From: Escherichia phage vB_EcoM_G4507
Sequence record: NC_054919.1
Length of the DNA: 64,000 bases
Strand: one strand, 5' to 3'
Shown: positions 1 to 64,000 of the stretch, one piece after another
Numbering within the stretch: position 1 is the first letter of the stretch
How the letters are laid out: each line of letters begins with the position of its first letter
Translations under genes and position numbers: made by a program
The notes under the pieces: model-generated
What the model saw: the letters and a program-made list of their open reading frames with translations, nothing else
What the model was told of the DNA's origin: nothing
Database searches by the model: none

Positions 1-28
1 TAAAGGTATCTAATCTTTGACGATTTAA

Positions 29-44
29 GGGACCTTCGGGTCCC
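29..44 (+). terminator. GC-clamped tetraloop hairpin (gggacc-ttcg-ggtccc) followed by T-run; terminator downstream of upstream head gene
   Basis: Perfect inverted repeat with UUCG-type loop and T-rich tail, read directly. Confidence 0.6.
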
Positions 45-61
45 TTTAGTTGTTTTTATGG

Positions 62-69
62 TATAAATA
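62..69 (+). promoter_or_regulatory. T4-type late promoter TATAAATA for gene 24
   Basis: Exact TATAAATA about 28 nt upstream of the gene 24 ATG. Confidence 0.6.
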
Positions 70-96
70 AATCATATAAACTGAAAGGAAAGCGCA

Positions 97-1380
97 ATGG
101 CTAAAATCAACGAACTTCTGCGCGAATCAACCACAACGAATAGCAACTCAATCGGTCGCCCAAATCTCGTTGCTTTGACTCGCGCTACCACTAAATTAAT
201 ATATTCTGACATTGTAGCAACGCAAAGAACTAATCAACCTGTTGCTGCTTTTTATGGTATCAAATACCTTAACCCGGATAACGAATTTACATTTAAAACT
301 GGTGCTACTTACGCCGGCGAAGCTGGATATGTAGACCGAGAACAAATCACAGAATTAACAGAAGAGTCTAAATTAACTCTCAATAAGGGCGATTTATTCA
401 AATATAATAATATCGTTTATAAAGTATTAGAAGATACACCATTTGCTGATATTGAAGAAAGCGATTTAGAATTAGCTCTTCAGATTGCAATTGTTCTTTT
501 AAAGGTTCGTCTATTTTCTGACGCAGCGTCAACAAGCAAATTTGAAAGCTCTGATAGTGAAATTGCGGATGCTAGATTCCAGATTAATAAATGGCAAACC
601 GCAGTTAAATCTCGTAAACTTAAAACTGGTATCACAGTTGAATTAGCACAAGATTTAGAAGCAAATGGATTCGATGCTCCTAATTTCTTGGAAGATTTGC
701 TTGCAACCGAAATGGCAGATGAAATCAATAAAGATATTCTGCAGTCTTTGATTACAGTGTCAAAACGCTATAAAGTTACAGGAATTACTGATACTGGATT
801 CATCGATTTGAGTTATGCATCTGCACCTGAAGCTGGTCGTTCATTATACCGAATGGTATGTGAAATGGTTTCACATATCCAGAAAGAATCAACTTATACA
901 GCAACGTTCTGTGTTGCTTCAGCTCGTGCCGCTGCGATTCTTGCTGCATCAGGTTGGTTAAAACATAAACCAGAAGATGACAAATATCTTTCACAAAATG
1001 CCTACGGGTTCTTAGCTAATGGTTTACCGCTTTATTGCGATACCAACAGCCCATTAGATTATGTAATCGTTGGCGTAGTAGAAAATATCGGTGAAAAAGA
1101 AATTGTTGGATCAATTTTCTATGCTCCGTATACAGAAGGTCTTGACTTAGATGACCCTGAACATGTAGGTGCATTTAAAGTTGTAGTTGATCCAGAAAGT
1201 TTGCAGCCATCTATCGGTTTATTAGTTAGATATGCTTTATCTGCAAATCCTTACACTGTAGCAAAAGATGAAAAAGAAGCAAGAGTAATTGATGGTGGAG
1301 ACATGGATAAAATGGCGGGTCGTTCAGATTTGTCTGTTTTATTAGGTGTTAAGCTACCAAAAATTATCATTGATGAATAA
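97..1380 (+). CDS. 24: Head vertex protein gp24
   Basis: 427 aa, same length as T4 gp24; N-terminus MAKINELLRES... recognised as major-capsid-fold vertex protein. Confidence 0.9.
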   Translation: MAKINELLRESTTTNSNSIGRPNLVALTRATTKLIYSDIVATQRTNQPVAAFYGIKYLNPDNEFTFKTGATYAGEAGYVDREQITELTEESKLTLNKGDLFKYNNIVYKVLEDTPFADIEESDLELALQIAIVLLKVRLFSDAASTSKFESSDSEIADARFQINKWQTAVKSRKLKTGITVELAQDLEANGFDAPNFLEDLLATEMADEINKDILQSLITVSKRYKVTGITDTGFIDLSYASAPEAGRSLYRMVCEMVSHIQKESTYTATFCVASARAAAILAASGWLKHKPEDDKYLSQNAYGFLANGLPLYCDTNSPLDYVIVGVVENIGEKEIVGSIFYAPYTEGLDLDDPEHVGAFKVVVDPESLQPSIGLLVRYALSANPYTVAKDEKEARVIDGGDMDKMAGRSDLSVLLGVKLPKIIIDE

Positions 1381-1386
1381 AACAAA

Positions 1387-1402
1387 GGGACCTTTCGGTC
1401 CC
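1387..1402. terminator. Bidirectional hairpin terminator (gggacc-tttc-ggtccc) between gene 24 and rnlB
   Basis: Perfect inverted repeat flanked by A-run and T-run. Confidence 0.6.
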
Positions 1403-1409
1403 TTTTTAT

Positions 1410-2414
1410 TTAACTTACCAATTCAATCCAAGCCGGACGAAGTACATCTTGTACCATTTTAACTAATTCCTTCTTAATCAAAGAAGGATTATCCGCTTGA
1501 GTTAGAGTAATACCTTCACGAGAAGTTTCTTCCAAAATATCTTGAACCGTTAGTCCCATCACCTTTCCAAAATCTTTTGGACCAATTTCACCAATTTTAG
1601 AAATAACGTTATTTACTCGGTTCAGTGTAACATAACAAGCTAAAATTCCCAGCAATTTATTATCAGCTTCTGACAACTCAACTTTAGCTTTAATAGGCTT
1701 ATCAGACTTTTTCTTTTCACTAAATTTAGAGTTCTTGCATTTGATGGCTACACGATTGCGATTAGGCAGCCAAGAAGGATAACAAGGTTTCAATACATAT
1801 CCTTCAGCGGTAAATACTTCGCCTTTTGCTTCAGCATTCCAAACGCATTTATTTGCATCAACTAATCCAGCATGGTCTACCGTAAAATTATAATCCTGTA
1901 CGACAGAATCTAAATCATTTGGCAATTTAATAAGTTCTTCAAATTTACCACGACCTAAAAGTGGAGCCATTTTAAATTTAAATGTATTACAGAATGATTC
2001 CATCATATAATCATCGACATAAATTACATCACCACTTTCTGTAGTAACAATAATGTCAAATACATAAAAATCTTTATCACCATAATCGACATTCTTCTGA
2101 ATGCCAGGTCCGGCGAATTCACCAAAGACTTGATAAGATACAACCGCTGAAGTTTCCATAATATCTTGTACTGCTTTAATGGAATCAGCGTAATTCTTCA
2201 AAATAATTTCATACCCAAAGAAATCTTCAGCAGGAAGAATAGGACCAGTTCGTTTAGCACAAGTTACTTTATCACGCTCAATAATCAATGAGAAATTTGT
2301 GCCGTGAATCTTTTCACGAGCTACCCATTCGCCGCCAGTCAATCCTAAACTGTAAAGTTTTTCAATAAATTTAGAGTTGTAATGATTTTCAAGACTGCTA
2401 TACTTTTTAAACAT
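1410..2414 (-). CDS. rnlB: RNA ligase 2 (Rnl2)
   Basis: 334 aa; [16 protein letters not shown]...KIHGTNFS contains the nucleotidyltransferase lysine motif; matches T4 Rnl2 length and N-terminus. Confidence 0.9.
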
Positions 2415-2423
2415 AATTAATCC

Positions 2424-2702
2424 TCAAAATGTAATTTCTAACCAATCACCATCACGCTGATCACTATTGACTTTAAAGCTAAATCCTTCTTTTCTCAGCC
2501 AATCACCAATTTCTTCAGTAATCAATTTATCGCGAGCAGTACAATAATAACTAAAATATGTTTTACCTTGTTCAGCTGCTTTATTAGCAAGTTCCGAAAA
2601 ATCTTTAATAAAACACTCTAGCTTAAACTGTTTACTTTTAAGTGCTTTTTCACGTAATTGATTAGCAAAAGATTCATTTTCATAAAGATCATACTGTTCC
2701 AT
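2424..2702 (-). CDS. Hypothetical protein (T4 24.2 position)
   Basis: 92-aa ORF, translationally coupled to neighbours, syntenic with T4 24.2. Confidence 0.6.
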   Translation of the reverse strand: MEQYDLYENESFANQLREKALKSKQFKLECFIKDFSELANKAAEQGKTYFSYYCTARDKLITEEIGDWLRKEGFSFKVNSDQRDGDWLEITF

Positions 2703-2904
2703 TTTTCACCTTTTTATTAATATGCCTTTTTCTATAGACAACTTTTTCTCGAGTTTCAAATTTATTCTTAGCAGTCATAGCTCGAGCCCATAATACAGCC
2801 ACTTCTTTCGCCTGTAAGTTTAATTCACGAGCAATTTCAATGAATGACTTTCCAGACTCATGAAGAGTAAACACCACAACCTCAGTTCTCATAATCAATC
2901 TCAT
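2689..2904 (-). CDS. Hypothetical small protein with possible helix-turn-helix (T4 24.3 position)
   Basis: 71-aa ORF; segment SFIEIARELNLQAKEVAVLWARA resembles an HTH. Confidence 0.5.
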   Translation of the reverse strand: MRLIMRTEVVVFTLHESGKSFIEIARELNLQAKEVAVLWARAMTAKNKFETREKVVYRKRHINKKVKNGTV

Positions 2905-2973
2905 GTTATCGAGTTGATGCCATTATATACATCATTTTCTGAGTATGTTTTGTGTGCTTTCAAAATGAAGAAA

Positions 2974-2987
2974 GGGGCCGAAGCCCC
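2974..2987 (-). terminator. Hairpin terminator (ggggcc-ga-agcccc) region downstream/upstream of hoc
   Basis: GC-rich inverted repeat in the intergenic region. Confidence 0.45.
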
Positions 2988-2993
2988 TTATGA

Positions 2994-4412
2994 TTATGGA
3001 TAGGTATAGATGATACCAGTTTCTAAAGCAGTTTTATGAATGATGTATCCATTGCGTGATTCTTGAACATCAACTTCTGGATAGTCTTTCATCATCTTCT
3101 GAAGAGTGTAACGATGCAGGTAGTATTTACTATCTGGATCTTCAGTTTTCCAATCTTTACCTTCTTCGGTCATTTTTTGGATTTCATCCATAACCCACCA
3201 ACCGCACCAGATATAAGCTGAAGTGCGATGTGGAAGAGGATGAACATAAGGCAATTCACCTTCTGGTTCCGGAGCAACTTTATCAGTTACCTGAACTTGG
3301 CCTGTTGCTTTAACTGTTTTACTATCATAGTCGGTTGCTGTAACGGTTGCAGTAACTTCAATAGTTTGACTTCCAATAGATGATGTATCAACCGTGTATA
3401 CATTAGTTGATTCTTCTACAGGAGAAGAATCTTTCTTCCATGAATATTCGATTTGTGCTTCTTCTGGAGCATCCGTAACATTAGCAGTAAATGTAGCCGA
3501 AGCATCTTGCTGAACGTTAATAGAAGGAGGAGTCAATGTAACCTGTGGATTCATTGTCTTCTTATTAACTGTTAATGATACTTCATTAGAAGTAACTTCC
3601 TTTTCATTGTAATTTTCAGCCGTTACTTGGGCTACGCATTTAATTCTTTTTACTCCACTTGTAGTTGGAGTATAGTTAAATGTAGAGTTAGTTTCTCCAC
3701 CAATTTGAGAATCATCTACATACCATTTATATGTAGCAGACGCTCCATCAGGTTGAGAAACCAAGGCAGCAGTAAATTGAACTGGGGTTCCAATTACTCC
3801 AGCTGGAGGACTATCAGGAGTTACTGCCAAGGTAGTTGTCTGCGTCTTTTTATTAACAGTCAGTGACACTTCATTGGAAGTAACTTCCTTTGTATCATAA
3901 TCTGTCGCGGTTACTTGAGCTACGCACTTAATTGTTTTAACTCCGCTTGCGTCAGGAGTGTAATTGAATGTAGTGCTAGTTGCTTCGCCCACAGGAGAAC
4001 CGTCAACGTACCATTGATACGTAGCGTTTGCACCTGATGGCTGTGAAGCTAAGGCAGCGGTAAATTCAATTGGAGTTCCAATCACTCCAGCATCAGGGCT
4101 ACCAGGAGTTACTGCCAAAGTAGTTGTTTGTGTCTTATTTTGAACTGTGATAGTTGTACTAATTTCAGCTGTTTCAGGTTCAGATTCTGCAACTTGATTG
4201 GTTGCAACTACTTTAATAGTCTTTTGACCGGCAGGTCCTTTTAGTACATAACTAAAAGTTGCTGACGTTTCTTCCTGTGGAGCGTCGTCTACAGTCCAAG
4301 CATATGTAATAGGTCCATCTCCAGTTTGACCACTGGGTGTAGCAGTAAACTGCTGAGTCTGATCTATAACTCCAGTAGGTGTTTTAGGAGTTATATCAAC
4401 TGTAAAAGCCAT
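2994..4412 (-). CDS. hoc: Highly immunogenic outer capsid protein Hoc, with four Ig-like domains
   Basis: 472 aa; N-terminus MAFTVDITPKTPTGVIDQTQQFTATPSGQTG and C-terminal capsid-binding tail ...IWCGWWVMDEIQKMTEEGKDW match T4 Hoc; about 96 aa longer than T4 Hoc (376 aa). Confidence 0.85.
   Translation of the reverse strand: MAFTVDITPKTPTGVIDQTQQFTATPSGQTGDGPITYAWTVDDAPQEETSATFSYVLKGPAGQKTIKVVATNQVAESEPETAEISTTITVQNKTQTTTLAVTPGSPDAGVIGTPIEFTAALASQPSGANATYQWYVDGSPVGEATSTTFNYTPDASGVKTIKCVAQVTATDYDTKEVTSNEVSLTVNKKTQTTTLAVTPDSPPAGVIGTPVQFTAALVSQPDGASATYKWYVDDSQIGGETNSTFNYTPTTSGVKRIKCVAQVTAENYNEKEVTSNEVSLTVNKKTMNPQVTLTPPSINVQQDASATFTANVTDAPEEAQIEYSWKKDSSPVEESTNVYTVDTSSIGSQTIEVTATVTATDYDSKTVKATGQVQVTDKVAPEPEGELPYVHPLPHRTSAYIWCGWWVMDEIQKMTEEGKDWKTEDPDSKYYLHRYTLQKMMKDYPEVDVQESRNGYIIHKTALETGIIYTYP
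3561..4136 (-). repeat. Tandem duplication of a 288-nt Ig-like domain unit inside hoc (two diverged copies)
   Basis: Residues 93-188 and 189-284 are near-identical at protein level (KTQTTTLAVTP...EVSLTVNK twice); DNA copies diverged by synonymous changes. Confidence 0.7.
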
Positions 4413-4421
4413 AAGTTATCC

Positions 4422-5102
4422 TTATTTTAATGTTACGAAAGAAGAATTACGTGTTTCACGAATTAGAACTGATCCGTCACGATTAATGTAGTAAATTAAG
4501 CTAAATAAAGTTTGGTGTGCCGACGCATGTTCAAAACTAGTTGGGTGAGATTTCCAATCTGGGGTTTCAGCAATCCATTGATAAATCCACCAAGGAACAG
4601 TGCAGAATCCTGGATTTTTTCCAATCAGCTGAAGATTCGGACTAAAGTTTTCCGGAAGAGTAAATACAGACGGCTTTTCAGATTCAATAATCTCAGCTAC
4701 AGCCTGTTCGAATTTTTCTTCAACAAAAGGAGTATCTTCAATTAAAACAGTGGTATTTTCAGGAATTTTATCCGTTTCTACTACTTCAATTTTAATGTCA
4801 GATTTAACCGGAGAATCAATCAGAAGTGCTGCCTCTGGATTGACTTCTTCATCGTCATATTTTAATCCGTCTGCGGCATCAGCAGCATCAATTAAGTCTT
4901 TAATAGATAACCCATCAGTCTCTGGCATAGGTTCACTAGCGAGCTTCTGGAGAGCTTCTTCAATATCATTAACGATATTATCAAAAGATTTATTCTTTTT
5001 GACCTTTATACCAAACTGTTCAGCATATTCAGCTAATTTAGCTTTAGCTTCTTTATTATCATCAAGAGCCTTCAGCTCTGCAATATAATCTTTATCTATC
5101 AT
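4422..5102 (-). CDS. inh: Inhibitor of prohead protease gp21 (Inh)
   Basis: 226 aa, same length and position as T4 inh. Confidence 0.7.
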   Translation of the reverse strand: MIDKDYIAELKALDDNKEAKAKLAEYAEQFGIKVKKNKSFDNIVNDIEEALQKLASEPMPETDGLSIKDLIDAADAADGLKYDDEEVNPEAALLIDSPVKSDIKIEVVETDKIPENTTVLIEDTPFVEEKFEQAVAEIIESEKPSVFTLPENFSPNLQLIGKNPGFCTVPWWIYQWIAETPDWKSHPTSFEHASAHQTLFSLIYYINRDGSVLIRETRNSSFVTLK

Positions 5103-5115
5103 AATATTTCCTCAG

Positions 5116-5123
5116 TATAAATA
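5116..5123 (+). promoter_or_regulatory. Late-promoter-like TATAAATA upstream of segD
   Basis: Exact TATAAATA about 30 nt upstream of the segD ATG. Confidence 0.4.
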
Positions 5124-5151
5124 TAGATATATTTATTACTCGGAAAATAGT

Positions 5152-5769
5152 ATGTACCACTTTGTATATGAAACAACAAATCTAATAAATGGTAAAAAGT
5201 ATATAGGAAAACACTCTACTGATGACTTGAATGATGGTTACCTTGGTTCCGGTAAGGCAATTCAGCAGGCTATAAAGAAATATGGTGAAAACAATTTCTC
5301 TAGAACAATACTAAAAGAGTTTAAAACTTCCGAAGAAGCGTACATGTATGAAGAAGAAATTATAACTCCTGAAATAATAAAAAGCAAAAATTATTATAAT
5401 ATGAAACCTGGTGGAATTGGTGGAATTGTTATGACTACAGAGGTTATAGCAAAGATGAAAGAATCTTCCGCTAAGAGATTTGAAAACTCACCGGGCACGG
5501 TATTAGGTACAACTTGTTACACTAATGGAACTAAAAATATTTTTATTAAACCTGGAGAACTTGTTCCAGAAGGATTTGTAAAAGGAATGGTTCATCCTAA
5601 TAGAAAGTCCAGAAAAGGATGTAAAGTCAAACCGACTACCACAGGAACTTTTTGGGTCAATAACGGTGCAATAAATAAATTAATACAACCAGACGGTATT
5701 ATTCCCGACGGATTTATTAAAGGTCGTCTCATGAAAAGAGATTCTAAAGGCAAATTTAGTAAGGCATAA
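5152..5769 (+). CDS. segD: Free-standing GIY-YIG homing endonuclease SegD-like
   Basis: 205 aa; N-terminal HFVYETTNLINGKKYIGK is a GIY-YIG motif; sits between inh and uvsW as in T4. Confidence 0.75.
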   Translation: MYHFVYETTNLINGKKYIGKHSTDDLNDGYLGSGKAIQQAIKKYGENNFSRTILKEFKTSEEAYMYEEEIITPEIIKSKNYYNMKPGGIGGIVMTTEVIAKMKESSAKRFENSPGTVLGTTCYTNGTKNIFIKPGELVPEGFVKGMVHPNRKSRKGCKVKPTTTGTFWVNNGAINKLIQPDGIIPDGFIKGRLMKRDSKGKFSKA

Positions 5770-5771
5770 TT

Positions 5772-7280
5772 ATGGATATTAAAGTACATTTTCACGACTT
5801 CAGCCATGTACGCATCGATTGTGAAGAGAGCACGTTCCACGAATTAAGAGATTTCTTTTCGTTTGAGGCCGATGGATATAGATTTAATCCTCGCTTCAGA
5901 TATGGCAACTGGGATGGACGAATCCGTCTTTTAGATTATAATCGTCTTCTTCCATTTGGCTTAGTCGGGCAAATTAAAAAGTTCTGTGATAACTTTGGCT
6001 ATAAAGCCTGGATTGACCCACAAATTAACGAAAAAGAAGAATTATCAAGAAAAGATTTTGATGAATGGCTTTCTAAATTAGAAATCTATTCAGGAAATAA
6101 AAGAATTGAACCGCATTGGTATCAAAAAGATGCAGTGTTCGAAGGATTAGTTAATCGTCGTAGAATTCTTAATCTTCCAACATCCGCTGGTAAATCTTTA
6201 ATTCAAGCTTTGCTTGCGCGATATTATTTGGAAAATTATGAAGGCAAAATTCTTATCATTGTTCCAACAACTGCTCTGACAACTCAGATGGCTGATGACT
6301 TTGTTGACTATCGTTTATTCAGTCATGCAATGATAAAGAAAATCGGCGGTGGAGCATCAAAAGATGATAAATATAAAAATGATGCACCGGTCGTTGTTGG
6401 TACATGGCAAACTGTAGTTAAACAACCAAAAGAATGGTTCTCACAGTTTGGAATGATGATGAATGATGAATGCCATCTTGCTACAGGAAAAAGTATTTCA
6501 TCTATCATATCAGGTTTAAATAACTGTATGTTCAAATTTGGTCTATCTGGTTCATTACGTGATGGCAAAGCCAATATCATGCAGTATGTTGGAATGTTTG
6601 GTGAAATATTTAAGCCAGTAACGACTTCTAAGTTAATGGAAGATGGACAAGTAACTGAGCTAAAAATTAATAGTATTTTTCTTCGCTATCCCGATGAGTT
6701 CACTACTAAATTAAAGGGAAAAACTTATCAAGAAGAAATAAAAATTATTACGGGGCTTAGTAAAAGAAATAAATGGATCGCTAAATTGGCTATTAAGCTT
6801 GCACAAAAAGATGAAAACGCTTTTGTCATGTTTAAACATGTATCACATGGTAAAGCTATTTTCGATTTAATTAAAAATGAATACGATAAAGTTTATTACG
6901 TATCAGGGGAAGTTGATACCGAAACCCGCAATATAATGAAAACCTTAGCTGAAAATGGTAAAGGAATAATTATAGTAGCTAGTTATGGTGTATTTTCTAC
7001 TGGTATTTCAGTTAAAAATCTGCATCACGTTGTTTTAGCGCACGGTGTTAAATCAAAAATCATTGTATTACAAACAATCGGTCGTGTATTACGTAAGCAT
7101 GGTTCTAAAACAATCGCAACAGTCTGGGACCTCATAGATGACTGTGGTGTCAAGCCAAAATCTGCTAATACTAAAAAGAAATATGTTCACTTGAACTATC
7201 TTTTAAAACACGGCATTGATCGTATTCAGCGCTACGCAGATGAAAAATTTAATTACGTAATGAAAACAGTTAATTTATAA
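5772..7280 (+). CDS. uvsW: UvsW DNA/RNA helicase (SF2, recombination and origin unwinding)
   Basis: 502 aa, same length as T4 UvsW; Walker A-like LNLPTSAGKS and DECH box (MMMNDECHLATGK). Confidence 0.9.
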   Translation: MDIKVHFHDFSHVRIDCEESTFHELRDFFSFEADGYRFNPRFRYGNWDGRIRLLDYNRLLPFGLVGQIKKFCDNFGYKAWIDPQINEKEELSRKDFDEWLSKLEIYSGNKRIEPHWYQKDAVFEGLVNRRRILNLPTSAGKSLIQALLARYYLENYEGKILIIVPTTALTTQMADDFVDYRLFSHAMIKKIGGGASKDDKYKNDAPVVVGTWQTVVKQPKEWFSQFGMMMNDECHLATGKSISSIISGLNNCMFKFGLSGSLRDGKANIMQYVGMFGEIFKPVTTSKLMEDGQVTELKINSIFLRYPDEFTTKLKGKTYQEEIKIITGLSKRNKWIAKLAIKLAQKDENAFVMFKHVSHGKAIFDLIKNEYDKVYYVSGEVDTETRNIMKTLAENGKGIIIVASYGVFSTGISVKNLHHVVLAHGVKSKIIVLQTIGRVLRKHGSKTIATVWDLIDDCGVKPKSANTKKKYVHLNYLLKHGIDRIQRYADEKFNYVMKTVNL

Positions 7281-7292
7281 GGGCTTCGGCCC
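7281..7292. terminator. Short hairpin gggc-ttcg-gccc after uvsW
   Basis: Inverted repeat with UUCG loop. Confidence 0.4.
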
Positions 7293-7305
7293 TTTGGAGA
7301 AAAAG

Positions 7306-7536
7306 ATGTTACTAGAATTTAAACAATTTCTTTATGAAGCTTCTATTGATGAATTTATGGGTAAAATTGCCTCTTGTCAAACATTAGAAGGTTTAGAAGA
7401 ACTTGAAGCTTATTATAAGAAAAGAGTTAAAGAAACTGAATTAAAAGATACTGATGACATCTCAGTCAGAGATGCTTTGGCAGGAAAAAGAGCTGAATTA
7501 GAAGATTCAGACGATGAAGTAGAAGAAAGCTTTTAA
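7306..7536 (+). CDS. uvsW.1: UvsW.1 small acidic protein
   Basis: 76 aa from the internal ATG preceded by GGAGAAAAAG; matches remembered T4 UvsW.1 MLLEFKQFLYEASIDEFMGK. Confidence 0.8.
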   Translation: MLLEFKQFLYEASIDEFMGKIASCQTLEGLEELEAYYKKRVKETELKDTDDISVRDALAGKRAELEDSDDEVEESF

Positions 7537-7591
7537 ATTAAAAAAGGCCCAACCAAAAAGGAAGGGCCAAAACTATAGACTAAAGGTCACA

Positions 7592-7759
7592 CTATAGCAA
7601 AAGTTGCGTTTCATTTAATTGTTCTTCCGAACTTTCTGAAACTGGTAGTTCTTTAATGTAATTATAGCAAGGCCCAGGATGTACAGGACCTTTGTCTGTT
7701 TCAACAACCAATGCAGAATCGATTGGAGTTTTACAGACAACACAAATCTTATCTGACAT
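7592..7759 (-). CDS. Small Cys-containing protein (uvsY.-1 position); 55 aa, below the ORF-track cutoff
   Basis: Hand-translated MSDKICVVCKTPIDSALVVETDKGPVHPGPCYNY...; CxxC plus a later Cys suggests a zinc ribbon; syntenic slot. Confidence 0.4.
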   Translation of the reverse strand: MSDKICVVCKTPIDSALVVETDKGPVHPGPCYNYIKELPVSESSEEQLNETQLLL

Positions 7760-7787
7760 GATTGTCTCCTCTGAATTATATATCTAT

Positions 7788-8012
7788 TTATACAACTCTC
7801 ATATGCATATCAATGCCCATATCTTTAGAATAAAAATATTCATCAAGATATCCGGCAAATTTTCCTTTAATATAAAGAACATCTTCACCGCACGGGTGGT
7901 CGGCCAGGATACGAATATCCTGACGCTTAAGATTATGCTTTTTCATTAAGAATTGAATTTCCGTTTCAAATTCTTCTTCATAATTAAAAGCATCATCAAT
8001 GTTATATCTCAT
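7788..8012 (-). CDS. Hypothetical protein (uvsY.-2 position)
   Basis: 74-aa ORF, stop/start-coupled to uvsY. Confidence 0.6.
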   Translation of the reverse strand: MRYNIDDAFNYEEEFETEIQFLMKKHNLKRQDIRILADHPCGEDVLYIKGKFAGYLDEYFYSKDMGIDMHMRVV

Positions 8013-8425
8013 TATTTTCCAGCCTCAAATGCTCGCATGTCTTGAATATGCTTAATAGCAAATCCACGTGATTTAATAGCATCAAGAGCTCCGCTACAGA
8101 AATCTAATAAAATCCCCCAATACTGTAACGAGGTATCAACCTTTAAAACATCCTTATCAGCTGATAGAACTGTCTTCATTTCTGATTTCTCGTAACGATC
8201 CATACTAAATTCATCACCATCTCCTCGTCCCGAGTAGTAGTCTAATTTAGCTTTAAGAGCAACTTTTTTCTGTGCTTCAATTCTAAGCATTTCCTTTTTA
8301 ATACTTGAATGCTTATTAAGCCATTTACTATATAACATCACATTATTAGCTGCTTCATACTGTAATTTAGTCGAATCTATAAACACATCTTTCTTCAATT
8401 CTTCTTGAAGATCTTCTAATCTCAT
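8012..8425 (-). CDS. uvsY: UvsY recombination mediator
   Basis: 137 aa, same length as T4 UvsY; N-terminus MRLEDLQEELKKDVFIDSTKLQYEAANNVMLYSKWL. Confidence 0.9.
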   Translation of the reverse strand: MRLEDLQEELKKDVFIDSTKLQYEAANNVMLYSKWLNKHSSIKKEMLRIEAQKKVALKAKLDYYSGRGDGDEFSMDRYEKSEMKTVLSADKDVLKVDTSLQYWGILLDFCSGALDAIKSRGFAIKHIQDMRAFEAGK

Positions 8426-8491
8426 ATTGTTCTCTATTCAATTGTTATTGGATGGACTTAGATTCATTATACCACGTTTATACGTGAAGCA

Positions 8492-8890
8492 TTATACTCT
8501 ATTACTGGAAGCCAGTTGTAGTTTTATCTGCTCAATATCATCAGGGTTATCGATGACTGAAAAGCGTATTTCTACTATCAAAGTATAATCATCATAAACC
8601 GGTATTACATTAACTGCTAATTTATCAATACGTGGCTCATAGTTTCTTACTGCGCTTTCGATATTACGCTCAACCGTGTCAGCAGTAAGAGGAGTCATAT
8701 TCTCAAAAAGTTGGTCAGATAAATCGCATCCAAATTCAGGGTCAAACGGTCTTGAACCTTTTCTTGTTGTAATAATTCCTAAAAGACTATTTTTAATTGA
8801 CCTTAATCCAAGTGATCTTGAAACGTCTTTGTTCCAATCCATTTTCATCTCTGGGTCAATATCAGAATAAAGCTTATTAATATTTGCCAT
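8492..8890 (-). CDS. 25: Baseplate wedge protein gp25
   Basis: 132 aa, matches T4 gp25 size; GPW/gp25 family. Confidence 0.85.
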   Translation of the reverse strand: MANINKLYSDIDPEMKMDWNKDVSRSLGLRSIKNSLLGIITTRKGSRPFDPEFGCDLSDQLFENMTPLTADTVERNIESAVRNYEPRIDKLAVNVIPVYDDYTLIVEIRFSVIDNPDDIEQIKLQLASSNRV

Positions 8891-9516
8891 TACAATAGCT
8901 CAAAGAATTCTTTGAGTCCTCTTATTACATGAGCGTGAGTTTTTCCACACTCTGGACATTTAATTGGAACAGCCAAATAAACAGTAGGCTTTAAAAGCAT
9001 ATCTTTTATAGCTACAATATCTGACTCTGTGATGATAGAATATAAATCTTCTAGTTCCTTTTCATTTAAGTCTTCAACTGGAATGCTTTCCCCGTTAGCA
9101 TGAATCGTTTCTATACATGATACTATCATGTGGGCTATATTTTTATCATCAAAAATTTTAGGGTATCGGAATTTAATTTTAATGTCACCCAGTGTATACC
9201 AAAGGTCTTCTGGTGCATCTATTTGTGTATGTAATAGATTTATATGGGTTGGTATTTCAGTTCCGCAGGTGCACTTCCAGGAGTTTTCGTGATTAACTTC
9301 TCCAAGAGAATGCGCCCATAAATGAATCAACAATAGTTCTGATTCTTGGCGATTTAAATCTTTTGCATTTGTGCAGTCTTTGATTAGCTTTTTAACAATT
9401 ACTTCTACAGAACCATTATTTTTGGCAGTAATAAGTTCTAGATATTCTTTAAGAGTAAATGCGCGACAGTTGATTATTTTAGAACCAACTCTCACATCAA
9501 ATTTGTATTCATACAT
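8890..9516 (-). CDS. 26: Baseplate hub protein gp26
   Basis: 208 aa, T4 gp26 size and position. Confidence 0.8.
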
Positions 9517-9537
9517 ATTTAGCTCCTTTATTTATCA

Positions 9538-9549
9538 TATTTATAAATA
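9538..9549. promoter_or_regulatory. Overlapping divergent late promoters (TATAAATA on both strands) for 26/25 and for 51
   Basis: Palindromic tatttataaata; minus-strand TATAAATA about 22 nt upstream of the gene 26 start, plus-strand TATAAATA about 18 nt upstream of gene 51. Confidence 0.55.
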
Positions 9550-9566
9550 GAATAAAAGGAGCATCT

Positions 9567-10316
9567 ATGGCAAACATTATTCGTTGTAAATTACCAGATG
9601 GTGTTCATCGTTTTAAACCATTTACGGTAGAAGATTATCGAGATTTTTTGTTAGTTCGAAACGATATAGAGCATCGGTCACCACAAGAACAAAAAGAAAT
9701 AATTACTGATTTAATTGATGATTATTTTGGAGACTATCCGAAGACTTGGCAACCATTTATATTTTTGCAGGTATTTGTAGGTTCAATAGGTAAAACTAAA
9801 GTACCAGTCACATTTGTATGTCCAAAATGTAAAAAAGAAAAGACAGTTCCATTTGAAATATATCAAAAAGAATTAAAGGAACCTATTTTTGATGTAGCTA
9901 ATGTTAAAATTAAATTAAATTTTCCTTCTGAGTTTTATGAAAATAAAGCAAAGATGATTACTGAAAATATTCATTCTGTTCAAGTAGATGAAATGTGGTA
10001 TGATTGGAAGGAAATTAGTGAATCGAGTCAAATAGAACTTGTTGACGCCATCGAGATAGAAACATTAGAAAAAATTCTCGATGCAATGAATCCTATTAAT
10101 TTAACATTGCACATGTCGTGTTGTGATAAGTACATTAAAAAATACACTGATATAGTAGATGTGTTTAAGCTATTAGTTAATCCAGATGAGATATTTACTT
10201 TTTATCAAATTAATCACACGCTTGTAAAAAGTAATTATAGCTTAAATTCAATAATGAAAATGATTCCTGCCGAGCGCGGATTCGTATTAAAACTGATTGA
10301 GAAGGATAAACAATAA
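9567..10316 (+). CDS. 51: Baseplate hub assembly catalyst gp51
   Basis: 249 aa, T4 gp51 size and position. Confidence 0.8.
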
Positions 10317-11488
10317 TGAGTATGTTGCAACGCCCCGGATATCCAAATCTCAGCGTTAAATTATTTGAGAGTTATGACGCTTGGAGTAATAATAGATTTG
10401 TTGAATTAGCTGCTACTATTACCACATTAACTATGCGGGATTCTCTTTATGGTCGAAATGAAGGAATGCTACAATTTTATGATTCTAAAAATATCCATAC
10501 AAAAATGGATGGAAATGAAATAATTCAGATTTCTGTAGCTAATGCAAACGATATTAATAATGTTAAAACAAGAATTTATGGATGTAAGCATTTTTCTGTA
10601 TCTGTAGATTCAAAAGGTGATAACATCATTGCTATTGAATTGGGAACTATTCATTCTATAGAAAATCTTAAATTTGGTAGACCATTTTTCCCTGATGCAG
10701 GTGAATCTATAAAAGAAATGCTTGGTGTCATTTATCAAGACCGCACATTATTAACTCCAGCAATAAATGCTATAAATGCTTATGTTCCTGATATTCCATG
10801 GACTAGCACATTTGAAAACTATTTGTCATATGTAAGAGAAGTTGCTCTAGCGGTAGGAAGCGATAAGTTCGTATTTGTATGGCAAGACATCATGGGAGTT
10901 AACATGATGGACTATGATATGATGATAAATCAAGAACCATATCCAATGATTGTAGGTGAGCCAACTTTAATAGGTCAATTCGTCCAAGAATTGAAATATC
11001 CATTAGCATATGATTTTGTTTGGTTGACTAAATCAAACCCGCATAAACGTGATCCAATGAAAAATGCTACTATCTATGCTCATTCATTTTTAGATTCTTC
11101 ATTACCAATGATTACTACAGGAAAGGGTGAAAACTCTATTGTAGTGTCAAGGTCAGGTGCTTATTCTGAAATGACTTATAGAAATGGATATGAAGAAGCT
11201 ATTCGTCTTCAGACTATGGCGCAATATGACGGCTATGCTAAATGTTCTACTGTCGGTAATTTTAACTTGACTCCTGGCGTTAAAATTATTTTTAATGATA
11301 GTAAAAACCAATTTAAAACAGAATTTTACGTTGATGAAGTTATTCACGAATTATCAAATAATAATTCCGTAACTCATCTATATATGTTCACTAATGCAAC
11401 GAAACTGGAAACAATCGACCCAGTTAAGGTTAAAAATGAATTTAAAACTGATACTACCACTGAAGAAAGTAGTTCTTCCGATAAGTAA
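10316..11488 (+). CDS. 27: Baseplate hub subunit gp27
   Basis: 390 aa; T4 gp27 is 391 aa. Confidence 0.85.
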
Positions 11489-11969
11489 TAAAGAAGTTTC
11501 TATTCCTAAGATGGGTCTTAAACATTATAACATTTTAAAAGATGTTAAAGGTCCTGATGAAAATTTAAAGCTTCTTATTGATTCTATTTGTCCAAATTTA
11601 TCACCGGCAGAAGTTGATTTCGTTTCTATTCATTTATTGGAATTTAATGGAAAGATTAAATCTCGTAAAGAAATAGATGGCTATACTTATGACATTAATG
11701 ATGTTTATGTATGCCAAAGATTAGAATTTCAATACCAAGGAAATACATTTTATTTTAGACCTCCTGGAAAATTTGAACAATTTTTAACGGTGAGCGATAT
11801 GTTATCTAAATGCTTGCTTAAGGTCAACGATGAAGTTAAAGAAATTAATTTTCTTGAGATGCCAGCATTCGTTTTAAAATGGGCAAATGATATTTTTACA
11901 ACTTTAGCAATTCCTGGCCCTAATGGTCCAATAACTGGAATTGGCAATATTATTGGATTATTTGAATGA
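11436..11969 (+). CDS. 28: Baseplate distal hub subunit gp28
   Basis: ORF-track ORF trimmed to the internal ATG preceded by AAGG, giving 177 aa as in T4; start position uncertain. Confidence 0.65.
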
Positions 11970-13738
11970 AAAAGCCACAAGAAATGCAAACGATGCGTAG
12001 AAAAGTTATTTCAGATAATAAACCAACACAGGAAGCGGCTAAATCCGCTTCCAATACTTTATCTGGACTTAATGACATTTCTACAAAATTGGATGATGCT
12101 CAAGCTGCTTCTGAATTAATAGCTCAAACCGTTGAAGAAAAATCGAATGAAATAATTGGAGCAATTGACAATGTAGAAAGCGCAGTGAGTGATACTACTG
12201 CTGGTTCTGAGTTAATTGCTGAAACTGTCGAAATTGGCAATAATATTAATAAAGAAATCGGTGAATCGCTCGGAAGTAAATTAGATAAATTAACGAGTTT
12301 ACTCGAGCAAAAAATCCAGACAGCCGGAATTCAACAAACAGGAACTAGTTTAGCTACGGTTGAAAGCGCTATTCCTGTTAAAGTTGTTGAGGACGATACA
12401 GCTGAATCCGTGGGTCCTTTATTACCAGCTCCTGAAGCAGTTAATAATGATCCTGACGCTGATTTTTTCCCTGCCCCTCAACCAGTTGAACCTAAGCGAG
12501 AGTCACCGGAAGAAAAACAGAAAAAAGAAGCATTTAATTTAAAATTATCTCAAGCTTTAGATAAATTAACAAAGACTGTTGATTTTGGATTTAAAAAATC
12601 CATTTCAATTACTGATAAAATATCAAGCATGCTATTTAAGTATACTGTCAGTGCTGCTATTGAAGCTGCTAAAATGGTTGCATTAATAATGGCTGTTGTT
12701 ATTGGAATAGACCTACTGATGGTTCATTTTAAATATTGGTCAGATAAATTTTCAAAAGCCTGGGATTTGTTTAGCACTGATTTTAAAACTTTTTCAAGCG
12801 AAACCGGAACTTGGGGTCCTTTATTACAGAGCATCTTTGAATCTATTGATGAAATTAAAAAGTTCTGGGAAGCGGGAGATTGGGGCGGTTTGACGGTAGC
12901 TATTGTAGAAGGGCTTGGAAAGGTTCTTTATAATTTAGGAGAACTTATTCAGCTTGGAATGGCTAAATTATCAGCAGCAATTCTTCGAGTTATTCCTGGT
13001 ATGAAAGATACTGCTGACGAAGTAGAAGGAAGAGCACTGGAAAATTTCCAAAATTCTACTGGAGCATCTCTCAATAAAGAAGACCAGGAAAAAGTTGCGA
13101 ATTATCAAGATAAACGAATGAATGGAGACCTTGGTCCGATAGCAGAAGGACTAGACAAAATTGCGAACTGGAAAACTCGTGCATCTAACTGGATTCGTGG
13201 TGTTGATAATAAAGAAGCATTGACAACTGATGAAGAACGCGCAGCAGAAGAAGAAAAATTAAAGCAGCTTTCACCAGAAGAAAGAAAAAATGCTTTAATG
13301 AAGGCTAATGAAGCCCGTGCCGCGATGATTCGTTTTGAAAAATATGCTGATTCAGCTGATATGAGTAAAGACTCAACGGTTAAATCAGTTGAAGCTGCCT
13401 ATGAAGACCTTAAAAAACGAATGGATGACCCGGATTTAAATAATTCACCGGCAGTTAAAAAAGAACTTGCTGCTAGATTTTCTAAAATTGATGCTACTTA
13501 TCAAGAGCTCAAGAAAAATCAGCCTAATGCCAAACCTCAAACTTCTGCTAAATCGCCAGAAGCAAAACAAGTCCAGGTAATAGAAAAGAACAAAGCACAG
13601 CAAGCTCCTATTCAACAAGCATCTCCTTCAATCAATAATACTAATAATGTTATTAAGAAAAATACTGTCGTTCATAATATGACACCCGTAACGAGCACGA
13701 CTGCTCCTGGTGTATTTGATGCGACTGGAGTTAATTAA
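11966..13738 (+). CDS. 29: Baseplate hub / tail tube length determinator (tape measure) gp29
   Basis: 590 aa, same length as T4 gp29. Confidence 0.85.
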   Translation: MKKPQEMQTMRRKVISDNKPTQEAAKSASNTLSGLNDISTKLDDAQAASELIAQTVEEKSNEIIGAIDNVESAVSDTTAGSELIAETVEIGNNINKEIGESLGSKLDKLTSLLEQKIQTAGIQQTGTSLATVESAIPVKVVEDDTAESVGPLLPAPEAVNNDPDADFFPAPQPVEPKRESPEEKQKKEAFNLKLSQALDKLTKTVDFGFKKSISITDKISSMLFKYTVSAAIEAAKMVALIMAVVIGIDLLMVHFKYWSDKFSKAWDLFSTDFKTFSSETGTWGPLLQSIFESIDEIKKFWEAGDWGGLTVAIVEGLGKVLYNLGELIQLGMAKLSAAILRVIPGMKDTADEVEGRALENFQNSTGASLNKEDQEKVANYQDKRMNGDLGPIAEGLDKIANWKTRASNWIRGVDNKEALTTDEERAAEEEKLKQLSPEERKNALMKANEARAAMIRFEKYADSADMSKDSTVKSVEAAYEDLKKRMDDPDLNNSPAVKKELAARFSKIDATYQELKKNQPNAKPQTSAKSPEAKQVQVIEKNKAQQAPIQQASPSINNTNNVIKKNTVVHNMTPVTSTTAPGVFDATGVN

Positions 13739-13746
13739 GGAATAAT

Positions 13747-14841
13747 ATGGCAATTGTTAAAGAAATAACTGCTGATTTAATTAAAAAGTCCGGTGAGAAA
13801 ATTTCAGCCGGACAGAGTACTAAATCAGAAGTAGCAACTAAAACATACACTGCCCAGTTTCCAACTGGGCGTGCTAGTGGTAATGACACTACAGGGGACT
13901 TCCAGGTAACAGATCTATATAAGAATGGATTATTATTTACTGCATACAATATGTCATCTAGGGATTCTGGAAGTCTTAGAACGATGAGATCTAACTACTC
14001 TTCTTCATCTTCGAGTATTTTACGTACAGCCAGAAACACTATCAGTAATACAGTATCAAAACTATCAAATGGACTAATATCAGATAATAATTCAGGAACA
14101 ATAAGTAAAGTTCCTGTTGCAAATATTCTTTTACCTAGATCTAAATCTGACGTCGATACGTCATCACATAGATTTAATGATGTTCAAGATAGTCTTATTA
14201 CAAAAGGTGGAGGTACTGCTACTGGTGTGCTAAGCAATATGGCTTCAACCGCAGTATTTGGAGCGCTGGAAAGTATAACACAAGGTATAATGGCTGATAA
14301 TAATGAACAGATTTATACGACAGCCAGAAGCATGTACGGCGGTGCTGAAAATAGAACTAAAGTGTTCACTTGGGATTTGACTCCGCGCTCAACAGAAGAT
14401 TTAATGGCTATTATTAATATCTATCAGTATTTTAACTATTTTTCTTACGGTGAAACTGGTAAATCTCAATATGCTGCTGAAATAAAAGGATATCTAGATG
14501 AGTGGTACCGTTCTACTTTTATTGAGCCGTTAACTCCAGAAGATGCAGTTAAAAATAAGACGTTATTTGAGAAAATGACATCGAGTTTAACTAACGTTCT
14601 TGTAGTTTCAAACCCGACAATTTGGATGGTGAAAAACTTTGGTGCAACATCTAAGTTTGATGGAAAAACGGAAATATTCGGTCCATGTCAAATCCAGAGT
14701 ATCAGATTTGATAAAACACCTAATGGTAACTTTAACGGATTAGCTATTGCTCCAAATCTCCCTAGTACATTTACTCTCGAGATTACTATGAGAGAAATTA
14801 TCACGTTAAACCGTGCTTCTTTATATGCGGGGACTTTTTAA
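13747..14841 (+). CDS. 48: Baseplate tail tube cap gp48
   Basis: 364 aa, same length as T4 gp48. Confidence 0.85.
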   Translation: MAIVKEITADLIKKSGEKISAGQSTKSEVATKTYTAQFPTGRASGNDTTGDFQVTDLYKNGLLFTAYNMSSRDSGSLRTMRSNYSSSSSSILRTARNTISNTVSKLSNGLISDNNSGTISKVPVANILLPRSKSDVDTSSHRFNDVQDSLITKGGGTATGVLSNMASTAVFGALESITQGIMADNNEQIYTTARSMYGGAENRTKVFTWDLTPRSTEDLMAIINIYQYFNYFSYGETGKSQYAAEIKGYLDEWYRSTFIEPLTPEDAVKNKTLFEKMTSSLTNVLVVSNPTIWMVKNFGATSKFDGKTEIFGPCQIQSIRFDKTPNGNFNGLAIAPNLPSTFTLEITMREIITLNRASLYAGTF

Positions 14842-15806
14842 TGTATTCTTTAGAGGAATTTAATAATCAAGCAATAAACGCAGATTTCCAACGTAATAAT
14901 ATGTTCAGCTGTGTTTTTGCTACAACTCCATCAACTAAAAGCTCTTCGTTGATAAGTTCAATTAGCAACTTTTCTTATAATAACTTGGGCCTAAATTCAG
15001 ATTGGTTAGGATTAACTCAAGGCGATATTAATCAGGGAATTACTACGCTAATTACAGCTGGCACACAAAAACTGATAAGAAAATCAGGGGTTAGTAAATA
15101 TCTTATTGGTGCCATGAGTCAACGTACAGTTCAAAGTTTATTAGGCTCATTTACAGTTGGTACATATTTAATTGACTTCTTTAACATGGCATATAACTCA
15201 TCTGGATTGATGATATACTCTGTAAAAATGCCAGAGAATAGATTATCCTATGAAACTGACTGGAACTATAATTCTCCTAATATTCGTATAACTGGGAGAG
15301 AATTAGACCCTTTGGTTATTTCATTCAGAATGGATTCAGAAGCTTGTAACTATCGTGCAATGCAAGACTGGGTTAACGCTGTTCAAGACCCAGTAACTGG
15401 ATTGCGTGCTTTGCCGCAAGATGTCGAGGCTGATATTCAGGTTAATCTTCATTCTCGCAATGGATTACCACATACTGCGGTGATGTTCACTGGATGCATT
15501 CCAGTGTCCGTAAGCGCTCCTGAGTTATCATATGATGGAGATAACCAAATAACTACATTTGATGTTACTTTTGCGTATAGAGTCATGCAGGCTGGAGCAG
15601 TTGATAGACAAGCTGCGCTTGAATGGCTTGAATCTGCTGCTATAAATGGTATTCAAAGCGTTCTCGGAAATAGTGGAGGTGTCACTGGACTATCTAATTC
15701 GCTTTCACGACTTAGTAGATTAGGGGGAACTGCAGGAAGCATTTCAAATATTAACACTATGACAGGAATTGTCAATTCGCAAAGTAAAATATTAGGAGCA
15801 ATATAA
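14841..15806 (+). CDS. 54: Baseplate tail tube initiator gp54
   Basis: 321 aa; T4 gp54 is about 320 aa. Confidence 0.85.
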   Translation: MYSLEEFNNQAINADFQRNNMFSCVFATTPSTKSSSLISSISNFSYNNLGLNSDWLGLTQGDINQGITTLITAGTQKLIRKSGVSKYLIGAMSQRTVQSLLGSFTVGTYLIDFFNMAYNSSGLMIYSVKMPENRLSYETDWNYNSPNIRITGRELDPLVISFRMDSEACNYRAMQDWVNAVQDPVTGLRALPQDVEADIQVNLHSRNGLPHTAVMFTGCIPVSVSAPELSYDGDNQITTFDVTFAYRVMQAGAVDRQAALEWLESAAINGIQSVLGNSGGVTGLSNSLSRLSRLGGTAGSISNINTMTGIVNSQSKILGAI

Positions 15807-15810
15807 CAAT

Positions 15811-15828
15811 GGGGACCTTTCGGTCCCC
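15811..15828. terminator. Bidirectional hairpin terminator ggggacc-tttc-ggtcccc
   Basis: 7-bp GC stem, tetraloop, flanked by A/T runs; between convergent gene 54 and the minus-strand 96-aa ORF. Confidence 0.65.
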
Positions 15829-15834
15829 ATATTT

Positions 15835-16125
15835 TTATTTACGGAATGAAATGAAAGCAGCAACTGAAGCAACTAAACTGTCTTCAATATAAACTTCAAT
15901 TTTTACCGGAGCTTCTGACTCAAATTTACCTGTTACTACACCCTGAAAAATACTTTCAGTCTGTTCTGGCTTTGAAAAATTTTCAGAAGGAAAAATTCCG
16001 AACTTTTTATCTGTTCCAAAAATTTTGATAAATTCATCGTAAACTGCTTCATTAAAAGCATTATCAGCAGGAATAACGCCTTCAACTACAAGTTCTTGAC
16101 CTAAAAAGCGCAAAGAAGATTTCAT
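15835..16125 (-). CDS. Hypothetical protein (alt.-3 position)
   Basis: 96-aa ORF preceded by an early promoter and GAGGA Shine-Dalgarno. Confidence 0.6.
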   Translation of the reverse strand: MKSSLRFLGQELVVEGVIPADNAFNEAVYDEFIKIFGTDKKFGIFPSENFSKPEQTESIFQGVVTGKFESEAPVKIEVYIEDSLVASVAAFISFRK

Positions 16126-16132
16126 TTTGTGT

Positions 16133-16186
16133 TCCTCATGTTATGTCAGTAAGACTACTATAACACAACACGAGGGACTTGTAAAC
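16133..16186 (-). promoter_or_regulatory. T4-type early promoter plus leader: GTTTAC(-35), 18 nt, TATAGT(-10); copy 1 of a 54-nt repeat
   Basis: Minus strand reads GTTTACAAGTCCCTCGTGTTGTGTTATAGTAGTCTTACTGACATAACATGAGGA then ATG; identical bar 1 nt to 31387-31440. Confidence 0.6.
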
Positions 16187-18243
16187 TACATCTTGAACTT
16201 TTTAGACATTCCGTTGATGTTAACCAAAGAAGCTAAGATTTGAGAAACTTCGTTTTCCTCTTCTTTTGATTCTTCTACAAGGAATTGATTAAATCCAGCC
16301 ATTGGACGAACTTCACCAGTTTCCATTAGATGGTCGCCATCATATACTGATTCTTCTAATTGTTCAGAAGGAGGAACGATTGTACCTTCGATTAGATACT
16401 TGTTATAAGCAGTTTCTTTCATAAAGTAAGTACTTACTTTATTAATCTTCAGTAAAATTCCACGTGGTAGAATAACTTCAGCTTCTGACGGAAATCCTGA
16501 TAAATGACCCGGAACGATAACTTTGATTCGCTCAGCTCCTTTAATTACCATACCCACGCTAGTTTCAGCATCTTCATTAGCATATGTAGAATGACTACCC
16601 ATATGCATCAAATCTTCTGCATCAACGGAACCTTCTCCTTCACCAGAAAATACTGCGCCGGAATCATCTAGAGCCATATAGTTTTTACCATGCTCACCGA
16701 AGATATTTGGTTTAAGCGATGTGGATACGAAGTTCTTGAAATAGAACATTTTATTTTCAATGTTATGACGCAAAGTTTTAAAGGTAACTTCTTGTCCACG
16801 GTAAAGTGTAGTTCCTGGAGGAAGAACTGAACCTTTAGCGAATGCAGAATCAAGCGTCTCAATATGTTTAATAGCTCGTTCCATATATTCTTCACGGGTA
16901 GAATCTGGTTTACCCAAAAGGAACGAGTTCATTTCAACATATGAATCTGCACAATAATCTTCAATTACATCAGATTCAGCTTGAGTTAATCCTTTTGGAG
17001 TTACTTCAGTGCTTGCGTATTCATATGCCTGAGCAGCAGATTCATTAATCAATTTATAAATGCCATTCATGACAAATTGAATAATAGCTGTCTTTTCATC
17101 TGGCGTAGCTTTAGAACCTTTAACCAAATCATTGATAATTTTCTTAATAACATCAAAGCTATTAGAAATATTAATATCAGCAAGATCGCTTAAAATTTTA
17201 TCAGTCTTATAATCAAAGAATTCTTTATTCTTTAAATATTCTTGAGAACCTTGATATGTTATATCGCTCTGTAACTTGATAGATGGATCACGTAAACGTG
17301 CATGGGCTAATGCAATATGATTTCGGAAGCTTTCGAGTTCATAATCACTAGATTTAAAACGAGAAGCGCTTCTCATACCGCCTATAGCTCCTTTGCTGAA
17401 GTTTGAACCAATTTGAATAACGCCAGAGTTCATTGGTCCTTCTGCTTTATACACCGGAACTTTAGATTCAAACTCTTGATATTTCTTAGCAGCGAAGCTA
17501 TCACCCTGAAGTGAAGCATCAACAGTAGAATATTGAGCTTGTGCTGCTAATCGACGACTAATTTTAGTTTTCTGAATAACAGCTTGGTCCGTGCGCTTAT
17601 CATTTTCTAAAGCAATAGAAGCAGCAACAGCAACAGCTTTAGGAACAGCATTACCTGTTTTAACATCTACATAAACATCACCAACCTTTGATTCAACTTT
17701 TGTGAATAACTCAGTTGAAATAGGAGGTACACCTGGAATGTCTTCTAAATTGGCATTTTTACGATAAACCATAATATATGCGTACTTTTTATCATAATCC
17801 CAGATTTCCTTTAAAAGAACATATCGACCTGCTCCTTTAGTACGTACTAAACGGTCAGCAATAACTTGCATTTGACGAGCAGCGCCATTTGTTTTACTCT
17901 TTAGTACGCGGAATAAGCATGCATCAATTTTATACTGTTTCATTGTTTGAAGAGCAGTATCAAAAACAGCGTTAATGACGCCAATTGGATTTCCACCCAA
18001 GTTTCTAAGTTTAACCAGTGATAATTTCTCGTTGACACCTATCATTACGATATGCATCATTTTATCGCCCGGCTTAACGTTTTTATTTGTATCACCTCCA
18101 GAGGTGTATGTACAAAATCTAAATCCAGGAAGCACGCTTTCTTCGCCGGCTTGAATAGCAAAAATTTGAGGTATTTTATGCTTAGGATTTAAGTTAACAA
18201 CCGGCGCCGAAGCGCCGTCAAATAATTCTGTAATAAGTTCCAT
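16186..18243 (-). CDS. Alt-family mono-ADP-ribosyltransferase paralog (685 aa)
   Basis: Shares N-terminus MELITELFD, LCTYTSGGDTN, YKIDAC, QVIADRL, YVLLKE.WDYDKKYAYI with the adjacent Alt; C-terminal R-S-E motifs LYRGQ, FVSTSL, EAEVILPRG. Confidence 0.75.
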   Translation of the reverse strand: MELITELFDGASAPVVNLNPKHKIPQIFAIQAGEESVLPGFRFCTYTSGGDTNKNVKPGDKMMHIVMIGVNEKLSLVKLRNLGGNPIGVINAVFDTALQTMKQYKIDACLFRVLKSKTNGAARQMQVIADRLVRTKGAGRYVLLKEIWDYDKKYAYIMVYRKNANLEDIPGVPPISTELFTKVESKVGDVYVDVKTGNAVPKAVAVAASIALENDKRTDQAVIQKTKISRRLAAQAQYSTVDASLQGDSFAAKKYQEFESKVPVYKAEGPMNSGVIQIGSNFSKGAIGGMRSASRFKSSDYELESFRNHIALAHARLRDPSIKLQSDITYQGSQEYLKNKEFFDYKTDKILSDLADINISNSFDVIKKIINDLVKGSKATPDEKTAIIQFVMNGIYKLINESAAQAYEYASTEVTPKGLTQAESDVIEDYCADSYVEMNSFLLGKPDSTREEYMERAIKHIETLDSAFAKGSVLPPGTTLYRGQEVTFKTLRHNIENKMFYFKNFVSTSLKPNIFGEHGKNYMALDDSGAVFSGEGEGSVDAEDLMHMGSHSTYANEDAETSVGMVIKGAERIKVIVPGHLSGFPSEAEVILPRGILLKINKVSTYFMKETAYNKYLIEGTIVPPSEQLEESVYDGDHLMETGEVRPMAGFNQFLVEESKEEENEVSQILASLVNINGMSKKFKM

Positions 18244-18246
18244 GAT

Positions 18247-20298
18247 TTATCCTTGAACGAACTTGTAAGGCATGTTTGTAATATCTATGCAAGACGCAAT
18301 AATTCCAAGAGATGATTCTACTTTCTGTTTAACATTTGATGAAACAAATGATGCAAAGTCAACTCTATCTTCTATATCACCTGTCATTGTAACTACTTCG
18401 CCGGTTTCCATTAAACGGTCACCGTCATAAATTACTGATTCGGTGAGTTCTTCGGTGGTCATAACTTCAGCTTGAATAAGCTTGTTGTTAGTTTTGACTG
18501 TTCCATCATTGTAAGATGCATCAGTTATTTTATTAACTTTGACCATTAATCCACGTGGCAAAATGACTTCCATTTCATTTGAAGGCGCTAAACTTCCACC
18601 GGGTAAAACAACATTGACTTTATCAGCCCCAGTAATAACCCATCCAATTCCGACTAAATTATCGCTAGAATTAACAAGCCCTTCATCATTTTTATCGATA
18701 GAAATGTTTAGACGCTTTTCATCTGGTAAAACACCAACAGCTGAATCAGTCATCCAAGTACCAAAAATGTTTGGATATAATGATGTTGATACAAAATTTC
18801 TAAAATAAAAAACTCGATTTTTTACCATTGCTTCGTATATTGAAGGTAACATTCGTTGTGAACGATACAAAGTAATACCTTTTGGTAATCGTTCACCATT
18901 TTTAAAGGCTGAATCTAAATTATCAATAGCTTTTTCTATGTCAGATGCTGTCAAAATACTTGTACGCTCATCTGGATTATATAATCCCAAAAGAGCATTA
19001 TTTATGTCTACATATCCTGAACCTACGTATTCACGAATTCCGCGTTTTTGTGCTGGTGTGTATTTAGATGAATCTTTATTTTCGACTATAGGATGTAATG
19101 ACCATCCAGCTGTAAGAGCATATCCACGTAATTCTCTTCGAATAATCTTTGTTTTTATTGCATTCCAAGAATTTTGTACTAACTCATTTGCAGCATCTTG
19201 GTTTAAATGCGAATGTTTGTTAATATTTCTTTCAAACCAAGCACCTTTATATTTTTCTAAAGTATTATCGACGATAGAAGCAATAGTTTCTAAAGTTTTT
19301 ATTGAAGTAATAGATTCTTTTCGTAATTTTTCTAAAGCTTTATTTTTTATTTCTGCATTAATAATGGATTCTTTATCTTCAGGAATTATAGAAGCTTCTC
19401 TGAATGCCATCCCAGCTGTAACACTGCTAAGAGCATTCTCTAGTGCAAATCCTGAAGTAGAAATTACCGTTAATTCATTAGAATCAGAAATTAAAGGCGC
19501 ATCAGCGGGTTTATTTAATTCTGCTGCTGAAGCCTCAAATTTTTGAAACATCGGTGTTTCAAATCTAGAAGATTCCAATGACTGACTTTGTGCAATTGCT
19601 CTACGGGAAATTTTAACTTTAACGATTACAGCTTGGTCAGAACGTTTATCATTTTCTTGTGCAATAGATGCTGCAATTGCCTCATTTTTGGTTACTTGAG
19701 CTCCGGTATCTTTATTGATATAAACATCACCGACCTTCGATTCAACTTTAGTAAAGAGCTCGGTACTAATTTCCGGAACTCCTGGAATGTCTTCTAGTGA
19801 TACATTTTTGCGATGTATAAGAATATATGCATACTTTTTATCATAATCCCAGAGTTCCTTAAGAAGGACGTATCTGCCACCTGAACGACTACGGATAAGT
19901 CTATCAGCAATAACTTGAATTTGTCGAGCTTGACCAGCGGTTTTAGACTTAAGAATACGAAGCATACAGGCATCAATTTTATACTGACGCATTGTTTGCA
20001 TCGCAACAGTAAAAACTGAATTGATATAATTAATTGGGCTTGGACCAAGACCTTTTAATTTAGCAATTGAACCTTTAGCAGTTAATGTAAAAGGAACAAT
20101 ATGCATCATTTTATCGCCCATCTTTAAATCGCGATTAGTATCACCTCCAGATGTATAGGTACATAAACGAAAGCCTGGTTGTTCAATTGCATCATCAACA
20201 TGAACTGAAAAAATTTGCGGTATTTTCTTCTTTGGATTTAAGTTTGTAATCGGAAGAGTAGTATCTTCGTCAAATAATTCTGTAATAAGTTCCATCAT
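18247..20298 (-). CDS. alt: Alt, RNA polymerase ADP-ribosyltransferase (packaged and injected)
   Basis: 683 aa (T4 Alt 682 aa); R-S-ExE motifs LYRSQ, FVSTSL, EMEVILPRG; immediately upstream of DNA ligase as in T4. Confidence 0.85.
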   Translation of the reverse strand: MMELITELFDEDTTLPITNLNPKKKIPQIFSVHVDDAIEQPGFRLCTYTSGGDTNRDLKMGDKMMHIVPFTLTAKGSIAKLKGLGPSPINYINSVFTVAMQTMRQYKIDACMLRILKSKTAGQARQIQVIADRLIRSRSGGRYVLLKELWDYDKKYAYILIHRKNVSLEDIPGVPEISTELFTKVESKVGDVYINKDTGAQVTKNEAIAASIAQENDKRSDQAVIVKVKISRRAIAQSQSLESSRFETPMFQKFEASAAELNKPADAPLISDSNELTVISTSGFALENALSSVTAGMAFREASIIPEDKESIINAEIKNKALEKLRKESITSIKTLETIASIVDNTLEKYKGAWFERNINKHSHLNQDAANELVQNSWNAIKTKIIRRELRGYALTAGWSLHPIVENKDSSKYTPAQKRGIREYVGSGYVDINNALLGLYNPDERTSILTASDIEKAIDNLDSAFKNGERLPKGITLYRSQRMLPSIYEAMVKNRVFYFRNFVSTSLYPNIFGTWMTDSAVGVLPDEKRLNISIDKNDEGLVNSSDNLVGIGWVITGADKVNVVLPGGSLAPSNEMEVILPRGLMVKVNKITDASYNDGTVKTNNKLIQAEVMTTEELTESVIYDGDRLMETGEVVTMTGDIEDRVDFASFVSSNVKQKVESSLGIIASCIDITNMPYKFVQG

Positions 20299-20334
20299 AG
20301 CCTCTCTAGTGTTTATTCTATTTATAAAATTAAA

Positions 20335-20346
20335 GGCCCGAAGGCC
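20335..20346. terminator. Hairpin ggccc-ga-aggcc
   Basis: Inverted repeat in the alt upstream intergenic region. Confidence 0.4.
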
Positions 20347-20347
20347 T

Positions 20348-20536
20348 TTAATAATCTAGTGGTAAGAGAGTACGGTATATTTCAAACTTTGGACCTTTTT
20401 CATAGGCATCAAATGTTTCTGTGAATTTATTATAAGCATATGCATCTACAAATTCGAGAATGACTTGTGATACAGAAGTAGAAACATCTCCACCTTCTTT
20501 TTGAGCAATGACAATTGTTTCTAAGTAAGCTTTCAT
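20348..20536 (-). CDS. Hypothetical small protein
   Basis: 62-aa ORF overlapping the ligase stop by 4 nt (translational coupling). Confidence 0.5.
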   Translation of the reverse strand: MKAYLETIVIAQKEGGDVSTSVSQVILEFVDAYAYNKFTETFDAYEKGPKFEIYRTLLPLDY

Positions 20537-21996
20537 AAACCAGTTACCTCATGAAAATCACCAAATACATCCTCGAATGTATTAGCTTTAGTTTTATCTT
20601 CACGCAAACGAATCGCAATCGGAAGAAATAATTTAACGTAATCAGTGCGGCCATCAGATTTTAACCAACCGTTGCATTCGCACTCTAGAATTTTTCCAAT
20701 ATAATAATTTTGGTTTTCCATAATGCGAGTACGGTCAAGTTCATGCGATTTTACACCGGCTTTATCTTTTAAGCCTGAACCAGCATTTACTTTAATTTTT
20801 CCACACTCTGACTCAAGAATAAATCCACCTGCTTTAGTAGGGTCTTTACGGTGAGGATAAATTCCTACAATTTTTAAATCAACATCAATTACTTCTTTAA
20901 ATTTATAGAGATTTTTTGAACGAGCATTTTCCCATAATCCATCGATATTTTTGAGAATAATACCTTCAAGACCTTGGTCAATATACTTTTTATAAATTAT
21001 CTTGGCTTCGTCTAGGTTATTTACTACCTGGTTTTCAATTAAAATTACTTTATCATAGCCTGATGTCATTTGTTCTAGTTTAGAAAAACGTACATCATAT
21101 TTCAAACGAAATGCAGGAAGACCGTATATTTCTACCAACGGTACATAATCCCAGACCTGAAACTTCATGCATTGTGCTTCTTTTTCAGAAATGGTTCCCT
21201 TTAAAGATTTATTGGCGATGCCATTAGATGCAGTACGTGATTCAGCTACTTCGGCGAATTCTTTAGCTTTACTGTTTTCAGGATAAGCATCAAAAAGAAA
21301 ATCTAGGCCTTCTGGCTCCTTTTTAACTTGCTCATGATATACCAATTCGCCATCAATTAACACGCCTTCTGGATGAATCTGGCGGGCTTCAGCGGTCATT
21401 TTGATTAATTCTTCCTTAAGAAGATCTAATCCTAGATATTCATTACCAGCTCGTGATAAAAGACGAACGTCATCTAATTCATCACCTCTGACTTCGGCAA
21501 AGCACCGAGCTCCATCAGCTTTTAACTGGGCAAAGGCTGGAAATTTGATATTCTTATTAATGCCTTTTTCATCATAAGAACTTGCAAGCATTTGAGGTTG
21601 TTCAGGAATTAAACCTGGCCAAACTTTGTTCGCAATAGATACTGAAGCGCCACATTCAAGGTCTCGCATCATCACTCGACGCAAAACTTCAACATCATCT
21701 TTTTTACCGTCAGTAATATAACCTACTAATTCCTCAATTGCCGCATTTCCGGTCAATTTTCGAGTAGCTAATGTAAATTCAATGAAGTCAAGCATATCAG
21801 TAATAGTCAGCATTCCAAAACTCTGGGTAGCAATACCAGGTTTAGGCCATTTCTTGATATAATACTGTAACCCACGAGAATAAGTCAGACGATATACTCG
21901 TTTAAGCAATTCATTATCTTTATTCTTTTCAAGAATTGCTTGCTTCTGCTTAGTTGAACCAATAGATGCTATTTCGTTCAGAATTTTAAGAATCAT
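20533..21996 (-). CDS. 30: ATP-dependent DNA ligase gp30
   Basis: 487 aa, same length as T4 ligase; adenylation motif AQLKADGARCF (KxDG). Confidence 0.95.
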   Translation of the reverse strand: MILKILNEIASIGSTKQKQAILEKNKDNELLKRVYRLTYSRGLQYYIKKWPKPGIATQSFGMLTITDMLDFIEFTLATRKLTGNAAIEELVGYITDGKKDDVEVLRRVMMRDLECGASVSIANKVWPGLIPEQPQMLASSYDEKGINKNIKFPAFAQLKADGARCFAEVRGDELDDVRLLSRAGNEYLGLDLLKEELIKMTAEARQIHPEGVLIDGELVYHEQVKKEPEGLDFLFDAYPENSKAKEFAEVAESRTASNGIANKSLKGTISEKEAQCMKFQVWDYVPLVEIYGLPAFRLKYDVRFSKLEQMTSGYDKVILIENQVVNNLDEAKIIYKKYIDQGLEGIILKNIDGLWENARSKNLYKFKEVIDVDLKIVGIYPHRKDPTKAGGFILESECGKIKVNAGSGLKDKAGVKSHELDRTRIMENQNYYIGKILECECNGWLKSDGRTDYVKLFLPIAIRLREDKTKANTFEDVFGDFHEVTGL

Positions 21997-22262
21997 TGTT
22001 CATCCTTTAGAGTTTGGTTTACAGCTCTATTATAAATCAATTCATCATTAAGCTCAGTCAAAGACCTGTGGTACGTTGTTCTAACTTTATTTCCTTGCAT
22101 CCAGTGCTTGACGTAAATGAAACCTTGCTCTACACATTTTTTAAAAATTCGTTCGTCTTTTTGAGCTCGGAATTCTGGATTGCATCTAAAAAATTGATTT
22201 ACGTGACCGTAATCACGTGTAGTATTACCTTCATTTTCATAAATAGTGTGAACAACAAACAT
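21993..22262 (-). CDS. Hypothetical protein (30.1 position)
   Basis: 89-aa ORF coupled to the ligase start. Confidence 0.6.
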   Translation of the reverse strand: MFVVHTIYENEGNTTRDYGHVNQFFRCNPEFRAQKDERIFKKCVEQGFIYVKHWMQGNKVRTTYHRSLTELNDELIYNRAVNQTLKDEQ

Positions 22263-23101
22263 TAGAATGCTCCTTGGAAAATATTATTAGCACCAGTAGG
22301 TCTATTATACAAATACTCTATGCCACCGGGTTTAATATAGTTCCATGTCTGAAACGGATGCGTCTGATATGGATGATATAGATGATTATAAGGATTAAAT
22401 CCAGGAGTTCTCCAGGTAGTGTTCCAAGGAAAAGAATCGTTTTTAATCATCTTTTCAATTACATCTTTTATAGCTTTTTCACTATCAAAACTTTCTTTAT
22501 TTTCCTTCGGTGAAAAAAGCTTATTTTCTACATCATTCCATGTATAAACTCGCTGAGCAGTTTTTGGAATATTGTCACGCTCTCCTCGAGCCATCCAATA
22601 AACAGGAACATTTAATATTTCACTCGCATGATCGCAATGGTGAGCGAGATCGTCAATATAACAAATCACGTTATATTTCTCTTTTGCCTTTTTAAACAAC
22701 TCTTCTTTTGAAGAATCATGACCACACATCAGTACTTCTGAGAAGGCACCAGGAAAAAGAGCGTTCAAATTAAATTGACGATTCAGCAGAGCGTCAATAG
22801 AATCACCCAATGCTGTAACAGCTACAAAATTATAATCTTCTTTTAATTTGTTAATTACACACAGAGCATCTTTATATGGAGACAAGTAACGAATAAAATC
22901 TGAACGATTGTATTTTTCAATTAGCTTGACGCCAAGTTCTTCATCACAATTAAAAAGTTTACCTGGAGAAATAAATTTCTCATCTTGGATCATTTTTAAA
23001 ATATGTTCTAATGGAAGATTATATTTCTGAGCAAAATAAGGAAGACCTGATTGCCAGCTTAAACATACTCCATCAATATCAGTTAAAATAGTAGGCTTCA
23101 T
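22262..23101 (-). CDS. HAD-superfamily hydrolase-like protein (30.2 position)
   Basis: 279 aa; N-terminal ILTDIDGV is HAD motif I (DxDGx); later CYIDD fits motif IV. Confidence 0.65.
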   Translation of the reverse strand: MKPTILTDIDGVCLSWQSGLPYFAQKYNLPLEHILKMIQDEKFISPGKLFNCDEELGVKLIEKYNRSDFIRYLSPYKDALCVINKLKEDYNFVAVTALGDSIDALLNRQFNLNALFPGAFSEVLMCGHDSSKEELFKKAKEKYNVICYIDDLAHHCDHASEILNVPVYWMARGERDNIPKTAQRVYTWNDVENKLFSPKENKESFDSEKAIKDVIEKMIKNDSFPWNTTWRTPGFNPYNHLYHPYQTHPFQTWNYIKPGGIEYLYNRPTGANNIFQGAF

Positions 23102-23562
23102 AGAGAGTCTCTTAATAGGTTTAACACATCAATAAATTCAGCTTCGGTTAGTATTGTATCATCTTTTGTTAGACCACTAGCCATGCTGTGCTTCAAAACT
23201 TTTCCTTTCGAGGCTTGTAATGCATCACGAAAGCCCTTGTTTTGAATCGCTGCTTCAAAATATGCATTTGTGTATAATTCTTTCCACGCCGGGGAGTATC
23301 TTGAAAACGGAACTCCAATCCAGAAGAGGGTCCCACGGTCCTGAGCTCTAGCATAAGACCTTCCAGCTTGTTGGGCGGCAAGCCCGGATAACCCAAATAT
23401 ACGACGTTGTTGTTCAACATTTTTCACCTTACACCCTTGGAGGAATCCTTCAAGACCTCCAAATTGAATACCATCCATAACGAAAGGCCATTGGGCGAAA
23501 TTACTTAATGCGCATGATGGCCATCTAAAATTACTTCTAATCTCTAACTCAGACATTTTCAA
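23098..23562 (-). CDS. NADAR/YbiA-like (DUF1768) protein, putative ADP-ribose or N-glycoside hydrolase (30.3 position)
   Basis: 154 aa; WPSCALSNFAQWPFVMDGIQFGGLEGFLQGCK parallels E. coli YbiA GDFSNFAAWPIKVDGKTWPTSEHYFQAQK (recalled from memory). Confidence 0.55.
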   Translation of the reverse strand: MKMSELEIRSNFRWPSCALSNFAQWPFVMDGIQFGGLEGFLQGCKVKNVEQQRRIFGLSGLAAQQAGRSYARAQDRGTLFWIGVPFSRYSPAWKELYTNAYFEAAIQNKGFRDALQASKGKVLKHSMASGLTKDDTILTEAEFIDVLNLLRDSL

Positions 23563-23755
23563 TGCTTATAATTTCAACATCAGCCCAATGACCATAGCAA
23601 GGAAGACGAAATTCAACTGGCCAGTTAGGGTCCTTTTCTAATATAATAGACTTAACTTGTGGTTCTTCGTGTTCATCAGTATACGGATTTTTATCTGTTA
23701 CTTTATATGTGACCTTAATGTACTGAATTCCAAAAATCTTATTAATTATATTCAT
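23549..23755 (-). CDS. Hypothetical protein
   Basis: 68-aa ORF in a translationally coupled chain. Confidence 0.5.
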   Translation of the reverse strand: MNIINKIFGIQYIKVTYKVTDKNPYTDEHEEPQVKSIILEKDPNWPVEFRLPCYGHWADVEIISIENV

Positions 23756-23949
23756 ACTAATTCCTTTAATCCGTAGATAGGAGATAATTCATCACCCATA
23801 CGAAGGTCTTCATTTCCATCTACCCAGGAAACAATATAAGCCTCTTTTATTTGAATACCACTCCATTTAAATGGAGGTAGAACCTTAGAAATTAATCCAG
23901 GTATACCAACTCCCTTTAATTCAACGGTTTGACCTAAAAAGAATTTCAT
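23752..23949 (-). CDS. Hypothetical protein
   Basis: 65-aa ORF, coupled. Confidence 0.5.
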   Translation of the reverse strand: MKFFLGQTVELKGVGIPGLISKVLPPFKWSGIQIKEAYIVSWVDGNEDLRMGDELSPIYGLKELV

Positions 23950-24236
23950 TAAAACCTCATCTGAAAACCATGCGATTTAACGTTACCACCGCCAATATCA
24001 GAAATATTAATTTCACGCGCAATTGAAGGGTCAATGTCAATTTCACGATTGAGTTTAGTGATAGCTAAAGTATCGCGCCCATTTACAGTACGGAACTCTA
24101 AAGGACAAACCACATCAACGTAGTTTTTAATCGATTCGCTAGTAGGTTGCAAATGTGCAGGAAGGTCTTTAGGCGACTTTGAGAAAACTACTTCGCAGAA
24201 GTTTTTACGGGTATCAAAATAAGTAGTCATAAACAT
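23949..24236 (-). CDS. Hypothetical protein
   Basis: 95-aa ORF, coupled; terminator hairpin upstream. Confidence 0.5.
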   Translation of the reverse strand: MFMTTYFDTRKNFCEVVFSKSPKDLPAHLQPTSESIKNYVDVVCPLEFRTVNGRDTLAITKLNREIDIDPSIAREINISDIGGGNVKSHGFQMRF

Positions 24237-24253
24237 AACATTTTCCTCAGTAA

Positions 24254-24267
24254 GGGGCCAAAGCCCC
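24254..24267. terminator. Hairpin ggggcc-aa-agcccc
   Basis: GC inverted repeat in the intergenic region. Confidence 0.45.
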
Positions 24268-24277
24268 TCATTTTATT

Positions 24278-24655
24278 TTAAATATCAAATTCGTTAAGAA
24301 CTACATCAAAGATTGCTTCAAGATGCTCAGGTTTAGCTCTGTTACTCAGAATATGACGAATCCAAGTTTTAACCAAAAGCTTGCGATTAGCACCATTCCA
24401 GCAAGGATGAGTCCCTAAATCACGTTGACGAAAATCATCATCCAGAGCGATTTTGAAGTTTGAACCTTCCATTGTGATTGAAACCGTGATGCCATTTTCA
24501 AATCGCATATAAACGTAATTAGGAGTCATATACTGTTCAATTTCGCATACTGATCCATTTTGATGTTTCCAAAGGCAAATAGTATCAATAGAACCTGCAA
24601 TACAATTAGAAACATATTTACGTTCAAAATTGGTGTAGTTCATTTTATTCTCCAA
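24278..24655 (-). CDS. Hypothetical protein
   Basis: 125-aa ORF with its own early promoter. Confidence 0.55.
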   Translation of the reverse strand: MENKMNYTNFERKYVSNCIAGSIDTICLWKHQNGSVCEIEQYMTPNYVYMRFENGITVSITMEGSNFKIALDDDFRQRDLGTHPCWNGANRKLLVKTWIRHILSNRAKPEHLEAIFDVVLNEFDI

Positions 24656-24671
24656 GATGTTTAATTGCGGT

Positions 24672-24708
24672 ACAGGTATATAATATCATATCCTGTACCA
24701 AAGTAAAC
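24672..24708 (-). promoter_or_regulatory. Early promoter (GTTTAC -35, TA-rich -10) overlapping a ggtacagg/cctgtacc hairpin
   Basis: Minus strand GTTTAC followed at about 18 nt by TATTAT/TATATA; coordinates approximate. Confidence 0.45.
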
Positions 24709-24710
24709 AA

Positions 24711-25043
24711 TTATTTTACTACTTTCCAATGCTGCATGTCAAGTTTACCAACTTTTTTCATCTTCTCAATTAAGCGTTCTGCACGTTGGCGAGCTGTAAC
24801 ATAATGCCATTCGCCTAATTCATTTTGTTCAATTTTTCCAACGATTACTGTATTCAATTCATAAATCCAACCAGTAAAGAAATTATGAACTTGAATTGTA
24901 AAGGTGAAATCTGTTCCCATACCTTCTGTTGTTTCTACTTCAATAATATCACCTTCAACTGCCATTAAGAACCACATAGTTTCATCATATTTACCATTGA
25001 AGCATTTAGTTTTAACTGTAGCGTTCAGATTAATCGTTTTCAT
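24711..25043 (-). CDS. Hypothetical protein
   Basis: 110-aa ORF with upstream early promoter and AAGGAG Shine-Dalgarno. Confidence 0.55.
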   Translation of the reverse strand: MKTINLNATVKTKCFNGKYDETMWFLMAVEGDIIEVETTEGMGTDFTFTIQVHNFFTGWIYELNTVIVGKIEQNELGEWHYVTARQRAERLIEKMKKVGKLDMQHWKVVK

Positions 25044-25059
25044 TTTATTCTCCTTTGTT

Positions 25060-25099
25060 TATGTAAGATAATACTATCACAAAGGAACTATACTGTAAA
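25060..25099 (-). promoter_or_regulatory. Early promoter GTTTAC, 18 nt, TAGTAT
   Basis: Minus strand GTTTACAGTATAGTTCCTTTGTGATAGTAT; coordinates approximate. Confidence 0.45.
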
Positions 25100-25128
25100 C
25101 AACTTTATGCAATCTTTGGAAAATAAAA

Positions 25129-25148
25129 AAGGACTCCCGAAGGAGTCC
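25129..25148. terminator. Hairpin aggactcc-cgaa-ggagtcct
   Basis: 8-bp stem, tetraloop, A-run upstream. Confidence 0.55.
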
Positions 25149-25153
25149 TCAAC

Positions 25154-25330
25154 TTATGCTTTCTGCTTACCAAAACGAGAAGCATCATCTCGAAGAACCG
25201 CACGTGCTCGGCGCATGATCTTCTCAACAGTTTGATTGATACGAGAGTTCGACCCACGCTTGTAGCCAGCGCGTTTAGAATCACCAACTTTCTTTTCAAC
25301 TGCTTTCTTTGCTTTAACTTGTTTTGCCAT
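25154..25330 (-). CDS. Small highly basic protein (30.9 position), possible nucleic-acid binder
   Basis: 58 aa from the internal ATG with upstream AAGAG; MAKQVKAKKAVEKKVGDSKRAGYKRGSNSR is Lys/Arg-rich. Confidence 0.5.
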   Translation of the reverse strand: MAKQVKAKKAVEKKVGDSKRAGYKRGSNSRINQTVEKIMRRARAVLRDDASRFGKQKA

Positions 25331-25574
25331 TATAAATTCTCTTTTAAATGAAAATGCAGGACTTATTGGCATTGCCTGCGAAAGCCCTCAAAGGGGTACT
25401 TAGGTTTTGAATATTTACCGACAGGATAACCATAAACCCGTCATCATTCACATTCAAGAGGTACACCATAAAACTGCCGGGGTCTTAAAACTATAATGAT
25501 TCGCAAATCATTAATCAGACAGTTCGATGGCTCCTCGATTTTAGCTCACACTAAGGCAGTGAATCTCCAATAAA

Positions 25575-25823
25575 TTACTTCAGTGTTACCACAAAGTGAC
25601 GAACTGCTTTTCGTGCAGCAGAAGCCAGAGGCTTAGCATACTTAAGTTCATCTTTTTCCTGAAGCTCAGCGGCTAATGCAGTTTGAGCAGGATTTAGATG
25701 TTTGAAATAACGCAGGATTTCAAGAGCTTCGGCTTCAACATCAATAGATGCGCCATAGTTTTCGTGACCATTATTCCATGCGTTTCGTTGCAGTTCAAGA
25801 GCGTGTTGTAATTGTTTAATCAT
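25575..25823 (-). CDS. rIII: rIII lysis-inhibition accessory protein
   Basis: 82 aa, same length as T4 RIII; lies immediately before gene 31 as in T4. Confidence 0.85.
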   Translation of the reverse strand: MIKQLQHALELQRNAWNNGHENYGASIDVEAEALEILRYFKHLNPAQTALAAELQEKDELKYAKPLASAARKAVRHFVVTLK

Positions 25824-25962
25824 TTAAAAATTCTCGTTAGAGATTAAAACTCGGTAGTCACGTTCTTCTGAATTTCATCTTCTTTCGACAGATCTCTCAG
25901 TTGTAGACTACCACATAGAATTGTTCGGTTAACTTATTATTCCGACACCCAATTCATATTAT

Positions 25963-25970
25963 TATTTATA
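25963..25970 (-). promoter_or_regulatory. Late promoter TATAAATA upstream of rIII
   Basis: Plus-strand tatttata, i.e. TATAAATA on the coding strand. Confidence 0.45.
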
Positions 25971-26306
25971 TCACTTATAAAGACATGGAATAGCTTTATA
26001 GTGACAAGTAACGAATTTTTGTTTAATTTCTTTTGGCTGCTTAAGACCCAGAGCTACAAAAGGATGCGGAACGTTTCGAATTTGACCAACTGGAAGAGAA
26101 GTCAAATCACCAACTTCGCAGAAACCTTCAGGAACATCAGGACCAACAGAGTGAACTACACACAATTCAGGAACTTCACCTTGAACACGTTTACCGATAA
26201 TAAGCCCTGATTCTGTGACTTCTTCATCGCCAGCTTGTGCAGGTTCAGAAACTAAAATAACATATTCACCGACAGCACGAATTGGTAGCTGTTGTACTTC
26301 AGACAT
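25971..26306 (-). CDS. 31: Co-chaperonin gp31 (GroES functional analogue required for gp23 folding)
   Basis: 111 aa, same length as T4 gp31; [55 protein letters not shown]. Confidence 0.9.
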
Positions 26307-26362
26307 CGTTTTTCCTTTTTGTTAATAGATGAATTAATAATAACAAATAATTCTTAAAGCAT

Positions 26363-26671
26363 TTATTTACCAATAAATTGGAGCAAATGCTCAACTTTCA
26401 TACCATTAACGGAAATCAATTTGTCAATAGAAAAACCTCGCCATGCGCCAAGTTCAACATCAAATACTGGAATCATGTCAGTAGATTCTTTCCGAGTAGA
26501 TTCAGTCAATTTACCAGTTTGCATGGTTGGCATAAAGTCTGCATCACGAGTACCTTTCATAGTACGAATAGTACCATCAGACTTTTCAAAAACTACGTTT
26601 GAAACACCCATGGACAATTTAGTTTTCAAAATTTCGCGAATTGCTACTTTCTGCTCAGTTGTCAGTTTCAT
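26363..26671 (-). CDS. Hypothetical protein (31.1 position)
   Basis: 102-aa ORF. Confidence 0.6.
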   Translation of the reverse strand: MKLTTEQKVAIREILKTKLSMGVSNVVFEKSDGTIRTMKGTRDADFMPTMQTGKLTESTRKESTDMIPVFDVELGAWRGFSIDKLISVNGMKVEHLLQFIGK

Positions 26672-26908
26672 TTATTTACCTATTACAGTTTTAATATGAG
26701 TTGTTCCACGTTCTTTAAGGGTGGAAAGTAATTTTTGGCATTTTTCTAAATCAGATTTCCAACTATATGGTCTATCAATACAAACCCAATTTGTCTTATA
26801 ATACTGTTTCCATTTAGAGAAAAAATATTTCTTATACTCTACAGCAAACGAGATGTTCTCATTAGAATAAGAACTAATTGCTGTGAGCTTTACCAAACGA
26901 AATTTCAT
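26672..26908 (-). CDS. Hypothetical protein (31.2 position)
   Basis: 78-aa ORF coupled to cd. Confidence 0.55.
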   Translation of the reverse strand: MKFRLVKLTAISSYSNENISFAVEYKKYFFSKWKQYYKTNWVCIDRPYSWKSDLEKCQKLLSTLKERGTTHIKTVIGK

Positions 26909-27489
26909 TATTCACCACAGAATTCGTTGATATTTTCCCAGTTTAACTTATTCAAGTTTTTCTTAGGAACATTAAACACTTCAATACCTGCATTTCGCAG
27001 AATATCATCCCAGCCAGGTTTATTTTTATCGTATGTTTCGCAATAAACCAGCTTTTTAATACCAGATTGAGCTATTGCTTTTGCACAATCTGGACAGGGA
27101 GAAAGTGTTACATACATAGTAGCACCTTCAATAGAAGAACCATTTCGTGCAGCAAACAAAATTGCATTTAGTTCAGCATGAATTTCATTTTTAGATGACC
27201 ATTCCGAGTGAGCACTACGATGTTCTTTTGCCAAGACAAAACGATCAGTTGAACCAAATGATACGCATTCGGGCTTATGGCCTTGAATGATAGTATGTTT
27301 AGGCTTATTCAACAACCATCCTTGCTCAGCAGCATAATCACAACAGTTCACACCCCCTGCGGGTGAACCATTATACCCAGTAGAAATAATACGTCCATTC
27401 TTTTCAATTACTGCTCCTACCTTCCAGGAGCAACATTTTGATTCTTGTGATACTAAATATGCAATTTGAAGTACTGTACTCGCTTTCAT
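26908..27489 (-). CDS. cd: dCMP deaminase
   Basis: 193 aa, same length as T4 Cd; zinc-dependent CDA motifs HAELNAI and LSPCPDCAKAI. Confidence 0.9.
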   Translation of the reverse strand: MKASTVLQIAYLVSQESKCCSWKVGAVIEKNGRIISTGYNGSPAGGVNCCDYAAEQGWLLNKPKHTIIQGHKPECVSFGSTDRFVLAKEHRSAHSEWSSKNEIHAELNAILFAARNGSSIEGATMYVTLSPCPDCAKAIAQSGIKKLVYCETYDKNKPGWDDILRNAGIEVFNVPKKNLNKLNWENINEFCGE

Positions 27490-27824
27490 TTCATAATCAC
27501 CAGATAAGCAGATTTAGCAGTTTCAACACGATAAATTTCGTGACGAAGTTTAGTTATACTTTTAATAACAGAACTAATTATATTCTGCCCATCTTTAAAG
27601 CGGTTTTTCTTGTCAATAAAAATTGCACCAACCATCTTTTTGTGAAGCTCAACTGGATACTTCGTCACAATAATAGCATCATATACAGAAGGATGAATAC
27701 TATTTACTAGAGTGTCATTCATTAAAGTTATTCTAATGAACTGTGCTGTTTCAGAGTCAAGCGCTCTATGATCGCCAGTATCATTTTCAAGACAATTATC
27801 AATTATATCAGTTAAATTCATCAT
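27486..27824 (-). CDS. Hypothetical protein (cd.1 position)
   Basis: 112-aa ORF coupled to cd. Confidence 0.55.
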   Translation of the reverse strand: MMNLTDIIDNCLENDTGDHRALDSETAQFIRITLMNDTLVNSIHPSVYDAIIVTKYPVELHKKMVGAIFIDKKNRFKDGQNIISSVIKSITKLRHEIYRVETAKSAYLVIMK

Positions 27825-28060
27825 AGTACGCCATACACCCTTTGTGCTTCAACTAATCCATCAAAATCCAGTTTAAGATGCGATATTTGATCGCCATCGC
27901 CTGGATTCACAATTACTAATACTGAACGAGGAGTTTCGGTAATAACACGAACCGATGTTTCAGGAAATCGTTCAGAAACCTTATTTACCAATTCCTGAGC
28001 AAATAGTTTAACTTTTTCTTGGAATTCTTTAACAGTAATTGGTTTTTCACTTAGCAGCAT
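27821..28060 (-). CDS. Hypothetical protein (cd.2 position)
   Basis: 80 aa from the internal ATG with GAGGAAAACAAA Shine-Dalgarno; ORF-track start lies inside the promoter. Confidence 0.5.
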   Translation of the reverse strand: MLLSEKPITVKEFQEKVKLFAQELVNKVSERFPETSVRVITETPRSVLVIVNPGDGDQISHLKLDFDGLVEAQRVYGVL

Positions 28061-28079
28061 TTTGTTTTCCTCATTTGTT

Positions 28080-28119
28080 TGGTAGAGCCATAATATCACA
28101 ACTCTACCGTAAAGTAAAC
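28080..28119 (-). promoter_or_regulatory. Early promoter GTTTAC, 18 nt, TATTAT
   Basis: Minus strand GTTTACTTTACGGTAGAGTTGTGATATTAT; coordinates approximate. Confidence 0.45.
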
Positions 28120-28121
28120 TA

Positions 28122-28397
28122 TTAAATCGCTTTGAATTCCGCAGTTTGAGATTCAAAGCGAATGTCGCCTTTGATAACTAGCTCAGCATCAAGACCAAAT
28201 ACGACAATGATATGCGCGGAACCTGGATACAGCGTAATGGCAACAGAATCCACCTGGTCTGGAAGCAAAGTGTTTAATACATGAGTCACTTGAGCATGGA
28301 TTCGAAGTTCGGCTGCGTTATCAAGCTTTTCAAACATATTATTAGCGATAATTTGGCTAAACACTACTTCTACGATTTTAGAGTAAGTCGGAAACAT
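28122..28397 (-). CDS. Hypothetical protein (cd.3 position)
   Basis: 91-aa ORF. Confidence 0.55.
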   Translation of the reverse strand: MFPTYSKIVEVVFSQIIANNMFEKLDNAAELRIHAQVTHVLNTLLPDQVDSVAITLYPGSAHIIVVFGLDAELVIKGDIRFESQTAEFKAI

Positions 28398-28399
28398 AT

Positions 28400-28600
28400 T
28401 TACCTCACATAATTTTCTTCAAGCCAATCAATAACATCCAACGCATTATCAAAAGTTGAACCATCTACTCTGTCTTCTGTTTCATAATCAAGAACATCTA
28501 AGCCTACTCTTCCATCAACAATAGGCCATAAACAAAATAGATATTTCTTTTCTTTTTCAATTTTATCACAAAGACGATAAATCTTTTCTATGTTATTCAT
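28400..28600 (-). CDS. Hypothetical protein (cd.4 position)
   Basis: 66-aa ORF. Confidence 0.5.
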   Translation of the reverse strand: MNNIEKIYRLCDKIEKEKKYLFCLWPIVDGRVGLDVLDYETEDRVDGSTFDNALDVIDWLEENYVR

Positions 28601-28789
28601 AAGTTTTCCATGGTAAAGGCAGTTTAGTTTTCTTTACTGTTAGTTCAACATCAGGATTCTTTTCTCTTAATTTAAGGCATTCCTCCCAAGCTCTGATTTC
28701 ACTAGTGAATACACAAAATTGCCCATTACTAGTACCGACTAAACCACTATTTACAATAATAATAGCCCAAGTTTCATGGTGCAAAGCCA

Positions 28790-28790
<1 letters not shown>
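28593..28790 (-). CDS. Hypothetical protein (cd.5 position)
   Basis: 65-aa ORF coupled to pseT. Confidence 0.5.
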
Positions 28791-30008
<1,218 letters not shown>

Positions 30009-30012
<4 letters not shown>

Positions 30013-30239
30013 TTATTTTTCTCAACCAATGATTGAATATAATCATGCAGGTCTTTAGATGCTTTACCCCACTTATTTTGATATTCATTTTTGAGATTAG
30101 CACGTGATTGAGCTAATAAAACATCATTAGTTGGAGGTAAAGATTCTAATCGCTGAATCTGGCGTCCATAAATCATTGCAGCCATCTCGGATTCATAAAT
30201 CAATCCTTTGAGATGTTCAAATTGATGCCATGAAATCAT
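30009..30239 (-). CDS. Hypothetical protein
   Basis: 76-aa ORF coupled to neighbours. Confidence 0.5.
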
Positions 30240-30535
30240 TTACATTTATCCTCTTTTAACTCTTGACGATAATAACATATCATAGTTTTCTGGTCATGTA
30301 CATATCGTTTTACATCATTAAGCCAAATACGAAATTCCTGGGAATCTTCAAATGGCATACCGACCCAAGCTTTACCATCAATAACTTTAACTTGCCAAGA
30401 TAATTTAGCTTCGTCATATGACTTTATTTGTACAGGCCAATTAGGATGAATTGTTTCTTTCTTTACTTCTAGAGGCTTTGTCGAACAACCAACTAGAAGA
30501 CCAATAGATAATATTACTGCTGATAGTTTAATCAT
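30236..30535 (-). CDS. Outer-membrane lipoprotein, o-spanin (Rz1 equivalent)
   Basis: 99 aa; signal peptide plus lipobox MIKLSAVILSIGLLVGC; overlaps the i-spanin stop. Confidence 0.7.
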   Translation of the reverse strand: MIKLSAVILSIGLLVGCSTKPLEVKKETIHPNWPVQIKSYDEAKLSWQVKVIDGKAWVGMPFEDSQEFRIWLNDVKRYVHDQKTMICYYRQELKEDKCK

Positions 30536-30885
30536 TTAGAAAGGTCCTGGATGTCTTCTGCTAACTTGTTGAAGGAGTTGTTAATTTGTTTTTCAACCAA
30601 TCCTGGCTTATGAGCCACCACATCCGCCTTCTTTGCGTCTTTGCGCAGTTTTTCATTTTCACGCTCAATAGCAGCAATTGCCTCACGATTTTTATTATTC
30701 ATCGCATCAATATAATTATACTGAATTCGCAAATTATTTAATGCTAAAGCGTTTTCATTGGCTGTTTTTGTAATTTCGGTAACTGATGTTTCTAATCTTT
30801 CTACCTTATTTTTTAAAATAATAGATGTTCCGCCAAATGCTATTACAAGTAATAGCAATCCAGCTGTAAAATTACTTACATGCAT
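30532..30885 (-). CDS. i-spanin (Rz equivalent): N-terminal transmembrane helix plus coiled-coil periplasmic domain
   Basis: 117 aa; TM segment AGLLLLVIAFGGTSIIL then heptad-rich helical region. Confidence 0.7.
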   Translation of the reverse strand: MHVSNFTAGLLLLVIAFGGTSIILKNKVERLETSVTEITKTANENALALNNLRIQYNYIDAMNNKNREAIAAIERENEKLRKDAKKADVVAHKPGLVEKQINNSFNKLAEDIQDLSK

Positions 30886-31382
30886 AAAGTTTTAATAACC
30901 TCTATAATATCGTCTTGAGAAAGACCGTTAATTAAAATATGATGTTCAGCTGGAGATTTAGAAATTTTAAAGCATGCCTCAACATCTTCTGCCATATCCG
31001 ATGCACTACGATTTGGATTACTAATCCCAAGGCGATGTTTTCCCGTCAAAGGATTAACGATGATATAGCATTTGCAGCTATTGATATGAACATTGGGTTG
31101 AGTCTGATTAATGAACACTTCACAATCATACTTAGCGAGTTGATTTTCTAAAAAGACTTTCATCTCTTCAACCGCATCAGGAAGCATATCACGGGCTTGC
31201 TCAAGACGACGATTTCGATATTCTTTAATGGTCGTTTTCCGCTTGACTTGTTTAGCTAAATCTTTCTTAAGATCAGTGATATATCCAACTCGACGATTTC
31301 CTTTAAATACAGAAATCCCATCTGTAGTATCACCGTATGCTTCAACGACCATTTCAGTAGTAATACGCTGCAAATCCATCAT
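30876..31382 (-). CDS. alc: Alc, host transcription terminator for cytosine-containing DNA
   Basis: 168 aa (T4 Alc 167 aa); directly upstream of rnlA as in T4; preceded by early promoter. Confidence 0.75.
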   Translation of the reverse strand: MMDLQRITTEMVVEAYGDTTDGISVFKGNRRVGYITDLKKDLAKQVKRKTTIKEYRNRRLEQARDMLPDAVEEMKVFLENQLAKYDCEVFINQTQPNVHINSCKCYIIVNPLTGKHRLGISNPNRSASDMAEDVEACFKISKSPAEHHILINGLSQDDIIEVIKTLCM

Positions 31383-31386
31383 AAAG

Positions 31387-31440
31387 TCCTCATGTTATGC
31401 CAGTAAGACTACTATAACACAACACGAGGGACTTGTAAAC
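31387..31440 (-). promoter_or_regulatory. Early promoter plus leader, copy 2 of the 54-nt repeat (GTTTAC, 18 nt, TATAGT)
   Basis: Identical to 16133-16186 except one substitution. Confidence 0.6.
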
Positions 31441-31443
31441 AGC

Positions 31444-33031
<1,588 letters not shown>

Positions 33032-33039
33032 AATAAAAT

Positions 33040-33053
33040 GGGCCTTGCGGCCC
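33040..33053. terminator. Hairpin gggcc-ttgc-ggccc between nrdB and denA
   Basis: Perfect 5-bp GC stem with tetraloop. Confidence 0.5.
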
Positions 33054-33058
33054 ACTCC

Positions 33059-34237
33059 TTAAAAGTATTTTTTAAAACTCATCATAACTTTATCATCAAC
33101 ATCATTATCAATCTGTGCAACAAGGTAAGATGACAGTTCTACTTCTTGTGGCGCGGATTGAACATTATCAGAATTAAGATATTCACGAATCCAAGGATAC
33201 GGATGTTTAACCGGAGCATCGGTAATTGGGCATGGAAGACCACACTGTTTCATACGAGATACAGTTAAGTAATCAATAAAGCTCCACATGCTATTTGTAT
33301 TTAATCCAGGAACATCGCCGTCTTTAAATAAATGAACTGCCCAATCTTTTTCTTGGCGGTTAACTTCCATGAAAATATCAACTGCTTCTTGTTCACACTC
33401 TTGAGCAATTTTAACCCATTCATCGCCATCAGTGCCAAGTTGAAGTTGACGAATAATATATTGGGTGCCTTTAAGGTGAAGCTGCTCATCACGTGCAATG
33501 AACTTCATAATCTTGGCATTACCTTCCATGATTTCCATGTTTTTATGGAAGTTAAAGGTACATGCGAAAGATACATAAAAACGAATAGCTTCCAATGCGT
33601 TGATTACATGCAAACAGAGGTAAAGAGATTTCATTAGCTCACGCTTCCAATATGTCTCATGCTCAATAGCATCTTCAATAACGTCTTCGTCTGCATTAAT
33701 TTCTTTTTGGTATTCGATATCAGCTTTAGCGTTTTCCCAATAACGAGTTTTAATCAGAACATCATCATAATAACGTCCAATGGATTCAGCACGTTTCATA
33801 ATAGCTTCATCTAATACAATTTCATCAAATACCTTCGATGGATCAGTATAAAGATTTCGCATGATATGTGTATATGAACGGCTGTGAATAGTTTCACTAA
33901 AAGTCCACGTAGCAACCCATGTATCAAGGCTTGGGTCTGAAATTAATGACATAAGTACAGCAGACGGCGCACGACCCTGAATGCTATCCAAAAGTGATTG
34001 ATACTTCAGATTATTAGTAAAAATATTTTGCTGATACTGAGGAAGCTTATTAAACTGTGCAGCATCCATCATCAAGTTTACTTCTTCAGGACGCCAGAAA
34101 AATGATAATTGCTTTTCGGTTAAATCTTCAAAAACTTTATGACGTTGAATATCATAACGCGCAATACCAAGACCTGAACCAAAAAACATAGGTTCTTTTA
34201 AAACATCAACTGGATTTGTATTAAAAACTGTGCTCAT
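33059..34237 (-). CDS. nrdB: Ribonucleotide reductase small (beta) subunit, uninterrupted
   Basis: 392 aa continuous ORF with diiron/tyrosyl-radical R2 features; no intron. Confidence 0.95.
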   Translation of the reverse strand: MSTVFNTNPVDVLKEPMFFGSGLGIARYDIQRHKVFEDLTEKQLSFFWRPEEVNLMMDAAQFNKLPQYQQNIFTNNLKYQSLLDSIQGRAPSAVLMSLISDPSLDTWVATWTFSETIHSRSYTHIMRNLYTDPSKVFDEIVLDEAIMKRAESIGRYYDDVLIKTRYWENAKADIEYQKEINADEDVIEDAIEHETYWKRELMKSLYLCLHVINALEAIRFYVSFACTFNFHKNMEIMEGNAKIMKFIARDEQLHLKGTQYIIRQLQLGTDGDEWVKIAQECEQEAVDIFMEVNRQEKDWAVHLFKDGDVPGLNTNSMWSFIDYLTVSRMKQCGLPCPITDAPVKHPYPWIREYLNSDNVQSAPQEVELSSYLVAQIDNDVDDKVMMSFKKYF

Positions 34238-34288
34238 AAATTTTCCGCTTAGTTAATAGATAGTGACTCGTCCATGAGTCAAATTATA

Positions 34289-36553
34289 TCATAATTTACA
34301 GGATGAACAATCTTCAGCTTTTGGAGTTTCTATTTCATAATCATCAGTACCAGAACCATCACGGGTATTATGATAATAGAAATTTTTTCCGCCAAAATAC
34401 CAAAAATACAAAAGGTCATCAATCATTATTGACATTGGAACCTTGCCTTTAGGGAAGATTTGGGGGTCATAATATGTATTCGCTGAAGCTGATTGACACA
34501 CCCATTTCAGCATAATAGCTACCTGCGTAAGATAAGGTTTATTACCTTTCTTAGCTAATTTCCATGTATAATCATAGAGGTCTATGTTATGCTCAATATT
34601 GGGCACGACTTGATTAAAGGAGCCCTCTTTTGATTCTTTAACAGAGACTGGTCCACGTGGAGGCTCGATACCGTTTGTACTGTTAGAAACTTGGGAAGAT
34701 GACTCACATGGCATAAGTGCTGATAATGTGCTATTACGGATGCCAAAGAGCTTAAGGTCTTCCCGCAGCGACGACCAGTCACAAACGTATTTTGGAGCTG
34801 CGATTTGGTCAATCTTTTTATTGTACCAGTCGATAGGTAATTCGCCTCGAGACCAACGAGTGTCTGAATAATATTCGCAAGGTCCTTTTTCTTTGGCGAG
34901 CTTAATGGATGCTTTAATGAGTCCATACTGTAATCTCTCAAATAGTTCATGTGTTAAATCGTTAGCATCTTCATAAGAAGCAAAGTTACTTGCCAGCCAA
35001 GCTGCATAGTTGGTAACACCTACACCGAGGTTACGACGCTTTTTGGCTTTTTCTGCTTCAGGAACCGGATATCCTTGGTAATCCAAAAGATTATCAAGAG
35101 CACGAACTTGGACTTCTGCCAATTCATTAATTTTATCTTGGTCTTGCCAATCAAAGTTATCCAGCACAAATGCTGATAACGTGCACAATCCAATTTCAGC
35201 ATCAGGACTATTCACATCATTTGTTGGAATAGCAATTTCACAGCACAAGTTACTCTGACGAATAGGTGCCTTTTCACGAATAAACGGAGTATAGTTATTC
35301 GTATTATCAATGAACTGTACATAAATCCTTGCTGTTCCTGAACGTTCAGTCATGAGCAATTCAAATAGTTCACGGGCTTTAATACGCTTTTTACGAATAT
35401 TAGGGTCTTTTTCTGCTGCTTCGTACAATTCACGGAAACGGTCTTGGTCTTTAAAATAAGAATAATAAAGTTCGCCACCCATTTCATGCGGACTAAACAA
35501 AGTAATGTAATCGTTCTTTCCGAATCGTTCCATCATTAGGTCATTCAGCTGGACGCCATAATCCATATGACGGATACGGTTTTCTTCTACACCTTTGTTA
35601 TTTTTCAAAACGAGAAGATTTTCAACTTCCAAATGCCAAATAGGATAATAAGCAGTAGCAGCGCCGCCACGAATTCCGCCCTGTGAACATGATTTAACAG
35701 CAGTCTGAAAATGTTTCCAAAAAGGAATAACCCCAGTATGGCGTACTTCACCCATGCCAATCTTAGAACCTTCGGCACGAATCATACCAACGTTAATACC
35801 AATTCCAGCGCGTTTAGAGATATATTCAACAATCGAAGCGGAAGCCTTATTGATAGACTTCAGCGAATCACCTGCCTCAATAACAACACATGAACTAAAC
35901 TGTCGAGTCGGAGTACGACAACCAGCCATAATAGGAGTTGGTAATGAAATCTGTCGAGTAGATACTGCTTCATAAAAACGAATAACATGTTTTAATCTAT
36001 CAACAGGTTCATCTTGATGCAATGCCATTCCAATAGTCATAAATGCAAACTGCGGAGTTTCATAAATTTGACCAGTGGTTTTATCTTTAACTAAATATTT
36101 TTCTTTTAATTGCATCGCCCCGGAATAAGTAAATTCCATATCCCGCTCGTGCTTAATTTTTGATTCTAAAAATGTAATTTCTTCTGCTGAATATTTTGAC
36201 AACAATTCAGGGTCATATTTACCTGCATTTACACAGTAAGAAATATGGTCAATAAATGAACGTGGTTCATACTGCCCATAAACATGCTTACGAAGAGCAA
36301 ACATTAAACAGCGTGCAGCTACATATTGATAATCAGGTTCTTCAACCGAAATAGAATTCGCAGCAGCCTTAATGACAATAGTCTGAATATCATCAGTTGT
36401 CATTCCATCACGGAGATATGATTTAATATTTTCATATAATTCATAAGGATCTACTGATGTTCCCTCAGATGCCCAAGATAAAACTTTAATAATTTTTTGC
36501 GGGTCAAAGCTCTGAGAAACACCACTACTTTTGATAACATTAATTAATTGCAT
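34289..36553 (-). CDS. nrdA: Ribonucleotide reductase large (alpha) subunit
   Basis: 754 aa, same length as T4 NrdA; C-terminal CxxC redox pair (DCSSCKL). Confidence 0.95.
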   Translation of the reverse strand: MQLINVIKSSGVSQSFDPQKIIKVLSWASEGTSVDPYELYENIKSYLRDGMTTDDIQTIVIKAAANSISVEEPDYQYVAARCLMFALRKHVYGQYEPRSFIDHISYCVNAGKYDPELLSKYSAEEITFLESKIKHERDMEFTYSGAMQLKEKYLVKDKTTGQIYETPQFAFMTIGMALHQDEPVDRLKHVIRFYEAVSTRQISLPTPIMAGCRTPTRQFSSCVVIEAGDSLKSINKASASIVEYISKRAGIGINVGMIRAEGSKIGMGEVRHTGVIPFWKHFQTAVKSCSQGGIRGGAATAYYPIWHLEVENLLVLKNNKGVEENRIRHMDYGVQLNDLMMERFGKNDYITLFSPHEMGGELYYSYFKDQDRFRELYEAAEKDPNIRKKRIKARELFELLMTERSGTARIYVQFIDNTNNYTPFIREKAPIRQSNLCCEIAIPTNDVNSPDAEIGLCTLSAFVLDNFDWQDQDKINELAEVQVRALDNLLDYQGYPVPEAEKAKKRRNLGVGVTNYAAWLASNFASYEDANDLTHELFERLQYGLIKASIKLAKEKGPCEYYSDTRWSRGELPIDWYNKKIDQIAAPKYVCDWSSLREDLKLFGIRNSTLSALMPCESSSQVSNSTNGIEPPRGPVSVKESKEGSFNQVVPNIEHNIDLYDYTWKLAKKGNKPYLTQVAIMLKWVCQSASANTYYDPQIFPKGKVPMSIMIDDLLYFWYFGGKNFYYHNTRDGSGTDDYEIETPKAEDCSSCKL

Positions 36554-36870
36554 AAGTCCTCAACTTGAAAATCGTCTTTAAACAATCGGTTAACTATATG
36601 AGCTATTATATCACCATGACACGGCTTTGGTTTACATGTGCATCCTAGCCTCATTCCACGTAAAGGCTCTAAATGTGCTTTAGTTATTTCTCCGGATTTA
36701 ATTCGACGTATAAAATCTTTTTTGAATAATTCAATGGCAGCCTCCCGGCTGCCAGCATCTTTACCGACGTAATTTCCCCAAAATGTACCGCGGTGAATAT
36801 TAACATCAAAGTCGGATTTATATTTATTCACTACTCGGCATATACGGCCTGCGCGGTTGTAAGTGTTCAT
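36544..36870 (-). CDS. Hypothetical Cys/His-motif protein (nrdA.1 position)
   Basis: 108 aa; [14 protein letters not shown] cluster suggests metal binding. Confidence 0.55.
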
Positions 36871-37087
36871 ATTGTTCTTCCGTTAAAACAGTAATATCGT
36901 AGTAACAGTCAGAAGAAGTTTTAACTGTGGAAATTTTATTATCAAAATACTCACGGGTCATTTTATGAGTATAATATTTTTTGCCATAAATGATAATAGG
37001 CTGATTTGGTCCTGGAACTTCTAACTCACTTGGATTAGGAAGTGTAAAAAGAACTACACCAGAAGTATCTTTAAATCGTAAAATCAT
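36824..37087 (-). CDS. Hypothetical protein (nrdA.2 position)
   Basis: 87-aa ORF. Confidence 0.5.
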
Positions 37088-37110
37088 AAATCCTCACAAT
37101 TAAATTAAAA

Positions 37111-37422
37111 TTACACCGCCATTTTTCCTTTCAAGACGCCGTGGGGCTGATAATCTTTGAGAACGAAATCTTTAGGCCTGAGTTTAAGAATGTATTCCAA
37201 TTGTTCTTTAGTAGAAAGATAGCGGAATTTATAAGGCAATCCGCCTATTACCAGTTCACAAAGCTCTTTAGGTTCACGACGCAAAATTTCTTTACATTGT
37301 TCTACGTGATTCATATAGATATGAGTATTACCACCGGAAAATATCAAATCTCCCGGAATAAGATTACACATCTTAGCTACAATATGAACTAACGTAGCAT
37401 ATGATGCAATATTAAATGGAAG
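37111..37422 (-). CDS. td: Thymidylate synthase, exon 2 (103 codons)
   Basis: Begins LPFNIASYATLVHIVAKMC, the conserved ThyA segment following DVFLG; 183 + 103 = 286 aa as in T4 TS. Confidence 0.9.
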   Translation of the reverse strand, partial: LPFNIASYATLVHIVAKMCNLIPGDLIFSGGNTHIYMNHVEQCKEILRREPKELCELVIGGLPYKFRYLSTKEQLEYILKLRPKDFVLKDYQPHGVLKGKMAV

Positions 37423-38438
37423 CATTATGTTCAGATAAGGTCGTTAATCTTACCCCGGAATTATATCCAGCTGCATGTCACCATGCAGATCAGACTATAT
37501 CTCCAACTTGTTAAAGCAAGTTGTCTATCGTTTCGAGTCACTTGACCCTACTCCCCAAAGGGATAGTCGTTAGGCATTTATGTAGAACCAATTCCATTTA
37601 TCAGATTTTACACGATAAGTAACTAATCCAGACGAAATTTTAAAATGTCTAGTTGCATCTGCTGCACAATCAAAAATAACCCCATCACATGAAATCTTTT
37701 TAATATTACTAGGCTTTTTACCTTTCATCTTTTCTGATATTTTAGATTTAGTTATGTCTGAATGCTTATGATTAAAGAATGAATTATTTTCACCTGAACG
37801 ATTTCTGCATTTACTACAAGTATAAGCAGAAGTTTGTATGCGAACACCGCACTTACAAAACTTATGGGTTTCTGGATTCCAACGCCCGTTTTTACTTCCG
37901 GGTTTACTGTAAAGAGCTTTCCGACCATCAGGTCCAAGTTTAAGCATCTTAGCTTTAACAGTTTCAGAACGTTTCTTAATAATTTCTTCTTTTAATGGAT
38001 GCGTAGAACATGTATCACCAAACGTTGCATCAGCAATATTGTATCCATTAATTTTAGAATTAAGCTCTTTAATCCAAAAATTTTCTCGTTCAATAATCAA
38101 ATCTTTCTCATATGGAATTTCTTCCAAAATAGAACATTCAAACACATTACCATGTTTGTTAAAAGACCTCTGAAGCTTTATAGAAGAATGGCATCCTTTT
38201 TCTAAATCTTTAAAATGCCTCTTCCATCTCTTTTCAAAATCTTTAGCACTTCCTACATATACTTTATTGTTTAAAGTATTTTTAATCTGATAAATTCCGC
38301 TTTTCATAAATACCTCTTTAAATATAGAAGTATTTATTAAAGGGCAGTCCTACAATTTAGCACGGGATTGTCTACTAGAGAGGTTCCCCGTTTAGATAGA
38401 TTACAAGTATAAGTCACCTTATACTCAGGCCTCAATTA
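37423..38438 (-). mobile_element. Group I self-splicing intron in td (1016 nt) with embedded homing endonuclease ORF
   Basis: 5' end TAATTGAGGCCTGAGTATAAGGTGACTTATACTTGTAATCTATCTAAACGGGGAACC matches the remembered T4 td intron; ends ...CATAATG before exon 2. Confidence 0.9.
37570..38307 (-). CDS. I-TevI: I-TevI intron-encoded GIY-YIG homing endonuclease
   Basis: 245 aa; MKSGIYQIKNTLNNKVYVGSAKDFEKRWKRH GIY-YIG domain and C-terminal zinc finger/HTH region. Confidence 0.95.
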   Translation of the reverse strand: MKSGIYQIKNTLNNKVYVGSAKDFEKRWKRHFKDLEKGCHSSIKLQRSFNKHGNVFECSILEEIPYEKDLIIERENFWIKELNSKINGYNIADATFGDTCSTHPLKEEIIKKRSETVKAKMLKLGPDGRKALYSKPGSKNGRWNPETHKFCKCGVRIQTSAYTCSKCRNRSGENNSFFNHKHSDITKSKISEKMKGKKPSNIKKISCDGVIFDCAADATRHFKISSGLVTYRVKSDKWNWFYINA

Positions 38439-38987
38439 ACCCAAGAAAACATCTACTGATCGTTGATACCACTGCAAATCCAAATAGCCATTACGCACAT
38501 TAAACTGATAGAACATATGACAAGGCGGTAATGCCATTTGCTTAAGTTCTGCCGGATTCCATGCTGAAACAATTTGACGCCTATCATTTGGCAGTTTTTT
38601 AATACGATCAATAACTTCTATAATTTGGTCTACACCGCCAAAATCACGCCATTGTTTTCCATAAATTGGACCAAGTTCACCGCTATGGTATCCTAAATCT
38701 TTTGCTTGATTTTCGTAATTTTCATCCCAGACTGTTTTGCCTTGAATTAATGAATTATGTTGAATTAATCGCAAATCATTTACGTTAGTACTTCCTGATA
38801 AGAACCACAATAACTCAGAAATACATGCATTCCAGGCGAGCTTCTTAGTTGTTACTGCAGGAAAACCTTTAGTTAAATCCCAGCGTAATTTAGTACCGAA
38901 CAAAGCAATTGTTCCTGTGCCCGTTCGGTCATCAGTTTCATAACCATTTTCAAAAATGTCTTTAATTAAATCTTGGTATTGTTTCAT
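38439..38987 (-). CDS. td: Thymidylate synthase, exon 1 (183 codons)
   Basis: MKQYQDLIKDIFENGYETDDRTGTGT... ends ...QWYQRSVDVFLG at the 5' splice site. Confidence 0.9.
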
Positions 38988-39032
38988 TTAGTACCTTATA
39001 TAAATTATAATACATTTTATGAAGCTAAATAA

Positions 39033-39380
39033 TCAATACGGTTTAGCATCAAATTTTCTCTCAATTTCAGGCGTGAAATATAATTCTTTACCGCGTTTGG
39101 AAAAGCGACCAATAATATGATAATTATTCTCATCAAACGTGATATTACCAATATCCATAGCTTTCAACCAAATATCGATATTTCTATCCAGCTTTATGTC
39201 AAAATTCCAATACGGAGAACTATTACCGAAAATACTGCAAGCGGATTCAGTGAAACAACTGCTATAAATCTTGTCTTTAGGAACTACTAATTGATAGACA
39301 CCTTTAATAAACTGAGGACCCTGCCATTTAGGTTGTTTCTCATCTTTTTCTAATAGAATAGGGTAATAATTAAAATTCAT
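39033..39380 (-). CDS. Hypothetical 115-aa protein of unknown function, inserted between frd and td
   Basis: Intact ORF MNFNYYPILLEKDEKQPKWQGPQF...; no motif I recognise; occupies a position where, from memory, T4 frd and td overlap directly. Confidence 0.55.
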   Translation of the reverse strand: MNFNYYPILLEKDEKQPKWQGPQFIKGVYQLVVPKDKIYSSCFTESACSIFGNSSPYWNFDIKLDRNIDIWLKAMDIGNITFDENNYHIIGRFSKRGKELYFTPEIERKFDAKPY

Positions 39381-39399
39381 ATTTCCGCCACGCGTTATT

Positions 39400-40226
<827 letters not shown>

Positions 40227-40237
40227 ATTATCTCCTA

Positions 40238-40570
40238 TTAAAAAGGATCAGGAATATATCCGCTAGCTTTAATCATTTTAATTAACGTTAGCATTCCTTT
40301 ATTAACCGCTCGTGAGATTTCATCAAAAACTTCATCACTAAAAAGTTCTAACACACCCTTCTGAACTTTTAATTTACAGCCAACAATTTCGTCATCGCCT
40401 ATAGTAAATTCATTACCACCAATTCCTCCGAAAAACTTAATTACACCAGTTAACTGTCTTCCACGAGAATATGGGTCGTGTGATAAATTAATATGAGTCA
40501 CCCCGGGTACAGTTTTAAATTGGCAGCGAATGTTTACTTGGGAAATTCCAGTTACATGAATATCAGACAT
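40238..40570 (-). CDS. Hypothetical protein (frd.2 position)
   Basis: 110-aa ORF. Confidence 0.55.
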   Translation of the reverse strand: MSDIHVTGISQVNIRCQFKTVPGVTHINLSHDPYSRGRQLTGVIKFFGGIGGNEFTIGDDEIVGCKLKVQKGVLELFSDEVFDEISRAVNKGMLTLIKMIKASGYIPDPF

Positions 40571-40580
40571 AATATTTTCC

Positions 40581-40880
40581 TCAAACAGACTTTTTCACAA
40601 TTTTCCAATCAGCTTTAAACTGTTCAACGTCAGAATGGTAAATCCAGAATCCTGCGCTTTCTCCATCCTCATAAAGAGGGCATCCATCACATTCATCTTC
40701 CCATCCCATATCACGCAAAAGACGTTCAGCTTTTTCAACAAGTTCAGAATCTTTACCAATAATATTAAAATACCATTTACCTCTAACTTCTGAATCTTTG
40801 ATACTCTGACGTTGTAATCTCATTTTATTCTCCTTAGTTGATAAGGCTATAGTATCACTACCATAGCCTGTTGTAAACAA
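40581..40880 (-). CDS. Hypothetical protein (frd.3 position)
   Basis: 99-aa ORF. Confidence 0.55.
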   Translation of the reverse strand: MFTTGYGSDTIALSTKENKMRLQRQSIKDSEVRGKWYFNIIGKDSELVEKAERLLRDMGWEDECDGCPLYEDGESAGFWIYHSDVEQFKADWKIVKKSV

Positions 40881-41174
40881 TTATTTTTGAATTTTATCGA
40901 GCCACTTACCAAGCTTAATCATTTCTTTAGTAGCCTTTTCCATACTTCTGAACTTAACCAATAGAGGATAGGTATCGACACCCATAACTAAACTGGTTAC
41001 AAGACTGTGTTCACCCACAAGCCATAACGAATACGTTTGAATATCGAGCCCGTAATTTCTGTCTTTGTGGACCCGTACACCTATCACTTCAAATTTCTCA
41101 CTAGCTTTTTCTACCGCATCCAGGAAATCATCTTTAGTCATATTAGGCCTTAAAAGTTTTTCGCAAAAGTTCAA
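40881..41174 (-). CDS. Hypothetical protein
   Basis: 97-aa ORF coupled to the frd.3-like gene. Confidence 0.5.
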   Translation of the reverse strand: MNFCEKLLRPNMTKDDFLDAVEKASEKFEVIGVRVHKDRNYGLDIQTYSLWLVGEHSLVTSLVMGVDTYPLLVKFRSMEKATKEMIKLGKWLDKIQK

Positions 41175-41508
41175 TGATTTCGTCTACATTGTTTTCATCT
41201 ACAATGCAGTGAATTTTTGTTACGCCAGAAACCTTGTCTTTGACTTCATCTTCTTCAGAAGTCGGTTCTTTATACTCGCGAAAACAATGAAATTCGTCTT
41301 CACAAACGTTAAAGTAAAAATGCTTTCCATTTGCGCATTCAATGTGTTTTATTACTCTAAATCCATCAACAAAGAAAGCTTCTTTAACTTCAAACCATCC
41401 GCCGTTTTCTTGAATAATTTTAACTATTGATGAATTAGAACGTGGGCGATAATTAATAAATGTATCAATAAGTCTTGGAACAAGCTCATACTTTTTGCCG
41501 ATATACAT
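41143..41508 (-). CDS. Hypothetical protein
   Basis: 121 aa from the internal ATG with AAATGAGGAAACCGTA Shine-Dalgarno; ORF-track N-terminus runs through a hairpin. Confidence 0.5.
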   Translation of the reverse strand: MYIGKKYELVPRLIDTFINYRPRSNSSIVKIIQENGGWFEVKEAFFVDGFRVIKHIECANGKHFYFNVCEDEFHCFREYKEPTSEEDEVKDKVSGVTKIHCIVDENNVDEIIELLRKTFKA

Positions 41509-41554
41509 TACGGTTTCCTCATTTTGATAGGGGCTTGATAGAGCCCCTTGATAA

Positions 41555-41782
41555 TTATTGTTCAATCAGTCCCATGTAAAATTCTGCGTCTTCAGAATCC
41601 ATGCCATCACAATATTCATTAGCCATAAAGCGGGTGAGGTCTTCAAGAGGACCTTCAATAACGATTTGAATACTCCAAAACTTAGAATCTTGTACGCTTG
41701 TGATACTAAGTTCAGGATAACGATTACGAATAATTTCTTCAATATATTCAAAATCAACGATGTCAATATCAACTTTAGCCAT
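41555..41782 (-). CDS. Hypothetical acidic protein
   Basis: 75 aa from the internal ATG with AAAGAGGAAAATAAT Shine-Dalgarno downstream of an early promoter. Confidence 0.5.
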
Positions 41783-41814
41783 ATTATTTTCCTCTTTAAT
41801 TATCAGCAGTATTG

Positions 41815-41855
41815 CCGATAGTTGTATAGTACCATGGAAGGACAAGGATGTAAAC
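41815..41855 (-). promoter_or_regulatory. Early promoter GTTTAC, 18 nt, TACTAT
   Basis: Minus strand GTTTACATCCTTGTCCTTCCATGGTACTATACAACTATCGGC; coordinates approximate. Confidence 0.45.
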
Positions 41856-41885
41856 CGTTTTGTGAAAAATTTTTAAAATAAAAAA

Positions 41886-41904
41886 GGGGACCCTAGAGGT
41901 CCCC
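41886..41904. terminator. Hairpin ggggacc-ctaga-ggtcccc downstream of gene 32
   Basis: 7-bp GC stem flanked by A/T runs. Confidence 0.6.
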
Positions 41905-41926
41905 AATTAATTAGTAATATAATCTA

Positions 41927-42835
41927 TTAAAGGTCATTCAAAAGGTCATCCAGGTCCGTGTCATCAGCACTAGATGAACTGCCAGAGCTTGAGCTCATAA
42001 AATCATCTTCAGTTTTTGTATTGAAGTCATCAACATTGAATGCATCCAAATCATCAGCAACTTTATCAGCTTTCTTAGCAGCAGTTGCAGCGGCACCGCC
42101 CATCACAGCAGTTCCCATAACTTGACCGAATTTAGTGCTCAGTTCTTCAAATGATTTGAATTTATCTTTAGAAGTCATTTCAGAAAGGTCAACCATTTGT
42201 TCGAACAGTTCTTTCTGAAAAGATTCATCATCAATGTTTGGAATCGCAGATTGATTCAGGAATTTAGATTCATCGTAGTTACTAAATCCAGAAACCTGTT
42301 TAACTTTCAGTACAAAGTTAGCACCTTCCCACGGACAAGTTACATCAACCGGAGTTTCACCCATTTCAACATCAACTGCAATCATTGCATTGATTTTATC
42401 CCAGATTTTCTTACCGAAACGGTATTTAAATACTTTACCTTCATTTTCTGGAGCAGCTGGGTCTTTTACAACAAGAATGTTAGCCCAGTAAGAAGTTTTA
42501 CGTTTAACAAGACTGTACTCTTTATTGTCAGTGTTGTACAGATCATTTTTACTGATGTATTGACATACTGGGCAAGAATCGTAATCACCGTGGGTAGATG
42601 AACAGTTTTCAATATACCATTTACCATTTTTCTTGAAACCGTGATTTACAAGAATTGCGAATGGTGCTTGTTCATCATTTTTAGACGGAAGAAAACGAAT
42701 TACTGCTTGACCGTTACCCGCATTGTCGAGTTTCAGTTTCCACTCGCCTTTATCTTCAGAAGAAAAACCACCTTTATTTCCAGCCAGTTTAGCCATTTGC
42801 GCAGCGAGTTCAGCAGTAGATTTACGTTTAAACAT
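41927..42835 (-). CDS. 32: Single-stranded DNA-binding protein gp32
   Basis: 302 aa; [50 protein letters not shown] and acidic C-terminal tail match T4 gp32. Confidence 0.95.
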
Positions 42836-42900
42836 TTTTATTTCCTTTTTAATTTAATTAACAGTTGGTGCTATGACGATGTATGACCTCATAGCTGGTC
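42836..42900 (-). promoter_or_regulatory. Gene 32 translational autoregulatory operator: unstructured A/U-rich leader plus upstream RNA pseudoknot
   Basis: Coding strand GCTATGAGGTCATACATCGTCATAGCACC (pseudoknot) then TTAATTAAATTAAAAAGGAAATAAAAATG; known T4 feature. Confidence 0.6.
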
Positions 42901-42934
42901 AATGAGATAATTATAATCTATTTATAATAAGCAA

Positions 42935-43588
42935 TTAATACTTACAAGATTTCACAGTTTCAATGAAAACATTTTTAGCTTTCTGTGAATCAATATTTAA
43001 AATTTTTCTATAAGCCTTTAACTTTATAGAATAATTATTCCAGACTAAATTATCAGTCTGTTCATCATGTTTATCAATTATATTTAAAAATGAATCAAGC
43101 AAGATAAACGTCTCAAACGAAATTATGTTCGATTGCAGAAGTTTAAAAATATAACTTGACTGAACCTTTGGATTATATTCAAAGATTTCTTTAAAAGCAG
43201 AAACTTCAACTTTTTTACTAAAATAGTAAATATTGCGAATATCTTCTTCAAACTTAAACTTAATTTGCTTTAAGCGTCCGATATATTCACGATAAAACAC
43301 AAGTGCATCAGCGTCAGAGATGTCACCAATCCAAGCATCTTGGTTAGCAACCAAATTACTTATAAAGATTAAAGCAAGTTCCTTTAATTTATATTTTTCT
43401 GATAACTTCTGGAAAAAATACTTATCCCTTCGCTTTTGATAAGCGGCATCAGACACCCGCATGCACCAATTATACTTAATTACATCATACTTTCCATTCA
43501 TATGCTGTTTTATCATTAAGTATAATTTATAAACTGATTTACCATCAATGTATCTTTCACCACCAGCAGGCATGCGGAGTTTAATCAT
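42935..43588 (-). CDS. 59: Helicase loader gp59
   Basis: 217 aa, same length as T4 gp59; no segG between 32 and 59. Confidence 0.9.
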   Translation of the reverse strand: MIKLRMPAGGERYIDGKSVYKLYLMIKQHMNGKYDVIKYNWCMRVSDAAYQKRRDKYFFQKLSEKYKLKELALIFISNLVANQDAWIGDISDADALVFYREYIGRLKQIKFKFEEDIRNIYYFSKKVEVSAFKEIFEYNPKVQSSYIFKLLQSNIISFETFILLDSFLNIIDKHDEQTDNLVWNNYSIKLKAYRKILNIDSQKAKNVFIETVKSCKY

Positions 43589-43923
43589 AGTAGAAAATCT
43601 AATGTATTAGTTTTTTCACAACGAACAACAGAAGGACGTAAAAGATTTTCGTCAATAGCTTCTGACTGAATTTTTTCAATTATACCCGAAGGAATAAATT
43701 TAGCAAATTGAGTTTCAGGAATAGAATTTTCTTCTAAGAATGCTGTTGTAGCTTCAAGATAACTCATTCCAAACTCTTCTACCATTTTTTCAATAATAAA
43801 TCCATTTTCTTGGCGGTCAAGAAGCTTTGCAATTTCATCCTTTTCTTTCTTAATTGAAAGTTCTTTTTCTGAAAGTCCGGTCTCATCGACCGGACGAATA
43901 TCATTTAGAGAAAACTGTGTCAT
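43585..43923 (-). CDS. 33: Late transcription co-activator gp33
   Basis: 112 aa from the internal ATG; MTQFSLNDIRPVDETGLSEKELSIKKEKDEIAKLLDRQENGF matches T4 gp33. Confidence 0.9.
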   Translation of the reverse strand: MTQFSLNDIRPVDETGLSEKELSIKKEKDEIAKLLDRQENGFIIEKMVEEFGMSYLEATTAFLEENSIPETQFAKFIPSGIIEKIQSEAIDENLLRPSVVRCEKTNTLDFLL

Positions 43924-44170
43924 AAAGTTCAACTACCTCTTCAGTTTCAGCTTCAAACACATCACGATTATCTTTATGATACAAAGCTAACAGACGATTA
44001 AACATCTTACCATCAACGCCAAGTTCATCTTTGGCACGAATTCGAATATCTTTAATCAATTCATTATAACCAGAAATTTTCAGTTTATGATCAGATGCTT
44101 CTTTAATAAATTTAGCCAAGTCTTCGCCATGGATAGCTTCATCAAATTCAACCATTTCTTTTTTAGCCAT
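43901..44170 (-). CDS. dsbA: DsbA double-stranded DNA-binding protein (late transcription enhancer)
   Basis: 89 aa, same length and position as T4 DsbA. Confidence 0.8.
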   Translation of the reverse strand: MAKKEMVEFDEAIHGEDLAKFIKEASDHKLKISGYNELIKDIRIRAKDELGVDGKMFNRLLALYHKDNRDVFEAETEEVVELYDTVFSK

Positions 44171-44178
44171 TATTCACC

Positions 44179-45096
44179 TCAAAATTCATTAATGCTATTA
44201 GTTAATTTAGAAAGACCCGCTTTTACAAAATATGAATAAATTTTGCCGCGCGGTGGTAATTTATATGAATTATAGTAATTCACAATGTTTGAAGCAATAT
44301 TATCAGGAATATAATCAAAATCAATTAGAACTAAATTTTCTTTATAACGATTATATTCAGATTCTGTGAGAAGCACCTTAGCTTGCTCACGGTCATTAGC
44401 AATAGCTTCAACAATAGAGGTTTTCATTGAAGGAGTTCGTTCACCTTCAACTCTGGTAAACCAAAAGTCAGATCGTACTTTAACTGAAGCAACGTTATCC
44501 TTTTTGTCGCCTTTAAGGATTTTAGTCATACAGTCAATTTCAGCAGAACCGCTTTTAATTTTAACCCATTTCTTGTGCATCGGTGACCATTGCTTAACAT
44601 TTGGGTATTTGTGAAGTTGAGTAAAGTCACCATCCGACGAAATGATTAAAATCTTATGTCCTTCTAAAGAGAACTTTTTAACAAGAACAGCGATATGATC
44701 ATCTGCTTCATACTTATCAATATCCATAACGATGTATGGCATATAAGCTTTCAATTCATCTATAACTTTATGACTGGATTCAAAATAACCTTCCCAGTCC
44801 CAAGTAGATTCTTCTCGTGCTTTTCCACGGTTTTTCTTATAATAATAAGCGAAATCACGACGCCAGTATCCAGATTTCGCATTATCAATACACAATACAA
44901 TTTTAGTGTATCCAAGAGTTTTTGCTTTTTTAACATTGAACTTAATTGAGTTCAATATCAAATGACGAACCATTGATAAATTAATTTTTTCTTTATCTGG
45001 GAAGTTTACCAGAGCAGTTGAAAGCGCAATCTGACTAAAGTCAATTAAGCAAATTCCTTCTTTGTAATCTTCATCCAGCATCATTTCTAAATCCAT
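44179..45096 (-). CDS. rnh: RNase H / 5'-3' exonuclease (FEN-1 family)
   Basis: 305 aa from the internal ATG; MDLEMMLDEDYKEGICLIDFSQ matches T4 RNase H. Confidence 0.9.
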   Translation of the reverse strand: MDLEMMLDEDYKEGICLIDFSQIALSTALVNFPDKEKINLSMVRHLILNSIKFNVKKAKTLGYTKIVLCIDNAKSGYWRRDFAYYYKKNRGKAREESTWDWEGYFESSHKVIDELKAYMPYIVMDIDKYEADDHIAVLVKKFSLEGHKILIISSDGDFTQLHKYPNVKQWSPMHKKWVKIKSGSAEIDCMTKILKGDKKDNVASVKVRSDFWFTRVEGERTPSMKTSIVEAIANDREQAKVLLTESEYNRYKENLVLIDFDYIPDNIASNIVNYYNSYKLPPRGKIYSYFVKAGLSKLTNSINEF

Positions 45097-45158
45097 ATGA
45101 ACCTCGTTCAATTAGTGAGATTTCTATTATATACTATCTAAATCTTAAAGTAAACAGG

Positions 45159-45166
45159 TATAAATA
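45159..45166 (+). promoter_or_regulatory. Late promoter TATAAATA for gene 34
   Basis: Exact TATAAATA about 35 nt upstream of the gene 34 ATG. Confidence 0.6.
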
Positions 45167-45200
45167 CTTATTATTGAAAACACAATAGGAGCCCGGGAGA

Positions 45201-48200
45201 ATGGCCGAGATTAAAAGAAAGTTCAGAGCAGAAGATGGTCTGGACGCAGGTGGCGATAAAATAATCAACGTAGCTTTAGCTGACCGTACCGTAGGAACTG
45301 ACGGTGTTAACGTTGATTACTTAATTCAAGAAAACACAGTTCAGCAATATGATCCAACTCGTGGATATTTAAAAGATTTTGTAATCATTTATAATAATCG
45401 TTTTTGGGCAGCAACGGATAATATTCCAAAACCTGCTGGAAATTTTAATAGAATTCGTTGGAAAGCATTACGTACTGATGCCGTATATACAACCGTATCA
45501 TCTGGACCATATCAATTAAAATCCGGAGAAGCAATTTCAGTAGATACATCAGTTGGCAATGACATTGAGTTTACTTTACCACCTTCTCCGCTTGATGGAG
45601 AAACCGTAATAATTCAAGATATCGGTGGAAAACCTGGCATAAATCAGGTTAAAATAAATTCTTCAAATCAGAGTATTGTCAATTTTAGAGGTGAACAGGT
45701 ACGTTCAGTTTTAATGACTCATCCAAAGTCACAGATGATATTCATTTTTAATAATCGTTTGTGGCAAATGTATGTTGCTGATTATAGCAGAGAAGCTGCG
45801 ATTGTTACTCCATCGACTGCGTATCAAGCACAATCTAATGATTTTATCGTACGTAGATTTACTTCTGCTGCACCAATTAATGTTAAACTTCCGAGATTTG
45901 CTAATCATGGCGATATTATTAATTTCGTTGATTTAGATAAACTGAATCCACTTTATCATACAATTGTTACTACATACGATGAAACGACTTCAGTACAAGA
46001 AGTTGGAACTCATTCCATTGAAGGCCGTACATCGATTGACGGTTTCTTGATGTTTGACGATAATGAGAAATTGTGGAGATTGTTTGACGGGGATAGTAAA
46101 GCACGTTTACGCATTATAACAACTAATTCAAATATTCGTCCAAATGAAGAAGTCATGGTATTTGGCGCGAATAATGGAACAACCCAAACAATTGAACTTC
46201 AGCTTCCGACTGATATTTCTGTTGGTGATACTGTTAAAATTTCCATGAATTACATGAGAAAAGGACAAACAGTTAAAATCAAAGCTGCTGGTGAAGATAA
46301 AATTGCTTCTTCAGTTCAATTGCTGCAATTCCCAAAACGTTCAGAATATCCGCCTGAAGCTGAATGGGTAACAGTTCAAGAATTAGTTTTTAATGGTGAA
46401 ACTAATTATGTACCAGTTTTGCAACTTGCTTATATAGAAGATTCTGATGGAAAATACTGGGTTGTACAGCAAAACGTTCCAACAGTTGAAAGAGTCGATT
46501 CTTTAAATAATTCTACTAGAGCAAGATTAGGCGTAATTGCTTTAGCTACACAAGCTCAAGCAAATGCTGATTTAGAAAATTCTCCACAAAAAGAATTAGC
46601 AATTACTCCAGAAACGTTAGCTAATCGTACTGCTACTGAAACTCGCAGAGGTATTGCAAGAATAGCAACTACTGCTCAAGTAAATCAGAACACCACATTC
46701 TCTTTTGCAGATGACCTTATCATCACTCCTAAAAAGCTGAATGAAAGAACTGCTACAGAAACTCGTAGAGGTGTTGCTGAAATTGCTACGCAGCAAGAAA
46801 CTAATACAGGTACTGATGATACTACAATCATCACTCCTAAAAAGCTTCAAGCTCGTCAAGGTTCTGAATCATTATCTGGTATTGTAACTTTTGTATCTAC
46901 CGCAGGAGCTACTCCAGCTTCTAGTCGTGAATTAAATGGTACGAATGTTTATAATAAAAACACTAATAATTTAGTTGTTTCACCTAAAGCTTTGGATCAG
47001 TATAAAGCTACTCCAACGCAACAAGGCGCAGTAATTTTAGCAGTTGAAAGTGAAGTAATTGCTGGACAAAGCCAAGAAGGATGGGCAAATGCGGTTGTAA
47101 CGCCAGAAACGTTACATAAAAAGACATCAACTGATGGAAGAATTGGTTTAATTGAAATTGCTACGCAAAGTGAAGTTAATACAGGAACTGACTATACTCG
47201 TGCAGTCACTCCTAAAACTTTAAATGACCGTAGAGCAACTGAAAGTTTAAGTGGTATAGCTGAAATTGCTACGCAAGTTGAATTCGACGCAGGCGTCGAC
47301 GATACTCGTATCTCTACACCATTAAAAATTAAAACCAGATTTAATAGTACTGATCGTACTTCTGTTGTTGCTCTATCTGGATTAGTTGAATCAGGAACTC
47401 TCTGGGACCATTATACCCTTAATATTCTTGAAGCAAATGAGACACAGCGTGGTACACTTCGTGTAGCTACACAAGTTGAAGCTGCTGCAGGAACATTAGA
47501 TAATGTTTTAATAACTCCTAAAAAGCTTTTAGGTACTAAATCTACCGAATCGCAAGAAGGTGTTATTAAAGTTGCAACTCAGTCTGAAACTGTGACTGGA
47601 ACGTCAGCAAATACTGCTGTATCTCCAAAAAATTTAAAATGGATTGTGCAGAGTGAACCAACTTGGGCAGCAACTACTCTGATAAGAGGGTTTGTTAAAA
47701 CTTCTTCTGGTTCATTAACGTTTGTTGGTAATGATACGGTAGGTTCAACACAGCCATTAGAATCATATGAGAAAAATGGTTATGCAGTATCACCATATGA
47801 ATTAAATCGCGTATTAGCAAATTATTTGCCGTTAAAAGCAAAAGCTGCTGACGCAAATTTATTAGATGGTCTAGATTCATCTCAGTTCATTCGTAGGGAT
47901 ATTGCCCAGACAGTTAATGGTTCACTAACCTTAACCAAACAAACGAACCTGAGTGCCCCTCTTGTATCATCTAGTACTGCTACGTTTGGTGGATCAGTTT
48001 CAGCAAATAGTACACTAACTATTTCTAATACTGGAACGGCAACTCAATTAATTTTTGAGAAAGGACCTCAAACTGGAACAAACCCGACTCAAACAATGAC
48101 TGTAAAAGTGTGGGGAAATCAATTTAGTGGGGAGTCAGACACAACACGTTCTACTGTATTTGAAGTTAGTGATGAAACTTCTAGTCATTTTTATTCTCAG

Positions 48201-49070
48201 CGTAATAAAGCTGGTAATATAACATTTAATATCAACGGTACAGTAACACCGATAAATGTGAATGCTTCAGGAACATTGAATGCGAATGGCGTTGCTACAT
48301 TTGGTAATTCAGTCACTGCAACTGGTGAAATTATTTCTCGAAGCGCAAATGCTTTCCGTGCTATTAATGGAAATTATGGTTTCATTATTCGTAATGACGG
48401 GTCAGTAACGAATTTTATGCTTACTGCATCAGGCAATCAAACTGGTGGATTTAATGGATTACGTCCATTGTCCATTAATAATCAATCTGGGCAGGTCACA
48501 ATTGGTGAAAGCTTGATCATTGCTAAAGGTGCTACTATAAATTCAGGTGGTTTAACTGTTAACTCGAGAATTCGTTCTCAAGGTGTTAAAACATCTGATT
48601 TATATACCCGTGCGCCGACATCTGATACTGTAGGATTCTGGTCAATCGATATTAATGATTCAGCCACTTATAACCAGTTCCCGGGTTATTTTAAAATGGT
48701 TGAAAAAACTAATGAAGTTACTGGACTTCCATACTTAGAACGTGGCGAAGAAGTTAAATCTCCTGGTACATTGACTCAGTTTGGTAACACACTTGATTCA
48801 CTTTACCAAGATTGGATTACTTATCCAACGACTCCAGAAGCACGTACCACTCGCTGGACACGTACATGGCAAAAAACTAAAAACTCTTGGTCAAGTTTTG
48901 TTCAGGTATTTGATGGAGGTAACCCTCCTCAACCTTCGGATATAGGAGCAATTCCATCTGATAATGGAATAATAGGTAATCTTACTATTCGTGATTTCTT
49001 ACGAATTGGTAATGTTCGCATTATTCCTGACCCAGTGAATAAAACTGTTAAATTTGAATGGGTTGAATAA
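45201..49070 (+). CDS. 34: Long tail fiber proximal subunit gp34
   Basis: 1289 aa, same length as T4 gp34; N-terminus MAEIKRKFRAEDGLDAGGDKIINVALADRTVGTDGVNV. Confidence 0.95.
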   Translation: MAEIKRKFRAEDGLDAGGDKIINVALADRTVGTDGVNVDYLIQENTVQQYDPTRGYLKDFVIIYNNRFWAATDNIPKPAGNFNRIRWKALRTDAVYTTVSSGPYQLKSGEAISVDTSVGNDIEFTLPPSPLDGETVIIQDIGGKPGINQVKINSSNQSIVNFRGEQVRSVLMTHPKSQMIFIFNNRLWQMYVADYSREAAIVTPSTAYQAQSNDFIVRRFTSAAPINVKLPRFANHGDIINFVDLDKLNPLYHTIVTTYDETTSVQEVGTHSIEGRTSIDGFLMFDDNEKLWRLFDGDSKARLRIITTNSNIRPNEEVMVFGANNGTTQTIELQLPTDISVGDTVKISMNYMRKGQTVKIKAAGEDKIASSVQLLQFPKRSEYPPEAEWVTVQELVFNGETNYVPVLQLAYIEDSDGKYWVVQQNVPTVERVDSLNNSTRARLGVIALATQAQANADLENSPQKELAITPETLANRTATETRRGIARIATTAQVNQNTTFSFADDLIITPKKLNERTATETRRGVAEIATQQETNTGTDDTTIITPKKLQARQGSESLSGIVTFVSTAGATPASSRELNGTNVYNKNTNNLVVSPKALDQYKATPTQQGAVILAVESEVIAGQSQEGWANAVVTPETLHKKTSTDGRIGLIEIATQSEVNTGTDYTRAVTPKTLNDRRATESLSGIAEIATQVEFDAGVDDTRISTPLKIKTRFNSTDRTSVVALSGLVESGTLWDHYTLNILEANETQRGTLRVATQVEAAAGTLDNVLITPKKLLGTKSTESQEGVIKVATQSETVTGTSANTAVSPKNLKWIVQSEPTWAATTLIRGFVKTSSGSLTFVGNDTVGSTQPLESYEKNGYAVSPYELNRVLANYLPLKAKAADANLLDGLDSSQFIRRDIAQTVNGSLTLTKQTNLSAPLVSSSTATFGGSVSANSTLTISNTGTATQLIFEKGPQTGTNPTQTMTVKVWGNQFSGESDTTRSTVFEVSDETSSHFYSQRNKAGNITFNINGTVTPINVNASGTLNANGVATFGNSVTATGEIISRSANAFRAINGNYGFIIRNDGSVTNFMLTASGNQTGGFNGLRPLSINNQSGQVTIGESLIIAKGATINSGGLTVNSRIRSQGVKTSDLYTRAPTSDTVGFWSIDINDSATYNQFPGYFKMVEKTNEVTGLPYLERGEEVKSPGTLTQFGNTLDSLYQDWITYPTTPEARTTRWTRTWQKTKNSWSSFVQVFDGGNPPQPSDIGAIPSDNGIIGNLTIRDFLRIGNVRIIPDPVNKTVKFEWVE

Positions 49071-49078
49071 GAGGTATT

Positions 49079-50194
49079 ATGGAAAAATTTATGGCAGAGT
49101 TTGGACAAGGATATGTCCAAACGCCATTTTTATCGGAAAGCAATTCAGTAAGATATAAAATAAGCATAGCGGGCTCTTGCCCGCTTTCTACTGCAGGGCC
49201 ATATGTTAAATTTCAGGATAATCCCGTTGGAAATCAAACATTTAGTGCAGGTCTTCATTTAAGAGTTTTTGACCCTTCTACGGGAGCATTAGTTGATAGT
49301 AAGTCATATGCTTTTTCTGCTTCAAACAATACAACATCTGCCGCTTTTGTCAGTTTCATGAATTCTTTGTCAAACAATAGACTTGTTGCTATATTAACTA
49401 GCGGAAAGGTTAATTTTCCTCCTGAAGTGGTATCTTGGTTAAGGGGAGCAGGAACTTCAGTTTTTCCATCAGATTCAGTATTGTCAAGATTTGACGTATC
49501 ATATGCTGCTTTTTATACTTCTTCTAAAAGAGCTATTGCATTAGAGCATGTTAAACTAAGTAATAGAAAAAGCACAGATGATTATCAAACTATTTTAGAT
49601 GTTGTATTTGATAGTTTAGAAGACGTCGGAGCGACAGGATTTCCAAAAAGAACTTATGAAAGTGTCGAGCAATTCATGTCAGCAGTTGGTGGAACTAATA
49701 ACGAAATTGCGCGATTGCCAACTTCAGCTGCTATAAGTAAACTTTCTGACTATAATTTAATTCCTGGTGATGTTCTTTATCTTAAAGCACAGTTATATGC
49801 TGATGCTGATTTACTTGATCTTGGAACTACAAACATATCCATTCGTTTTTATGATGCATCAAATGGATATATTTCCTCTACCCAAGCTGAGTTTACTGGG
49901 CAAGCTGGGTCATGGGAATTAAAGGAAGATTATGTAGTTGTTCCTGAAAATGCAGTCGGATTTACTATATATGCGCAGAGAACTGCTCAAGCTGGTCAAG
50001 GCGGAATGAGGAATTTAAGCTTTTCTGAAGTATCAAGAAATGGCGGCATTTCAAAACCTGCCGAATTTGGCGTCAACGGTATTCGCGTTAATTATGTCTG
50101 TGAATCGGCTTCACCTCCAGATATAATGGTACTTCCTACACAAGCCTCTTCTAAAACTGGCAAAGTGTTTGGACAGGAATTTAGAGAAGTTTAA
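49079..50194 (+). CDS. 35: Long tail fiber hinge connector gp35
   Basis: 371 aa; T4 gp35 is 372 aa. Confidence 0.85.
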   Translation: MEKFMAEFGQGYVQTPFLSESNSVRYKISIAGSCPLSTAGPYVKFQDNPVGNQTFSAGLHLRVFDPSTGALVDSKSYAFSASNNTTSAAFVSFMNSLSNNRLVAILTSGKVNFPPEVVSWLRGAGTSVFPSDSVLSRFDVSYAAFYTSSKRAIALEHVKLSNRKSTDDYQTILDVVFDSLEDVGATGFPKRTYESVEQFMSAVGGTNNEIARLPTSAAISKLSDYNLIPGDVLYLKAQLYADADLLDLGTTNISIRFYDASNGYISSTQAEFTGQAGSWELKEDYVVVPENAVGFTIYAQRTAQAGQGGMRNLSFSEVSRNGGISKPAEFGVNGIRVNYVCESASPPDIMVLPTQASSKTGKVFGQEFREV

Positions 50195-50199
50195 ACTGA

Positions 50200-50217
50200 G
50201 GGAGCCTTCGGGTTCCC
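50200..50217 (+). terminator. Hairpin gggagcc-ttcg-ggttccc after gene 35
   Basis: GC stem with UUCG loop followed by T-run. Confidence 0.55.
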
Positions 50218-50225
50218 TTTTTCTT

Positions 50226-50233
50226 TATAAATA
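50226..50233 (+). promoter_or_regulatory. Late promoter TATAAATA for gene 36
   Basis: Exact TATAAATA about 24 nt upstream of the gene 36 ATG. Confidence 0.6.
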
Positions 50234-50256
50234 ATATTAAAATAAAGGGGCATATA

Positions 50257-50907
50257 ATGGCTGATTTAAAAGTAGGTTCAACTGTAGGTGGATCTGTCAT
50301 TTGGCATCAAGGAAATTTTCCATTGAATTCAGCCGGTGACGATGTACTCTACAAATCATTTAAAATATATTCAGAATATAATAAACCACAGGCAGCTGAT
50401 AACGATTTCGTTTCTAAAGCTAATGGTGGTACTTACACCGGTCCAATTACTATTAATTACGGGGTAAATAGTTATCTTCAATTAAGTAATAATGAAACCC
50501 CCATTCGAATTCGTTCTGGTGGCGGTACCGGTAATACTCTTGTAGTTGGCGGCTCTTCCGGCGGTATTAGTTTTAGACCTGCAGGTAGTGAAATCACTAC
50601 TGGACAAATTACTATTACACCAGAAGGTTTGACAACATTTACCAGGGCTGTAACGGCTCCATCGGTAACTGTTACATCTACTCCTTCCGCAGCATCTGAT
50701 GTTACTCGCAAAGATTATGTTGATGGAGCAATAAATACTGTTACAGCAAATGCAAACTCTAGGGTATTACGCTCTGGAGACACTATGACAGGAAATTTAA
50801 CTGCGCCAAACCTTTTTTCACAGAATCCTGCATCTCAACCCTCGCATGTTCCGCGATTTGACCAAATCGTAATTAAGGATTCTGTTCAAGATTTCGGCTA
50901 TTATTAA
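50257..50907 (+). CDS. 36: Long tail fiber distal connector gp36
   Basis: 216 aa; T4 gp36 is about 221 aa. Confidence 0.85.
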   Translation: MADLKVGSTVGGSVIWHQGNFPLNSAGDDVLYKSFKIYSEYNKPQAADNDFVSKANGGTYTGPITINYGVNSYLQLSNNETPIRIRSGGGTGNTLVVGGSSGGISFRPAGSEITTGQITITPEGLTTFTRAVTAPSVTVTSTPSAASDVTRKDYVDGAINTVTANANSRVLRSGDTMTGNLTAPNLFSQNPASQPSHVPRFDQIVIKDSVQDFGYY

Positions 50908-50915
50908 GAGGACTT

Positions 50916-55035
<4,120 letters not shown>

Positions 55036-55065
55036 TTTGAATAAATATCCTTAAAAGGAGGGTCT

Positions 55066-55722
55066 ATGGCAGCACCTAGAATATCATTTTCGCCCTCTGA
55101 TATTCTATTTGGTGTTCTAGATCGCTTGTTCAAAGATAACGCTACCGGGAAAGTTCTTGCTTCCCGGGTAGCTGTCGTAATTCTTTTGTTTATGATGGCG
55201 ATTGTTTGGTATAGGGGAGATAGTTTCTTTGAGTACTATAAGCAATCAAAGTATGAAACATACAGTGAAATTATTGAAAAGGAAAGAAATGCACGCTTTG
55301 AATCTGTCGCCCTGGAACAACTCCAGATAGTTCATATATCATCTGAGGCAGACTTTAGTGCGGTGTATTCTTTCCGCCCTAAAAACTTAAACTATTTTGT
55401 TGATATTATAGCATATGAAGGAAAATTACCTTCAACAATAAGTGAAAAATCACTTGGAGGATATCCTGTTGATAAAACTATGGATGAATATGCAGTTCAT
55501 TTAAATGGACGTCATTATTATTCCAACTCAAAATTTGCTTTTTTACCAACTAAAAAGCCTACTCCCGAAATAAACTACATGTACAGTTGTCCATATTTTA
55601 ATTTGGATAATATCTATGCTGGAACAATAACCATGTACTGGTATAGAAATGATCATATAAGTAATGACCGCCTTGAATCAATATGTGCTCAGGCGGCCAG
55701 AATATTAGGAAGGGCTAAATAA
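55066..55722 (+). CDS. t: Holin T
   Basis: 218 aa, same length as T4 T; single TM segment VAVVILLFMMAIVWY and large periplasmic domain. Confidence 0.9.
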   Translation: MAAPRISFSPSDILFGVLDRLFKDNATGKVLASRVAVVILLFMMAIVWYRGDSFFEYYKQSKYETYSEIIEKERNARFESVALEQLQIVHISSEADFSAVYSFRPKNLNYFVDIIAYEGKLPSTISEKSLGGYPVDKTMDEYAVHLNGRHYYSNSKFAFLPTKKPTPEINYMYSCPYFNLDNIYAGTITMYWYRNDHISNDRLESICAQAARILGRAK

Positions 55723-55995
55723 TTATTTGTTTGTATACATTTCTAAATATCTATATACACCCTCAAAACCCTCGTTGAATTCGTCGATGAGGGTTTTCTT
55801 ATCTTCTTGAGTTAATTCAGAAACAATTTTACGGAATGAATTCTGATTTAATTTTCTACCTTCATGCGTTACTCCAATCTCATTCAGAAATGCAATAAAA
55901 TTAGCACGATTTTCAACAATATCTTCTCTGGAAAATTTAATCAAAATAGACGCAACAGTAATAATTTCACGAACTGTATCAATGTTTTTATTCAT
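55723..55995 (-). CDS. asiA: Anti-sigma-70 factor AsiA
   Basis: 90 aa; MNKNIDTVREIITVASILIKFSREDIVENRANFIAFLNEIGVTHEGRKL matches T4 AsiA. Confidence 0.9.
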   Translation of the reverse strand: MNKNIDTVREIITVASILIKFSREDIVENRANFIAFLNEIGVTHEGRKLNQNSFRKIVSELTQEDKKTLIDEFNEGFEGVYRYLEMYTNK

Positions 55996-56007
55996 TAACT
56001 ATACCAC

Positions 56008-56160
56008 TCAATTAGTTGACTTTATTATAATATCATCAGACGCTTGATTTGTAAACTGGTCTGTGTTATTTTCTTCAAAAATTTTTTCTACGAATTCCTT
56101 GAACGACTTACGTTCCTGAGCTACATTATGCTCGATTACCTTTTCAAGATTATGACTCAT
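56008..56160 (-). CDS. Small hypothetical protein (about 50 aa), below the ORF-track cutoff
   Basis: Hand-translated MSHNLEKVIEHNVAQERKSFKEFVEKIFEEN...; start overlaps the arn stop (ATGA); coordinates approximate. Confidence 0.35.
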   Translation of the reverse strand: MSHNLEKVIEHNVAQERKSFKEFVEKIFEENNTDQFTNQASDDIIIKSTN

Positions 56161-56435
56161 TCGAAATAATCTTCAATTTCATAATGATGGACATAAATCA
56201 TTATAGTTTTTAATACATCATCAATACTTTTTCCTGGAGCTGGAATTACGTAAAAACACCCTGCTTTTGAGAGGTCTTTATAAGTTCCAATCAAGAAATC
56301 ATTATTCTCAAGATGTAGTTCTTCAACTAATTCATTAACAATTGAGTGGTATAAATTTGGTAGAAACTTATATAGCTTTTCTAGAATATCAATTTTGATT
56401 GTGTATTGAACCACAGACTGAGAATCAATAATCAT
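56157..56435 (-). CDS. arn: Arn-like anti-restriction protein (McrBC inhibitor) candidate
   Basis: 92 aa, same length and position as T4 Arn next to asiA; identity by synteny and size only. Confidence 0.55.
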   Translation of the reverse strand: MIIDSQSVVQYTIKIDILEKLYKFLPNLYHSIVNELVEELHLENNDFLIGTYKDLSKAGCFYVIPAPGKSIDDVLKTIMIYVHHYEIEDYFE

Positions 56436-56518
56436 AGACCTTCCCCTTATGTTTCTGTTTGCGATTAGATTCTTTAAACGCTTTCTTCTTATCCTTATGA
56501 ACAGAAGCTTTATTGAAA

Positions 56519-56737
56519 TTATGTTTTGCGACTAAATTGTTCATAGTGCTGAATTACCTCTCTCAAACATTTGCATGTGAATGAAAACTTTTTAGCTACA
56601 CCACATTCAAATATATGTTCTCTTAAATCGCGTGTATCGGTATATCCCATCTCAACAATAAAATGCCGTATTAGATTTTTATCTTTATCATTGAGAGAAT
56701 TAAAATAATCAGATTTTGAATTAATTTCCCTGGCCAA
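56519..56737 (-). CDS. Hypothetical Cys-containing protein
   Basis: 72-aa ORF (ECGVAKKFSFTCKC). Confidence 0.5.
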   Translation of the reverse strand: MAREINSKSDYFNSLNDKDKNLIRHFIVEMGYTDTRDLREHIFECGVAKKFSFTCKCLREVIQHYEQFSRKT

Positions 56738-57017
56738 ATTGAATCACCTTCAGTTGACGTTTTAATTCTTTTATCATTTCTTCGTTCATCGCAATATAAA
56801 GATCGCGTAAAGCAGGTTTTAGCATTCCATTTACTGGAGAACTAAATGGACATACATAATCTTTTCCTACAAGCTTTTTGGCAAATTCCATATCACAAAA
56901 TTTAAATGCCGGCTCATTCGCATAAATTCCCCAATTAGTTGACATCATTTTATTGGCATATTCTAGTGCCTGGATTTGATTCATAATTCCATCGATTTGA
57001 AACTTTTTAATATTCAT
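56721..57017 (-). CDS. Hypothetical protein
   Basis: 98-aa ORF coupled to neighbours. Confidence 0.5.
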   Translation of the reverse strand: MNIKKFQIDGIMNQIQALEYANKMMSTNWGIYANEPAFKFCDMEFAKKLVGKDYVCPFSSPVNGMLKPALRDLYIAMNEEMIKELKRQLKVIQFGQGN

Positions 57018-57478
57018 TAGTAAAGGTCCTCAGAGTAAAGTTCTTTTTCACTACCACCACGTTCAATACGTACTTGTCCAGCGTAAGTTGCAATAATCAT
57101 TGCTTCTTCACGTGTCCAATAATTACTATATTGGTCAATAAACCCTTGGTCATCATCACAAACTTGTTGAGTAACTAATTGAGGTTTAACTACATCTAAA
57201 ACTTCTGCCATATCTTTAGAATAATGACGAGCACCTGGAATAATAAGAGTTCGTCCATCTTTTAATTTAAAACGGTTGGCTGCACAGACAATTCGTCGTT
57301 GATACTTTTGATTTTCATCCCAATATGCAGTCTGCCAACAGATTTCAGGAACTTCTTTTAGAATATCTTCTTCTGTGCATTTATAACCGTGTGCTTTAAA
57401 CTTTTGAACAAGACTTTCTGGAGTTTCACGAGATAAAGGAACATTCAGCATTTTTAAACGATTGATAAATGGGTTCAT
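57017..57478 (-). CDS. Hypothetical protein
   Basis: 153-aa ORF coupled to neighbours. Confidence 0.55.
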
Positions 57479-57804
57479 TTAAACCATCCTTTAATACGTT
57501 GCCACAAAGTTTTCTGCTGAGCTTTGTTAACACCAATTGAACGAATAACCGGTTGAGATTCCTGGAATTCTTTATAATCGGCAAGGTAAATTTCGTAAGC
57601 TGCATCCGTAAATGAACTTATCGCTGCCATAAAATTATTGCGAATACCTACTGGAGCATCTTTACTTTCACGAATAATCATGTATTTACCAGTCTTAATC
57701 TTTACGATAGTTCCAAGATAAGCTCCATGGTACCAAATATCCCAACCCTCTTGAGTAGGTTCTGCGCAACGACGAAGTTCATTAACAATTTCTAACTTGT
57801 TCAT
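57475..57804 (-). CDS. Hypothetical protein (motA.1 position)
   Basis: 109-aa ORF immediately after motA. Confidence 0.55.
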
Positions 57805-57814
57805 TATTTATTCC

Positions 57815-58450
57815 TCACAGTTCAGATGCTACAGTGATTACAGCTTCAATGTTTTCTGCCGAGCGTTTAATGTCAAGATACACATTACCGTTTTTAGCGA
57901 TTTTACATGACATTCCGATATCAGTAAATTTCTGAATATGATGTTCCATCATTTTGTATCCAAAAATTCGCATATTTCCATTGTTGTTAATTTCAAAATT
58001 ACGAATTCCGTGAGTACGTTTTTCTAAAATAGCGAGATAGTTACTGCGGTAAGTTTCAACCTTTTTAAGAACAAATCCATTTTCATCTAAAAGTTTTAAC
58101 ATGAGGTCTTTATCTTCTTCCATATCGGAAGTAATCTCACGAGCTTTACGAGTTGCTCGTTTTTTCAGCAGTTCCGGAGCATTTTCCTGTGCGTATAAAG
58201 TTGCTGCATTTGAAATAATATCCTGAGCTTCACCTGTAATGATTAATCCATCACCAGATTTCTCCACCAGGCCTTTTTTAATCAATACCCCAATATTACT
58301 ATTAACTACTGCGTTACCTAAATCTGGATGCACCTCACGAACTTCTGCAGCTGTAATGAAATCTTTCTTAGCAATGGTAATTAAAATCGCAGCAGTTTTT
58401 TCATTCAGAACATCGTTAGAAGCTTTGATGATGTAAGTTACTTTAGACAT
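57815..58450 (-). CDS. motA: Middle-mode transcription activator MotA
   Basis: 211 aa, same length as T4 MotA; N-terminus MSKVTYIIKASNDVLNEKTAAILITIAKKDFITAAEVREVHPDL. Confidence 0.9.
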   Translation of the reverse strand: MSKVTYIIKASNDVLNEKTAAILITIAKKDFITAAEVREVHPDLGNAVVNSNIGVLIKKGLVEKSGDGLIITGEAQDIISNAATLYAQENAPELLKKRATRKAREITSDMEEDKDLMLKLLDENGFVLKKVETYRSNYLAILEKRTHGIRNFEINNNGNMRIFGYKMMEHHIQKFTDIGMSCKIAKNGNVYLDIKRSAENIEAVITVASEL

Positions 58451-58480
58451 TTTCTAATCTCCGTAATTCTGTATCAGTAG

Positions 58481-58521
58481 TTGATAGTTGTATAGTACCA
58501 CAGTATGCTTTGGTTGTAAAC
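58481..58521 (-). promoter_or_regulatory. Early promoter for motA (GTTTAC, 18 nt, TACTAT)
   Basis: Minus strand GTTTACAACCAAAGCATACTGTGGTACTATACAACTATCAACTAC; coordinates approximate. Confidence 0.5.
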
Positions 58522-58553
58522 CGTTTTGTGAAAAAATTTTTGAAATAAAAAAA

Positions 58554-58573
58554 GGGAGAGCCGAGGCTCTCCC
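58554..58573. terminator. Hairpin gggagagc-cgag-gctctccc
   Basis: 8-bp stem flanked by A-run and T-run. Confidence 0.6.
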
Positions 58574-58578
58574 TAAAA

Positions 58579-58728
58579 TTACTGCATGACTGTGATAACT
58601 GTCATGATAACACGTTGAATTCCGAACGCAAGAAGACCTCCTGCTACGGCTGGAACAACGCCTAAACCCGCCAGTAAAATGCTACCAGATACTAATGCAG
58701 CGCTTGTAATACCAATGAATGGACTCAT
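58579..58728 (-). CDS. Small hydrophobic membrane peptide (52.1 position), 49 aa
   Basis: Hand-translated MSPFIGITSAALVSGSILLAGLGVVPAVAGGLLAFGIQRVIMTVITVMQ; start overlaps gene 52 stop (ATGA). Confidence 0.45.
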   Translation of the reverse strand: MSPFIGITSAALVSGSILLAGLGVVPAVAGGLLAFGIQRVIMTVITVMQ

Positions 58729-60053
58729 TTAATTTCCTCTAAATCTTTGGTGTATTCAGTAACTACATCAGTAGTTTTCCAATATTCGTTTTCTTCTTTT
58801 TTAGCTTTAGCTTCTTCAGCAAGTTTCTTTGCTTCGTCGGAAGTCATATGAAAAATATTCATTCCAACTAGTTTATCAACATAAGAAGAATACATATCGA
58901 TTTTCGAAAGTTCTTCGGTCAGTTCTTTACGAGTTTTACCCTGTACAACAATTTCACCTGAAATTACTTTCTTAATGAAATGTGCCTTGGCAAAGGCTAA
59001 ACGAAAAGCTGACTCAGTTTCTTTAATTTTGTTATCAATTCGTTTTTGGACATAAGTTTTACGAACTTCGACGAAGTCTTTGATTAAATCAACTACGTTA
59101 TCGTAAACTTGTAGCTTTCCTTTCTCATTAATAACTGTAATATTCTGGGAACGACGCTCAATCAACCCGAAGTCTTTCATAATTTTTGCATGACGTTCTT
59201 CTTCATTATCGCTCAAAGAATATTCTTTGCGGAATTTAACTTTAAAGCCGAAGCCGTGCTCACCACAAGCATCATCCCATGTAATGAAGCCTTTATCTTC
59301 AAGCGGGTCTAAGATTTTACTCACATAAGTTTCACGATCATACTTATACGGAATCTCAGTGATATGCATTTGAGTTCGTGAAGTAAACTTGTACGTTCCA
59401 CGAATTTCATATTGACCGTCAATCTCAACGACTTCACCACGAAATTCTGGGAATTCTACCTTCGGTTTAGTTACTTTCTTTCCTTGAAGAGCTTGCAGTA
59501 CAGCTTTCTTAACAGAAGAAACACTATGAGGAAGAATGTAAGTTGCATAACCAGTTGCAATACCGGAAACGCCATTAAGAAGAACAGTAGGAATAATAGG
59601 CAAATAGAAAGCAGGCGGAATGTGTTCTTTATCTTGATGTACCGGAGCATATTCAGTATCTTTATATACGTTATAGAAATTTTTACTTACACGAGCAAAA
59701 ATATAACGACTTGCTGCTGCCTTTTGGACAGTACGAGAACCGAAGTTTCCTTGACCATCTAACAAAGGAAAGTTATTATTCCAAGTATTAGCCATCAAAG
59801 CGCCTGCGTCTTGTGCAGAGTTTTCGCCATGGTGATATCCAAGGTCCGCTACACCACCTGCAATAGAAGCGAGTTTGTGAAACTTATCTTTATTTCCTCG
59901 TGCCAAATCAAGAGCTCGAGCAATAACAAATCGTTGAACTGGCTTAAATCCATCAATCATATTTGGGATAGCACGATTTTCAACCGTGTACATAGCATAA
60001 GCCAATGCTTCATTATCAATGATACTTTTTAAATCGCGATTATTCAGTTGCAT
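58725..60053 (-). CDS. 52: DNA topoisomerase II medium subunit gp52
   Basis: 442 aa, same length as T4 gp52; MQLNNRDLKSIIDNEALAYAMYTVENRAIPNMIDGFKPVQRFV. Confidence 0.95.
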   Translation of the reverse strand: MQLNNRDLKSIIDNEALAYAMYTVENRAIPNMIDGFKPVQRFVIARALDLARGNKDKFHKLASIAGGVADLGYHHGENSAQDAGALMANTWNNNFPLLDGQGNFGSRTVQKAAASRYIFARVSKNFYNVYKDTEYAPVHQDKEHIPPAFYLPIIPTVLLNGVSGIATGYATYILPHSVSSVKKAVLQALQGKKVTKPKVEFPEFRGEVVEIDGQYEIRGTYKFTSRTQMHITEIPYKYDRETYVSKILDPLEDKGFITWDDACGEHGFGFKVKFRKEYSLSDNEEERHAKIMKDFGLIERRSQNITVINEKGKLQVYDNVVDLIKDFVEVRKTYVQKRIDNKIKETESAFRLAFAKAHFIKKVISGEIVVQGKTRKELTEELSKIDMYSSYVDKLVGMNIFHMTSDEAKKLAEEAKAKKEENEYWKTTDVVTEYTKDLEEIK

Positions 60054-60190
60054 AAATTTACCATACTAGTGAATGTAGTGCCATAATAACATCAGAAATG
60101 AAAAGCACGACTTGAATTAATCCGAACATTATTCCGTAATATAACGCTATCAATAAAATAGCAAGGGCTAATGAATAGCCCAAGATTTTC

Positions 60191-60346
60191 TTAATCATTA
60201 GATAACAACACAAATGTTAAATATGCACACATACCTTGGGCTAAAGCCTGCGAAAACACACTGCTGGCATCGATACAGATAGTTAAAACACATGCTACTA
60301 TCCAACAAATAAATGAAATAACTCCTAATAATTTTGCGATATTCAT
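60191..60346 (-). CDS. ac: Ac (acriflavine sensitivity) small membrane protein, 51 aa
   Basis: Hand-translated MNIAKLLGVISFICWIVACVLTICIDASSVFSQALAQGMCAYLTFVLLSND; position between 52 and stp as in T4; coordinates approximate. Confidence 0.45.
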   Translation of the reverse strand: MNIAKLLGVISFICWIVACVLTICIDASSVFSQALAQGMCAYLTFVLLSND

Positions 60347-60353
60347 ATTTTCC

Positions 60354-60434
60354 TCACTGGCGTCCGAAGACGCCTTTAGTTTTAAGATTATTACGATAGA
60401 ACTGCATCACGTGTTCGTTGTGGAAATTACTCAT
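60354..60434 (-). CDS. stp: Stp peptide, 26 aa (activator of the host PrrC anticodon nuclease)
   Basis: Hand-translated [26 protein letters not shown], matching remembered T4 Stp; start overlaps ndd stop. Confidence 0.7.
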
Positions 60435-60892
60435 TAATATGCCTGCAAAACGAATTTAAAATTATCAGCCAACATACGGTTCATTTCTTCAAGTGTTTGA
60501 TACTCAGAATGATGATTACGAGTAAACGCTAAAGCTAACTGTCCTTTTCCAAATCCCGTCGTCAGAGGTTTCATCTTAGAAGCAGGCAGATAAAATACTG
60601 TGTATGGAACATTGTTATTTGCAATAGTACGTGCAAGCTGAGACCGACGTTGACGAATATGACTTAGAACTGCACTGAATCCTTGCTTAGAACGCTGATT
60701 ACCTACATAAAATCGTGCAGACACACATGGATTACTAAATGGACGACCATCTAATTTACTTACTAAAAAGTAAAATCCAGGTTTAGACAAAATGTCTTTG
60801 TGCGGAGTTCCCAAAAACCACTCACCGCCCTTGATTGTACCAATAACAGTAGCGCCTGCGTTATTCAGATCAGTAACAGTCATATATTTCAT
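60434..60892 (-). CDS. ndd: Ndd nucleoid disruption protein
   Basis: About 152 aa from the internal ATG preceded by AGAGGAAATTAAT; [23 protein letters not shown]...; T4 Ndd is 151 aa. Confidence 0.75.
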
Positions 60893-60950
60893 ATTAATTT
60901 CCTCTAAATTATTTTCTACTCCAAGGCCGCATGAATACGCGGCCATTAAA

Positions 60951-61166
60951 TTAATCGTCGCAGTCGACGCTCAATTCCCAAAACTCTTCTACAGTATAAG
61001 TTTCAGTATCATTTTCAATACAGAAACGTTCATTACTATTATTTGCTAAAGTAGCATTAACTGTCGGTTTCTCGCCAGTGCTCTTAAGAGGTGAAATACG
61101 AATTAACTGATCACCATTATCTAAACAAAAAATTTCACCAACTTTTACATCTTTAAAGATTTTCAT
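60951..61166 (-). CDS. Hypothetical protein (ndd.1 region)
   Basis: 71-aa ORF. Confidence 0.5.
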
Positions 61167-61281
61167 AATTCACCTCAGGGAGTATAAAACCCAAATGCAG
61201 TTGTTGACCATCCCATCCAATATGGGAAATTTGCACCAATGTAAAACATAAGAATATAAAACCAAATGTTTAGTAAATTCA

Positions 61282-61500
61282 TCATTTTACACCATTCCAA
61301 ATTGTTTCAACTACGGATTTTAAACCATTTTGATGAATATCAATTCCGACTACTGTCATCAAATAGATTCCAACTACAACTGAACCTAAGGCAAAAATCA
61401 GCATGAAAATGAATAAAGCCGGAAAAATATTATCGAAAAACCATTCAATAAATGTAAAAGCACTGCATTTACGCTTCATATTTTCCTCACATAAATCCAA
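61282..61500 (-). CDS. Small membrane protein, two predicted transmembrane helices
   Basis: 72 aa; hydrophobic stretches IFPALFIFMLIFALGSVVVGIYLMTVVGI. Confidence 0.5.
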   Translation of the reverse strand: MDLCEENMKRKCSAFTFIEWFFDNIFPALFIFMLIFALGSVVVGIYLMTVVGIDIHQNGLKSVVETIWNGVK

Positions 61501-61600
61501 AGTAAACGTTTAATACATCAATCATTAAAACGATTGGGAATATACTCAAAACTATTAGTATTATAACTACATTCCATATAGCTTTAATAATCTTTTTCAT
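61487..61600 (-). CDS. Small hydrophobic peptide, 37 aa
   Basis: Internal ATG after GGAGGAACAGAAA; MKKIIKAIWNVVIILIVLSIFPIVLMIDVLNVYFGFM. Confidence 0.4.
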   Translation of the reverse strand: MKKIIKAIWNVVIILIVLSIFPIVLMIDVLNVYFGFM

Positions 61601-61617
61601 TTTCTGTTCCTCCGTAG

Positions 61618-61658
61618 TTGATAGGGTAATAGTACCACGGAAGAACAGTCTTGTAAAC
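61618..61658 (-). promoter_or_regulatory. Early promoter GTTTAC, 18 nt, TACTAT
   Basis: Minus strand GTTTACAAGACTGTTCTTCCGTGGTACTATTACCCTATCAACTAC; coordinates approximate. Confidence 0.45.
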
Positions 61659-61843
61659 AACTTTTTTAAAAATATTCGTAATAAATGTGAATACCAACTA
61701 CTACCGCTGAAACCTGTGCAACCCACCACGCACAAGCAATAAGTACAGAATTCAAAATTTTCATAATAACCTCATCACAAAAGTAAATGTTAAACAAATT
61801 ACTGGAATACTAATTAACCAAACAAAACACCACCACAGTGAAC

Positions 61844-62107
61844 TCATAGTTCAATCTCAGCGATTTTCATTTCATTATTGTTAATAGCATTTTTAAGACT
61901 ATCCGAAAGAATTACATTCCAGTGGTCATTCATATGACCATTAACTAAGCGTGTAATTTCTTCGGGAGTTGAAAAATAAGGCGTATCAGACTCCCAATGC
62001 GATAATCCTAAGCGAGTATAAATCATACCTTCATCATCGCTAGAATATTCAACTGACACAAACTCATCAGTTATTTTATGCTTAGCATAATAAAATTTAA
62101 ATTTCAT
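61844..62107 (-). CDS. Hypothetical protein (ndd.6 region)
   Basis: 87 aa from the internal ATG after GGAGAGTAAA; preceded by early promoter. Confidence 0.45.
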   Translation of the reverse strand: MKFKFYYAKHKITDEFVSVEYSSDDEGMIYTRLGLSHWESDTPYFSTPEEITRLVNGHMNDHWNVILSDSLKNAINNNEMKIAEIEL

Positions 62108-62130
62108 TTTACTCTCCAAATCAGTATCAG

Positions 62131-62171
62131 TTGATAGTTGTATAGTACCACGGTCCTTGTGGTATGTAAAC
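62131..62171 (-). promoter_or_regulatory. Early promoter GTTTAC, 18 nt, TACTAT
   Basis: Minus strand GTTTACATACCACAAGGACCGTGGTACTATACAACTATCAACTG; coordinates approximate. Confidence 0.45.
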
Positions 62172-62187
62172 TGTTTTGTGAAATTTT

Positions 62188-62745
62188 TTAAATGGAAAGA
62201 TACCATCCGTTGTAGTTGCTTTTTCTTACAACCTTACGAAGGTCTTCTCTGTCACCGATGAACTTCGGAGTGTACTGGATGACACCTGGATGAATTTCTT
62301 TAGTGTTGAATATAATTATACAGTCAGCGACTTGATGATTTAGAATGGGCCCTAGATTTATTCCAGAACCGTATGGATACTCTCCGCTGCATCCTGTTGT
62401 TACAGAAATCCAACGTGAGTCAGTTTGATGTGTCTTAACTTCTACACGAAGCCCGCAGTATTTTGGATGCGCCAATACATCCCATGCATATGTGTACGGA
62501 TCATCGACATCTTCTTGACCTTTGTTAACATACCCGCTCAGCCAATCTGCTACAAAAAACTCTGCGTACACAGCGATACGGCATCTTTCGATAACTTCTG
62601 CCTTATCCTGATTTGGGTTTTGTTTTAAAGAGTATCTTGCAGTATCAGCAATTTTGACCTTCATTTCACTGGTCAAGTCACTGTTCGATAGGGTAAATGA
62701 CGGAATCTGAAATAGTCTCTGTAGCCCAGGATTCGTTTTCTGCAT
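62188..62745 (-). CDS. denB: Endonuclease IV (DenB), cytosine-DNA-specific ssDNA endonuclease
   Basis: 185 aa, same length as T4 DenB; position between rIIB and ndd. Confidence 0.7.
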   Translation of the reverse strand: MQKTNPGLQRLFQIPSFTLSNSDLTSEMKVKIADTARYSLKQNPNQDKAEVIERCRIAVYAEFFVADWLSGYVNKGQEDVDDPYTYAWDVLAHPKYCGLRVEVKTHQTDSRWISVTTGCSGEYPYGSGINLGPILNHQVADCIIIFNTKEIHPGVIQYTPKFIGDREDLRKVVRKSNYNGWYLSI

Positions 62746-62810
62746 TTAAACTTTCCTTTATGTCGGAATCACTGATATTCATATAAATCATAATTTCTCT
62801 TAAAACAAAA

Positions 62811-62822
62811 GGGCCGAAGCCC
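62811..62822. terminator. Hairpin gggcc-ga-agccc, copy A of a flanking 20-nt repeat
   Basis: aagggccgaagcccttattt is identical to the sequence at about 63037-63056. Confidence 0.5.
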
Positions 62823-62827
62823 TTATT

Positions 62828-63022
62828 TTATTTGAATTGTGCAATTCTTTTCTCTAAACAGTCAGCATAAGATTTCATTGAGATAAACTGCGAAAGTAAT
62901 AGTTCTTGCTCAACTGCGTTAACTGTTAGAAATTTTGCGCTTTCTAAAAATTTACTCAGTGCATTAATTTTGAGCATTAATTGATCGTATTCTTCTTTTA
63001 CTCGTGCTTGATAACCTAACAT
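62828..63022 (-). CDS. Hypothetical small helical protein between rIIB and denB
   Basis: 64-aa ORF bracketed by identical hairpin repeats. Confidence 0.5.
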   Translation of the reverse strand: MLGYQARVKEEYDQLMLKINALSKFLESAKFLTVNAVEQELLLSQFISMKSYADCLEKRIAQFK

Positions 63023-63038
63023 AATTTTCCTTAGTTAA

Positions 63039-63050
63039 GGGCCGAAGCCC
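63039..63050. terminator. Hairpin gggcc-ga-agccc, copy B of the flanking repeat
   Basis: Same 20-nt unit as at 62809-62828. Confidence 0.5.
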
Positions 63051-63989
63051 TTATTTAAATTGTTCAGTAACGTCTTCAACTACTTCGTATTGGCAGGTAC
63101 GCATTTTAGCATCGTTGTAATCAATCGGAATTGATACTACATCGCGAGGATGAACTTTAACTTTTACGACTCGGCTGGTTGAACTGCCAAAGTGACGAAT
63201 ATAAGATTTAGAACACACATGCAGACCACGAGAACAAGTTTGTGTATCATCGTCATTCACACGAGTACGCGGCATTTTAACTACTTTACCAGGACTGTTA
63301 TCAAAGGTGTTTGAGTGACAGTCAAAGTAGTTGTCACGAACTACTTTCCAAGCATAGAAGTAACCATCTTCTGTAATTTCAATATCGTTTGCTACCAAGA
63401 AATCAAAGAGTCGAGATACCGCTTTCTGGCTTGGGTTTTCCAGCAGATTTTCCAAGAACGGAAAATAAAATTCAAAGTTTTCGCCTTTTTCCATCGAGTC
63501 AAGAATACGATCAACCAAACCAGATCGCAATTCAATATTTTGATAGAACAAGCTTCCACCTTCAATTCGAACATCGCCAGAAATATATTTTTCAACAGCG
63601 CGCCGAACATTAATTTTTTGCGCAGCTTCTTCCAGCTTATCCGCTACAAGCAGATTAAGAATTTCCTGGAAGTTTGAATGAGTATTAGGAGTTGCGTTAT
63701 AAGTTACACCGTCAACAGTAATTGAAATGAATTTTTTAGATGCATTCCAAATAATGTCAGATTTAGCAACTGGAGCAATAACTGCATCGCTATTAACTTT
63801 AACTGTAATATCACCGCTAATAGTAACTTTAGGGCGTTTAGCTTCTTCAGCATTTTTCAAAACACGACGGATTGTGTCAACCGATACACCTTGCCAATCA
63901 GCCAATTCCTGCTGAGTGTAATTACCACTTGAATACAATTTAACAATTTCAGCTTGTTCGTTTTTGGTCAGGCATTTAATATTGTACAT
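63051..63989 (-). CDS. rIIB: rIIB membrane-associated protein (rapid lysis / Rex exclusion phenotype)
   Basis: 312 aa, same length as T4 RIIB; N-terminus MYNIKCLTKNEQAEIVKLYSSGNYTQQELADWQGVS. Confidence 0.95.
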   Translation of the reverse strand: MYNIKCLTKNEQAEIVKLYSSGNYTQQELADWQGVSVDTIRRVLKNAEEAKRPKVTISGDITVKVNSDAVIAPVAKSDIIWNASKKFISITVDGVTYNATPNTHSNFQEILNLLVADKLEEAAQKINVRRAVEKYISGDVRIEGGSLFYQNIELRSGLVDRILDSMEKGENFEFYFPFLENLLENPSQKAVSRLFDFLVANDIEITEDGYFYAWKVVRDNYFDCHSNTFDNSPGKVVKMPRTRVNDDDTQTCSRGLHVCSKSYIRHFGSSTSRVVKVKVHPRDVVSIPIDYNDAKMRTCQYEVVEDVTEQFK

Positions 63990-64000
63990 AATTTTCCTTA

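Follow-up and report, generated by a model that had tools for sequence, protein, structure and literature searches.

The window, a stretch of 64,000 nucleotides from Escherichia phage vB_EcoM_G4507 (NC_054919.1), contains on its minus strand an ORF (positions 2994-4412) which, in agreement with an initial annotation of this DNA, encodes a protein of 472 aa followed by a stop codon. Its upstream neighbour with respect to transcription is inh (4422-5102, minus strand), and downstream of it lie homologs of 24.3 and 24.2 and the gene for RNA ligase 2 (rnlB); the order inh / hoc / 24.3/24.2/rnlB is the same in the annotations of the window, T4 and G4500. A phmmer search of the PDB matched the predicted protein to the T4 Hoc chain 5vf3_Z (E=5e-221). 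On the basis of this match, the shared gene position and the 98% aa identity of the C-terminal 92 residues (aa 381-472) to T4 Hoc, the 472-aa product is Hoc. The gene is followed by a terminator-like hairpin (Table 1), and a terminator is annotated at the matching site in G4500 and G29.

Domain organization of the predicted Hoc protein

The hoc gene of T4 (NC_000866, positions 110187-111317; 1131 bp) encodes 376 aa, which is the length given in the initial annotation; the reservation attached there, that T4 Hoc might in reality be of about 472 aa, therefore does not apply. Alignment of the two proteins revealed a single clean gap of 96 aa in T4, the remaining parts being collinear, and one in-frame unit of this size explains the difference between 472 and 376 aa. 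The coordinates of the domains and of the other features of the locus are presented in Table 1.

Table 1. Features of the hoc locus of the analysed window (AF2, AlphaFold2; TRF, Tandem Repeats Finder)
Feature	Coordinates	Strand	Basis
hoc coding sequence	2994..4412	-	ORF list; PDB match; deposited copy in MK327945
Domain 1 (D1), Ig-like, aa 1-92	4137..4412	-	AF2 beta-sandwich 1-91, pLDDT 84-93
Domain-2 unit 1 (U1 = D2a, 'A' type), aa 93-188	3849..4136	-	TRF, self-alignment; AF2
NEVSLT motif in U1, N180-T185	3858..3875	-	sequence; PNJ-9 residue numbers from PMC11853027
Domain-2 unit 2 (U2 = D2b, 'B' type), aa 189-284	3561..3848	-	alignment to T4 D2
Second NEVSLT copy, in U2, aa 276-281	3570..3587	-	sequence; PMC11853027
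Domain 3 (D3), Ig-like, aa 285-380	3273..3560	-	Pfam Ig_3 / I-set at 289-374; AF2 beta-sandwich 285-376
12-bp micro-repeat, 2.1 copies, encoding VTATVTAT in D3	3332..3356	-	TRF, protein sequences
Linker and C-terminal capsid-binding domain, aa 381-472	2997..3272	-	T4 alignment; AF2 alpha/beta fold
Intrinsic-terminator-like hairpin and T-run	2972..2989	-	5 nt past the hoc stop codon

An AlphaFold2 model of the protein (33 homologs in the alignment; mean pLDDT 84) predicts four beta-sandwich domains, at residues 1-91, 93-187, 189-283 and 285-376, mostly with pLDDT values above 90. The predicted strands of U1 span residues 98-187 (pLDDT above 90). The fourth sandwich is followed by a linker of low confidence (382-403) and then by a small alpha/beta C-terminal domain, the counterpart of T4 Hoc residues ~281-376, for which a capsid-binding role in Hoc has been described (PMC10385173). 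In a Foldseek search of the PDB the top matches were fragments composed of four Ig domains (Dscam, ICAM-5 D1-D4, Sidekick); RB49 Hoc was absent from the best 50 matches, differences in inter-domain geometry kept the TM-scores low, and the result is used here solely to confirm the string of four Ig domains. The number of Pfam PKD matches follows the same pattern: two in the window Hoc, one in T4 Hoc and three in a relative of 568 aa. The model thus agrees with the extra Ig-like domain proposed in the initial annotation, and the window Hoc is predicted to have one such domain more than T4, i.e. four (D1, D2a, D2b and D3, followed by the C-terminus) versus three. Outside the conserved C-terminus the window and T4 proteins share 78% aa identity in D1 and 86% in D3. 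One copy of the micro-repeat located in D3 is absent from two relatives (P0009, 468 aa; P0119, 372 aa).

Divergence and distribution of the domain-2 units

The repeat was detected by TRF as 2.0 copies of a 288-bp period (3556-4136, 77% matches), and the unit limits proposed in the initial annotation (aa 93-188 and 189-284) proved to be exact. The description of these units as near-identical was not upheld, since only 74 of 96 aa (77%; 22 differences) and 219 of 288 nt (76%; 69 differences) match, and no in-register stretch of identity exceeds 16 nt. The statement that the DNA copies differ mostly at synonymous positions is roughly right: of the 96 codons, 40 are the same in both units, 34 show synonymous changes only and 22 encode a different amino acid, and the nucleotide differences at codon positions 1, 2 and 3 number 15, 14 and 40, respectively. 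The similarity is nevertheless well above the background between Ig domains of this protein (23-37 identities per ~90 residues in D1/D2/D3 pairs), and a shift of Hoc against itself by 96 residues gives 103 self-matches, versus 52 or fewer for other shifts. The loops, i.e. the residues outside the predicted strands, make up 44% of the unit (strands, 56%) and hold 14 of the 22 aa differences. Comparison with the single D2 of T4 showed that U2 is the nearer copy (84/96 aa and 256/288 nt identical), whereas U1 matches it at 77 of 96 aa and 224 of 288 nt. The additional domain is a tandem paralog of domain 2.

Nei-Gojobori estimates for the U1-U2 pair are dS of ~1.0 and dN of 0.15 (dN/dS 0.15). For the orthologous segments of the window and T4 genes dS is 0.27-0.45, so that the synonymous divergence of the two units is about three times that of the two alleles, which indicates that the duplication is old. 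When each unit is compared with T4 D2, dS is 0.27 for U2, similar to the flanking segments, but 0.89 for U1; the two units therefore separated before the window and T4 alleles diverged. In comparisons of orthologous units (U1-U1, U2-U2) dN/dS is 0.19. Taken together, these substitution rates point to an old duplication, both copies of which are under purifying selection. No recent duplication is visible among the relatives, since in 37 of 37 representatives of multi-unit clusters the neighbouring units are identical at only 54-82 of 96 residues.

The hoc sequence of the window is identical to those of phage vB_EcoM_G4500 (MK327945) and of the IMG/VR contig IMGVR_UViG_3300010279_000005; that of G29 differs only by a 55-bp tandem duplication, which splits the gene. 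A Megablast search returned 677 phage records, from which we took a systematic, evenly spaced sample of 60. Fifty-four of these were full-length Tequatrovirus-type genes, comprising ~17 with two units (1419-bp span or equivalent), ~35 with one unit (1131 bp) and 1 apparently with three. Judged from this sample of 60 rows, ~30% of Tequatrovirus records have the two-unit form, and these come from many hosts and countries; two-unit genes 93-96% identical to that of the window have been sequenced independently in dozens of isolates. In a protein search Hoc fell into length classes of 376, 472 and 568 aa, i.e. 376 + 96n, corresponding to 1, 2 or 3 units, and some of the two-unit protein clusters hold 58-167 member sequences. 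Two scans of IMG/VR for hoc DNA yielded 4-5 Tequatrovirus loci.

Three unit archetypes may be distinguished by their motifs: (i) A, with GSPDAG ... DGSPVGEAT, (ii) B, with DSPPAG ... DDSQVGGETN, and (iii) C, with ANPAAG ... DGSLVDGETTT. Only three aa positions are strictly diagnostic of unit type, because the units are mosaic. The arrays found were A-B (as in the window), A-C, A/B-C and A-B-C, and one-unit genes carry units of the U1 type, of the U2 type or mixed ones. Among the one-unit genes, the D2 of L007 is nearest to U1 (252/288 nt), and those of L005 (262/288 nt) and T4 (256/288 nt) are nearest to U2. A single unequal crossover between window-type genes was also considered, of which the three-unit genes would be the reciprocal product; this was not supported, as their third unit is of the distinct C type and is not a U2/U1 chimera. 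The two-unit Hoc is a common, old and already sequenced length variant, and not a notable event in the window phage.

Loss of units and origin of the array

The direction of change was read from one-unit genes, which were fitted as parent-specific chimeras in the forward orientation (5' part from U1, 3' part from U2), with the reverse orientation as the control. One such gene is that of phage 107 (OQ599309), whose D1 (276/276 nt) and D3 with the C-terminus (567/567 nt) are identical to those of the window, as are 700/700 nt upstream and 1499/1500 nt downstream of the gene. The first 13 informative sites of its single unit correspond to U1 and the other 56 to U2, with a crossover at unit nt 78-87 and no mismatches in the forward fit, versus 13 in the best reverse one. 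Alleles of different unit number thus occur in near-identical backgrounds. Another one-unit gene, from a metagenomic phage for which ENA and Logan provide independent assemblies (L031, L032), matches the window exactly or nearly exactly outside the repeat, and has its crossover at unit nt 219-228 (0 mismatches forward, 15 reverse). In vB_Eco_Geo, compared with a two-unit gene of the P0015 type, the flanks are identical and the crossover lies in the middle of the unit (9 mismatches forward, 24 reverse). A unit composed of U1 and then U2 sequence in an otherwise identical gene cannot be ancestral to two units differing at 69 sites; it results from an in-register deletion of 288 bp. The identical tracts at the crossovers are of 8-11 nt, which fits short-homology deletion, a process known for T4.

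The same tendency was seen among proteins, where a gain of 3 aa or more was required to call a chimera. Among 22 one-unit proteins whose flanks differ by at most 3 aa from those of a two-unit protein, 10 were forward chimeras and none was reverse; the crossovers of the forward chimeras fall into six or more intervals, and several parents are involved. When all 79 one-unit proteins were considered there were 15 forward and 6 reverse chimeras, and the latter, together with the mosaic units, indicate that gene conversion or allelic exchange also acts. The source of many one-unit chimeras is short-read metagenome data assembled in Logan or ENA, where repeats could in principle be mis-joined, but the longest identical run shared by the units is below the usual k-mer sizes and two of the three cases resolved at the DNA level are deposited complete phage genomes. 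The D2 of T4 is mostly of the U2 type with a U1-like patch; a close two-unit parent for it was absent from our set (19 flank mismatches; chimera gains of 1 forward and 2 reverse). Wherever the direction can be read, the gene comparisons indicate that deletion turned two-unit genes into one-unit genes, and not the converse. The initial annotation had implied a notable, datable duplication specific to one lineage; with a dS of ~1.0, a common two-unit form and readable changes that are losses, this picture could not be maintained.

It is highly probable that the window gene encodes a four-Ig Hoc with old D2 paralogs, belonging to a Tequatrovirus array of one to three units that is eroded by in-register deletion. 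In this model D2a and D2b are old tandem paralogs of T4 domain 2 retained under purifying selection, and the expansion of the array of 96-aa units, of which Tequatrovirus phages have 1, 2 or 3, is ancient. A deletion of 288 bp arises when units that are 76% identical recombine in register, or when the template is switched between them, and leaves a 376-aa, one-unit Hoc whose single D2 is a 5'-U1/3'-U2 chimera. By its C-terminal domain a single Hoc would be anchored in the middle of every gp23 hexamer.

Other origins of the second unit have to be weighed against this model. The adjacent position, common reading frame and equal length of the units, and the presence of one unit fewer in T4, are also what a recent duplication in the lineage of the window phage, starting from a T4-like three-Ig Hoc, would produce. 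Such an event is extremely improbable, and is refuted by the divergence of the units (69 of 288 nt; dS ~1.0), by the contrast between U1 and U2 in their distance from T4 D2, and by a distribution that extends to nearly one third of the Tequatrovirus records; near-identical units were found in none of the multi-unit Hoc proteins of the sample. Repeats are a classic source of assembly errors, and the near-identical G29 gene is itself split by a short duplication, yet the chance that the extra unit of the window is an artefact of assembly or annotation is practically negligible. The ORF is intact, the same gene is present in G4500 and in the IMG/VR contig, with closely similar genes (93-96%) in dozens of isolates, and copies that are only 76% identical cannot result from double-counting of one unit by an assembler; these observations refute the artefact. 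An unlikely, though less remote, origin is a fusion in which A and B existed as one-unit alleles and were joined later by unequal recombination between two different phages during mixed infection; the array would then be heteroallelic and no true internal duplication. One-unit genes of both types (U1 in L007; U2 in T4 and L005) do occur in diverse backgrounds, recombination between T4-type phages is unrestricted when the multiplicity of infection is high (PMC9271167), and in some pairs D1 has a dS of 0 while the units show values of 0.39-0.54. A fusion of this kind needs a non-homologous junction, however, and only ~9 nt of microhomology are present at the D1/D2 and D2/D3 boundaries. Furthermore, every standard-length multi-unit protein shares the unit start and end motifs and the unit order is nearly always the same, which argues for one or a few origins, and 'pure A' or 'pure B' genes with flanks identical to those of the window are equally well explained by a collapse near the unit end.

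Possible function and comparison with known systems

The Hoc protein of T4 forms a fibre of 180 Å composed of four domains (PMC10385173). By proportion, a fifth domain should add about 45 Å, so the window fibre would be longer than that of T4 by this length and would show a second D2 surface with diverged loops. Given the conserved capsid anchor, each gp23 hexamer should bear one fibre, with a single window Hoc probably located at the gp23* hexamer centre of the mature capsid, as in the T4 structure (PMC10385173). The suggestion of the initial annotation that domain number may change adherence or display geometry is reasonable, and such an effect has already been proposed in general terms (PMC10385173, PMC11150434).

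Both units of the window Hoc contain the motif NEVSLT. In U1 it occupies the same positions, with the same residues (180-185), as the MUC2/fucose-binding site in domain 2 of PNJ-9 Hoc (Fu et al., PMC11853027), a protein without D3 which binds MUC2 fucose via D2 residues S183, L184 and T185 (PMC11853027). In the one-unit Hoc of PNJ-6 (87.8% identical to T4) it was D1 that bound MUC2, and D2 did not (PMC11150434); the view that two putative NEVSLT sites may give a higher valency for mucin is therefore put forward only as a hypothesis.

It is possible, if somewhat doubtful, that variation in unit number is an effectively neutral polymorphism in the length of a decoration protein which can be dispensed with, and leaves adherence unaffected. 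In the laboratory Hoc is not essential (PMC10385173), genomes that are otherwise near-identical carry either the one- or the two-unit form, losses are frequent, and the PNJ-6 result for D2 is in line with such a view. Against it, each retained unit is under purifying selection (dN/dS 0.15-0.19), the loops hold most of the inter-unit differences, and the D2 motif used by PNJ-9 is present twice in the window Hoc (PMC11853027). The arrays have also lasted to a dS of ~1 despite active deletion, which suggests that they are kept by selection in some of the phages. Purifying selection and this persistence together argue that the extra unit is useful in at least part of the population. A broader version of the preferred model is more tentative. 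In it the D2 region would be an ancient array of cassettes (A, B and C), eroded by short-homology deletion and reshuffled between phages; the three-Ig Hoc of T4 would itself have collapsed, and the number and type of units would tune the length, valency or antigenicity of the fibre according to the gut niche. Should this broader version be true, phage 107 and a window-type phage would provide a natural isogenic series for tests of mucus adherence.

T4 nanoparticle vaccines use Hoc as their main display scaffold, and the idea of 'bacteriophage adherence to mucus' has Hoc as its model adhesin. Natural Hoc proteins of T4-group phages with three, four and five Ig domains, differing only in their tandem D2 units, may serve as variants for tests of how adherence, aggregation and immunogenicity depend on fibre length and valency, and four- and three-Ig forms in near-identical genomes constitute a natural near-isogenic pair at the hoc locus. 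Multi-unit hoc genes, whether engineered or natural, may shed units during propagation. GenBank records label the two-unit Hoc as 'PKD domain protein', 'capsid and scaffold protein' or 'Hoc-like head decoration', and the extra domain is unmentioned in the deposited two-unit annotations that we examined; the 472- and 568-aa 'PKD domain protein' entries at the hoc locus should be named Hoc.

Variation in domain number among Hoc homologs has been described before: they combine a conserved C-terminal anchor with 1 to 10 Ig-like domains, and the protein of Serratia phage Muldoon reaches 1174 aa (Fokine et al. 2023, PMC10385173). The published accounts (PMC10385173, PMC11853027) cover distant homologs or a deletion variant, unlike the D2 array within one genus considered here. 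In the literature searched, we found no description of a within-genus array of 1, 2 or 3 D2 units or of its collapse by unequal crossover. The discovery is a minor one, since the sequences can be found in public records and the varying number of Hoc domains has already been published.

The closest known systems are other Tequatrovirus Hoc proteins. T4 Hoc (NP_049793; PDB 5vf3 chain Z, 8t1x) has the same gene position and the same plan of a string of Ig domains plus an anchor; the window protein differs from it by one additional 96-aa domain of the D2 type, and of the two window units U2 is the main counterpart of T4 D2. The two-unit form is shared with G4500, whose gene is identical, and the same 1419-bp gene and unit order are found in G9062, G10400, ime09, Yersinia PYps14T, several BASEL phages and others (93-96% DNA identity to the window), none of which differs from the window gene in anything substantial. 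The three-unit Hoc (568 aa) of, for example, Escherichia phages UGKSEcP1 and UGKSEcP2 resembles that of the window in D1, D3, the C-terminus and the in-phase 96-aa unit, but has an added C unit, giving an A-B-C array and five Ig-like domains. A parallel case is the Hoc of the Klebsiella T4-like phage Marfa (471 aa), with adjacent units of ~94 aa that are 80% identical, in relatives of which the hoc genes are 282 nt shorter.

Among bacteria, the streptococcal alpha C/Rib proteins and staphylococcal protein A are tandem-repeat surface proteins whose length changes by unequal recombination. Like these, the window Hoc carries in-frame units on a surface-exposed immunogenic fibre, with copy-number variants produced by inter-unit recombination; unlike them, its units are old and 24% diverged, are present in 1-3 copies, and recombine at identical tracts of only 8-11 nt.

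Diversity and length variation within hoc

The array of tandem D2 units is a local hot spot, within hoc, of diversity and mosaicism. Between the hoc of the window and that of L034 (ENA k141_135030), a relative's locus that also encodes two units, synonymous divergence (dS) is 0.39-0.54 in the units, 0 in D1 and 0.17 in D3 plus the C-terminus.

In some Tequatrovirus-type Hoc proteins, among them P0052 (567 aa) and P0046 (472 aa), D1, the A unit and the C-terminus are normal, and one or two D2-type units are highly divergent. These units are approximately 55% identical to those of the window and carry motifs such as PVEIGTATTFTANVSNQP; the D3 of P0052 is divergent too. This composition suggests that the divergent units are cassettes brought in from another lineage.

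Besides the D2 units, hoc contains a second, smaller in-frame length polymorphism, a tandem micro-repeat in D3 (see the table). One copy of this repeat is missing in the Hoc proteins P0009 (468 aa, 99% identical) and P0119 (372 aa), which read TATDYD, as against TATVTATDYD in the Hoc of the window.

Coordinates of hoc-associated features in the window and in related phages
Feature	Location	Strand	Remarks
GIY-YIG homing-endonuclease ORF, segE-like	window 5152-5769	+	205 aa
12-bp tandem micro-repeat	window 3332-3356	-	D3, aa 353-360; encodes VTATVTAT
RB69 match, capsid-binding domain	window 2994-3269; NC_004928 112612-112884		megablast
hoc of phage vB_EcoM_G29, with 55-bp duplication	locus L002 (MK327940) 3001-4474; window equivalent of the duplication about 4004-4058		
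hoc of Klebsiella phage Marfa	locus L009 (MN044033) 601-2007		

Anomalous hoc records

The hoc of phage G29 differs from that of the window solely by a direct tandem duplication of 55 bp within U1, placed after nt 409 of the gene. The duplication shifts the reading frame and breaks the gene into two ORFs, both annotated as "PKD domain protein". Either G29 is a natural hoc-null variant, or its record contains an error of sequencing or assembly.

One nucleotide match (H43), MG010123.1 (32,172 bp), is labelled as a Staphylococcus aureus phage ("Staphylococcus phage SAJK-IND"). It contains, at positions 18685-20103, a two-unit Tequatrovirus hoc with 94.4% identity to that of the window. Either mislabelling or contamination of the database record is the probable explanation.

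Comparison with T4, Klebsiella phages and RB69

The segE-like ORF of the window is located between inh and uvsW, as is a homing-endonuclease ORF in T4. It is absent from G4500, G29 and phage 107, where the inh-uvsW gap is approximately 50 bp, despite a hoc that is identical to, or derived from, that of the window. Window region 4400-7300 is covered to 80% or more in only 156 of 812 phage records. The ORF looks like a presence/absence polymorphism of a mobile element directly adjoining hoc.

In a separate T4-like lineage (loci L008, L009, L010 and L014), whose Hoc is approximately 50% identical to that of the window, the protein forms a length series of 282, 377 and 471-472 aa. The Hoc of Marfa contains neighbouring units of approximately 94 aa, 80% identical to each other, and hoc is 282 nt shorter in relatives of this phage, which points to tandem-domain gain and loss parallel to, and independent of, that in the lineage of the window.

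In RB69, a phage of a different genus, the match to the hoc of the window is confined to the last 273 nt (96.7% identity), and megablast gave no match to RB69 for the Ig-domain part. The anchor module of Hoc appears to have been exchanged or conserved apart from the Ig string.

Follow-up and report, generated by a model that had tools for sequence, protein, structure and literature searches.

alt and alt.-2, ancient tandem paralogs in Escherichia phage vB_EcoM_G4507: two Alt-family ADP-ribosyltransferases with probably different host substrates

ADP-ribosylation of the alpha subunit of RNA polymerase has been published for the Alt protein of phage T4 (NP_049811). T4 Alt is carried in about 40 copies per head (PMC9026906) and is cut by the prohead protease gp21 at ITE-6 and LTE-619 (PMC5694885); NAD+-dependent ADP-ribosylation of arginine has been published for T4 Alt only, and its E577A variant is catalytically dead (PMC11404850). 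ModA and ModB of T4 are R-S-E ADP-ribosyltransferases (ARTs) of the same phage group and, like Alt, modify host proteins, but they are small, early and unpackaged, and have neither the N-terminal nor the central module. The C3, VIP2, iota, Vis and Certhrax toxins (PF03496) have the catalytic fold, the Arg, the STS motif and the (E/Q)-x-E motif in common with Alt proteins; they are bacterial and secreted or binary, whereas Alt proteins are processed by gp21 and have a phage-specific N-terminal module for delivery by the head. Tandem copies of the Alt family next to baseplate genes have been described in 44RR (ORF187c), JS98, Bp7 and Ac42, along with a split Alt in ZZ1 (PMC1524935, PMC4177764). 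These duplications resemble the locus described here in their tandem layout and belong to genera other than Tequatrovirus. Alt duplications have been known since 2006, and alt.-2 is already named in RefSeq.

The window analysed, that is the whole 64-kb stretch of phage vB_EcoM_G4507, is of Tequatrovirus origin and 99.8% identical to phage G4498, in whose RefSeq record both genes are named Alt-like RNA polymerase ADP-ribosyltransferase. A sequence-only reading had proposed two tandem full-length Alt paralogs, and both ORFs were indeed found adjacent to each other on the minus strand. The gene order, with gene 30/alt.1, the alt locus and alt.-3/gene 54, is the same as in T4, T2, RB32 and T6. We consider the two ORFs, with a probability of about 0.75, to be alt (copy A) and its ancient tandem paralog alt.-2 (copy B) of the T-even Alt family, arginine-specific mono-ADP-ribosyltransferases that are packaged in the head and probably have different host substrates. 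The features of the locus are as follows, in the order of transcription:

20348..20536, minus strand: alt.1, 62 aa, Pfam PF24647 (Phage_blade); upstream neighbour of alt, with a hairpin between the two
20332..20349, minus strand: terminator-like hairpin AAAGGCCTTCGGGCCTTT, overlapping the alt.1 stop, a short way before the late promoter of alt; in G4498, a terminator is annotated at the corresponding position
20319..20326, minus strand: T4 late-promoter consensus TATAAATA, 23 nt ahead of the start codon of alt; no second match to it in the locus
18247..20295, minus strand: alt, copy A, 682 aa plus stop; ortholog of T4 alt
16186..18243, minus strand: alt.-2, copy B, 685 aa plus stop; begins 3 nt past the copy A stop
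17967-17983, inside copy B: weaker terminator-like match, 6 pairs, 3 of them G-C
15835..16125, minus strand: alt.-3, 96 aa, DUF5498; final gene of the presumed late transcript
15809..15830, no strand assigned: bidirectional terminator hairpin at alt.-3/gene 54, 9 pairs, 6 of them G-C; first strong minus-strand site past the late promoter

The TATAAATA-type motif, a bare 8-mer match, was found 11 times in the window against 8.7 expected; as this is no enrichment, the promoter call rests on position and not on statistics. The ribosome-binding site of copy B, AAGGA, sits in the last codons of copy A. From this layout, one late promoter most likely drives a single transcript running from alt through alt.-2 to alt.-3, which would end at the bidirectional hairpin that precedes gene 54. 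The ORF lengths given earlier, 685 and 683 aa, need one amendment: the first ATG of copy A (683-aa ORF, to 20298) lies 2 nt past the GAGG of its ribosome-binding site GAGAGG, while the second (20295), which is the annotated start in T4, lies 5 nt past it, so that the product is probably of 682 aa.

Copy A is the ortholog of T4 Alt. Positions 17896-20700, including alt, are 96.5% identical to T4 at the nucleotide level, and the amino-acid identity is 100% in the N-terminal domain, 99% in the central region and 97% in the ART domain. Copy B shares with T4 Alt the length, domain order, MELITE start, positions of both gp21 sites, R/STS/ExE residues, promoter context and genome position; it is only 42% identical to it overall, with no detectable similarity at about 240-410, and the stretch joining its STS and ExE motifs is a different loop, more acidic than that of T4 Alt. 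It is the gene annotated as alt.-2 in RB32 and RB14 and in a CDS note of T6, and left unnamed in T2; the copies in these four phages (e.g. YP_803136, YP_010073850) are 95-98% identical to it in nucleotide sequence and show no substantive difference.

Whether T4 itself has a second full-length copy was a question raised by the sequence-only reading. It does not: it has alt and the fragments alt.-1 and alt.-2 (NP_049810, NP_049809). Both derive from copy B, of which T4 keeps the first ~116 codons at the 5' end, frameshifted near codon 55, and the last few codons. What T4 lacks is window positions 16206-17895 (minus strand, 1690 bp; copy B codons about 117-679), with the sequences aligning on both sides, and the T4 junction is a microhomology, CTAAA(G/A)AG. 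The records of RB32 and T6 speak of an apparent insertion in alt.-2; this is rejected, as the microhomology junction, the additional frameshift in T4 and the presence of orthologs in another genus show that the change is a deletion in T4. Similarly, a note in the T4 record takes the fragments for an old duplicate of the beginning of alt, but they are what remains of a paralog that was once full-length. The missing segment is present at a coverage of at least 80% in 400 phage records, T2 and T6 among them, and the T4 junction in 91 (T4 and 90 others). The two-gene arrangement is the majority state in Tequatrovirus, already annotated and no peculiarity of G4507, and the loss of alt.-2 from T4, the phage used as laboratory model, explains why studies have dealt with a single Alt; a search of the literature found no experimental work on alt.-2.

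The two paralogs were compared by BLASTP between the ORFs, by windowed identity (30 columns), by hhalign profile-profile alignment and by AlphaFold models. Over their full length they are 42% identical (E = 8e-162), and both have the complete architecture of N-terminal Alt domain, helical region, ART domain and tail, the domain order being common to both models. For copy B, the modules are:

17539..18243, minus strand: N-terminal alpha/beta domain, residues 1-235, basic (pI 9.7), PF26846 (Tevenvirinae_ADPRT), including MELITE
16999..17538, minus strand: central all-helical region, residues 236-415, without detectable sequence similarity to its copy A equivalent
16384..16998, minus strand: ADP-ribosyltransferase domain, residues 416-620, with R482 at 16798-16800, S507/S509 at 16717-16725 and E587/E589 at 16477-16485
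16189..16359, minus strand: predicted gp21 site L629-E-E631|S, the counterpart of L-T-E619|S in T4 Alt, followed by the acidic tail 632-685

The N-terminal half had been described as conserved, and residues 1-235 are about 68% identical between the copies; among the motifs listed as common, LCTYTSGGDTN is exact in copy A and reads FCTYTSGGDTN in copy B. Identity falls to 3-30% per 30-column window, 9% over the domain, for residues 240-410, is 38% in the ART domain (420-620) and about 43% in the C-terminal tail. Profile-profile comparison of the two central regions with hhalign detected no homology between them (probability 0.35%). Nevertheless, the AlphaFold models show central helices much alike in order and length, so that the term unrelated, applied earlier to these regions, holds for sequence only, and different folds are, as judged from the models, probably not to be expected. 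In the family as a whole, column entropy is highest in the central region, at 3.11 bits, and in the loop 511-548, at 3.16 bits, making these the most variable segments, against 1.8-2.0 bits for the N-terminal domain and the ART core.

Profile searches place both copies in the Alt family. PF03496 (ADPrib_exo_Tox, C3/VIP2 type; cut-off 23.4) is matched above the gathering score by copy A (E = 3e-36, 125 bits) and copy B (E = 6e-20, 71.9 bits), and phrog_802 end to end by both (E = 3e-262 and 2e-256, respectively). The profiles phrog_23015 and phrog_15247 match copy B with E = 2e-40 and 1e-37 and copy A with 1e-21 and 2e-19. PF26846 is recorded on the representative of the copy B cluster (99% identical) and on close homologs; at 90% identity, this cluster holds 772 sequences. 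A search with the N-terminal domain against 1.84 billion proteins returned only 69 cluster representatives, nearly all of Alt size.

A complete R-S-ExE signature had been claimed for both proteins, and the alignment bears this out: Arg, STS and Glu-x-Glu are kept, as R478, S503-T-S505 and E574-M-E576 in copy A, and R482, S507-T-S509 and E587-A-E589 in copy B. Across 58 diverse family members, R478, S503, E574 and E576 (copy A numbering) are invariant, and the third-position Ser of STS is kept in at least 90%. A profile of the family finds a match in the C3-like toxin 4xsg, whose motifs line up with LYR and ExE-LPR, and the ART fold of the R-S-E class was found. As Glu-x-Glu is present in both copies, both enzymes are predicted to be arginine-specific, and their targets may overlap. 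On copy A, the features that matter here and below are:

18568..18576, minus strand: Glu-x-Glu motif E574-M-E576; E576 corresponds to E577 in the 683-aa numbering
18466..19560, minus strand: allelic effector cassette, codons about 246-611, comprising the central helical region and ART core; T4-type in G4507

Copy B is under strong purifying selection. Pairwise dN/dS among 7 phages is 0.02-0.06, a pair differing by 4-22 non-synonymous and 40-91 synonymous changes; no domain exceeds about 0.1, and the N-terminal domain is at about 0.01. The gene is intact at 685 aa in seven of the eight phages sampled, the exception being the record of Shigella phage sb1, which has an internal stop. That alt.-2 might be decaying into a pseudogene, or be a catalytically dead paralog with no enzymatic role, could be read from this stop and from the loss of the gene in T4; however, the sb1 record also splits gp48, making a sequencing error the likely cause, and the low dN/dS, the preserved catalytic residues and the intact reading frames leave such decay very improbable, as the selection data already contradict it.

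The signals for packaging are present in both copies. MELITE, containing the gp21 motif I-T-E6, is identical, with E6 conserved in at least 90% of the family. In the aligned column of the C-terminal gp21 motif, copy A reads LTE619|SV and copy B LEE631|SV, with the Glu again conserved in at least 90% of the family. The predicted mature copy A has a mass of 68.2 kDa, equal to the published one. The tail of copy B, residues 632-685, is predicted to be removable as a propeptide; model confidence is low at its start, residues 629-663. Given purifying selection, the retention of both gp21 sites and the late promoter common with alt, alt.-2 most likely encodes a second packaged, injected and active enzyme. 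Late expression alone is no proof of packaging, and alt.-2 might instead be a late intracellular enzyme, or a head-core component that is degraded or retained, acting in the producing cell. This we deem unlikely, since MELITE, the whole N-terminal domain and L-x-E|S, all retained in copy B, would serve no evident purpose outside prohead targeting and gp21 processing. Natural hybrids also speak against it: metagenome contigs contain a single gene with the copy A N-terminal domain on a copy B cassette, the copy A cassette being absent.

For delivery by the phage head, the scheme would be as follows. Each protein is built of the same three parts, a basic N-terminal domain starting with MELITE, a variable effector of helical region and C3/VIP2-type ART, and an acidic tail. 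The N-terminal module would bring the protein into the prohead core, where gp21 cuts after Glu6 and after L-x-E near 619 (copy A) or 631 (copy B), as shown for T4 Alt and presumed for alt.-2. The mature proteins of about 68-69 kDa would then be ejected with the DNA and ADP-ribosylate host arginines from NAD+. In the last and weakest step, the helical region and active-site loop, which differ completely, would most likely direct the two enzymes to different host substrates.

In the sliding identity of the window against T2, the T2-type allele of the copy A cassette is only 40-75% identical in nucleotides, between flanks of 93-100%; in the domain matrix, identity between T4-type and T2-type alt is 31% for the central region and 65% for the ART domain. 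The T4-type central region is found at an identity of at least 90% in 172 of 791 matching records. From these comparisons, alt is a carrier of swappable effector cassettes of T4 and T2 type. A central region with an identity of at least 95% to that of copy B is found in 397 out of 444 phage records. In Dhakavirus, the genus of phage dhabil, copy 2 is orthologous to the copy B cassette (45% in the centre, 58% in the ART), and the A-slot cassettes pair with copy 1 (T4-type 35% and 64%, T2 allele 66% and 83%, respectively). As both lineages occur in Tequatrovirus and Dhakavirus, sequence comparison indicates that they are kept side by side. N-terminal domains are more alike within a genome than across orthologs of different genera, and this module has an evolutionary history of its own; from the hybrids, N-terminal modules appear interchangeable.

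Different targets had been suggested for the two enzymes, and this is plausible: the central domain and the STS-ExE loop are the most variable parts of the family, and each cassette type has an ortholog in another genus, making separate targets a reasonable expectation. Alternatively, alt.-2 could be a redundant duplicate, packaged and active but with the target range of Alt (RNA polymerase alpha and the other known substrates), providing only an extra dose or back-up. Both copies do have the domain order, ExE, N-terminal module and promoter in common, and as either slot has been lost in nature with viability kept (T4, the single hybrids), neither copy is essential, as published for T4 Alt (PMC9026906), and some redundancy is possible. 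Still, we hold full redundancy to be improbable, if somewhat less so than action in the producing cell: the ART domains are only 38% identical, the surroundings of the active site and the centre share nothing, and distinct A-slot and B-type lineages persist in Tequatrovirus and Dhakavirus, the B cassette under strong purifying selection, where a copy kept for dosage alone should either have remained similar or have decayed.

We tentatively propose, at a little short of even odds, that alt.-2 is a second head-delivered ADP-ribosyltransferase with targets of its own, possibly with a host defence or stress protein among them, which has gone unstudied as T4 deleted the gene, and that the locus offers two slots for exchangeable effector cassettes, which share one type of N-terminal module for delivery by the head. 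If this is true, natural T-even phages would differ in the injected enzymes that they carry.

The 4.8-kb locus was 99.8% identical to that of Escherichia phage vB_EcoM_G4498 and relatives (genus Tequatrovirus); in the RefSeq record of G4498, both genes are named "Alt-like RNA polymerase ADP-ribosyltransferase". Gene order on the minus strand is that of classical T4, i.e. ligase (gene 30), alt.1, alt, the second copy and alt.-3, with genes 54 and 48 on the opposite strand. The upstream gene (copy A, in slot A) is orthologous to T4 alt; it lies in a stretch with 96.5% nucleotide identity to T4, and its product matches T4 Alt with 100% amino acid identity in the N-terminal domain and 99% in the central region. 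The downstream gene (copy B, in slot B) is the one called alt.-2 in the RB32 and RB14 records. The RB32 record remarks "apparent insertion in alt.-2; similar to alt", the T6 record gives the name alt.-2 and the same "apparent insertion" remark in a CDS note, and the gene is also intact in T2. The small flanking genes alt.1 and alt.-3 are conserved as well.

Features of the alt locus (window coordinates)
20348-20536, minus strand: alt.1, match to Pfam PF24647 'Phage_blade'
20319-20326, minus strand: late-promoter consensus of T4, TATAAATA, between a hairpin and the alt start
18247-20298, minus strand: copy A ORF, 683 aa as found by the ORF finder
16186-18243, minus strand: copy B ORF, 685 aa, adjoining copy A
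17967-17983, minus strand: weaker terminator-like match inside copy B
15835-16125, minus strand: alt.-3, match to DUF5498, apparently co-transcribed with both Alt genes
15809-15830, both strands: bidirectional hairpin, the first strong terminator-like site on the alt strand, beyond alt.-3

The sequence-only reading had described two tandem full-length Alt paralogs of uneven similarity, and this held. BLASTP aligned the two proteins over their full length with 42% identity (E = 8e-162). Alignment by residue range showed the similarity to be highly patchy, with identities of ~68% over residues 1-235, 9% over the domain at residues 240-410 (3-30% per 30-column window), 38% over residues 420-620 and ~43% in the C-terminal tail. 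The length of 683 aa given for copy A is correct for the ORF but probably not for the product. Two in-frame ATGs lie at the start of alt (20293-20298), the first 2 nt and the second 5 nt past the GAGG of the ribosome-binding site GAGAGG; as this spacing and the T4 annotation, in which the second ATG is the start, both favour the second, the product most likely comprises 682 aa, one residue fewer than the ORF. A 202-aa antisense ORF within copy A (18938-19546, plus strand) was unsupported by any search run and faces conserved coding sequence on the other strand, and is therefore probably spurious.

Both copies exceeded the Pfam gathering score for PF03496 (ADPrib_exo_Tox), and each retains the complete catalytic signature, comprising R478, S503-S505 (Ser-Thr-Ser) and E574-E576 (Glu-x-Glu) in copy A, and R482, S507-S509 (Ser-Thr-Ser) and E587-E589 (Glu-x-Glu) in copy B; the catalytic Arg and Glu, whose absence from one copy would have spoken against the sequence-only reading, are present in both. 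The second Glu of this motif corresponds in both copies to E577 of T4 Alt, and the E577A exchange abolished the activity of that enzyme (PMC11404850). Searched against the PDB, the family profile matched the C3-like toxin 4xsg, CPILE-a/BECa, Certhrax and Vis, with the LYR and ExE-LPR segments of the Alt family lining up with the catalytic motifs of the toxins; the copy B sequence alone found no match in the PDB and none in NCBIfam. Across 58 aligned full-length representatives of the family, retrieved by an N-terminal-domain search of 1.84 billion proteins, there was no variation at the Arg, at the first Ser or at either Glu. Within this enzyme clade, Glu-x-Glu, as opposed to the Gln-x-Glu of C3 toxins, denotes an arginine acceptor; both Alt copies carry Glu-x-Glu, which points to arginine as their predicted acceptor. 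In RB69 alt (NC_004928; 4287-6374 of the compared locus L005), the annotated protein lacks the catalytic Arg and the Ser-Thr-Ser motif. About 55 codons past LDSAF are read there in a shifted frame, and LPEGQTLYRAQ...FYFRNYVSTS is encoded by this DNA in another frame. This reflects either a compensated double frameshift, in which case the enzyme is inactive, or errors of early sequencing.

Copy B is under strong purifying selection and is not a decaying duplicate. It forms an uninterrupted reading frame of 685 codons in seven of eight sampled phages (the window, T2, RB32, T6, phiD1, PP01 and ECO07P5), with pairwise dN/dS of 0.02-0.06 (in each pair, 4-22 differences were non-synonymous and 40-91 synonymous) and values of ~0.1 or less in all four domains, central region and tail included. 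In the eighth, Shigella phage sb1 (2653-4710 of locus L010), it carries one internal stop; since gp48 is split in the same record, this suggests a sequencing or assembly error rather than true gene loss. At 90% identity, the copy B cluster held 772 sequences. That copy B is a dead copy, the rival explanation of least weight, is contradicted by these dN/dS values.

Whether T4 itself has a second full-length copy at this position had been left open; it has none. T4 matched the window at 15700-16205 and 17896-20700 with 96-97% identity, and 16206-17895 is missing from it, in a clean gap with T4 aligned on both sides. The deletion junction lies at a 7-of-8 microhomology formed by CTAAAGAG and CTAAAAAG on its two sides. 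The remnant of copy B is in addition frameshifted around codon 55 and is for that reason annotated as two ORFs, alt.-1 and alt.-2. The PHROG families derived from these fragments matched copy B with E-values of 2e-40 and 1e-37, versus 1e-21 and 2e-19 for copy A. Given the clean 1.69-kb gap at a microhomology, the frameshift and the far better match of the fragments to copy B, what T4 retains is the wreck of the copy B gene. The segment deleted in T4 was found in 400 phage records and a probe spanning the T4 junction matched fully in 91; among related genomes of the phage collection, roughly four in five encode a second enzyme that is intact and strongly conserved. Most related phages have both genes, and since orthologs exist in another genus, this two-gene state is the ancestral one.

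T4 Alt is a head-core protein, present in ~40 copies and ejected with the DNA (PMC9026906), and is cleaved by the prohead protease gp21 after ITE-6 and after LTE-619 (PMC5694885). The MELITE start is identical in copy B, and its L-E-E631/S-V occupies the same alignment column as L-T-E619/S-V (the slash marking the scissile bond); the P1 glutamates of both sites are kept in at least 90% of family members. The predicted mature mass of copy A, 68.2 kDa, equals the published value, that of copy B is ~69 kDa, and both proteins combine a basic N-terminal domain (pI 9.5-9.7) with an acidic tail (pI 4.2-4.3). Both are Alt-family ADP-ribosyltransferases (ARTs) whose catalytic and processing motifs are intact, and copy B is selectively kept. 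Upstream of alt, a hairpin is followed in the direction of the gene by the late-promoter consensus; copy B starts 3 nt past the copy A stop, with its own ribosome-binding site, AAGGA. Promoter, gene order and terminator suggest a single late transcript over alt, alt.-2 and alt.-3. A late role of copy B without injection is second by weight among the rivals; the gp21 sites are shared with the injected T4 enzyme. Both proteins would be packaged, trimmed by gp21 and injected, and copy B, for which this is deduced by comparison with Alt, would be active.

The alt gene itself is polymorphic within Tequatrovirus, with at least two very different alleles of the cassette formed by the central helical region and the ART domain. 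The window is 93-100% identical to T2 except at 19560-18466 (copy A codons ~246-611), where identity falls abruptly to 40-75% with sharp boundaries. The T4-type and T2-type proteins are 31% identical in the central region and 65% identical in the ART domain, with N-terminal domains at 99-100% and tails at 94-98%. The T4-type cassette occurs in the window and in T4, 172 records matching its central region with at least 90% identity; the T2-type occurs in T2, T6, RB32 and most other Tequatroviruses. As the T4-type alt.-2 deletion junction is seen both with a T2-type alt (JEP6, MT764206) and with a T4-type alt (IME537, MT179807), slot A alleles and slot B deletion assort independently and recombine freely.

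The centre and ART domain of copy B are closest to Dhakavirus copy 2 (45% and 58% identity), those of T2-type alt to Dhakavirus copy 1 (66% and 83%). N-terminal domains are 68% identical within the window (16186-20295) and 65% within Dhakavirus dhabil (701-4888 of locus L004), versus 42-46% between cassette orthologs across the two genera; being more alike within a genome than between cassette orthologs, they show that the delivery and effector modules have separate evolutionary histories. Recent gene conversion was rejected as the source of the 68% identity: dS between A and B is saturated (1.2-1.4) in every domain, so any exchange between them in this genome is old. In some database proteins (P0003-P0006), an A-type N-terminal domain precedes a B cassette, the crossovers falling near codons 190-235. 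Single hybrid genes lie on two Logan contigs (SRR24155011, L013 5001-7055; SRR19633722, L012 5001-7061), in the former, of 65 kb, as the sole Alt gene between alt.1 and alt.-3. Since hybrids exist, one of them as the only Alt gene of its locus, unequal exchange between paralogs probably occurs and could delete slot A. A de Bruijn mis-join is an unlikely origin of P0005 and P0006, as A and B share no exact 31-mer; the longest stretch common to both, found at the start codon, measures 28 nt. Among the best matches listed, no isolated phage record held a hybrid in one piece, and single hybrid genes are unconfirmed as genuine natural genes.

A phmmer search with the N-terminal domain against 1.84 billion representatives gave 69 proteins, nearly all of 600-712 aa, and 58 of 60 carried PF03496, with other Pfam domains absent. 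The N-terminal domain as a general chassis for other kinds of effector was rejected on these results. Within the family, the central region and the STS-ExE loop are hypervariable (column entropy 3.1-3.2 bits, versus 1.8-2.0 bits in the N-terminal domain and ART core). The central regions of A and B had been called unrelated, which is true of their sequences; profile-profile comparison with five and six homologs detected no remote homology (hhalign probability 0.35%). In AlphaFold models, the succession of helices over residues ~240-415 is much alike, and the copy B model matched that of the 30%-identical Alt of phage SP18 over 659 columns with a TM of 0.65-0.70. On account of these models, the central regions probably represent a single helical domain that has diverged very far, and are probably not unrelated inserts.

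The best-supported reading is that of two late-expressed, head-packaged, gp21-trimmed, arginine-specific ADP-ribosyltransferases on a common delivery module. They would differ in the parts likeliest to choose substrates, and it is plausible, as the sequence-only reading had proposed, that the targets of copy B differ from those of Alt. This is the weakest link of the reading, and simple redundancy of copy B with Alt weighs most among the rivals.

The tandem Alt genes are real but known. Earlier papers describe Alt duplications in 44RR and, as the alt.-1/alt.-2 fragments, in T4 (PMC1524935), and also in JS98, Bp7 and Ac42 (PMC4177764); with the genes already annotated as such in RefSeq and duplications in print in 2006 and 2014, the pair is ordinary as a genome-scan finding. 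On alt.-2 function, virion proteomics and experiments, the literature searched, mostly outside subscription journals, gave annotation-level mentions only. The remaining interest is that the model phage T4 is a deletion variant, and that a conserved, probably injected enzyme of most T4 relatives is still without characterisation in that literature.

Among phage enzymes that enter the host with the DNA and reprogram it, Alt is the textbook case, and knowledge of it comes nearly all from T4, which is exceptional at this locus. The second enzyme would best be studied in T2 or T6. If it has targets of its own, early host takeover by natural T-even phages, therapy candidates included, would be richer than the T4 model.

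Follow-up and report, generated by a model that had tools for sequence, protein, structure and literature searches.

Do two adjacent genes of a T4-like coliphage, lying just upstream of the DNA ligase gene, act together on ADP-ribose adducts? The question arises from the window, the 64,000-nucleotide stretch of Escherichia phage vB_EcoM_G4507 (NC_054919.1) analysed here, in which an initial annotation paired a NADAR/YbiA-like protein with a HAD-like hydrolase. The best explanation of the whole is, very probably, a different one: gene 30.3 is adfN, gene 30.2 encodes a HAD phosphomonoesterase that has the ligase as its partner, and the two do not constitute a two-enzyme ADP-ribose pathway.

Gene order and coordinates

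Over the stretch that holds both open reading frames, the window is 100% identical to Escherichia phage vB_EcoM_G10400, a Tequatrovirus. The region is the T4-like coliphage block 30.4-30.3-30.2-30.1-30 (ligase), and it agrees gene for gene with the T4 annotation (Table 1). Both reading frames exist on the minus strand as first described, and both are real genes, far beyond chance, because the 30.3 product matches Pfam family PF08010 (Phage_30_3) with E=4.5e-70 (234 bits, with the cutoff at 36) and homologs occur in 1509 (gp30.3) and 1438 (gp30.2) phage records. One boundary had to be moved. The start of 30.3 had been placed at TTG 23562, for 154 aa, through an artefact of ORF calling; the T4 annotation puts it two codons further on, at the ATG at 23556, for 152 aa. 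The latter is accepted because of the T4 annotation and because only the 152-aa numbering yields the published E36 and K43.

The genes are tightly packed. Start and stop codons overlap as ATGA at 30.3/30.2, as TAATG at 30.2/30.1, and again as ATGA at 30.1/ligase, a series that fits the translational coupling toward the ligase suggested earlier. A combined promoter and terminator scan found 22 elements against 22.5 expected in shuffled sequence, and is uninformative for T4-type promoters. The two Alt genes are indeed within 3 kb, since they start ∼2 kb downstream. No functional link to Alt emerges from this proximity: Alt modifies proteins, and NADARs act on guanine-ADPr.

Table 1. Genes and sequence features of the 30.4 to ligase region (window coordinates)
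Feature	Coordinates	Strand	Description
Gene 30.4	23549..23755	-	68 aa; phrog_2042 and T4 annotation; stop overlaps 30.3 start
Gene 30.3 = adfN	23098..23556	-	152 aa; NADAR-family DNA ADP-ribosylglycohydrolase (anti-DarT factor NADAR)
Glu36, codon GAA	23449..23451	-	Catalytic; invariant in 41 homologs; aligns to Glu of YbiA SEHYF motif
Lys43, codon AAG	23428..23430	-	Catalytic; invariant in 41 homologs; aligns to YbiA Lys
30.3' internal out-of-frame ORF	23193..23420	-	75 aa; in ORF list; T4 annotation "internal translation, in a different reading frame"
His123, codon CAC	23188..23190	-	Last beta-strand (120-123, AF2 model); invariant in 41 homologs
C-terminal helix, last ∼15 codons of 30.3	23098..23145	-	Helix 138-151 in AF2 model; intact here, full-length alignment with T4
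Gene 30.2	22262..23101	-	279 aa; C1-capped HAD phosphatase (predicted); NT5C-like core, residues 1-200, and disordered C-terminal tail
HAD motif I, Asp8-Ile-Asp10	23072..23080	-	Codons GAT..GAT; D8 and D10 invariant; nucleophile and general acid/base typical of phosphatases
Gene 30.1 (DUF3045)	21993..22262	-	89 aa; Pfam PF11243, E=2.9e-64; between 30.2 and ligase gene
Gene 30, ATP-dependent DNA ligase	20533..21996	-	Pfam PF01068

Gene 30.3 encodes a NADAR-family protein

The product of 30.3 is the same protein, in the same position, as T4 AdfN: the two align over their full length with 150 of 152 residues identical, the sole differences being I80L and M125I. The peptide on which the NADAR assignment was originally built, WPSCALSNFAQWPFVMDGIQFGGLEGFLQGCK, is found in the reading frame, and the YbiA core set beside it was accurate: this very motif is where the true YbiA sequence aligns.

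How far do sequence searches support this assignment? Pfam places gp30.3 in PF08010, a family separate from NADAR (PF08719), and a search of the window protein with the latter gave no match at E<=1 and did not reach the gathering threshold; sub-threshold NADAR matches appear in 20 of 41 family members, with a best E of 3.1e-5. The Pfam check proposed at the outset is negative for the window protein itself. NCBIfam returned nothing for the window gp30.3, and phmmer against the PDB gave a spurious ATP-pyrophosphatase match and no NADAR structure. With a gp30.3 family profile, by contrast, YbiA is the sole match among PDB sequences, and hhalign aligns the two with 85% probability (E=5.7e-6). Since the direct Pfam and phmmer searches do not reach NADAR, membership in the superfamily rests on profiles, structure, and literature.

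The structural evidence points the same way. The AF2 model (pLDDT 92, pTM 0.88) is predicted to have the NADAR fold: its top three Foldseek matches are YbiA (2b3w, E=8.8e-5, TM 0.69), which bears out the expected resemblance, PnNADAR (8bau), and the G. lovleyi NADAR (8bat), the last two with a probability of 0.99. All remaining PDB matches have probabilities below 0.1, which leaves the three NADARs as the only credible ones. As in the NADAR superfamily, an E-x6-K motif (E36, K43) follows an SNF motif, and both residues align with their YbiA counterparts, as anticipated. In T4 AdfN, the E36A and K43A mutations each impair the protein (PMC11825919). The residue of the last strand is Glu in YbiA, Asp in BC4488/DarG1, and a clade-defining His in the phage gp30.3 clade (PMC11125620). 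The C-terminal helix is needed for full AdfN activity; RB69 has lost it by frameshift, and its allele is inactive (PMC11825919). Fold, residues, profile comparison, and the published experiments on the T4 protein together uphold the NADAR call.

AdfN as a counter-defence against DarTG1

What this protein does is known from T4. Genetics, mutants, in vitro DNA de-ADP-ribosylation, the RB69 truncation, and the anti-DarTG1 counter-defence have all been described (Johannesman et al., Nat Commun 2025, PMC11825919), and T4 gp30.3 acts in vitro as a guanine-ADPr DNA glycohydrolase that is specific for guanine-ADPr and hydrolyzes the guanine-N2-ADP-ribose linkage (PMC11825919, PMC11125620). In the corresponding mechanism, the DarT1 toxin of DarTG1 ADP-ribosylates guanines in the phage DNA and thereby blocks replication. 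AdfN, as a stand-alone NADAR-fold N-glycosidase, cleaves the guanine-ADP-ribose bond by means of Glu36, Lys43, and the clade-specific His123, and removal of the ADP-ribose restores the DNA and allows the phage to replicate. Judged from its sequence, the window copy should have the same activity and phenotype, because it is 99% identical to T4 and retains E36, K43, H123, and the C-terminal helix. That a phage NADAR reverses DNA ADP-ribosylation is true, yet already published and tested for T4 AdfN; to this the window adds one more near-identical allele.

Comparison with other NADARs is instructive. The DarG1-type antitoxin of the DarT1-NADAR system (G. lovleyi, 8bat) resembles gp30.3 in its NADAR fold and, according to the literature, in its guanine-ADPr DNA chemistry. 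In contrast to it, gp30.3 has no adjacent DarT toxin, its neighbors being 30.4 and 30.2, and a PADLOC search of 30.1-30.4 gave no match; for these two reasons it can be regarded as an orphan antitoxin-like gene. It also lacks the N-terminal extension, carries His rather than Asp in the last strand, and, in experiments with the T4 protein reported in the literature, was unable to replace DarG1 in uninfected cells. E. coli YbiA (Pfam NADAR PF08719), a riboflavin-intermediate N-glycosidase, is the best structural match and has the SNFA...E-x6-K motif in common with gp30.3, but the identity is only ∼17%, a Glu takes the place of His123, and the biological role is different.

Gene 30.2 probably encodes a HAD phosphatase of deoxyribonucleotidase type

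For the neighboring gene, the HAD call has likewise proved sound. The motif I sequence ILTDIDGV is confirmed in gp30.2, some form of motif I occurs in 218 of 242 family members, and gp30.2 has all four HAD motifs: across 42 homologs D8, D10, and K132 are invariant, and T96, D150, and D151 are conserved in at least 90%. The structure model is confident, with a Rossmannoid HAD core and a helical C1 cap whose helices lie between motifs I and II. At the level of fold and motifs, gp30.2 is thus modelled as a C1-capped HAD phosphatase.

The profile searches are less direct. For the window protein, the Pfam HAD, Hydrolase, and HAD_2 models gave no match, so that the intended Pfam confirmation failed, and matches below threshold were seen in 11 of 42 relatives; NT5C (PF06941) likewise gave no match, with sub-threshold matches in 6 of the 42. 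One family member, P0300, scores 38.4 bits with NT5C against a cutoff of 24.8, and the link of NT5C to the window protein is transitive only; most relatives, like the window protein, fall below every Pfam HAD and NT5C cutoff. A phmmer search of gp30.2 against the PDB gave noise.

The best PDB matches by sequence and structure appear to be cdN (2jao), mdN (1mh9), and the S. epidermidis protein 3bwv. These enzymes of the NT5C family have, like gp30.2, a HAD core topped by a helical C1 cap and a DxDGV motif followed by aromatic-[EQ]-S-G-L, which is W-Q-S-G-L in gp30.2 and F-E-S-G-L in cdN. They differ in that identity is 15-21%, the Pfam scores of gp30.2 are below cutoff, and gp30.2 has a tail of ∼80 extra disordered residues with a conserved GIEYLxxxPT motif. 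On this basis gp30.2, with its helical C1 cap, would be a HAD phosphomonoesterase that depends on Mg2+, and its substrate would most likely be a (deoxy)nucleoside monophosphate or a similar small phosphoester, because its closest similarity appears to be to 5'(3')-deoxyribonucleotidases.

No published function of gp30.2 was found, a literature search on 30.1, 30.2, and 30.3 together returned nothing relevant, and phage deoxyribonucleotidases appear there as genome annotations only. The assignment of T4 gene 30.2 by structure and family, as a capped HAD phosphatase of deoxyribonucleotidase type, can be of modest use. Phage T5 Dmp, a deoxynucleoside-5'-monophosphatase, is a phage-encoded dNMP phosphatase and a possible functional analogue; as a relative of gp30.2 it was rejected (hhalign 1.5%, homology undetectable beyond motif I, and no Pfam match).

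Are 30.3 and 30.2 a pair?

If the two genes worked together, they might be expected to travel together. Among 79 viral loci with gp30.2, a ligase gene lies downstream in 74, within 600 nt in 67 of them, while gp30.3 is near in 36. Seen from the other side, gp30.2 is found within 6 kb at 20 of 80 gp30.3 loci, and at the other 60 no homolog of it lies within that distance. The adjacency is retained across Tequatrovirus-like and Acinetobacter T4-like phages, and when the same-strand neighbors within 2.5 kb of gp30.3 were clustered, no partner was conserved beyond the T4-like subset. The stable evolutionary partner of gp30.2 is the DNA ligase gene, not AdfN, and an ADP-ribose-processing 30.3-30.2 pair is not supported. 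Of the original proposal, the role of 30.3 in DNA counter-defence stands, as published for T4 AdfN; the joint work with 30.2 finds no support. The most fitting reading of the adjacency in T4-type phages is a gene order specific to that lineage, within a densely packed early/middle operon. As a separate observation, the 30.2-ligase adjacency could merely mirror conserved Straboviridae gene order.

Competing explanations

Could each protein have another role? For gp30.3, it is very unlikely that the main targets are soluble ADP-ribose derivatives or RNA-repair by-products, or that the protein is a YbiA-like riboflavin-intermediate N-glycosidase, with DNA de-ADP-ribosylation as a side activity. 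A 2022 survey from the Aravind lab made the case that the preferred substrates of phage NADARs are low-molecular-weight ADPr derivatives, and pointed to RNA-repair links (PMC9503650), and distant gp30.3 homologs lie within tRNA clusters at 17 of 60 loci, or beside an RNA ligase; the tRNA-cluster context is weak evidence, because accessory genes of all kinds tend to gather in such clusters. YbiA is the closest solved structure by Foldseek, but the gp30.3 clade is nearest the DarG1-type NADARs and differs from YbiA at the last-strand His. Against the soluble-substrate role, the T4 genetics and biochemistry directly show removal of guanine-ADPr from DNA and the DarTG1 phenotype. As for gp30.2, its conserved downstream neighbor and a weak PHROG match to polynucleotide kinase (phrog_415, E=0.0027) would suit a DNA-end 3'-phosphatase that readies nicks for the adjacent ligase, an end-healing and sealing arrangement like that of T4 Pnkp and RNA ligase, rather than a mononucleotidase. 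This role is unlikely: a HAD with a C1 cap typically accepts small substrates only and Pnkp-type phosphatases have no cap, NT5C-type enzymes outrank Pnkp in every search, the residues after motif I fit cdN, and T4 already has the PseT 3'-phosphatase.

A further question is whether gp30.2 could be the T-even factor that AdfN needs for full activity in vivo, for instance by binding, stabilizing, or localizing AdfN, or by clearing a by-product of ADP-ribose removal that carries a phosphate. AdfN is reported to be fully effective only during Tevenvirinae infection, for which a helper phage factor has been proposed (PMC11825919), and RB69, which AdfN supplied in trans can rescue (PMC11825919), encodes its own 30.2. 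The genes abut with an ATGA overlap, their adjacency is held in both groups of T4-like phages named above, and the gp30.3 gene of KVP40-like Vibrio phages lies directly beside that of another protein, a canonical NT5C, which makes an independent NADAR-NT5C juxtaposition; this juxtaposition and the overlap give some room for a functional link. However, purified AdfN is active in vitro without gp30.2 (PMC11825919, PMC11125620), the NADAR reaction releases ADP-ribose and leaves no phosphomonoester for a HAD phosphatase, and the published genetics are equally well fitted by any of ∼100 uncharacterized T-even genes. Across loci gp30.2 follows the ligase and is missing near most gp30.3 genes, and a sensitive search for NT5C-like proteins near gp30.3 (jackhmmer with the short Vibrio NT5C against all fetched loci) added only phage K567, whose locus lies outside the set of 80. 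Such a functional pair is accordingly quite improbable. The more specific version, in which gp30.2 is a Tevenvirinae-specific AdfN helper, acting through its conserved disordered tail or by clearing a by-product, and NADAR-NT5C pairs have arisen twice (T4-type and KVP40-type), must be considered very improbable indeed.

The Vibrio arrangement differs in its details from the ligase-linked one. In the KVP40-like phages (phi-pp2 peg.69; K567 VPHK567_0105), the deoxyribonucleotidase-family HAD directly downstream of the gp30.3 NADAR is a canonical NT5C of 162-168 aa that scores above the Pfam cutoff and is related to gp30.2 only distantly (hhalign 86%), and the next genes downstream are gp47/46 rather than the ligase.

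Gene Order

The region is highly conserved: Escherichia phage vB_EcoM_G10400 is 100% identical to it across 1.9 kb, and hundreds of Tequatrovirus genomes share 95-99% identity with it. In the T4 annotation, the same genes follow one another in the same order from 30.4 to the Alt region. Start and stop codons overlap at each junction from 30.4 through alt.1, as ATGA or TAATG, and therefore the remark in the initial annotation that these genes are translationally coupled is reasonable; the peptides it quoted are likewise found in the window.

Genes and smaller features of the 30.4-to-Alt block (positions in the window)
Feature	Position	Strand	Place
30.4	23549-23755	-	first of block
30.3	23098-23556	-	after 30.4
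30.3' (75-aa ORF)	23193-23420	-	within 30.3, out of frame
30.2	22262-23101	-	after 30.3
gp30.2 tail (residues ~200-279)	22262-22500	-	within 30.2
30.1	21993-22262	-	after 30.2
DNA ligase gp30	20533-21996	-	after 30.1
alt.1		-	between DNA ligase gp30 and Alt
Alt	18247-20298	-	after alt.1
Second Alt paralog	16186-18243	-	after Alt

Both Alt ADP-ribosyltransferase paralogs are intact and, by eye, keep the R / S-T-S / E-x-E motifs. The 683-aa copy is the ortholog of T4 Alt (98%). Its 685-aa paralog shares 42% identity with it and lies at a site where T4 has just the decayed duplicates alt.-1, alt.-2, and alt.-3. A 2022 survey from the Aravind lab described T4-like NADARs as early genes encoded beside ADP-ribosyltransferases (PMC9503650). 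Nothing was found in support of a link between genes 30.3 and 30.2 and these nearby enzymes.

gp30.3, a Phage NADAR

The NADAR function of gp30.3 is not new, as it is established by experiment on the T4 protein. Earlier bioinformatic work had T4 gp30.3 among phage NADARs, and in vitro the protein removes ADP-ribose from guanine, not from thymine (PMC11125620). It was renamed AdfN on the basis of genetics, being necessary and sufficient for the resistance of T-even phages to DarTG1; E36A, K43A, and C-terminal truncation each impair it, and the sensitivity of RB69 stems from a natural frameshift allele of its AdfN gene (PMC11825919). The idea of a NADAR protein countering DarT, which the initial annotation derived from raw sequence, was right, yet already published.

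Two substitutions, I80L and M125I, separate the window protein from T4 gp30.3. The earlier length of 154 aa arose from the TTG at 23562, chosen by a mechanical ORF list; the ATG annotated in T4 lies two codons further, at 23556, and gives 152 aa, the only count that fits the literature numbering of E36 and K43.

Does the window copy carry the NADAR fold? It matches Pfam PF08010 (Phage_30_3) with E=4.5e-70. Searched directly, it has no match to Pfam NADAR (PF08719), and phmmer against the PDB matched none of the NADAR structures. The NADAR profile matches 20 of the 41 family members below its threshold. The sole PDB match of a 15-sequence gp30.3 profile is E. coli YbiA (E=0.046), over the very YbiA motif cited in the initial annotation, and hhalign of the 41-sequence alignment against YbiA (85% probability, E=5.7e-6) pairs E36 and K43 with its Glu and Lys. 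AlphaFold2 gives a confident model (pLDDT 92, pTM 0.88), for which the three NADARs of solved structure are the sole credible PDB matches: YbiA (2b3w; E=8.8e-5, TM 0.69/0.63), the Phytophthora enzyme with ADP-ribose (8bau), and that of Geobacter lovleyi (8bat), with probability 0.99 each. The remaining matches fall below 0.1. E36, K43, and H123, which is located in the last strand of the model, do not vary in 41 homologs, and the C-terminal helix is intact. Fold, profile matches, and invariant residues thus confirm the NADAR reading.

gp30.2, a Predicted Nucleotidase

gp30.2 is 97% identical to its T4 counterpart. A literature search for the term "gp30.2" found no paper with it, Pfam and NCBIfam gave no family match, and its PHROG (420) is annotated "unknown function". 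The HAD reading of this 279-aa ORF holds: the four motifs (D8-x-D10, T96, K132, and D150-D151) are kept in 42 diverse homologs, and in the AF2 model, confident over residues 1-200, helices inserted between motifs I and II form a C1 cap. The best PDB match of the family profile is mouse 5'(3')-deoxyribonucleotidase (2jao, E=0.044), in an alignment spanning motif I and the next segment (W-Q-S-G-L in gp30.2, F-E-S-G-L in 2jao). The same cdN tops the Foldseek search with the model (E=1e-8), where 3bwv and mdN entries also rank high. Sub-threshold Pfam matches among the 42 relatives are to Hydrolase (11) and NT5C (6); one (P0300) of the 1406 representative clusters from an exhaustive profile search, mainly 190-225 aa long, exceeds the NT5C gathering threshold. 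With good confidence, gp30.2 is predicted to be a capped HAD phosphomonoesterase, and with moderate confidence one of the NT5C (mononucleotidase) type.

Residues 200-279 of the model are mainly of low confidence (pLDDT mostly <60). This tail of ~80 residues, with many aromatic residues, Pro, and Asn, is predicted to be largely disordered, its sole predicted helix being at residues 205-221. The tail motif G-I-E-Y-L-x3-P-T, present in 14 of 60 long-form homologs and 0 of 182 short forms, may be a docking peptide for some partner. A few much longer metagenome members of the family (P0286, 591 aa; P0341, 660 aa; P0238, 430 aa; P0276, 365 aa) have the HAD domain at the C- or N-terminus and extra regions with no Pfam match; they may be fusion proteins, and as such might give a clue to function.

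Do gp30.3 and gp30.2 Form a Pair?

Homologs of gp30.3 and gp30.2 occur in 1509 and 1438 phage records, with near-identical genus distributions. Both genes are near-core in Straboviridae, so their co-occurrence in genomes says little and neighborhoods say more. Around gp30.3, a gp30.2 homolog lies within 6 kb in 20 of 80 IMG/VR loci, abutting in 14; the other 60 have none within that distance, and 17 of them have a tRNA within 1 kb. In individual phages, gp30.3 also neighbors gp46/47, an RNA ligase, or nrdAB, and clustering of all neighbors gave no partner conserved outside the T4-like subset. Around gp30.2, a DNA-ligase gene flanks in 74 of 79 loci, always on the same strand, within 600 nt in 67, and downstream except in three (L164-L166), where it is upstream; gp30.3 is present in 36 of the 79, abutting in 22. 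Judged from these neighborhoods, gp30.3 acts like a mobile module of one gene, fitting an "orphan antitoxin", and gp30.2 belongs with the ligase. Both fold assignments of the initial annotation stand, but its proposal that the two proteins act as a pair on ADP-ribose adducts is not supported. Gene order in Straboviridae is inherited by descent, so the adjacency of 30.2 and ligase is no proof of functional coupling.

A counter-observation comes from KVP40-like Vibrio phages, where gp30.3 abuts another, canonical NT5C protein (Pfam, 42.9 bits), only a distant relative of gp30.2. This second, independent NADAR-NT5C juxtaposition occurs in that lineage alone among the loci examined; there, NT5C is followed by gp47/gp46, whereas in the window gp30.2 is followed by 30.1 and DNA ligase. 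In Vibrio phages K567 (L005:4001-4959) and phi-pp2 (peg.68-69), gp30.3 overlaps the start of the gene for this 162-168 aa deoxyribonucleotidase.

Proposed Roles

DarT1 puts ADP-ribose on guanines of phage DNA, and AdfN hydrolyzes the guanine-ADP-ribose adducts, as published experiments show for T4 and as is expected of the window copy because of its 99% identity. That gp30.3 mainly acts on soluble ADPr derivatives or RNA-repair products seems very doubtful. gp30.2 would be a separate small-molecule phosphatase in DNA or nucleotide metabolism, probably acting on (d)NMPs. Could it instead serve the ligase as a nick 3'-phosphatase? Its cap and its NT5C affinities both disfavor this role, which is unlikely. 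AdfN has no effect in uninfected cells or for T5/Bas25 (PMC11825919). That gp30.2 is a T-even factor potentiating it is a reading to which we give little credence. What is new here is solely the annotation-level assignment of gp30.2 and its linkage to the ligase.

Other Observations

In many phages not of the T4 type, the gp30.3 homolog sits inside large tRNA clusters, with up to 25 tRNAs per 12 kb (loci L035, L038, L047, L050, L066, L069, L075, L079, L083-L085, and others), and one Brevundimonas jumbo phage has it ~350 nt upstream of an RNA ligase; L003 and L007 are grouped with these contexts. In the methods of PMC11125620, the "T4 phage NADAR (gp30.3)" construct is given as residues 1-208, a mismatch with the 152 aa of T4 gp30.3 that tags or another accession may explain. 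The 75-aa ORF within gene 30.3 is the 30.3' annotated in T4 ("internal translation in a different reading frame"). Thirteen T4-like loci share this ORF, which nucleotide conservation alone may explain.

Follow-up and report, generated by a model that had tools for sequence, protein, structure and literature searches.

By sequence comparison, the six small ORFs located between the 30.3 orthologue (23098-23562) and rIII in Escherichia phage vB_EcoM_G4507 are orthologues of the T4 genes 30.4, 30.5, 30.6, 30.7, 30.8 and 30.9, kept in the same order and all encoded on the minus strand. We interpret the locus as the 30.9-30.4 cluster of early genes, here in a close relative of T4, the products of which would work as stoichiometric binders of host factors, and assign to this explanation as a whole a probability of about 0.6. 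The cluster is already known: its members are long-named T4 genes, and vB_EcoM_G4507 adds near-identical copies only. The identity of the genes, their early transcription signals, their conservation and the published properties of the 30.5 protein carry this interpretation, and three alternative explanations are considered together with the evidence that bears on them.

Gene order and expression signals of the cluster

The window analysed in this work is a stretch of 64,000 nt (NC_054919.1) from a Tequatrovirus that is ~98% identical to T4. DNA identity is 100% to MK327937 (vB_EcoM_G10400) and 97.8% to T4 over 3 kb, and the six proteins match their T4T counterparts with 98-100% amino acid identity over 100% of their length. 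Comparison of the ORF list with the T4T annotation reveals the gene order of T4, namely ligase, 30.1, 30.2, 30.3, 30.4 ... 30.9, rIII and 31, with the T4 gene names taken from HM137666. All six ORFs are found where a preliminary description of this DNA had placed them, between the 30.3-like gene and rIII (25575-25823), which lies upstream of the cluster. In the order of reading on the minus strand they comprise 30.9 (25154-25330; 58 aa, 98% identity to T4 30.9), 30.8 (24711-25043; 110 aa, Pfam PF06019), 30.7 (24278-24643; 121 aa, Pfam PF06919), 30.6 (23949-24236; 95 aa, phrog_2153), 30.5 (23752-23949; 65 aa) and 30.4 (23549-23755; 68 aa, acidic, phrog_2042). The initially reported range of protein lengths, 58-125 aa, is correct at its lower end; the value of 125 aa for 30.7 had been counted from an upstream TTG, and the start of this gene is an ATG preceded by GGAG, which gives the 121 aa annotated in T4 and G10400.

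The T4-type early promoter motif (GTTTAC, 17-18 nt, TAnnnT) has 12 matches in the window, all of them on the minus strand, compared with 4.1 matches expected by chance on both strands, and none of 100 shuffles reaches 12. The pattern search identifies an early promoter of 30.8 (25071-25100, minus strand; GTTTAC-N18-TAGTAT with a TGn extension) and an early promoter of 30.7 (24680-24708, minus strand; GTTTAC-N17-TATTAT), at both of which the host sigma-70 polymerase could start transcription. The same search of the window finds no T4-type early promoter before 30.9, 30.6, 30.5 and 30.4, so that the earlier statement about several genes having their own early promoters is borne out for 30.8 and 30.7 but not for the other four. 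A sigma-70-like candidate before 30.9 (TTGAAT-17-TATGGT) was rejected, since only 8 of its 12 positions match and relatives do not keep it.

A terminator scan detects an intrinsic terminator after 30.9 (25120-25150, minus strand), GAGGACTCC-TTCG-GGAGTCCTT then TTTTTATTTT. It consists of a 9-bp GC-rich hairpin and a U-run, is annotated as a terminator in MK327937 as well, and would part the upstream 31-rIII-30.9 unit from the genes from 30.8 onward. This is the one canonical case among the hairpin terminators that had been proposed for the region. The GC-rich hairpin between 30.7 and 30.6 (24250-24269, minus strand) is not a canonical terminator, because the coding strand lacks a U-run there, the T-run being located on the opposite strand, and an 8-bp hairpin (24669-24699, minus strand) overlaps the 30.7 promoter. 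In the downstream part of the cluster, stop and start codons overlap at 30.6/30.5 (TAATG), at 30.5/30.4 (ATGA) and at 30.4/30.3, where the end of 30.4 and the beginning of 30.3 have 8 nt in common, with no promoter between these genes; 30.6-30.3 are thus probably carried on one mRNA with coupled translation.

A RegB-type GGAG is found inside the Shine-Dalgarno sequences of 30.8 (AAGGAG) and 30.7 (TTGGAG). In T4, cleavage by RegB in the Shine-Dalgarno sequence of the 30.7 mRNA has been demonstrated, and this mRNA serves as a standard substrate in RegB work (PMC9409239). The characterization of the products as small early proteins agrees with T4 omics data, which put all six genes in the early class: 30.4-30.8 are classed as early at both the RNA and the protein level, and 30.9 is classed as early with 'NA' in one of its two expression-class columns (PMC9697503 supplements).

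Gene 30.9 and the structured RNA modules next to rIII

Within the cluster, 30.9 stands out as encoding a highly conserved, rIII-linked basic micro-protein. With a pI of 11.4 and 19 Lys and Arg among its 58 residues, this protein is indeed the highly basic one that had been singled out from the ORF list. Its homologues form 66 clusters, exclusively from T4-like phages, and an alignment of 28 of them contains 16 invariant residues. The invariant core of the protein reads SKRAGYKR.SN.RI.Q...K...RARAVLR....FGK. The gene has been annotated at 97 aa (old record), 72 aa (T4T record) and 58 aa (G10400), and the T4 annotation of CRISPRi-ART uses the 58-aa form (PMC11879866). The start of the 58-aa form is supported by the alignment, since 28 of 28 homologues begin with MAKQ, MSK or MAKK; most of them are 46-60 aa long. 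A purine-rich, Shine-Dalgarno-like AAAGAGA is present upstream of the ATG.

According to one alternative explanation, some of the ORFs, and 30.9 above all, are non-coding, and their conservation reflects RNA or DNA signals. Such an explanation could account for the location of 30.9 beside structured RNA modules, for the moves of its annotated start, for its 'NA' entry among the expression classes, and for its unusually low dS versus Klebsiella phages, which is 0.39 as compared to >1.5 for rIII, cd, 30.7 and 30.8. We consider it highly improbable, given that the frame, start and length of 30.9 and its invariant residues are kept in 28 homologues, that its dN/dS is 0.08-0.43, that AAAGAGA precedes its ATG, and that the five other genes are early at both levels in T4. 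The missing expression class may be explained by the 19 K+R in 58 aa, which leave few usable tryptic peptides. The low dS equally fits recombinational exchange, as the 30.9 gene resembles its Jiaodavirus counterpart more than the Dhakavirus one.

The gap between rIII and 30.9 measures 146-398 nt in all 15 loci, from several genera, for which the spacer was extracted. In vB_EcoM_G4507 this non-coding spacer, which is the leader of 30.9 (25331-25574, minus strand), contains a series of conserved RNA modules on the same strand: a hairpin (25546-25562), an 84-nt multi-helix element (25453-25536), a further block (25403-25447), a second hairpin (25382-25399), and a stem (25356-25379) located just ahead of the 30.9 Shine-Dalgarno sequence. 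Across 12 variants of the 84-nt element, 99.1% of the cells are paired and 5 pairs show compensatory change, and 0 of 500 shuffles are as good. The rIII leader also bears a conserved structured RNA module with compensatory base changes, and a 135-nt element is found in the spacer of relatives. A leader cassette of ~60 nt is found at two places: T4-like, Dhaka and Gapriver phages have it ahead of rIII, and in Klebsiella and Serratia phages it stands ahead of 30.9. Rfam has no match for the window region or for six related loci; the best Rfam candidate, Atu_C8 over the 30.9 terminator, was discarded at 31 bits versus a gathering score of 50.

In all fetched loci with examined gene order, 30.9 comes directly after rIII, and the parts further downstream vary. 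This synteny leads to a second alternative, in which the cluster is linked functionally to its conserved neighbours and not to a general takeover of the host, and in which 30.9 and RIII would cooperate either in lysis inhibition or in controlling early mRNA decay through RIII, S1 and RegB. The placement of the same leader module ahead of either rIII or 30.9, depending on the genus, is consistent with such a partnership, as are the ability of RIII to bind ribosomal protein S1 and damp RegB (PMC9409239) and the basic nature of 30.9, a frequent feature of RNA-binding proteins. We nevertheless consider this explanation improbable, because synteny and charge make up the whole of its evidence and because the knock-downs of rIII and 30.9 are both 'Not Fit', which leaves the two genes with no known phenotype in common.

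Of the six genes, 30.9 is the most persistent. For its protein taken by itself, the charge and the synteny with rIII suggest, as the likeliest role, binding to nucleic acids or association with ribosomes. A similarity of the 30.9 profile to E. coli SlmA over 25 residues (RINQ..E.I....R.VLR....R.G; E 0.3-0.9) was not significant and was set aside. We tentatively put forward, as a rather doubtful possibility, that the exchangeable spacer modules are regulatory or small RNAs and that the 30.9 protein joins the RIII-S1-RegB circuit as a partner binding RNA or ribosomes; if true, T4-like phages would possess here a module for post-transcriptional control that had not been described before. The covarying RNA modules may be a more original lead than the six genes, as they suggest RNA-level regulation or mobile leader cassettes.

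Conservation, protein families and possible host-directed roles

The six ORFs are real genes. Each of them is found in 719-1040 phage records, and their dN/dS values versus other genera (0.06-0.5) indicate purifying selection. Almost all enterobacterial T4-like phages carry 30.7, 30.8 and 30.9 (~1000 records each), and most Tequatroviruses keep all six genes, so the locus is less plastic than implied by its designation as a plastic region. Between genera the cluster does vary, with a patchy distribution of 30.4 and 30.6 and with extra ORFs inserted in Klebsiella, Edwardsiella and Pectobacterium phages. Among the compared loci, 30.4 is present only in Tequatrovirus, Mosigvirus and Dhakavirus, and 30.6 is missing from Mosigvirus LF82-16. 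In the natural fusion protein P0068, the N-terminus of 30.7 is joined to the C-terminus of 30.3, pointing to loss of 30.6-30.4 by deletion.

In T4, CRISPRi-ART knock-down of 30.4, 30.5, 30.7, 30.8 and 30.9 scores 'Not Fit', i.e. without fitness cost, and the rIII knock-down is likewise 'Not Fit'; 30.6, at 0.72 (p 0.067), is borderline 'Semi-Fit', and gene 31 reaches 4.1 and the class 'Fit' (PMC11879866 supplement). Genes 30.7 and 30.9 are highly conserved and yet show no knock-down cost, a combination not usual in genes of a purely accessory kind, which suggests a role that is visible only on natural hosts. Searched under several naming schemes, 30.4, 30.6, 30.8 and 30.9 appear in the literature in annotation tables only, and the main text of two genome-wide phage-mutagenesis preprints does not mention 30.4-30.9.

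Each of the six proteins matches a PHROG family with an E-value between 1e-33 and 7e-66. The 30.7 protein matches the full-length model of PF06919 (Phage_T4_Gp30_7; 178.7 bits vs a cutoff of 27), and the 30.8 protein that of PF06019 (Phage_30_8; 197.9 bits vs a cutoff of 25); both families are defined solely by these phage proteins and have no function attached. The absence of a recognizable enzymatic motif, pointed out in the preliminary description, was confirmed for all six proteins by searches against Pfam, where the matches are self-named families only, and against PHROGs, NCBIfam, PADLOC and PDB sequences. The PDB sequence searches gave chance-level matches only (E 0.17-0.7), and none of the six proteins matched a family among the PADLOC defence models. 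Structure prediction yielded a confident model for 30.8, beta-rich with one long helix, and a confident model for 30.7, with a seven-strand meander sheet and three helices. No fold relatives of these two models were found in the PDB and BFVD structure libraries, which makes 30.7 and 30.8 good targets for interaction screens.

Several other similarities were rejected as uninformative. The long repeat proteins P0108 and P0109, matched by 30.8 at E 2e-6 to 5e-6, have no informative Pfam domain in the matched part. The start of 30.5 resembles the ORF at 15835-16125 over 34 nt at 71% identity, too short a stretch for calling a paralogue. The idea that the neighbouring 30.3 protein is of the NADAR/YbiA type found no support, with Phage_30_3 as its only Pfam match and nothing in favour from the PDB sequence search.

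The best evidence for a host-directed role concerns 30.5. The T4 30.5 protein co-purifies with E. coli polyphosphate kinase (Ppk), a partnership seen in pull-downs after over-expression and described in a single preprint (bioRxiv 10.1101/2024.12.17.629029). The same study reports that T4 30.5 activates the NLR-related defence protein bNACHT11, with the SNaCT domain of the latter as the part that binds 30.5, and that T4 lacking 30.5 is viable, the loss of 30.5 helping the phage to evade bNACHT11. As the vB_EcoM_G4507 protein is 100% identical to T4 30.5 over 65 aa, these published properties should transfer to it. By activating bNACHT11, 30.5 is a trigger of defence and not an anti-defence inhibitor; the one loss phenotype published so far, evasion of bNACHT11, is opposite to the sensitization that loss of an anti-defence gene would cause. 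The original designation of the six products as candidate host-takeover or anti-defence proteins was a reasonable prior and is partly supported: a host-directed role has direct support for one gene only, 30.5 through Ppk, and neither our analysis nor the literature searched yielded evidence of an anti-defence function for any of the six.

Under a third alternative, one or more of the six proteins would serve specifically in anti-defence, as inhibitors of a bacterial immune system. In its favour, the products are small, early and free of enzyme motifs, five of the knock-downs carry no cost in a laboratory host poor in defence systems, the patchy 30.4 and 30.6 and the inserted ORFs make the cluster variable between genera, and the neighbouring 30.5 is seen by an immune sensor. 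However, the proteins have no sequence likeness to known anti-defence families in Pfam, NCBIfam, PHROGs and PDB sequence searches, and the 30.7 and 30.8 models have no structural match. Moreover, 30.5 triggers defence rather than inhibiting it, no literature link of 30.4 or 30.6-30.9 to any defence system was found, and 30.7 and 30.9 are conserved far beyond typical anti-defence cargo. We regard a dedicated anti-defence role as rather unlikely.

The preferred explanation, binding of host factors by the products of the early cluster, can be outlined as follows. The six proteins are small, presumably soluble and free of catalytic motifs. Most likely they would work stoichiometrically: within the first few minutes after infection, each would attach to a single host protein or nucleic acid and in this way adjust host physiology. 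The early presence of 30.5 would be what made it a cue sensed by bNACHT11. For the five other proteins, the suggested host-factor binding extrapolates what is known of 30.5 and of further early proteins of T4. The discovery value of the locus is small, since the T4 genes, promoters and early timing were known before; its practical value lies in triage, with Ppk now available as the host partner of 30.5 and bNACHT11 as the immune sensor that responds to it.

Comparison with T4 early systems

The closest known counterpart is the T4 cluster 30.4-30.9 itself (HM137666 / NC_000866; UniProt Q02405-Q02408, Q00305, P17310). It shares with the cluster of vB_EcoM_G4507 the gene order, the strand and the positions of promoters and terminator, and the differences in the latter phage are point substitutions only. 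The T4 early transcription unit upstream of the ligase gene 30, with its early promoters and RegB processing, was reportedly described by Truncaite et al. in 2006 (Virology 344:378, cited in PMC9409239). The region analysed here shares with that unit two GTTTAC-type early promoters and a GGAG in each of the two Shine-Dalgarno sequences, those of 30.8 and 30.7; we detected no difference, and the 5' ends reportedly mapped for the T4 unit would agree with this.

A likely mode of action may be illustrated by two other small non-essential early proteins of T4, 55.2, which is an inhibitor of topoisomerase I (PMC4396842), and MotB, which acts on DNA/H-NS (PMC6070864). Neither has sequence or fold likeness to the six proteins, and the comparison is one of working mode and not of membership. 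What 55.2 and MotB share with the products of the 30.9-30.4 cluster is that they are small, early, dispensable in the laboratory and without an enzyme motif.

Identity and expression of the six genes

A 3-kb query around the cluster matched 958 phage records, including Escherichia phage vB_EcoM_G10400 (MK327937) at 100% and T4 at 97.8% over the full length. Overlay of the annotated T4 record (HM137666) identifies the six minus-strand ORFs, which lie where the preliminary description placed them (23549-25330), as T4 genes 30.4 (23549-23755), 30.5 (23752-23949), 30.6 (23949-24236), 30.7 (24278-24643), 30.8 (24711-25043) and 30.9 (25154-25330), with products 98-100% identical to those of T4. rIII and gene 31 border the cluster at one end and 30.3, in which the 30.3' frame is embedded, at the other. 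Of the size range initially given, 58 aa is correct (30.9), but 125 aa is not: it assumes an upstream TTG for 30.7, whereas initiation at the ATG that follows a GGAG Shine-Dalgarno motif yields the annotated 121 aa. The neighboring 30.3 gene (23098-23562), which contains the out-of-frame ORF 30.3' (23193-23420), has Phage_30_3 as its sole Pfam match; a suspected relationship to NADAR/YbiA-like proteins was confirmed neither by Pfam nor by a PDB sequence search.

All six are real genes. Each protein matches a PHROG family (E 1e-33 to 7e-66), and tblastn recovers 719 (30.4), 851 (30.5), 791 (30.6), 993 (30.7), 1040 (30.8) and 997 (30.9) records from phages of Escherichia, Shigella, Klebsiella, Enterobacter, Yersinia, Salmonella, Serratia and Aeromonas. 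Compared pairwise with six to eight other genera, the genes give dN/dS values of 0.06-0.5. In time-resolved T4 omics data, 30.4-30.8 are early at both the RNA and protein levels, and 30.9 is early in one column and 'NA' in the second (PMC9697503 supplements). In the genome-wide dCas13d knock-down of T4, 30.4, 30.5, 30.7, 30.8 and 30.9 are classed 'Not Fit' and 30.6 'Semi-Fit' (0.72, p 0.067), the neighboring gene 31 scoring 4.1 (PMC11879866 supplement).

Conservation of the cluster and of gene 30.9

Comparison with loci from seven other genera revealed uneven conservation. For 30.7, Mosigvirus and Dhakavirus show 91-93% identity, against ~50% for the Klebsiella, Aeromonas, Edwardsiella and Yersinia phages; the values for 30.8 and 30.5 span 37-79% and 36-70%, respectively. 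Among these loci 30.4 occurs only in Tequatrovirus, Mosigvirus and Dhakavirus, 30.6 is missing from the Mosigvirus LF82-16 locus, and unrelated ORFs of 150-200 aa are inserted in the cluster of other genera. This makes the cluster a conserved accessory block showing some turnover, neither strict core nor hyperplastic hotspot, and less plastic than initially implied. Natural variants have lost parts of it: a 154-aa protein from an ENA contig (P0068) begins with the first 78 residues of 30.7 and continues into the C-terminal portion of 30.3, implying deletion of 30.6, 30.5 and 30.4, and phage vB_EcoM_G2285 (P0089, hit H80) has truncated 30.7 and 30.5.

The highly basic protein singled out earlier is indeed 30.9 (58 aa, pI 11.4, 19 K+R), and all 66 of its homologue clusters come from T4-like phages. 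The 28 aligned sequences begin with MAKQ, MSK or MAKK and share 16 invariant residues within the core SKRAGYKR.SN.RI.Q...K...RARAVLR....FGK. Annotated lengths are 72 aa in HM137666, 97 aa in the old T4 record and 53-59 aa in other genera. This alignment, together with a 1-nt deletion in Mosigvirus LF82-16 by which the upstream ATG of the 72-aa version falls out of frame, shows that the supposed extension (25331-25372) is non-coding leader with a GCAGGC...CCTGC stem and that the product has 58 aa.

Relative to Jiaodavirus, 30.9 is 84-86% identical, compared with 70-76% for rIII, 64-69% for gp31 and 69-80% for cd, and its dS is 0.39 versus >1.5 for the neighbors. Against Dhakavirus, although otherwise closer, it has 65% identity and a dS of 1.4. 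Against the Klebsiella and Serratia phage loci L003, L007 and L011, dS is ~0.4-0.5 (84-86% amino acid identity in the Klebsiella phages), and all neighboring genes show the reverse ranking, with Dhakavirus closer. Exceptional protein constraint alone is thus a less likely source of this pattern than recombinational (mosaic) exchange of the small gene, to which extra constraint on its RNA may contribute. Gene 30.9 directly follows rIII in every fetched locus with gene order examined; this synteny and the charge are the only grounds for suggesting a nucleic-acid-linked or ribosome-linked role. A resemblance of residues 30-54 (25169-25243) to residues 122-146 of SlmA, the E. coli nucleoid-occlusion factor, amounts to 11 identities over 25 residues and is not significant (E 0.3-0.9).

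Transcription signals and RNA modules

The early promoter motif GTTTAC-N16-19-TANNNT is real and enriched: the window has 12 copies, every one of them on the minus strand, versus 4.1 expected on both strands. Several of the six genes had been credited with their own promoters, but just two copies lie inside the cluster, before 30.8 (25071-25100, 18-nt spacer) and 30.7 (24680-24708, 17-nt spacer), both with a TGn extension. Elsewhere in the window, a 54-nt early promoter and leader is repeated 15 kb apart with 98% identity, upstream of a 96-aa ORF (15835-16125) that follows an Alt-like gene (copy at 16133-16186) and of a 168-aa ORF at 30876-31382 (copy at 31387-31440), and looks like a duplicated regulatory cassette. 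Two tandem ORFs, 16186-18243 (685 aa) and 18247-20298 (683 aa), resemble each other at their 5' ends, first over 31 nt (97%) and then over 158 nt (73%); the former looks like the ADP-ribosyltransferase Alt of T4.

As to the hairpin terminators described, a single canonical one follows 30.9 (25120-25150, minus strand), a 9-bp GC-rich hairpin with a U-run, and the GenBank record annotates it too. Of two other minus-strand hairpins, one downstream of 30.7 (24250-24269) carries its T-run on the opposite strand; the other, of 8 bp (24669-24699), partly coincides with the promoter of 30.7. Stop and start codons overlap at 30.6/30.5 (TAATG), 30.5/30.4 (ATGA) and 30.4/30.3 (8 nt) with no promoters between these genes, which suggests coupled translation of 30.6-30.3 from one mRNA. 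In T4, the endoribonuclease RegB cuts GGAG in the 30.7 Shine-Dalgarno sequence, and 30.7 mRNA is a standard early RegB substrate (PMC9409239, citing Truncaite et al. 2006); in the window, 30.7 and 30.8 each have GGAG in their Shine-Dalgarno sequence. In the explanation favored here, two early promoters together with read-through drive transcription of the cluster, and RegB shuts it off.

The rIII-30.9 spacer (25331-25574, 244 nt) is non-coding in every relative where it was extracted (146-398 nt), and its modules vary in presence between phages. Just downstream of rIII lies a four-helix 84-nt element (25453-25536, minus strand), in which 99.1% of cells pair across 12 natural sequence variants, with compensatory changes at 5 pairs of a 13-bp helix; none of 500 shuffles and no slid register came near this pairing. 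Within it, an AU-rich hairpin and the UAGUUUUAAG that follows might act as a leaky rIII terminator. A ~60-nt leader (25853-25912, minus strand) with a closing stem, an inner stem and a GAAA-capped hairpin precedes rIII in the window and in the Dhaka and Gapriver phages, and its homologue in Klebsiella and Serratia phages (L003 3374-3431; L007; L011) lies ahead of 30.9 instead. Compensatory changes affect 8 of its 18 pairs, 95% of cells pair versus 26-44% in slid controls, and in each case the Shine-Dalgarno sequence sits in a small hairpin that comes next. The leader has the look of a cassette that can be exchanged.

A third, highly conserved 135-nt non-coding element, absent from the window and T4, occupies this spacer in Klebsiella, Aeromonas, Edwardsiella, Serratia, Dhakavirus and some Tequatrovirus phages such as U115 (L003 3208-3342, L005 3254-3388, L007 3276-3410, L008 3214-3345, L009 2293-2427, L011 2250-2385 and L013 537-671, in the coordinates of each locus); 10 of its 40 pairs predicted by RNAalifold have compensatory changes. 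None of the three modules matched Rfam, and a literature search returned no small RNA from the rIII-30.9 region. As the samples are small and related, we regard these modules as leads rather than proofs.

Candidate functions of the six proteins

The proposed lack of recognisable enzymatic motifs is borne out: Pfam returns just the self-named families PF06919 (30.7) and PF06019 (30.8), and NCBIfam, PADLOC and PDB sequence searches gave no meaningful match. Structure models were built for the two largest proteins, and searching 1.84 billion representatives exhaustively with HMMER recovered only 21 clusters for 30.8, essentially all of ~110-aa phage proteins. An AlphaFold-multimer screen singled out T4 30.5, which co-purifies reciprocally, when tagged, with E. 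coli polyphosphate kinase (Ppk), and activates the NLR-related defence protein bNACHT11, which T4 escapes once 30.5 and two other activators are deleted (bioRxiv 10.1101/2024.12.17.629029). The reading of the cluster as host-takeover or anti-defence genes is partly supported: a host interaction is documented for one gene, 30.5, and anti-defence activity for none of the six, 30.5 being a defence trigger. Most likely, the small non-catalytic products each bind an individual host component, as exemplified by 30.5 and Ppk.

With these corrections the original observation is confirmed. The RNA modules of the rIII-30.9 region and the conserved micro-protein 30.9 provide modest but genuine leads, and the cluster itself is the early cluster already known from T4.

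Follow-up and report, generated by a model that had tools for sequence, protein, structure and literature searches.

An archetypal td group I intron encoding I-TevI, and a vacant nrdB intron site, in a T4-related Escherichia phage

The DNA analysed here, referred to throughout as the window, is a stretch of 64,000 nucleotides from Escherichia phage vB_EcoM_G4507 (NC_054919.1). On its minus strand, frd (40008..39400) is followed by an open reading frame of 115 amino acids (39380..39033) and then by td, which is divided into exon 1 (38987..38439; 549 nt or 183 codons, ending in DVFLG), a group I intron (38438..37423; 1016 nt) and exon 2 (37422..37111; 312 nt including the stop codon, beginning with LPFNIASY). 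The intron contains an ORF for the endonuclease I-TevI (38307..37570; 738 nt, encoding 245 amino acids plus the stop), which is looped out of P6a. Beyond td, still on the minus strand, lie nrdA.2 (37087..36824), nrdA.1 (36870..36544), nrdA (36553..34289), an uninterrupted nrdB (34237..33059; 1179 nt, 392 amino acids), denA (33055..32621), which adjoins nrdB, and rnlA (32604..31444). A free-standing gene, segE (5152..5769), which encodes a GIY-YIG homing endonuclease, is located on the plus strand upstream of uvsW.

The boundaries of the td intron can be placed to the base. Read on the minus strand, the 5′ junction is ...GATGTTTTCTTGGGT/TAATTGAGGCC..., or in a second rendering ...GTTTTCTTGGGT/TAATTGAGGCCTGAG..., with 38439 as the last base of exon 1 and 38438 as the first base of the intron, and the insertion point falls after the GGU codon of Gly183. 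The 3′ junction is ...ACATAATG/CTTCCATTTAAT, or ...CTGAACATAATG/CTTCCATTTAATATT..., where the last intron base is the G at 37423 and exon 2 starts at 37422. Removal of the intron leaves the two exons in frame and yields an ORF of 861 nt encoding 286 amino acids. The thymidylate synthase translated from the joined exons aligns with the entire Pfam Thymidylat_synt profile (positions 1-266 of 266, 318.8 bits), and it is 94.4% identical to the T4 protein without gaps. The preliminary description of this DNA had td split as in T4, with DVFLG and LPFNIASY on either side of a 1016-nt intron, and both the minus-strand junctions and the spliced ORF agree exactly with that account.

Deposited genomes often annotate td as two coding sequences, each named thymidylate synthase, together with a hypothetical protein or homing endonuclease. 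In the record of phage G10400, nrdB is likewise entered as two separate coding sequences. Upstream of td, the 115-amino-acid ORF at 39033-39380 on the minus strand separates frd from td and corresponds to a 417-nt gap on the T4 side of the alignment, frd and td of T4 abutting or overlapping with no ORF between them. The only family match of this ORF is to phrog_1928, whose function is unknown, and a Pfam search with it returned no matches. The same ORF is present in G10400 and in phage 4E10.

The sequence on either side of the I-TevI ORF corresponds to the two halves of a group I ribozyme core, which we take to belong to subgroup IA2, as for the td intron of T4. The 5′ half (38334..38438, minus strand) supplies the guide sequence, P2, the 5′ strand of P3, P4, P5 and the start of P6/P6a, and the 3′ half (37423..37573, minus strand) supplies P6′, P7, P7.1, P7.2, P3′, P8, P9, P9.1, P9.2 and the terminal G, at 37423. 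In minus-strand coordinates, P2 occupies 38424..38407; P3 is formed by 38400..38395 and 37529..37524 (P3′), P4 by 38391..38386 and 38367..38362, P5 by 38381..38379 and 38373..38371, and P7 by 37568..37563 and 37498..37493; P8 and P9 occupy 37523..37504 and 37488..37471. P1 is formed by the last seven nucleotides of exon 1, CUUGGGU (38445..38439), paired with the guide GCCUGAG (38430..38424), and it contains the wobble pair expected at the splice site, between U(-1) and G9. This pairing was also recovered by a free-energy fold of the window sequence. Whether the td interval would fold into a P1-P9 core had been raised as a point on which the preliminary reading turned, and a pair-by-pair check of the window found that P1, P2-P5, P7, P7.1, P7.2, P8, P9, P9.1 and P9.2 consist throughout of canonical or G-U pairs. 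P6/P6a, which lay outside this check, was recovered in the free-energy fold of an ORF-less allele described below. The stop codon of the I-TevI ORF overlaps the 3′ strand of P6.

An Infernal search against the Rfam group I intron models had been proposed as a means of confirming the intron, and in this respect the expectation failed, as a scan of the whole window at the gathering score gave no group I intron match at all. When thresholds were relaxed, a partial match to RF00028 appeared at 37471..37701 with 42.5 bits, below the curated gathering score of 50 bits for this family. Only P3′, P8, J8/7 and P9 are correctly threaded in this match, and the 5′ half of the model is made to fit the terminal part of the I-TevI ORF. 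The miss at the gathering score is due to the 738-nt ORF in P6a, which splits the halves of the core. A natural allele of the intron without this ORF, found in Yersinia phage PYps55T (MT515756.1), serves as a proxy for the window intron. Its 320 nt consist of nt 1-105 of the window intron, with one mismatch at nt 94 in the P6a arm, and a last segment of 207 nt that is identical in both; this correspondence was established by comparing prefixes and suffixes, because a global MAFFT alignment misplaced the deletion. Thus the PYps55T intron has the same core as the window intron and lacks about 696 nt that cover nearly all of I-TevI, and for that reason it passes Rfam where the window intron does not (RF00028, 66.9 bits over model positions 1-253, against the cut-off of 50). 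Once the ORF-less allele had passed RF00028, the null scan was dropped as evidence against a td intron.

Free-energy folding leads to a similar picture. In the ORF-less allele, P2-P6, P7.1, P7.2, P8, P9 and P9.1 were recovered (z -2.25), and folding of the 3′ 143 nt of the window intron recovered P7.1, P7.2, P8, P9 and P9.1 (z -3.31). Covariation lends no support here, as the td introns are about 99% identical to each other: of the 195 full-length examples in the phage collection, 185 match that of the window at 99% identity or more. The score of the ORF-less allele, the helix check and the free-energy folds are three independent lines, and all of them point to an intact core in the td interval.

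Shortened forms of the intron are found in nature. In addition to the 320-nt intron of PYps55T, from which nearly all of I-TevI has been lost, the td intron of phage G28 is 445 nt long and retains a 55-amino-acid stub of I-TevI, and further records repeat the pattern of 32% or 47% intron coverage.

The endonuclease of the window is of full length. An I-TevI of 245 amino acids within the td intron had been described previously, and the ORF at 38307..37570 encodes a protein that matches T4 I-TevI at 244 of 245 positions, the sole change being A219T in the DNA-binding domain. Pfam places the GIY-YIG domain (PF01541) at residues 3-90, the zinc finger (I-TevI_ZnF, PF22635) at 149-179 and the DNA-binding domain (I-TevI_DNA-bd, PF20987) at 192-242, and the structures matched in the PDB are 1mk0 and 1ln0 for residues 1-97 and 1i3j for residues 130-245. 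Reading of the translation finds GIY at 4-6, YVG at 17-19, R27, E75, N90 and the four zinc-finger cysteines.

The sequence around the I-TevI start codon resembles the control region known from T4. In a hairpin at 38307..38336 on the minus strand, the Shine-Dalgarno sequence (GAGG, 38316..38313) is base-paired, as is the first base of the start codon (A, 38307), and a 56-nt fold of this region has a free energy of -16.6 kcal/mol (z -4.88; none of 200 shuffled sequences folded as well). Such a hairpin confines translation of I-TevI to late transcripts, and the protein represses its own late promoter by binding to an operator that overlaps it (PMC2988022). An operator-like and late-promoter-like stretch, GGACTGCCCTTTAATAAATAC, lies upstream of I-TevI at 38330..38350 on the minus strand, and by eye it is similar to the td homing site that spans the insertion point. 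By identity with T4, the hairpin and the sequence 38350..38330 probably have the same functions in this phage.

The T-run at about nt 92 of the intron, at window position 38347 in the operator/late-promoter stretch, has one extra T in the RefSeq genome of T4, NC_000866.4. The intron measures 1016 nt in the window, in T4 as originally sequenced (M12742), in T4T and in the remaining full-length matches listed; the exceptions among those listed are JM17, with 1017 nt, and the T4 record OL964745, with 1004 nt. The extra T in NC_000866.4 reflects either variation between T4 stocks or an error made in sequencing the reference.

The window carries a very close copy of the td intron with I-TevI, the element on which the model of phage intron homing was founded. 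The T4 intron (NC_000866.4, 143547..144563) agrees with that of the window in its insertion point, in the placement of the ORF within P6a and in its helices, and its DNA is 99.6% identical. This comparison was made by alignment, the RefSeq T4 intron being 1017 nt long, and it reveals three substitutions and the single-T indel. One substitution is silent, in codon 44 of I-TevI, another produces A219T, and the third is a C to A change at intron nt 949, an unpaired joiner between P7′ and P9. Because the intron is 99.6% identical to that of T4 and 100% identical to that of G10400, its presence together with I-TevI reflects homology to the T4 element rather than chance.

It could be argued that this intron is a decayed relic, unable to splice or to move, with td reduced in effect to a pseudogene or the endonuclease inactive. 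The empty Rfam scan at the gathering score would be in keeping with this view, as would the existence of decayed relatives such as the ORF-less 320-nt intron of PYps55T and the 445-nt intron of G28 with its 55-amino-acid stub. However, outside the ORF region only the unpaired nt 949 distinguishes the core from that of the T4 intron, whose self-splicing is known from experiment, I-TevI is full length with one substitution and with its catalytic and zinc-finger residues intact, and the td exons remain in frame. We therefore consider decay very improbable, and regard the element as a canonical mobile intron.

Patterns of similarity in the td exons agree with this. Between T4 and the window, the td exons are 87-94% identical and the intron is 99.6% identical, and conservation of an intron so far beyond that of its host gene is known to mark recent horizontal spread. 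There are 34 differences in the 549 positions of exon 1, only one of them within the last 59 nt, and 41 in the 312 positions of exon 2. The same last 59 nt of exon 1 (38439-38497) show zero to one difference among the intron-bearing alleles of the window, T4, PYps55T and G28. In contrast, 4E10, whose td is intronless, shows 11 differences from the window over these 59 nt and none over the first 60 nt of exon 2. The flank pattern of the window td agrees with horizontal spread, since intron-bearing alleles share the end of exon 1 and the intronless allele of 4E10 does not.

Exon 1 of 4E10 ends in ...TTCCTCGGT/, versus ...TTCTTGGGT/ in the intron-bearing alleles, and the resulting replacement of CUUGGGU by CCUCGGU consists of synonymous changes in a leucine codon that would break two pairs of P1. 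The cleavage motif of I-TevI in intronless td is CNNNG, and the 4E10 allele keeps CAACG at the right distance for the cut. I-TevI cleaves intronless td at -23/-25 (PMC2988022), and the asymmetry of the flanks, which is confined to the exon 1 side, fits what co-conversion from a cut at this position would produce.

The situation at nrdB is different from that at td. The gene had been described as a continuous ORF of 392 amino acids at 33059-34237, and a single ORF with these limits is present on the minus strand. NrdB of the window is 92.2% identical to that of T4, which has 388 amino acids as compared with 392 here. When the gene is aligned with nrdB of T4 (598-nt intron) and of G10400 (1090-nt intron), the window shows a single large gap, at 33562/33561, where the sequence GCAT/GTACC lies within the cysteine codon of ...SFACTFNF.... 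The T-even nrdB intron inserts after GCGU in the same codon of SFACTFNF, whereas in the window this site is uninterrupted. The intron that encodes I-TevIII in RB3 and T4 thus has its target gene and site in the window without being there itself, and G10400 also carries an nrdB intron at this point.

Searches of the window by tblastn with I-TevIII (full and truncated), MobE and NrdB.1 returned no matches, and the gap between nrdA and nrdB measures only 51 nt (34238..34288), where T4 has mobE and nrdB.1. From the single alignment gap, the null tblastn search and the shortness of the nrdA-nrdB gap, we conclude that nrdB contains no hidden intron, and the comparison with the T4 insertion site that had been suggested earlier finds the window continuous there. 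An artefact of assembly or annotation is an extremely improbable explanation for either the split in td or the lack of one in nrdB, given that the td layout is found base for base in G10400 (100% over 1901 nt) and in 195 records overall, and that the continuous 1179-nt nrdB is also present in 4E10 and ACG-C40. The region at 33620-33760, which encodes approximately residues 160-205 of NrdB and lies directly upstream of the intron site, is rich in indels and highly variable, and a comparison of six phages shows three or more haplotypes there.

The preliminary description had also reported a free-standing segD and no segG. The first of these was a misidentification. The product of the gene at 5152..5769 is identical to T4 SegE at 202 of 205 positions (99%), and its resemblance to SegD is only 46% over 95 amino acids. 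Since T4 has segE at the same place, this gene does not distinguish the window phage from T4. The T4 locus of segD is between genes 23 and 24, and in the window, where gene 24 starts at 97, there is no room for it. The absence of segG was correctly noted, for gene 32 ends at 42835 and gene 59 begins at 42935, leaving a gap of 99 nt. Among queries for SegD, SegE, MobE, I-TevIII, nrdB.1 and DenA, a set that leaves out SegG and the other seg and mob products, no free-standing seg-type gene other than segE was found in the window. A GIY-YIG ORF of 144 amino acids at 32621..33055 was considered as a possible seg gene and set aside, as it encodes DenA (endonuclease II) and is 100% identical to the T4 protein.

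When the window is examined for five items of T4 gene content, namely the nrdB intron, mobE, nrdB.1, segD and segG, all five are absent. The identities of thymidylate synthase (94.4%) and NrdB (92.2%) to their T4 counterparts likewise uphold the view that this phage is a relative of T4 and not T4 itself. The nearest record is that of G10400 (MK327937.1, Tequatrovirus gee4507), which is collinear with the window and about 98% identical over its whole length, and which is 100% identical over td, its intron and its flanks (window 37000-39250). Nevertheless, G10400 has a 1090-nt nrdB intron encoding a full I-TevIII of 269 amino acids, preceded by an RB3-like flank of 200 nt, all of which the window lacks. 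On the basis of this nrdB intron, the window derives from a distinct phage closely related to G10400, and in the phage collection of August 2025 no record reaches 99% identity along the entire window.

The same mixed state occurs in ACG-C40 (JN986846.1), a member of a different species (Tequatrovirus c40) that is about 98% identical in the region and carries a full td intron (99.8% identical) along with an uninterrupted 1179-nt nrdB and no mobE. The full td intron is present in 195 records of the phage collection and the full nrdB intron in 85. A match of any extent to the nrdB intron is seen in 191 records, but at least 55 of these are Pectobacterium or Klebsiella phages, whose matches we take to be partial and to come from the endonuclease gene instead of the intron. 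This leaves at most about 136 enterobacterial T4-type records that could carry the nrdB intron, and by subtraction from 195 at least about 59 records with the td intron are without it. T2 and T6 also lack the nrdB intron (PMC1865063), and descriptions of how unevenly the three introns are spread among T-even phages date from 1987-1989 (cited in PMC2988022 and PMC1865063). The combination of a td intron with an intronless nrdB is thus common and ordinary, and has been known since the 1980s.

The sequence that flanks the nrdB site varies with intron status. Over positions -200..0, the intron-minus alleles of the window, 4E10 and ACG-C40 differ from each other at zero to two positions. The intron-plus allele of G10400 differs from that of RB3 at three positions in this interval and from the window at 59 of 201. 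The interval in question is window positions 33362-33622, approximately 200 nt upstream and 60 nt downstream of 33562/33561, and T4 shares with G10400 and RB3 only the portion from -60 to +60. Because I-TevIII cuts at -14/-16 (PMC1865063), this haplotype linked to intron status has the appearance of a patch left by co-conversion at the position of I-TevIII cleavage. The cluster of mismatches between the window and G10400 at 33500-33750 was also considered as a wholly T4-derived co-conversion, but that account fits only part of it, as G10400 is RB3-like rather than T4-like from -200 to -61.

One might therefore ask whether nrdB of the window was never invaded or has lost its intron. Secondary loss would have occurred in a G10400-like ancestor through recombination with an intronless phage, and there are observations that would accommodate it. 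On the rnlA-denA side the window is almost the same as G10400, with three mismatches in 31000-33000, yet in the 200 nt preceding the site the two differ at 59 of 201 positions, and there the window has the haplotype of 4E10 and ACG-C40 and G10400 has that of RB3; a patch of this kind can result from conversion in either direction. However, homing into an empty site is the direction known to proceed at high frequency (PMC1865063). The intron of G10400 and its flank match RB3 (three differences over -200..0), whereas the rest of its exon 1 is nearer to the window, with 15 differences as against 23 for RB3, and acquisition of the intron by G10400 on a backbone like that of the window would account for this pattern equally well or better. 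Either direction would fit the genomes compared, and loss is somewhat less likely than not.

A further consideration is whether the nrdB allele of the window might be refractory to I-TevIII. Compared with intron-bearing exons, it has eight differences within the 60 nt upstream of the site, including those at -2 and -5. In this interval it carries the haplotype of intronless phages, with A rather than G at -2 and six changes between about -30 and -47, and its C at -5 is absent from the five other nrdB alleles compared. We consider it unlikely that these changes confer resistance. If they did, the intron-minus state would be stably maintained despite an intron-bearing sibling, G10400, that is 98% identical and whose nrdB intron appears active, and the two phages would provide a natural example of homing-site immunity.

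Taken as a whole, the interval at 37423-38438 on the minus strand is almost certainly the canonical mobile td group I intron of T4-type phages, accompanied by an empty intron site in nrdB, in an ordinary Tequatrovirus near G10400. By analogy with T4, the td RNA would excise itself through guanosine-initiated transesterification, and I-TevI would be expressed only late in infection, as the hairpin would mask its ribosome-binding site and the protein would bind to its own operator at the late promoter. During mixed infection, I-TevI would cut an intronless td at positions 23 and 25 nt upstream of the insertion site, and repair from intron-bearing genomes would copy in the intron and the neighbouring exon sequence (mechanisms of splicing and homing are treated in PMC2988022, PMC1865063 and PMC2790892). 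In the same phage, nrdB is an empty site for the second T-even intron, having neither that intron nor mobE nearby.

The finding has little significance beyond correct annotation. In this regard, a negative Rfam scan at default thresholds should not be equated with the absence of an intron, as group I introns that bear ORFs are missed, and td is best annotated as one spliced gene rather than as two fragments each called thymidylate synthase.
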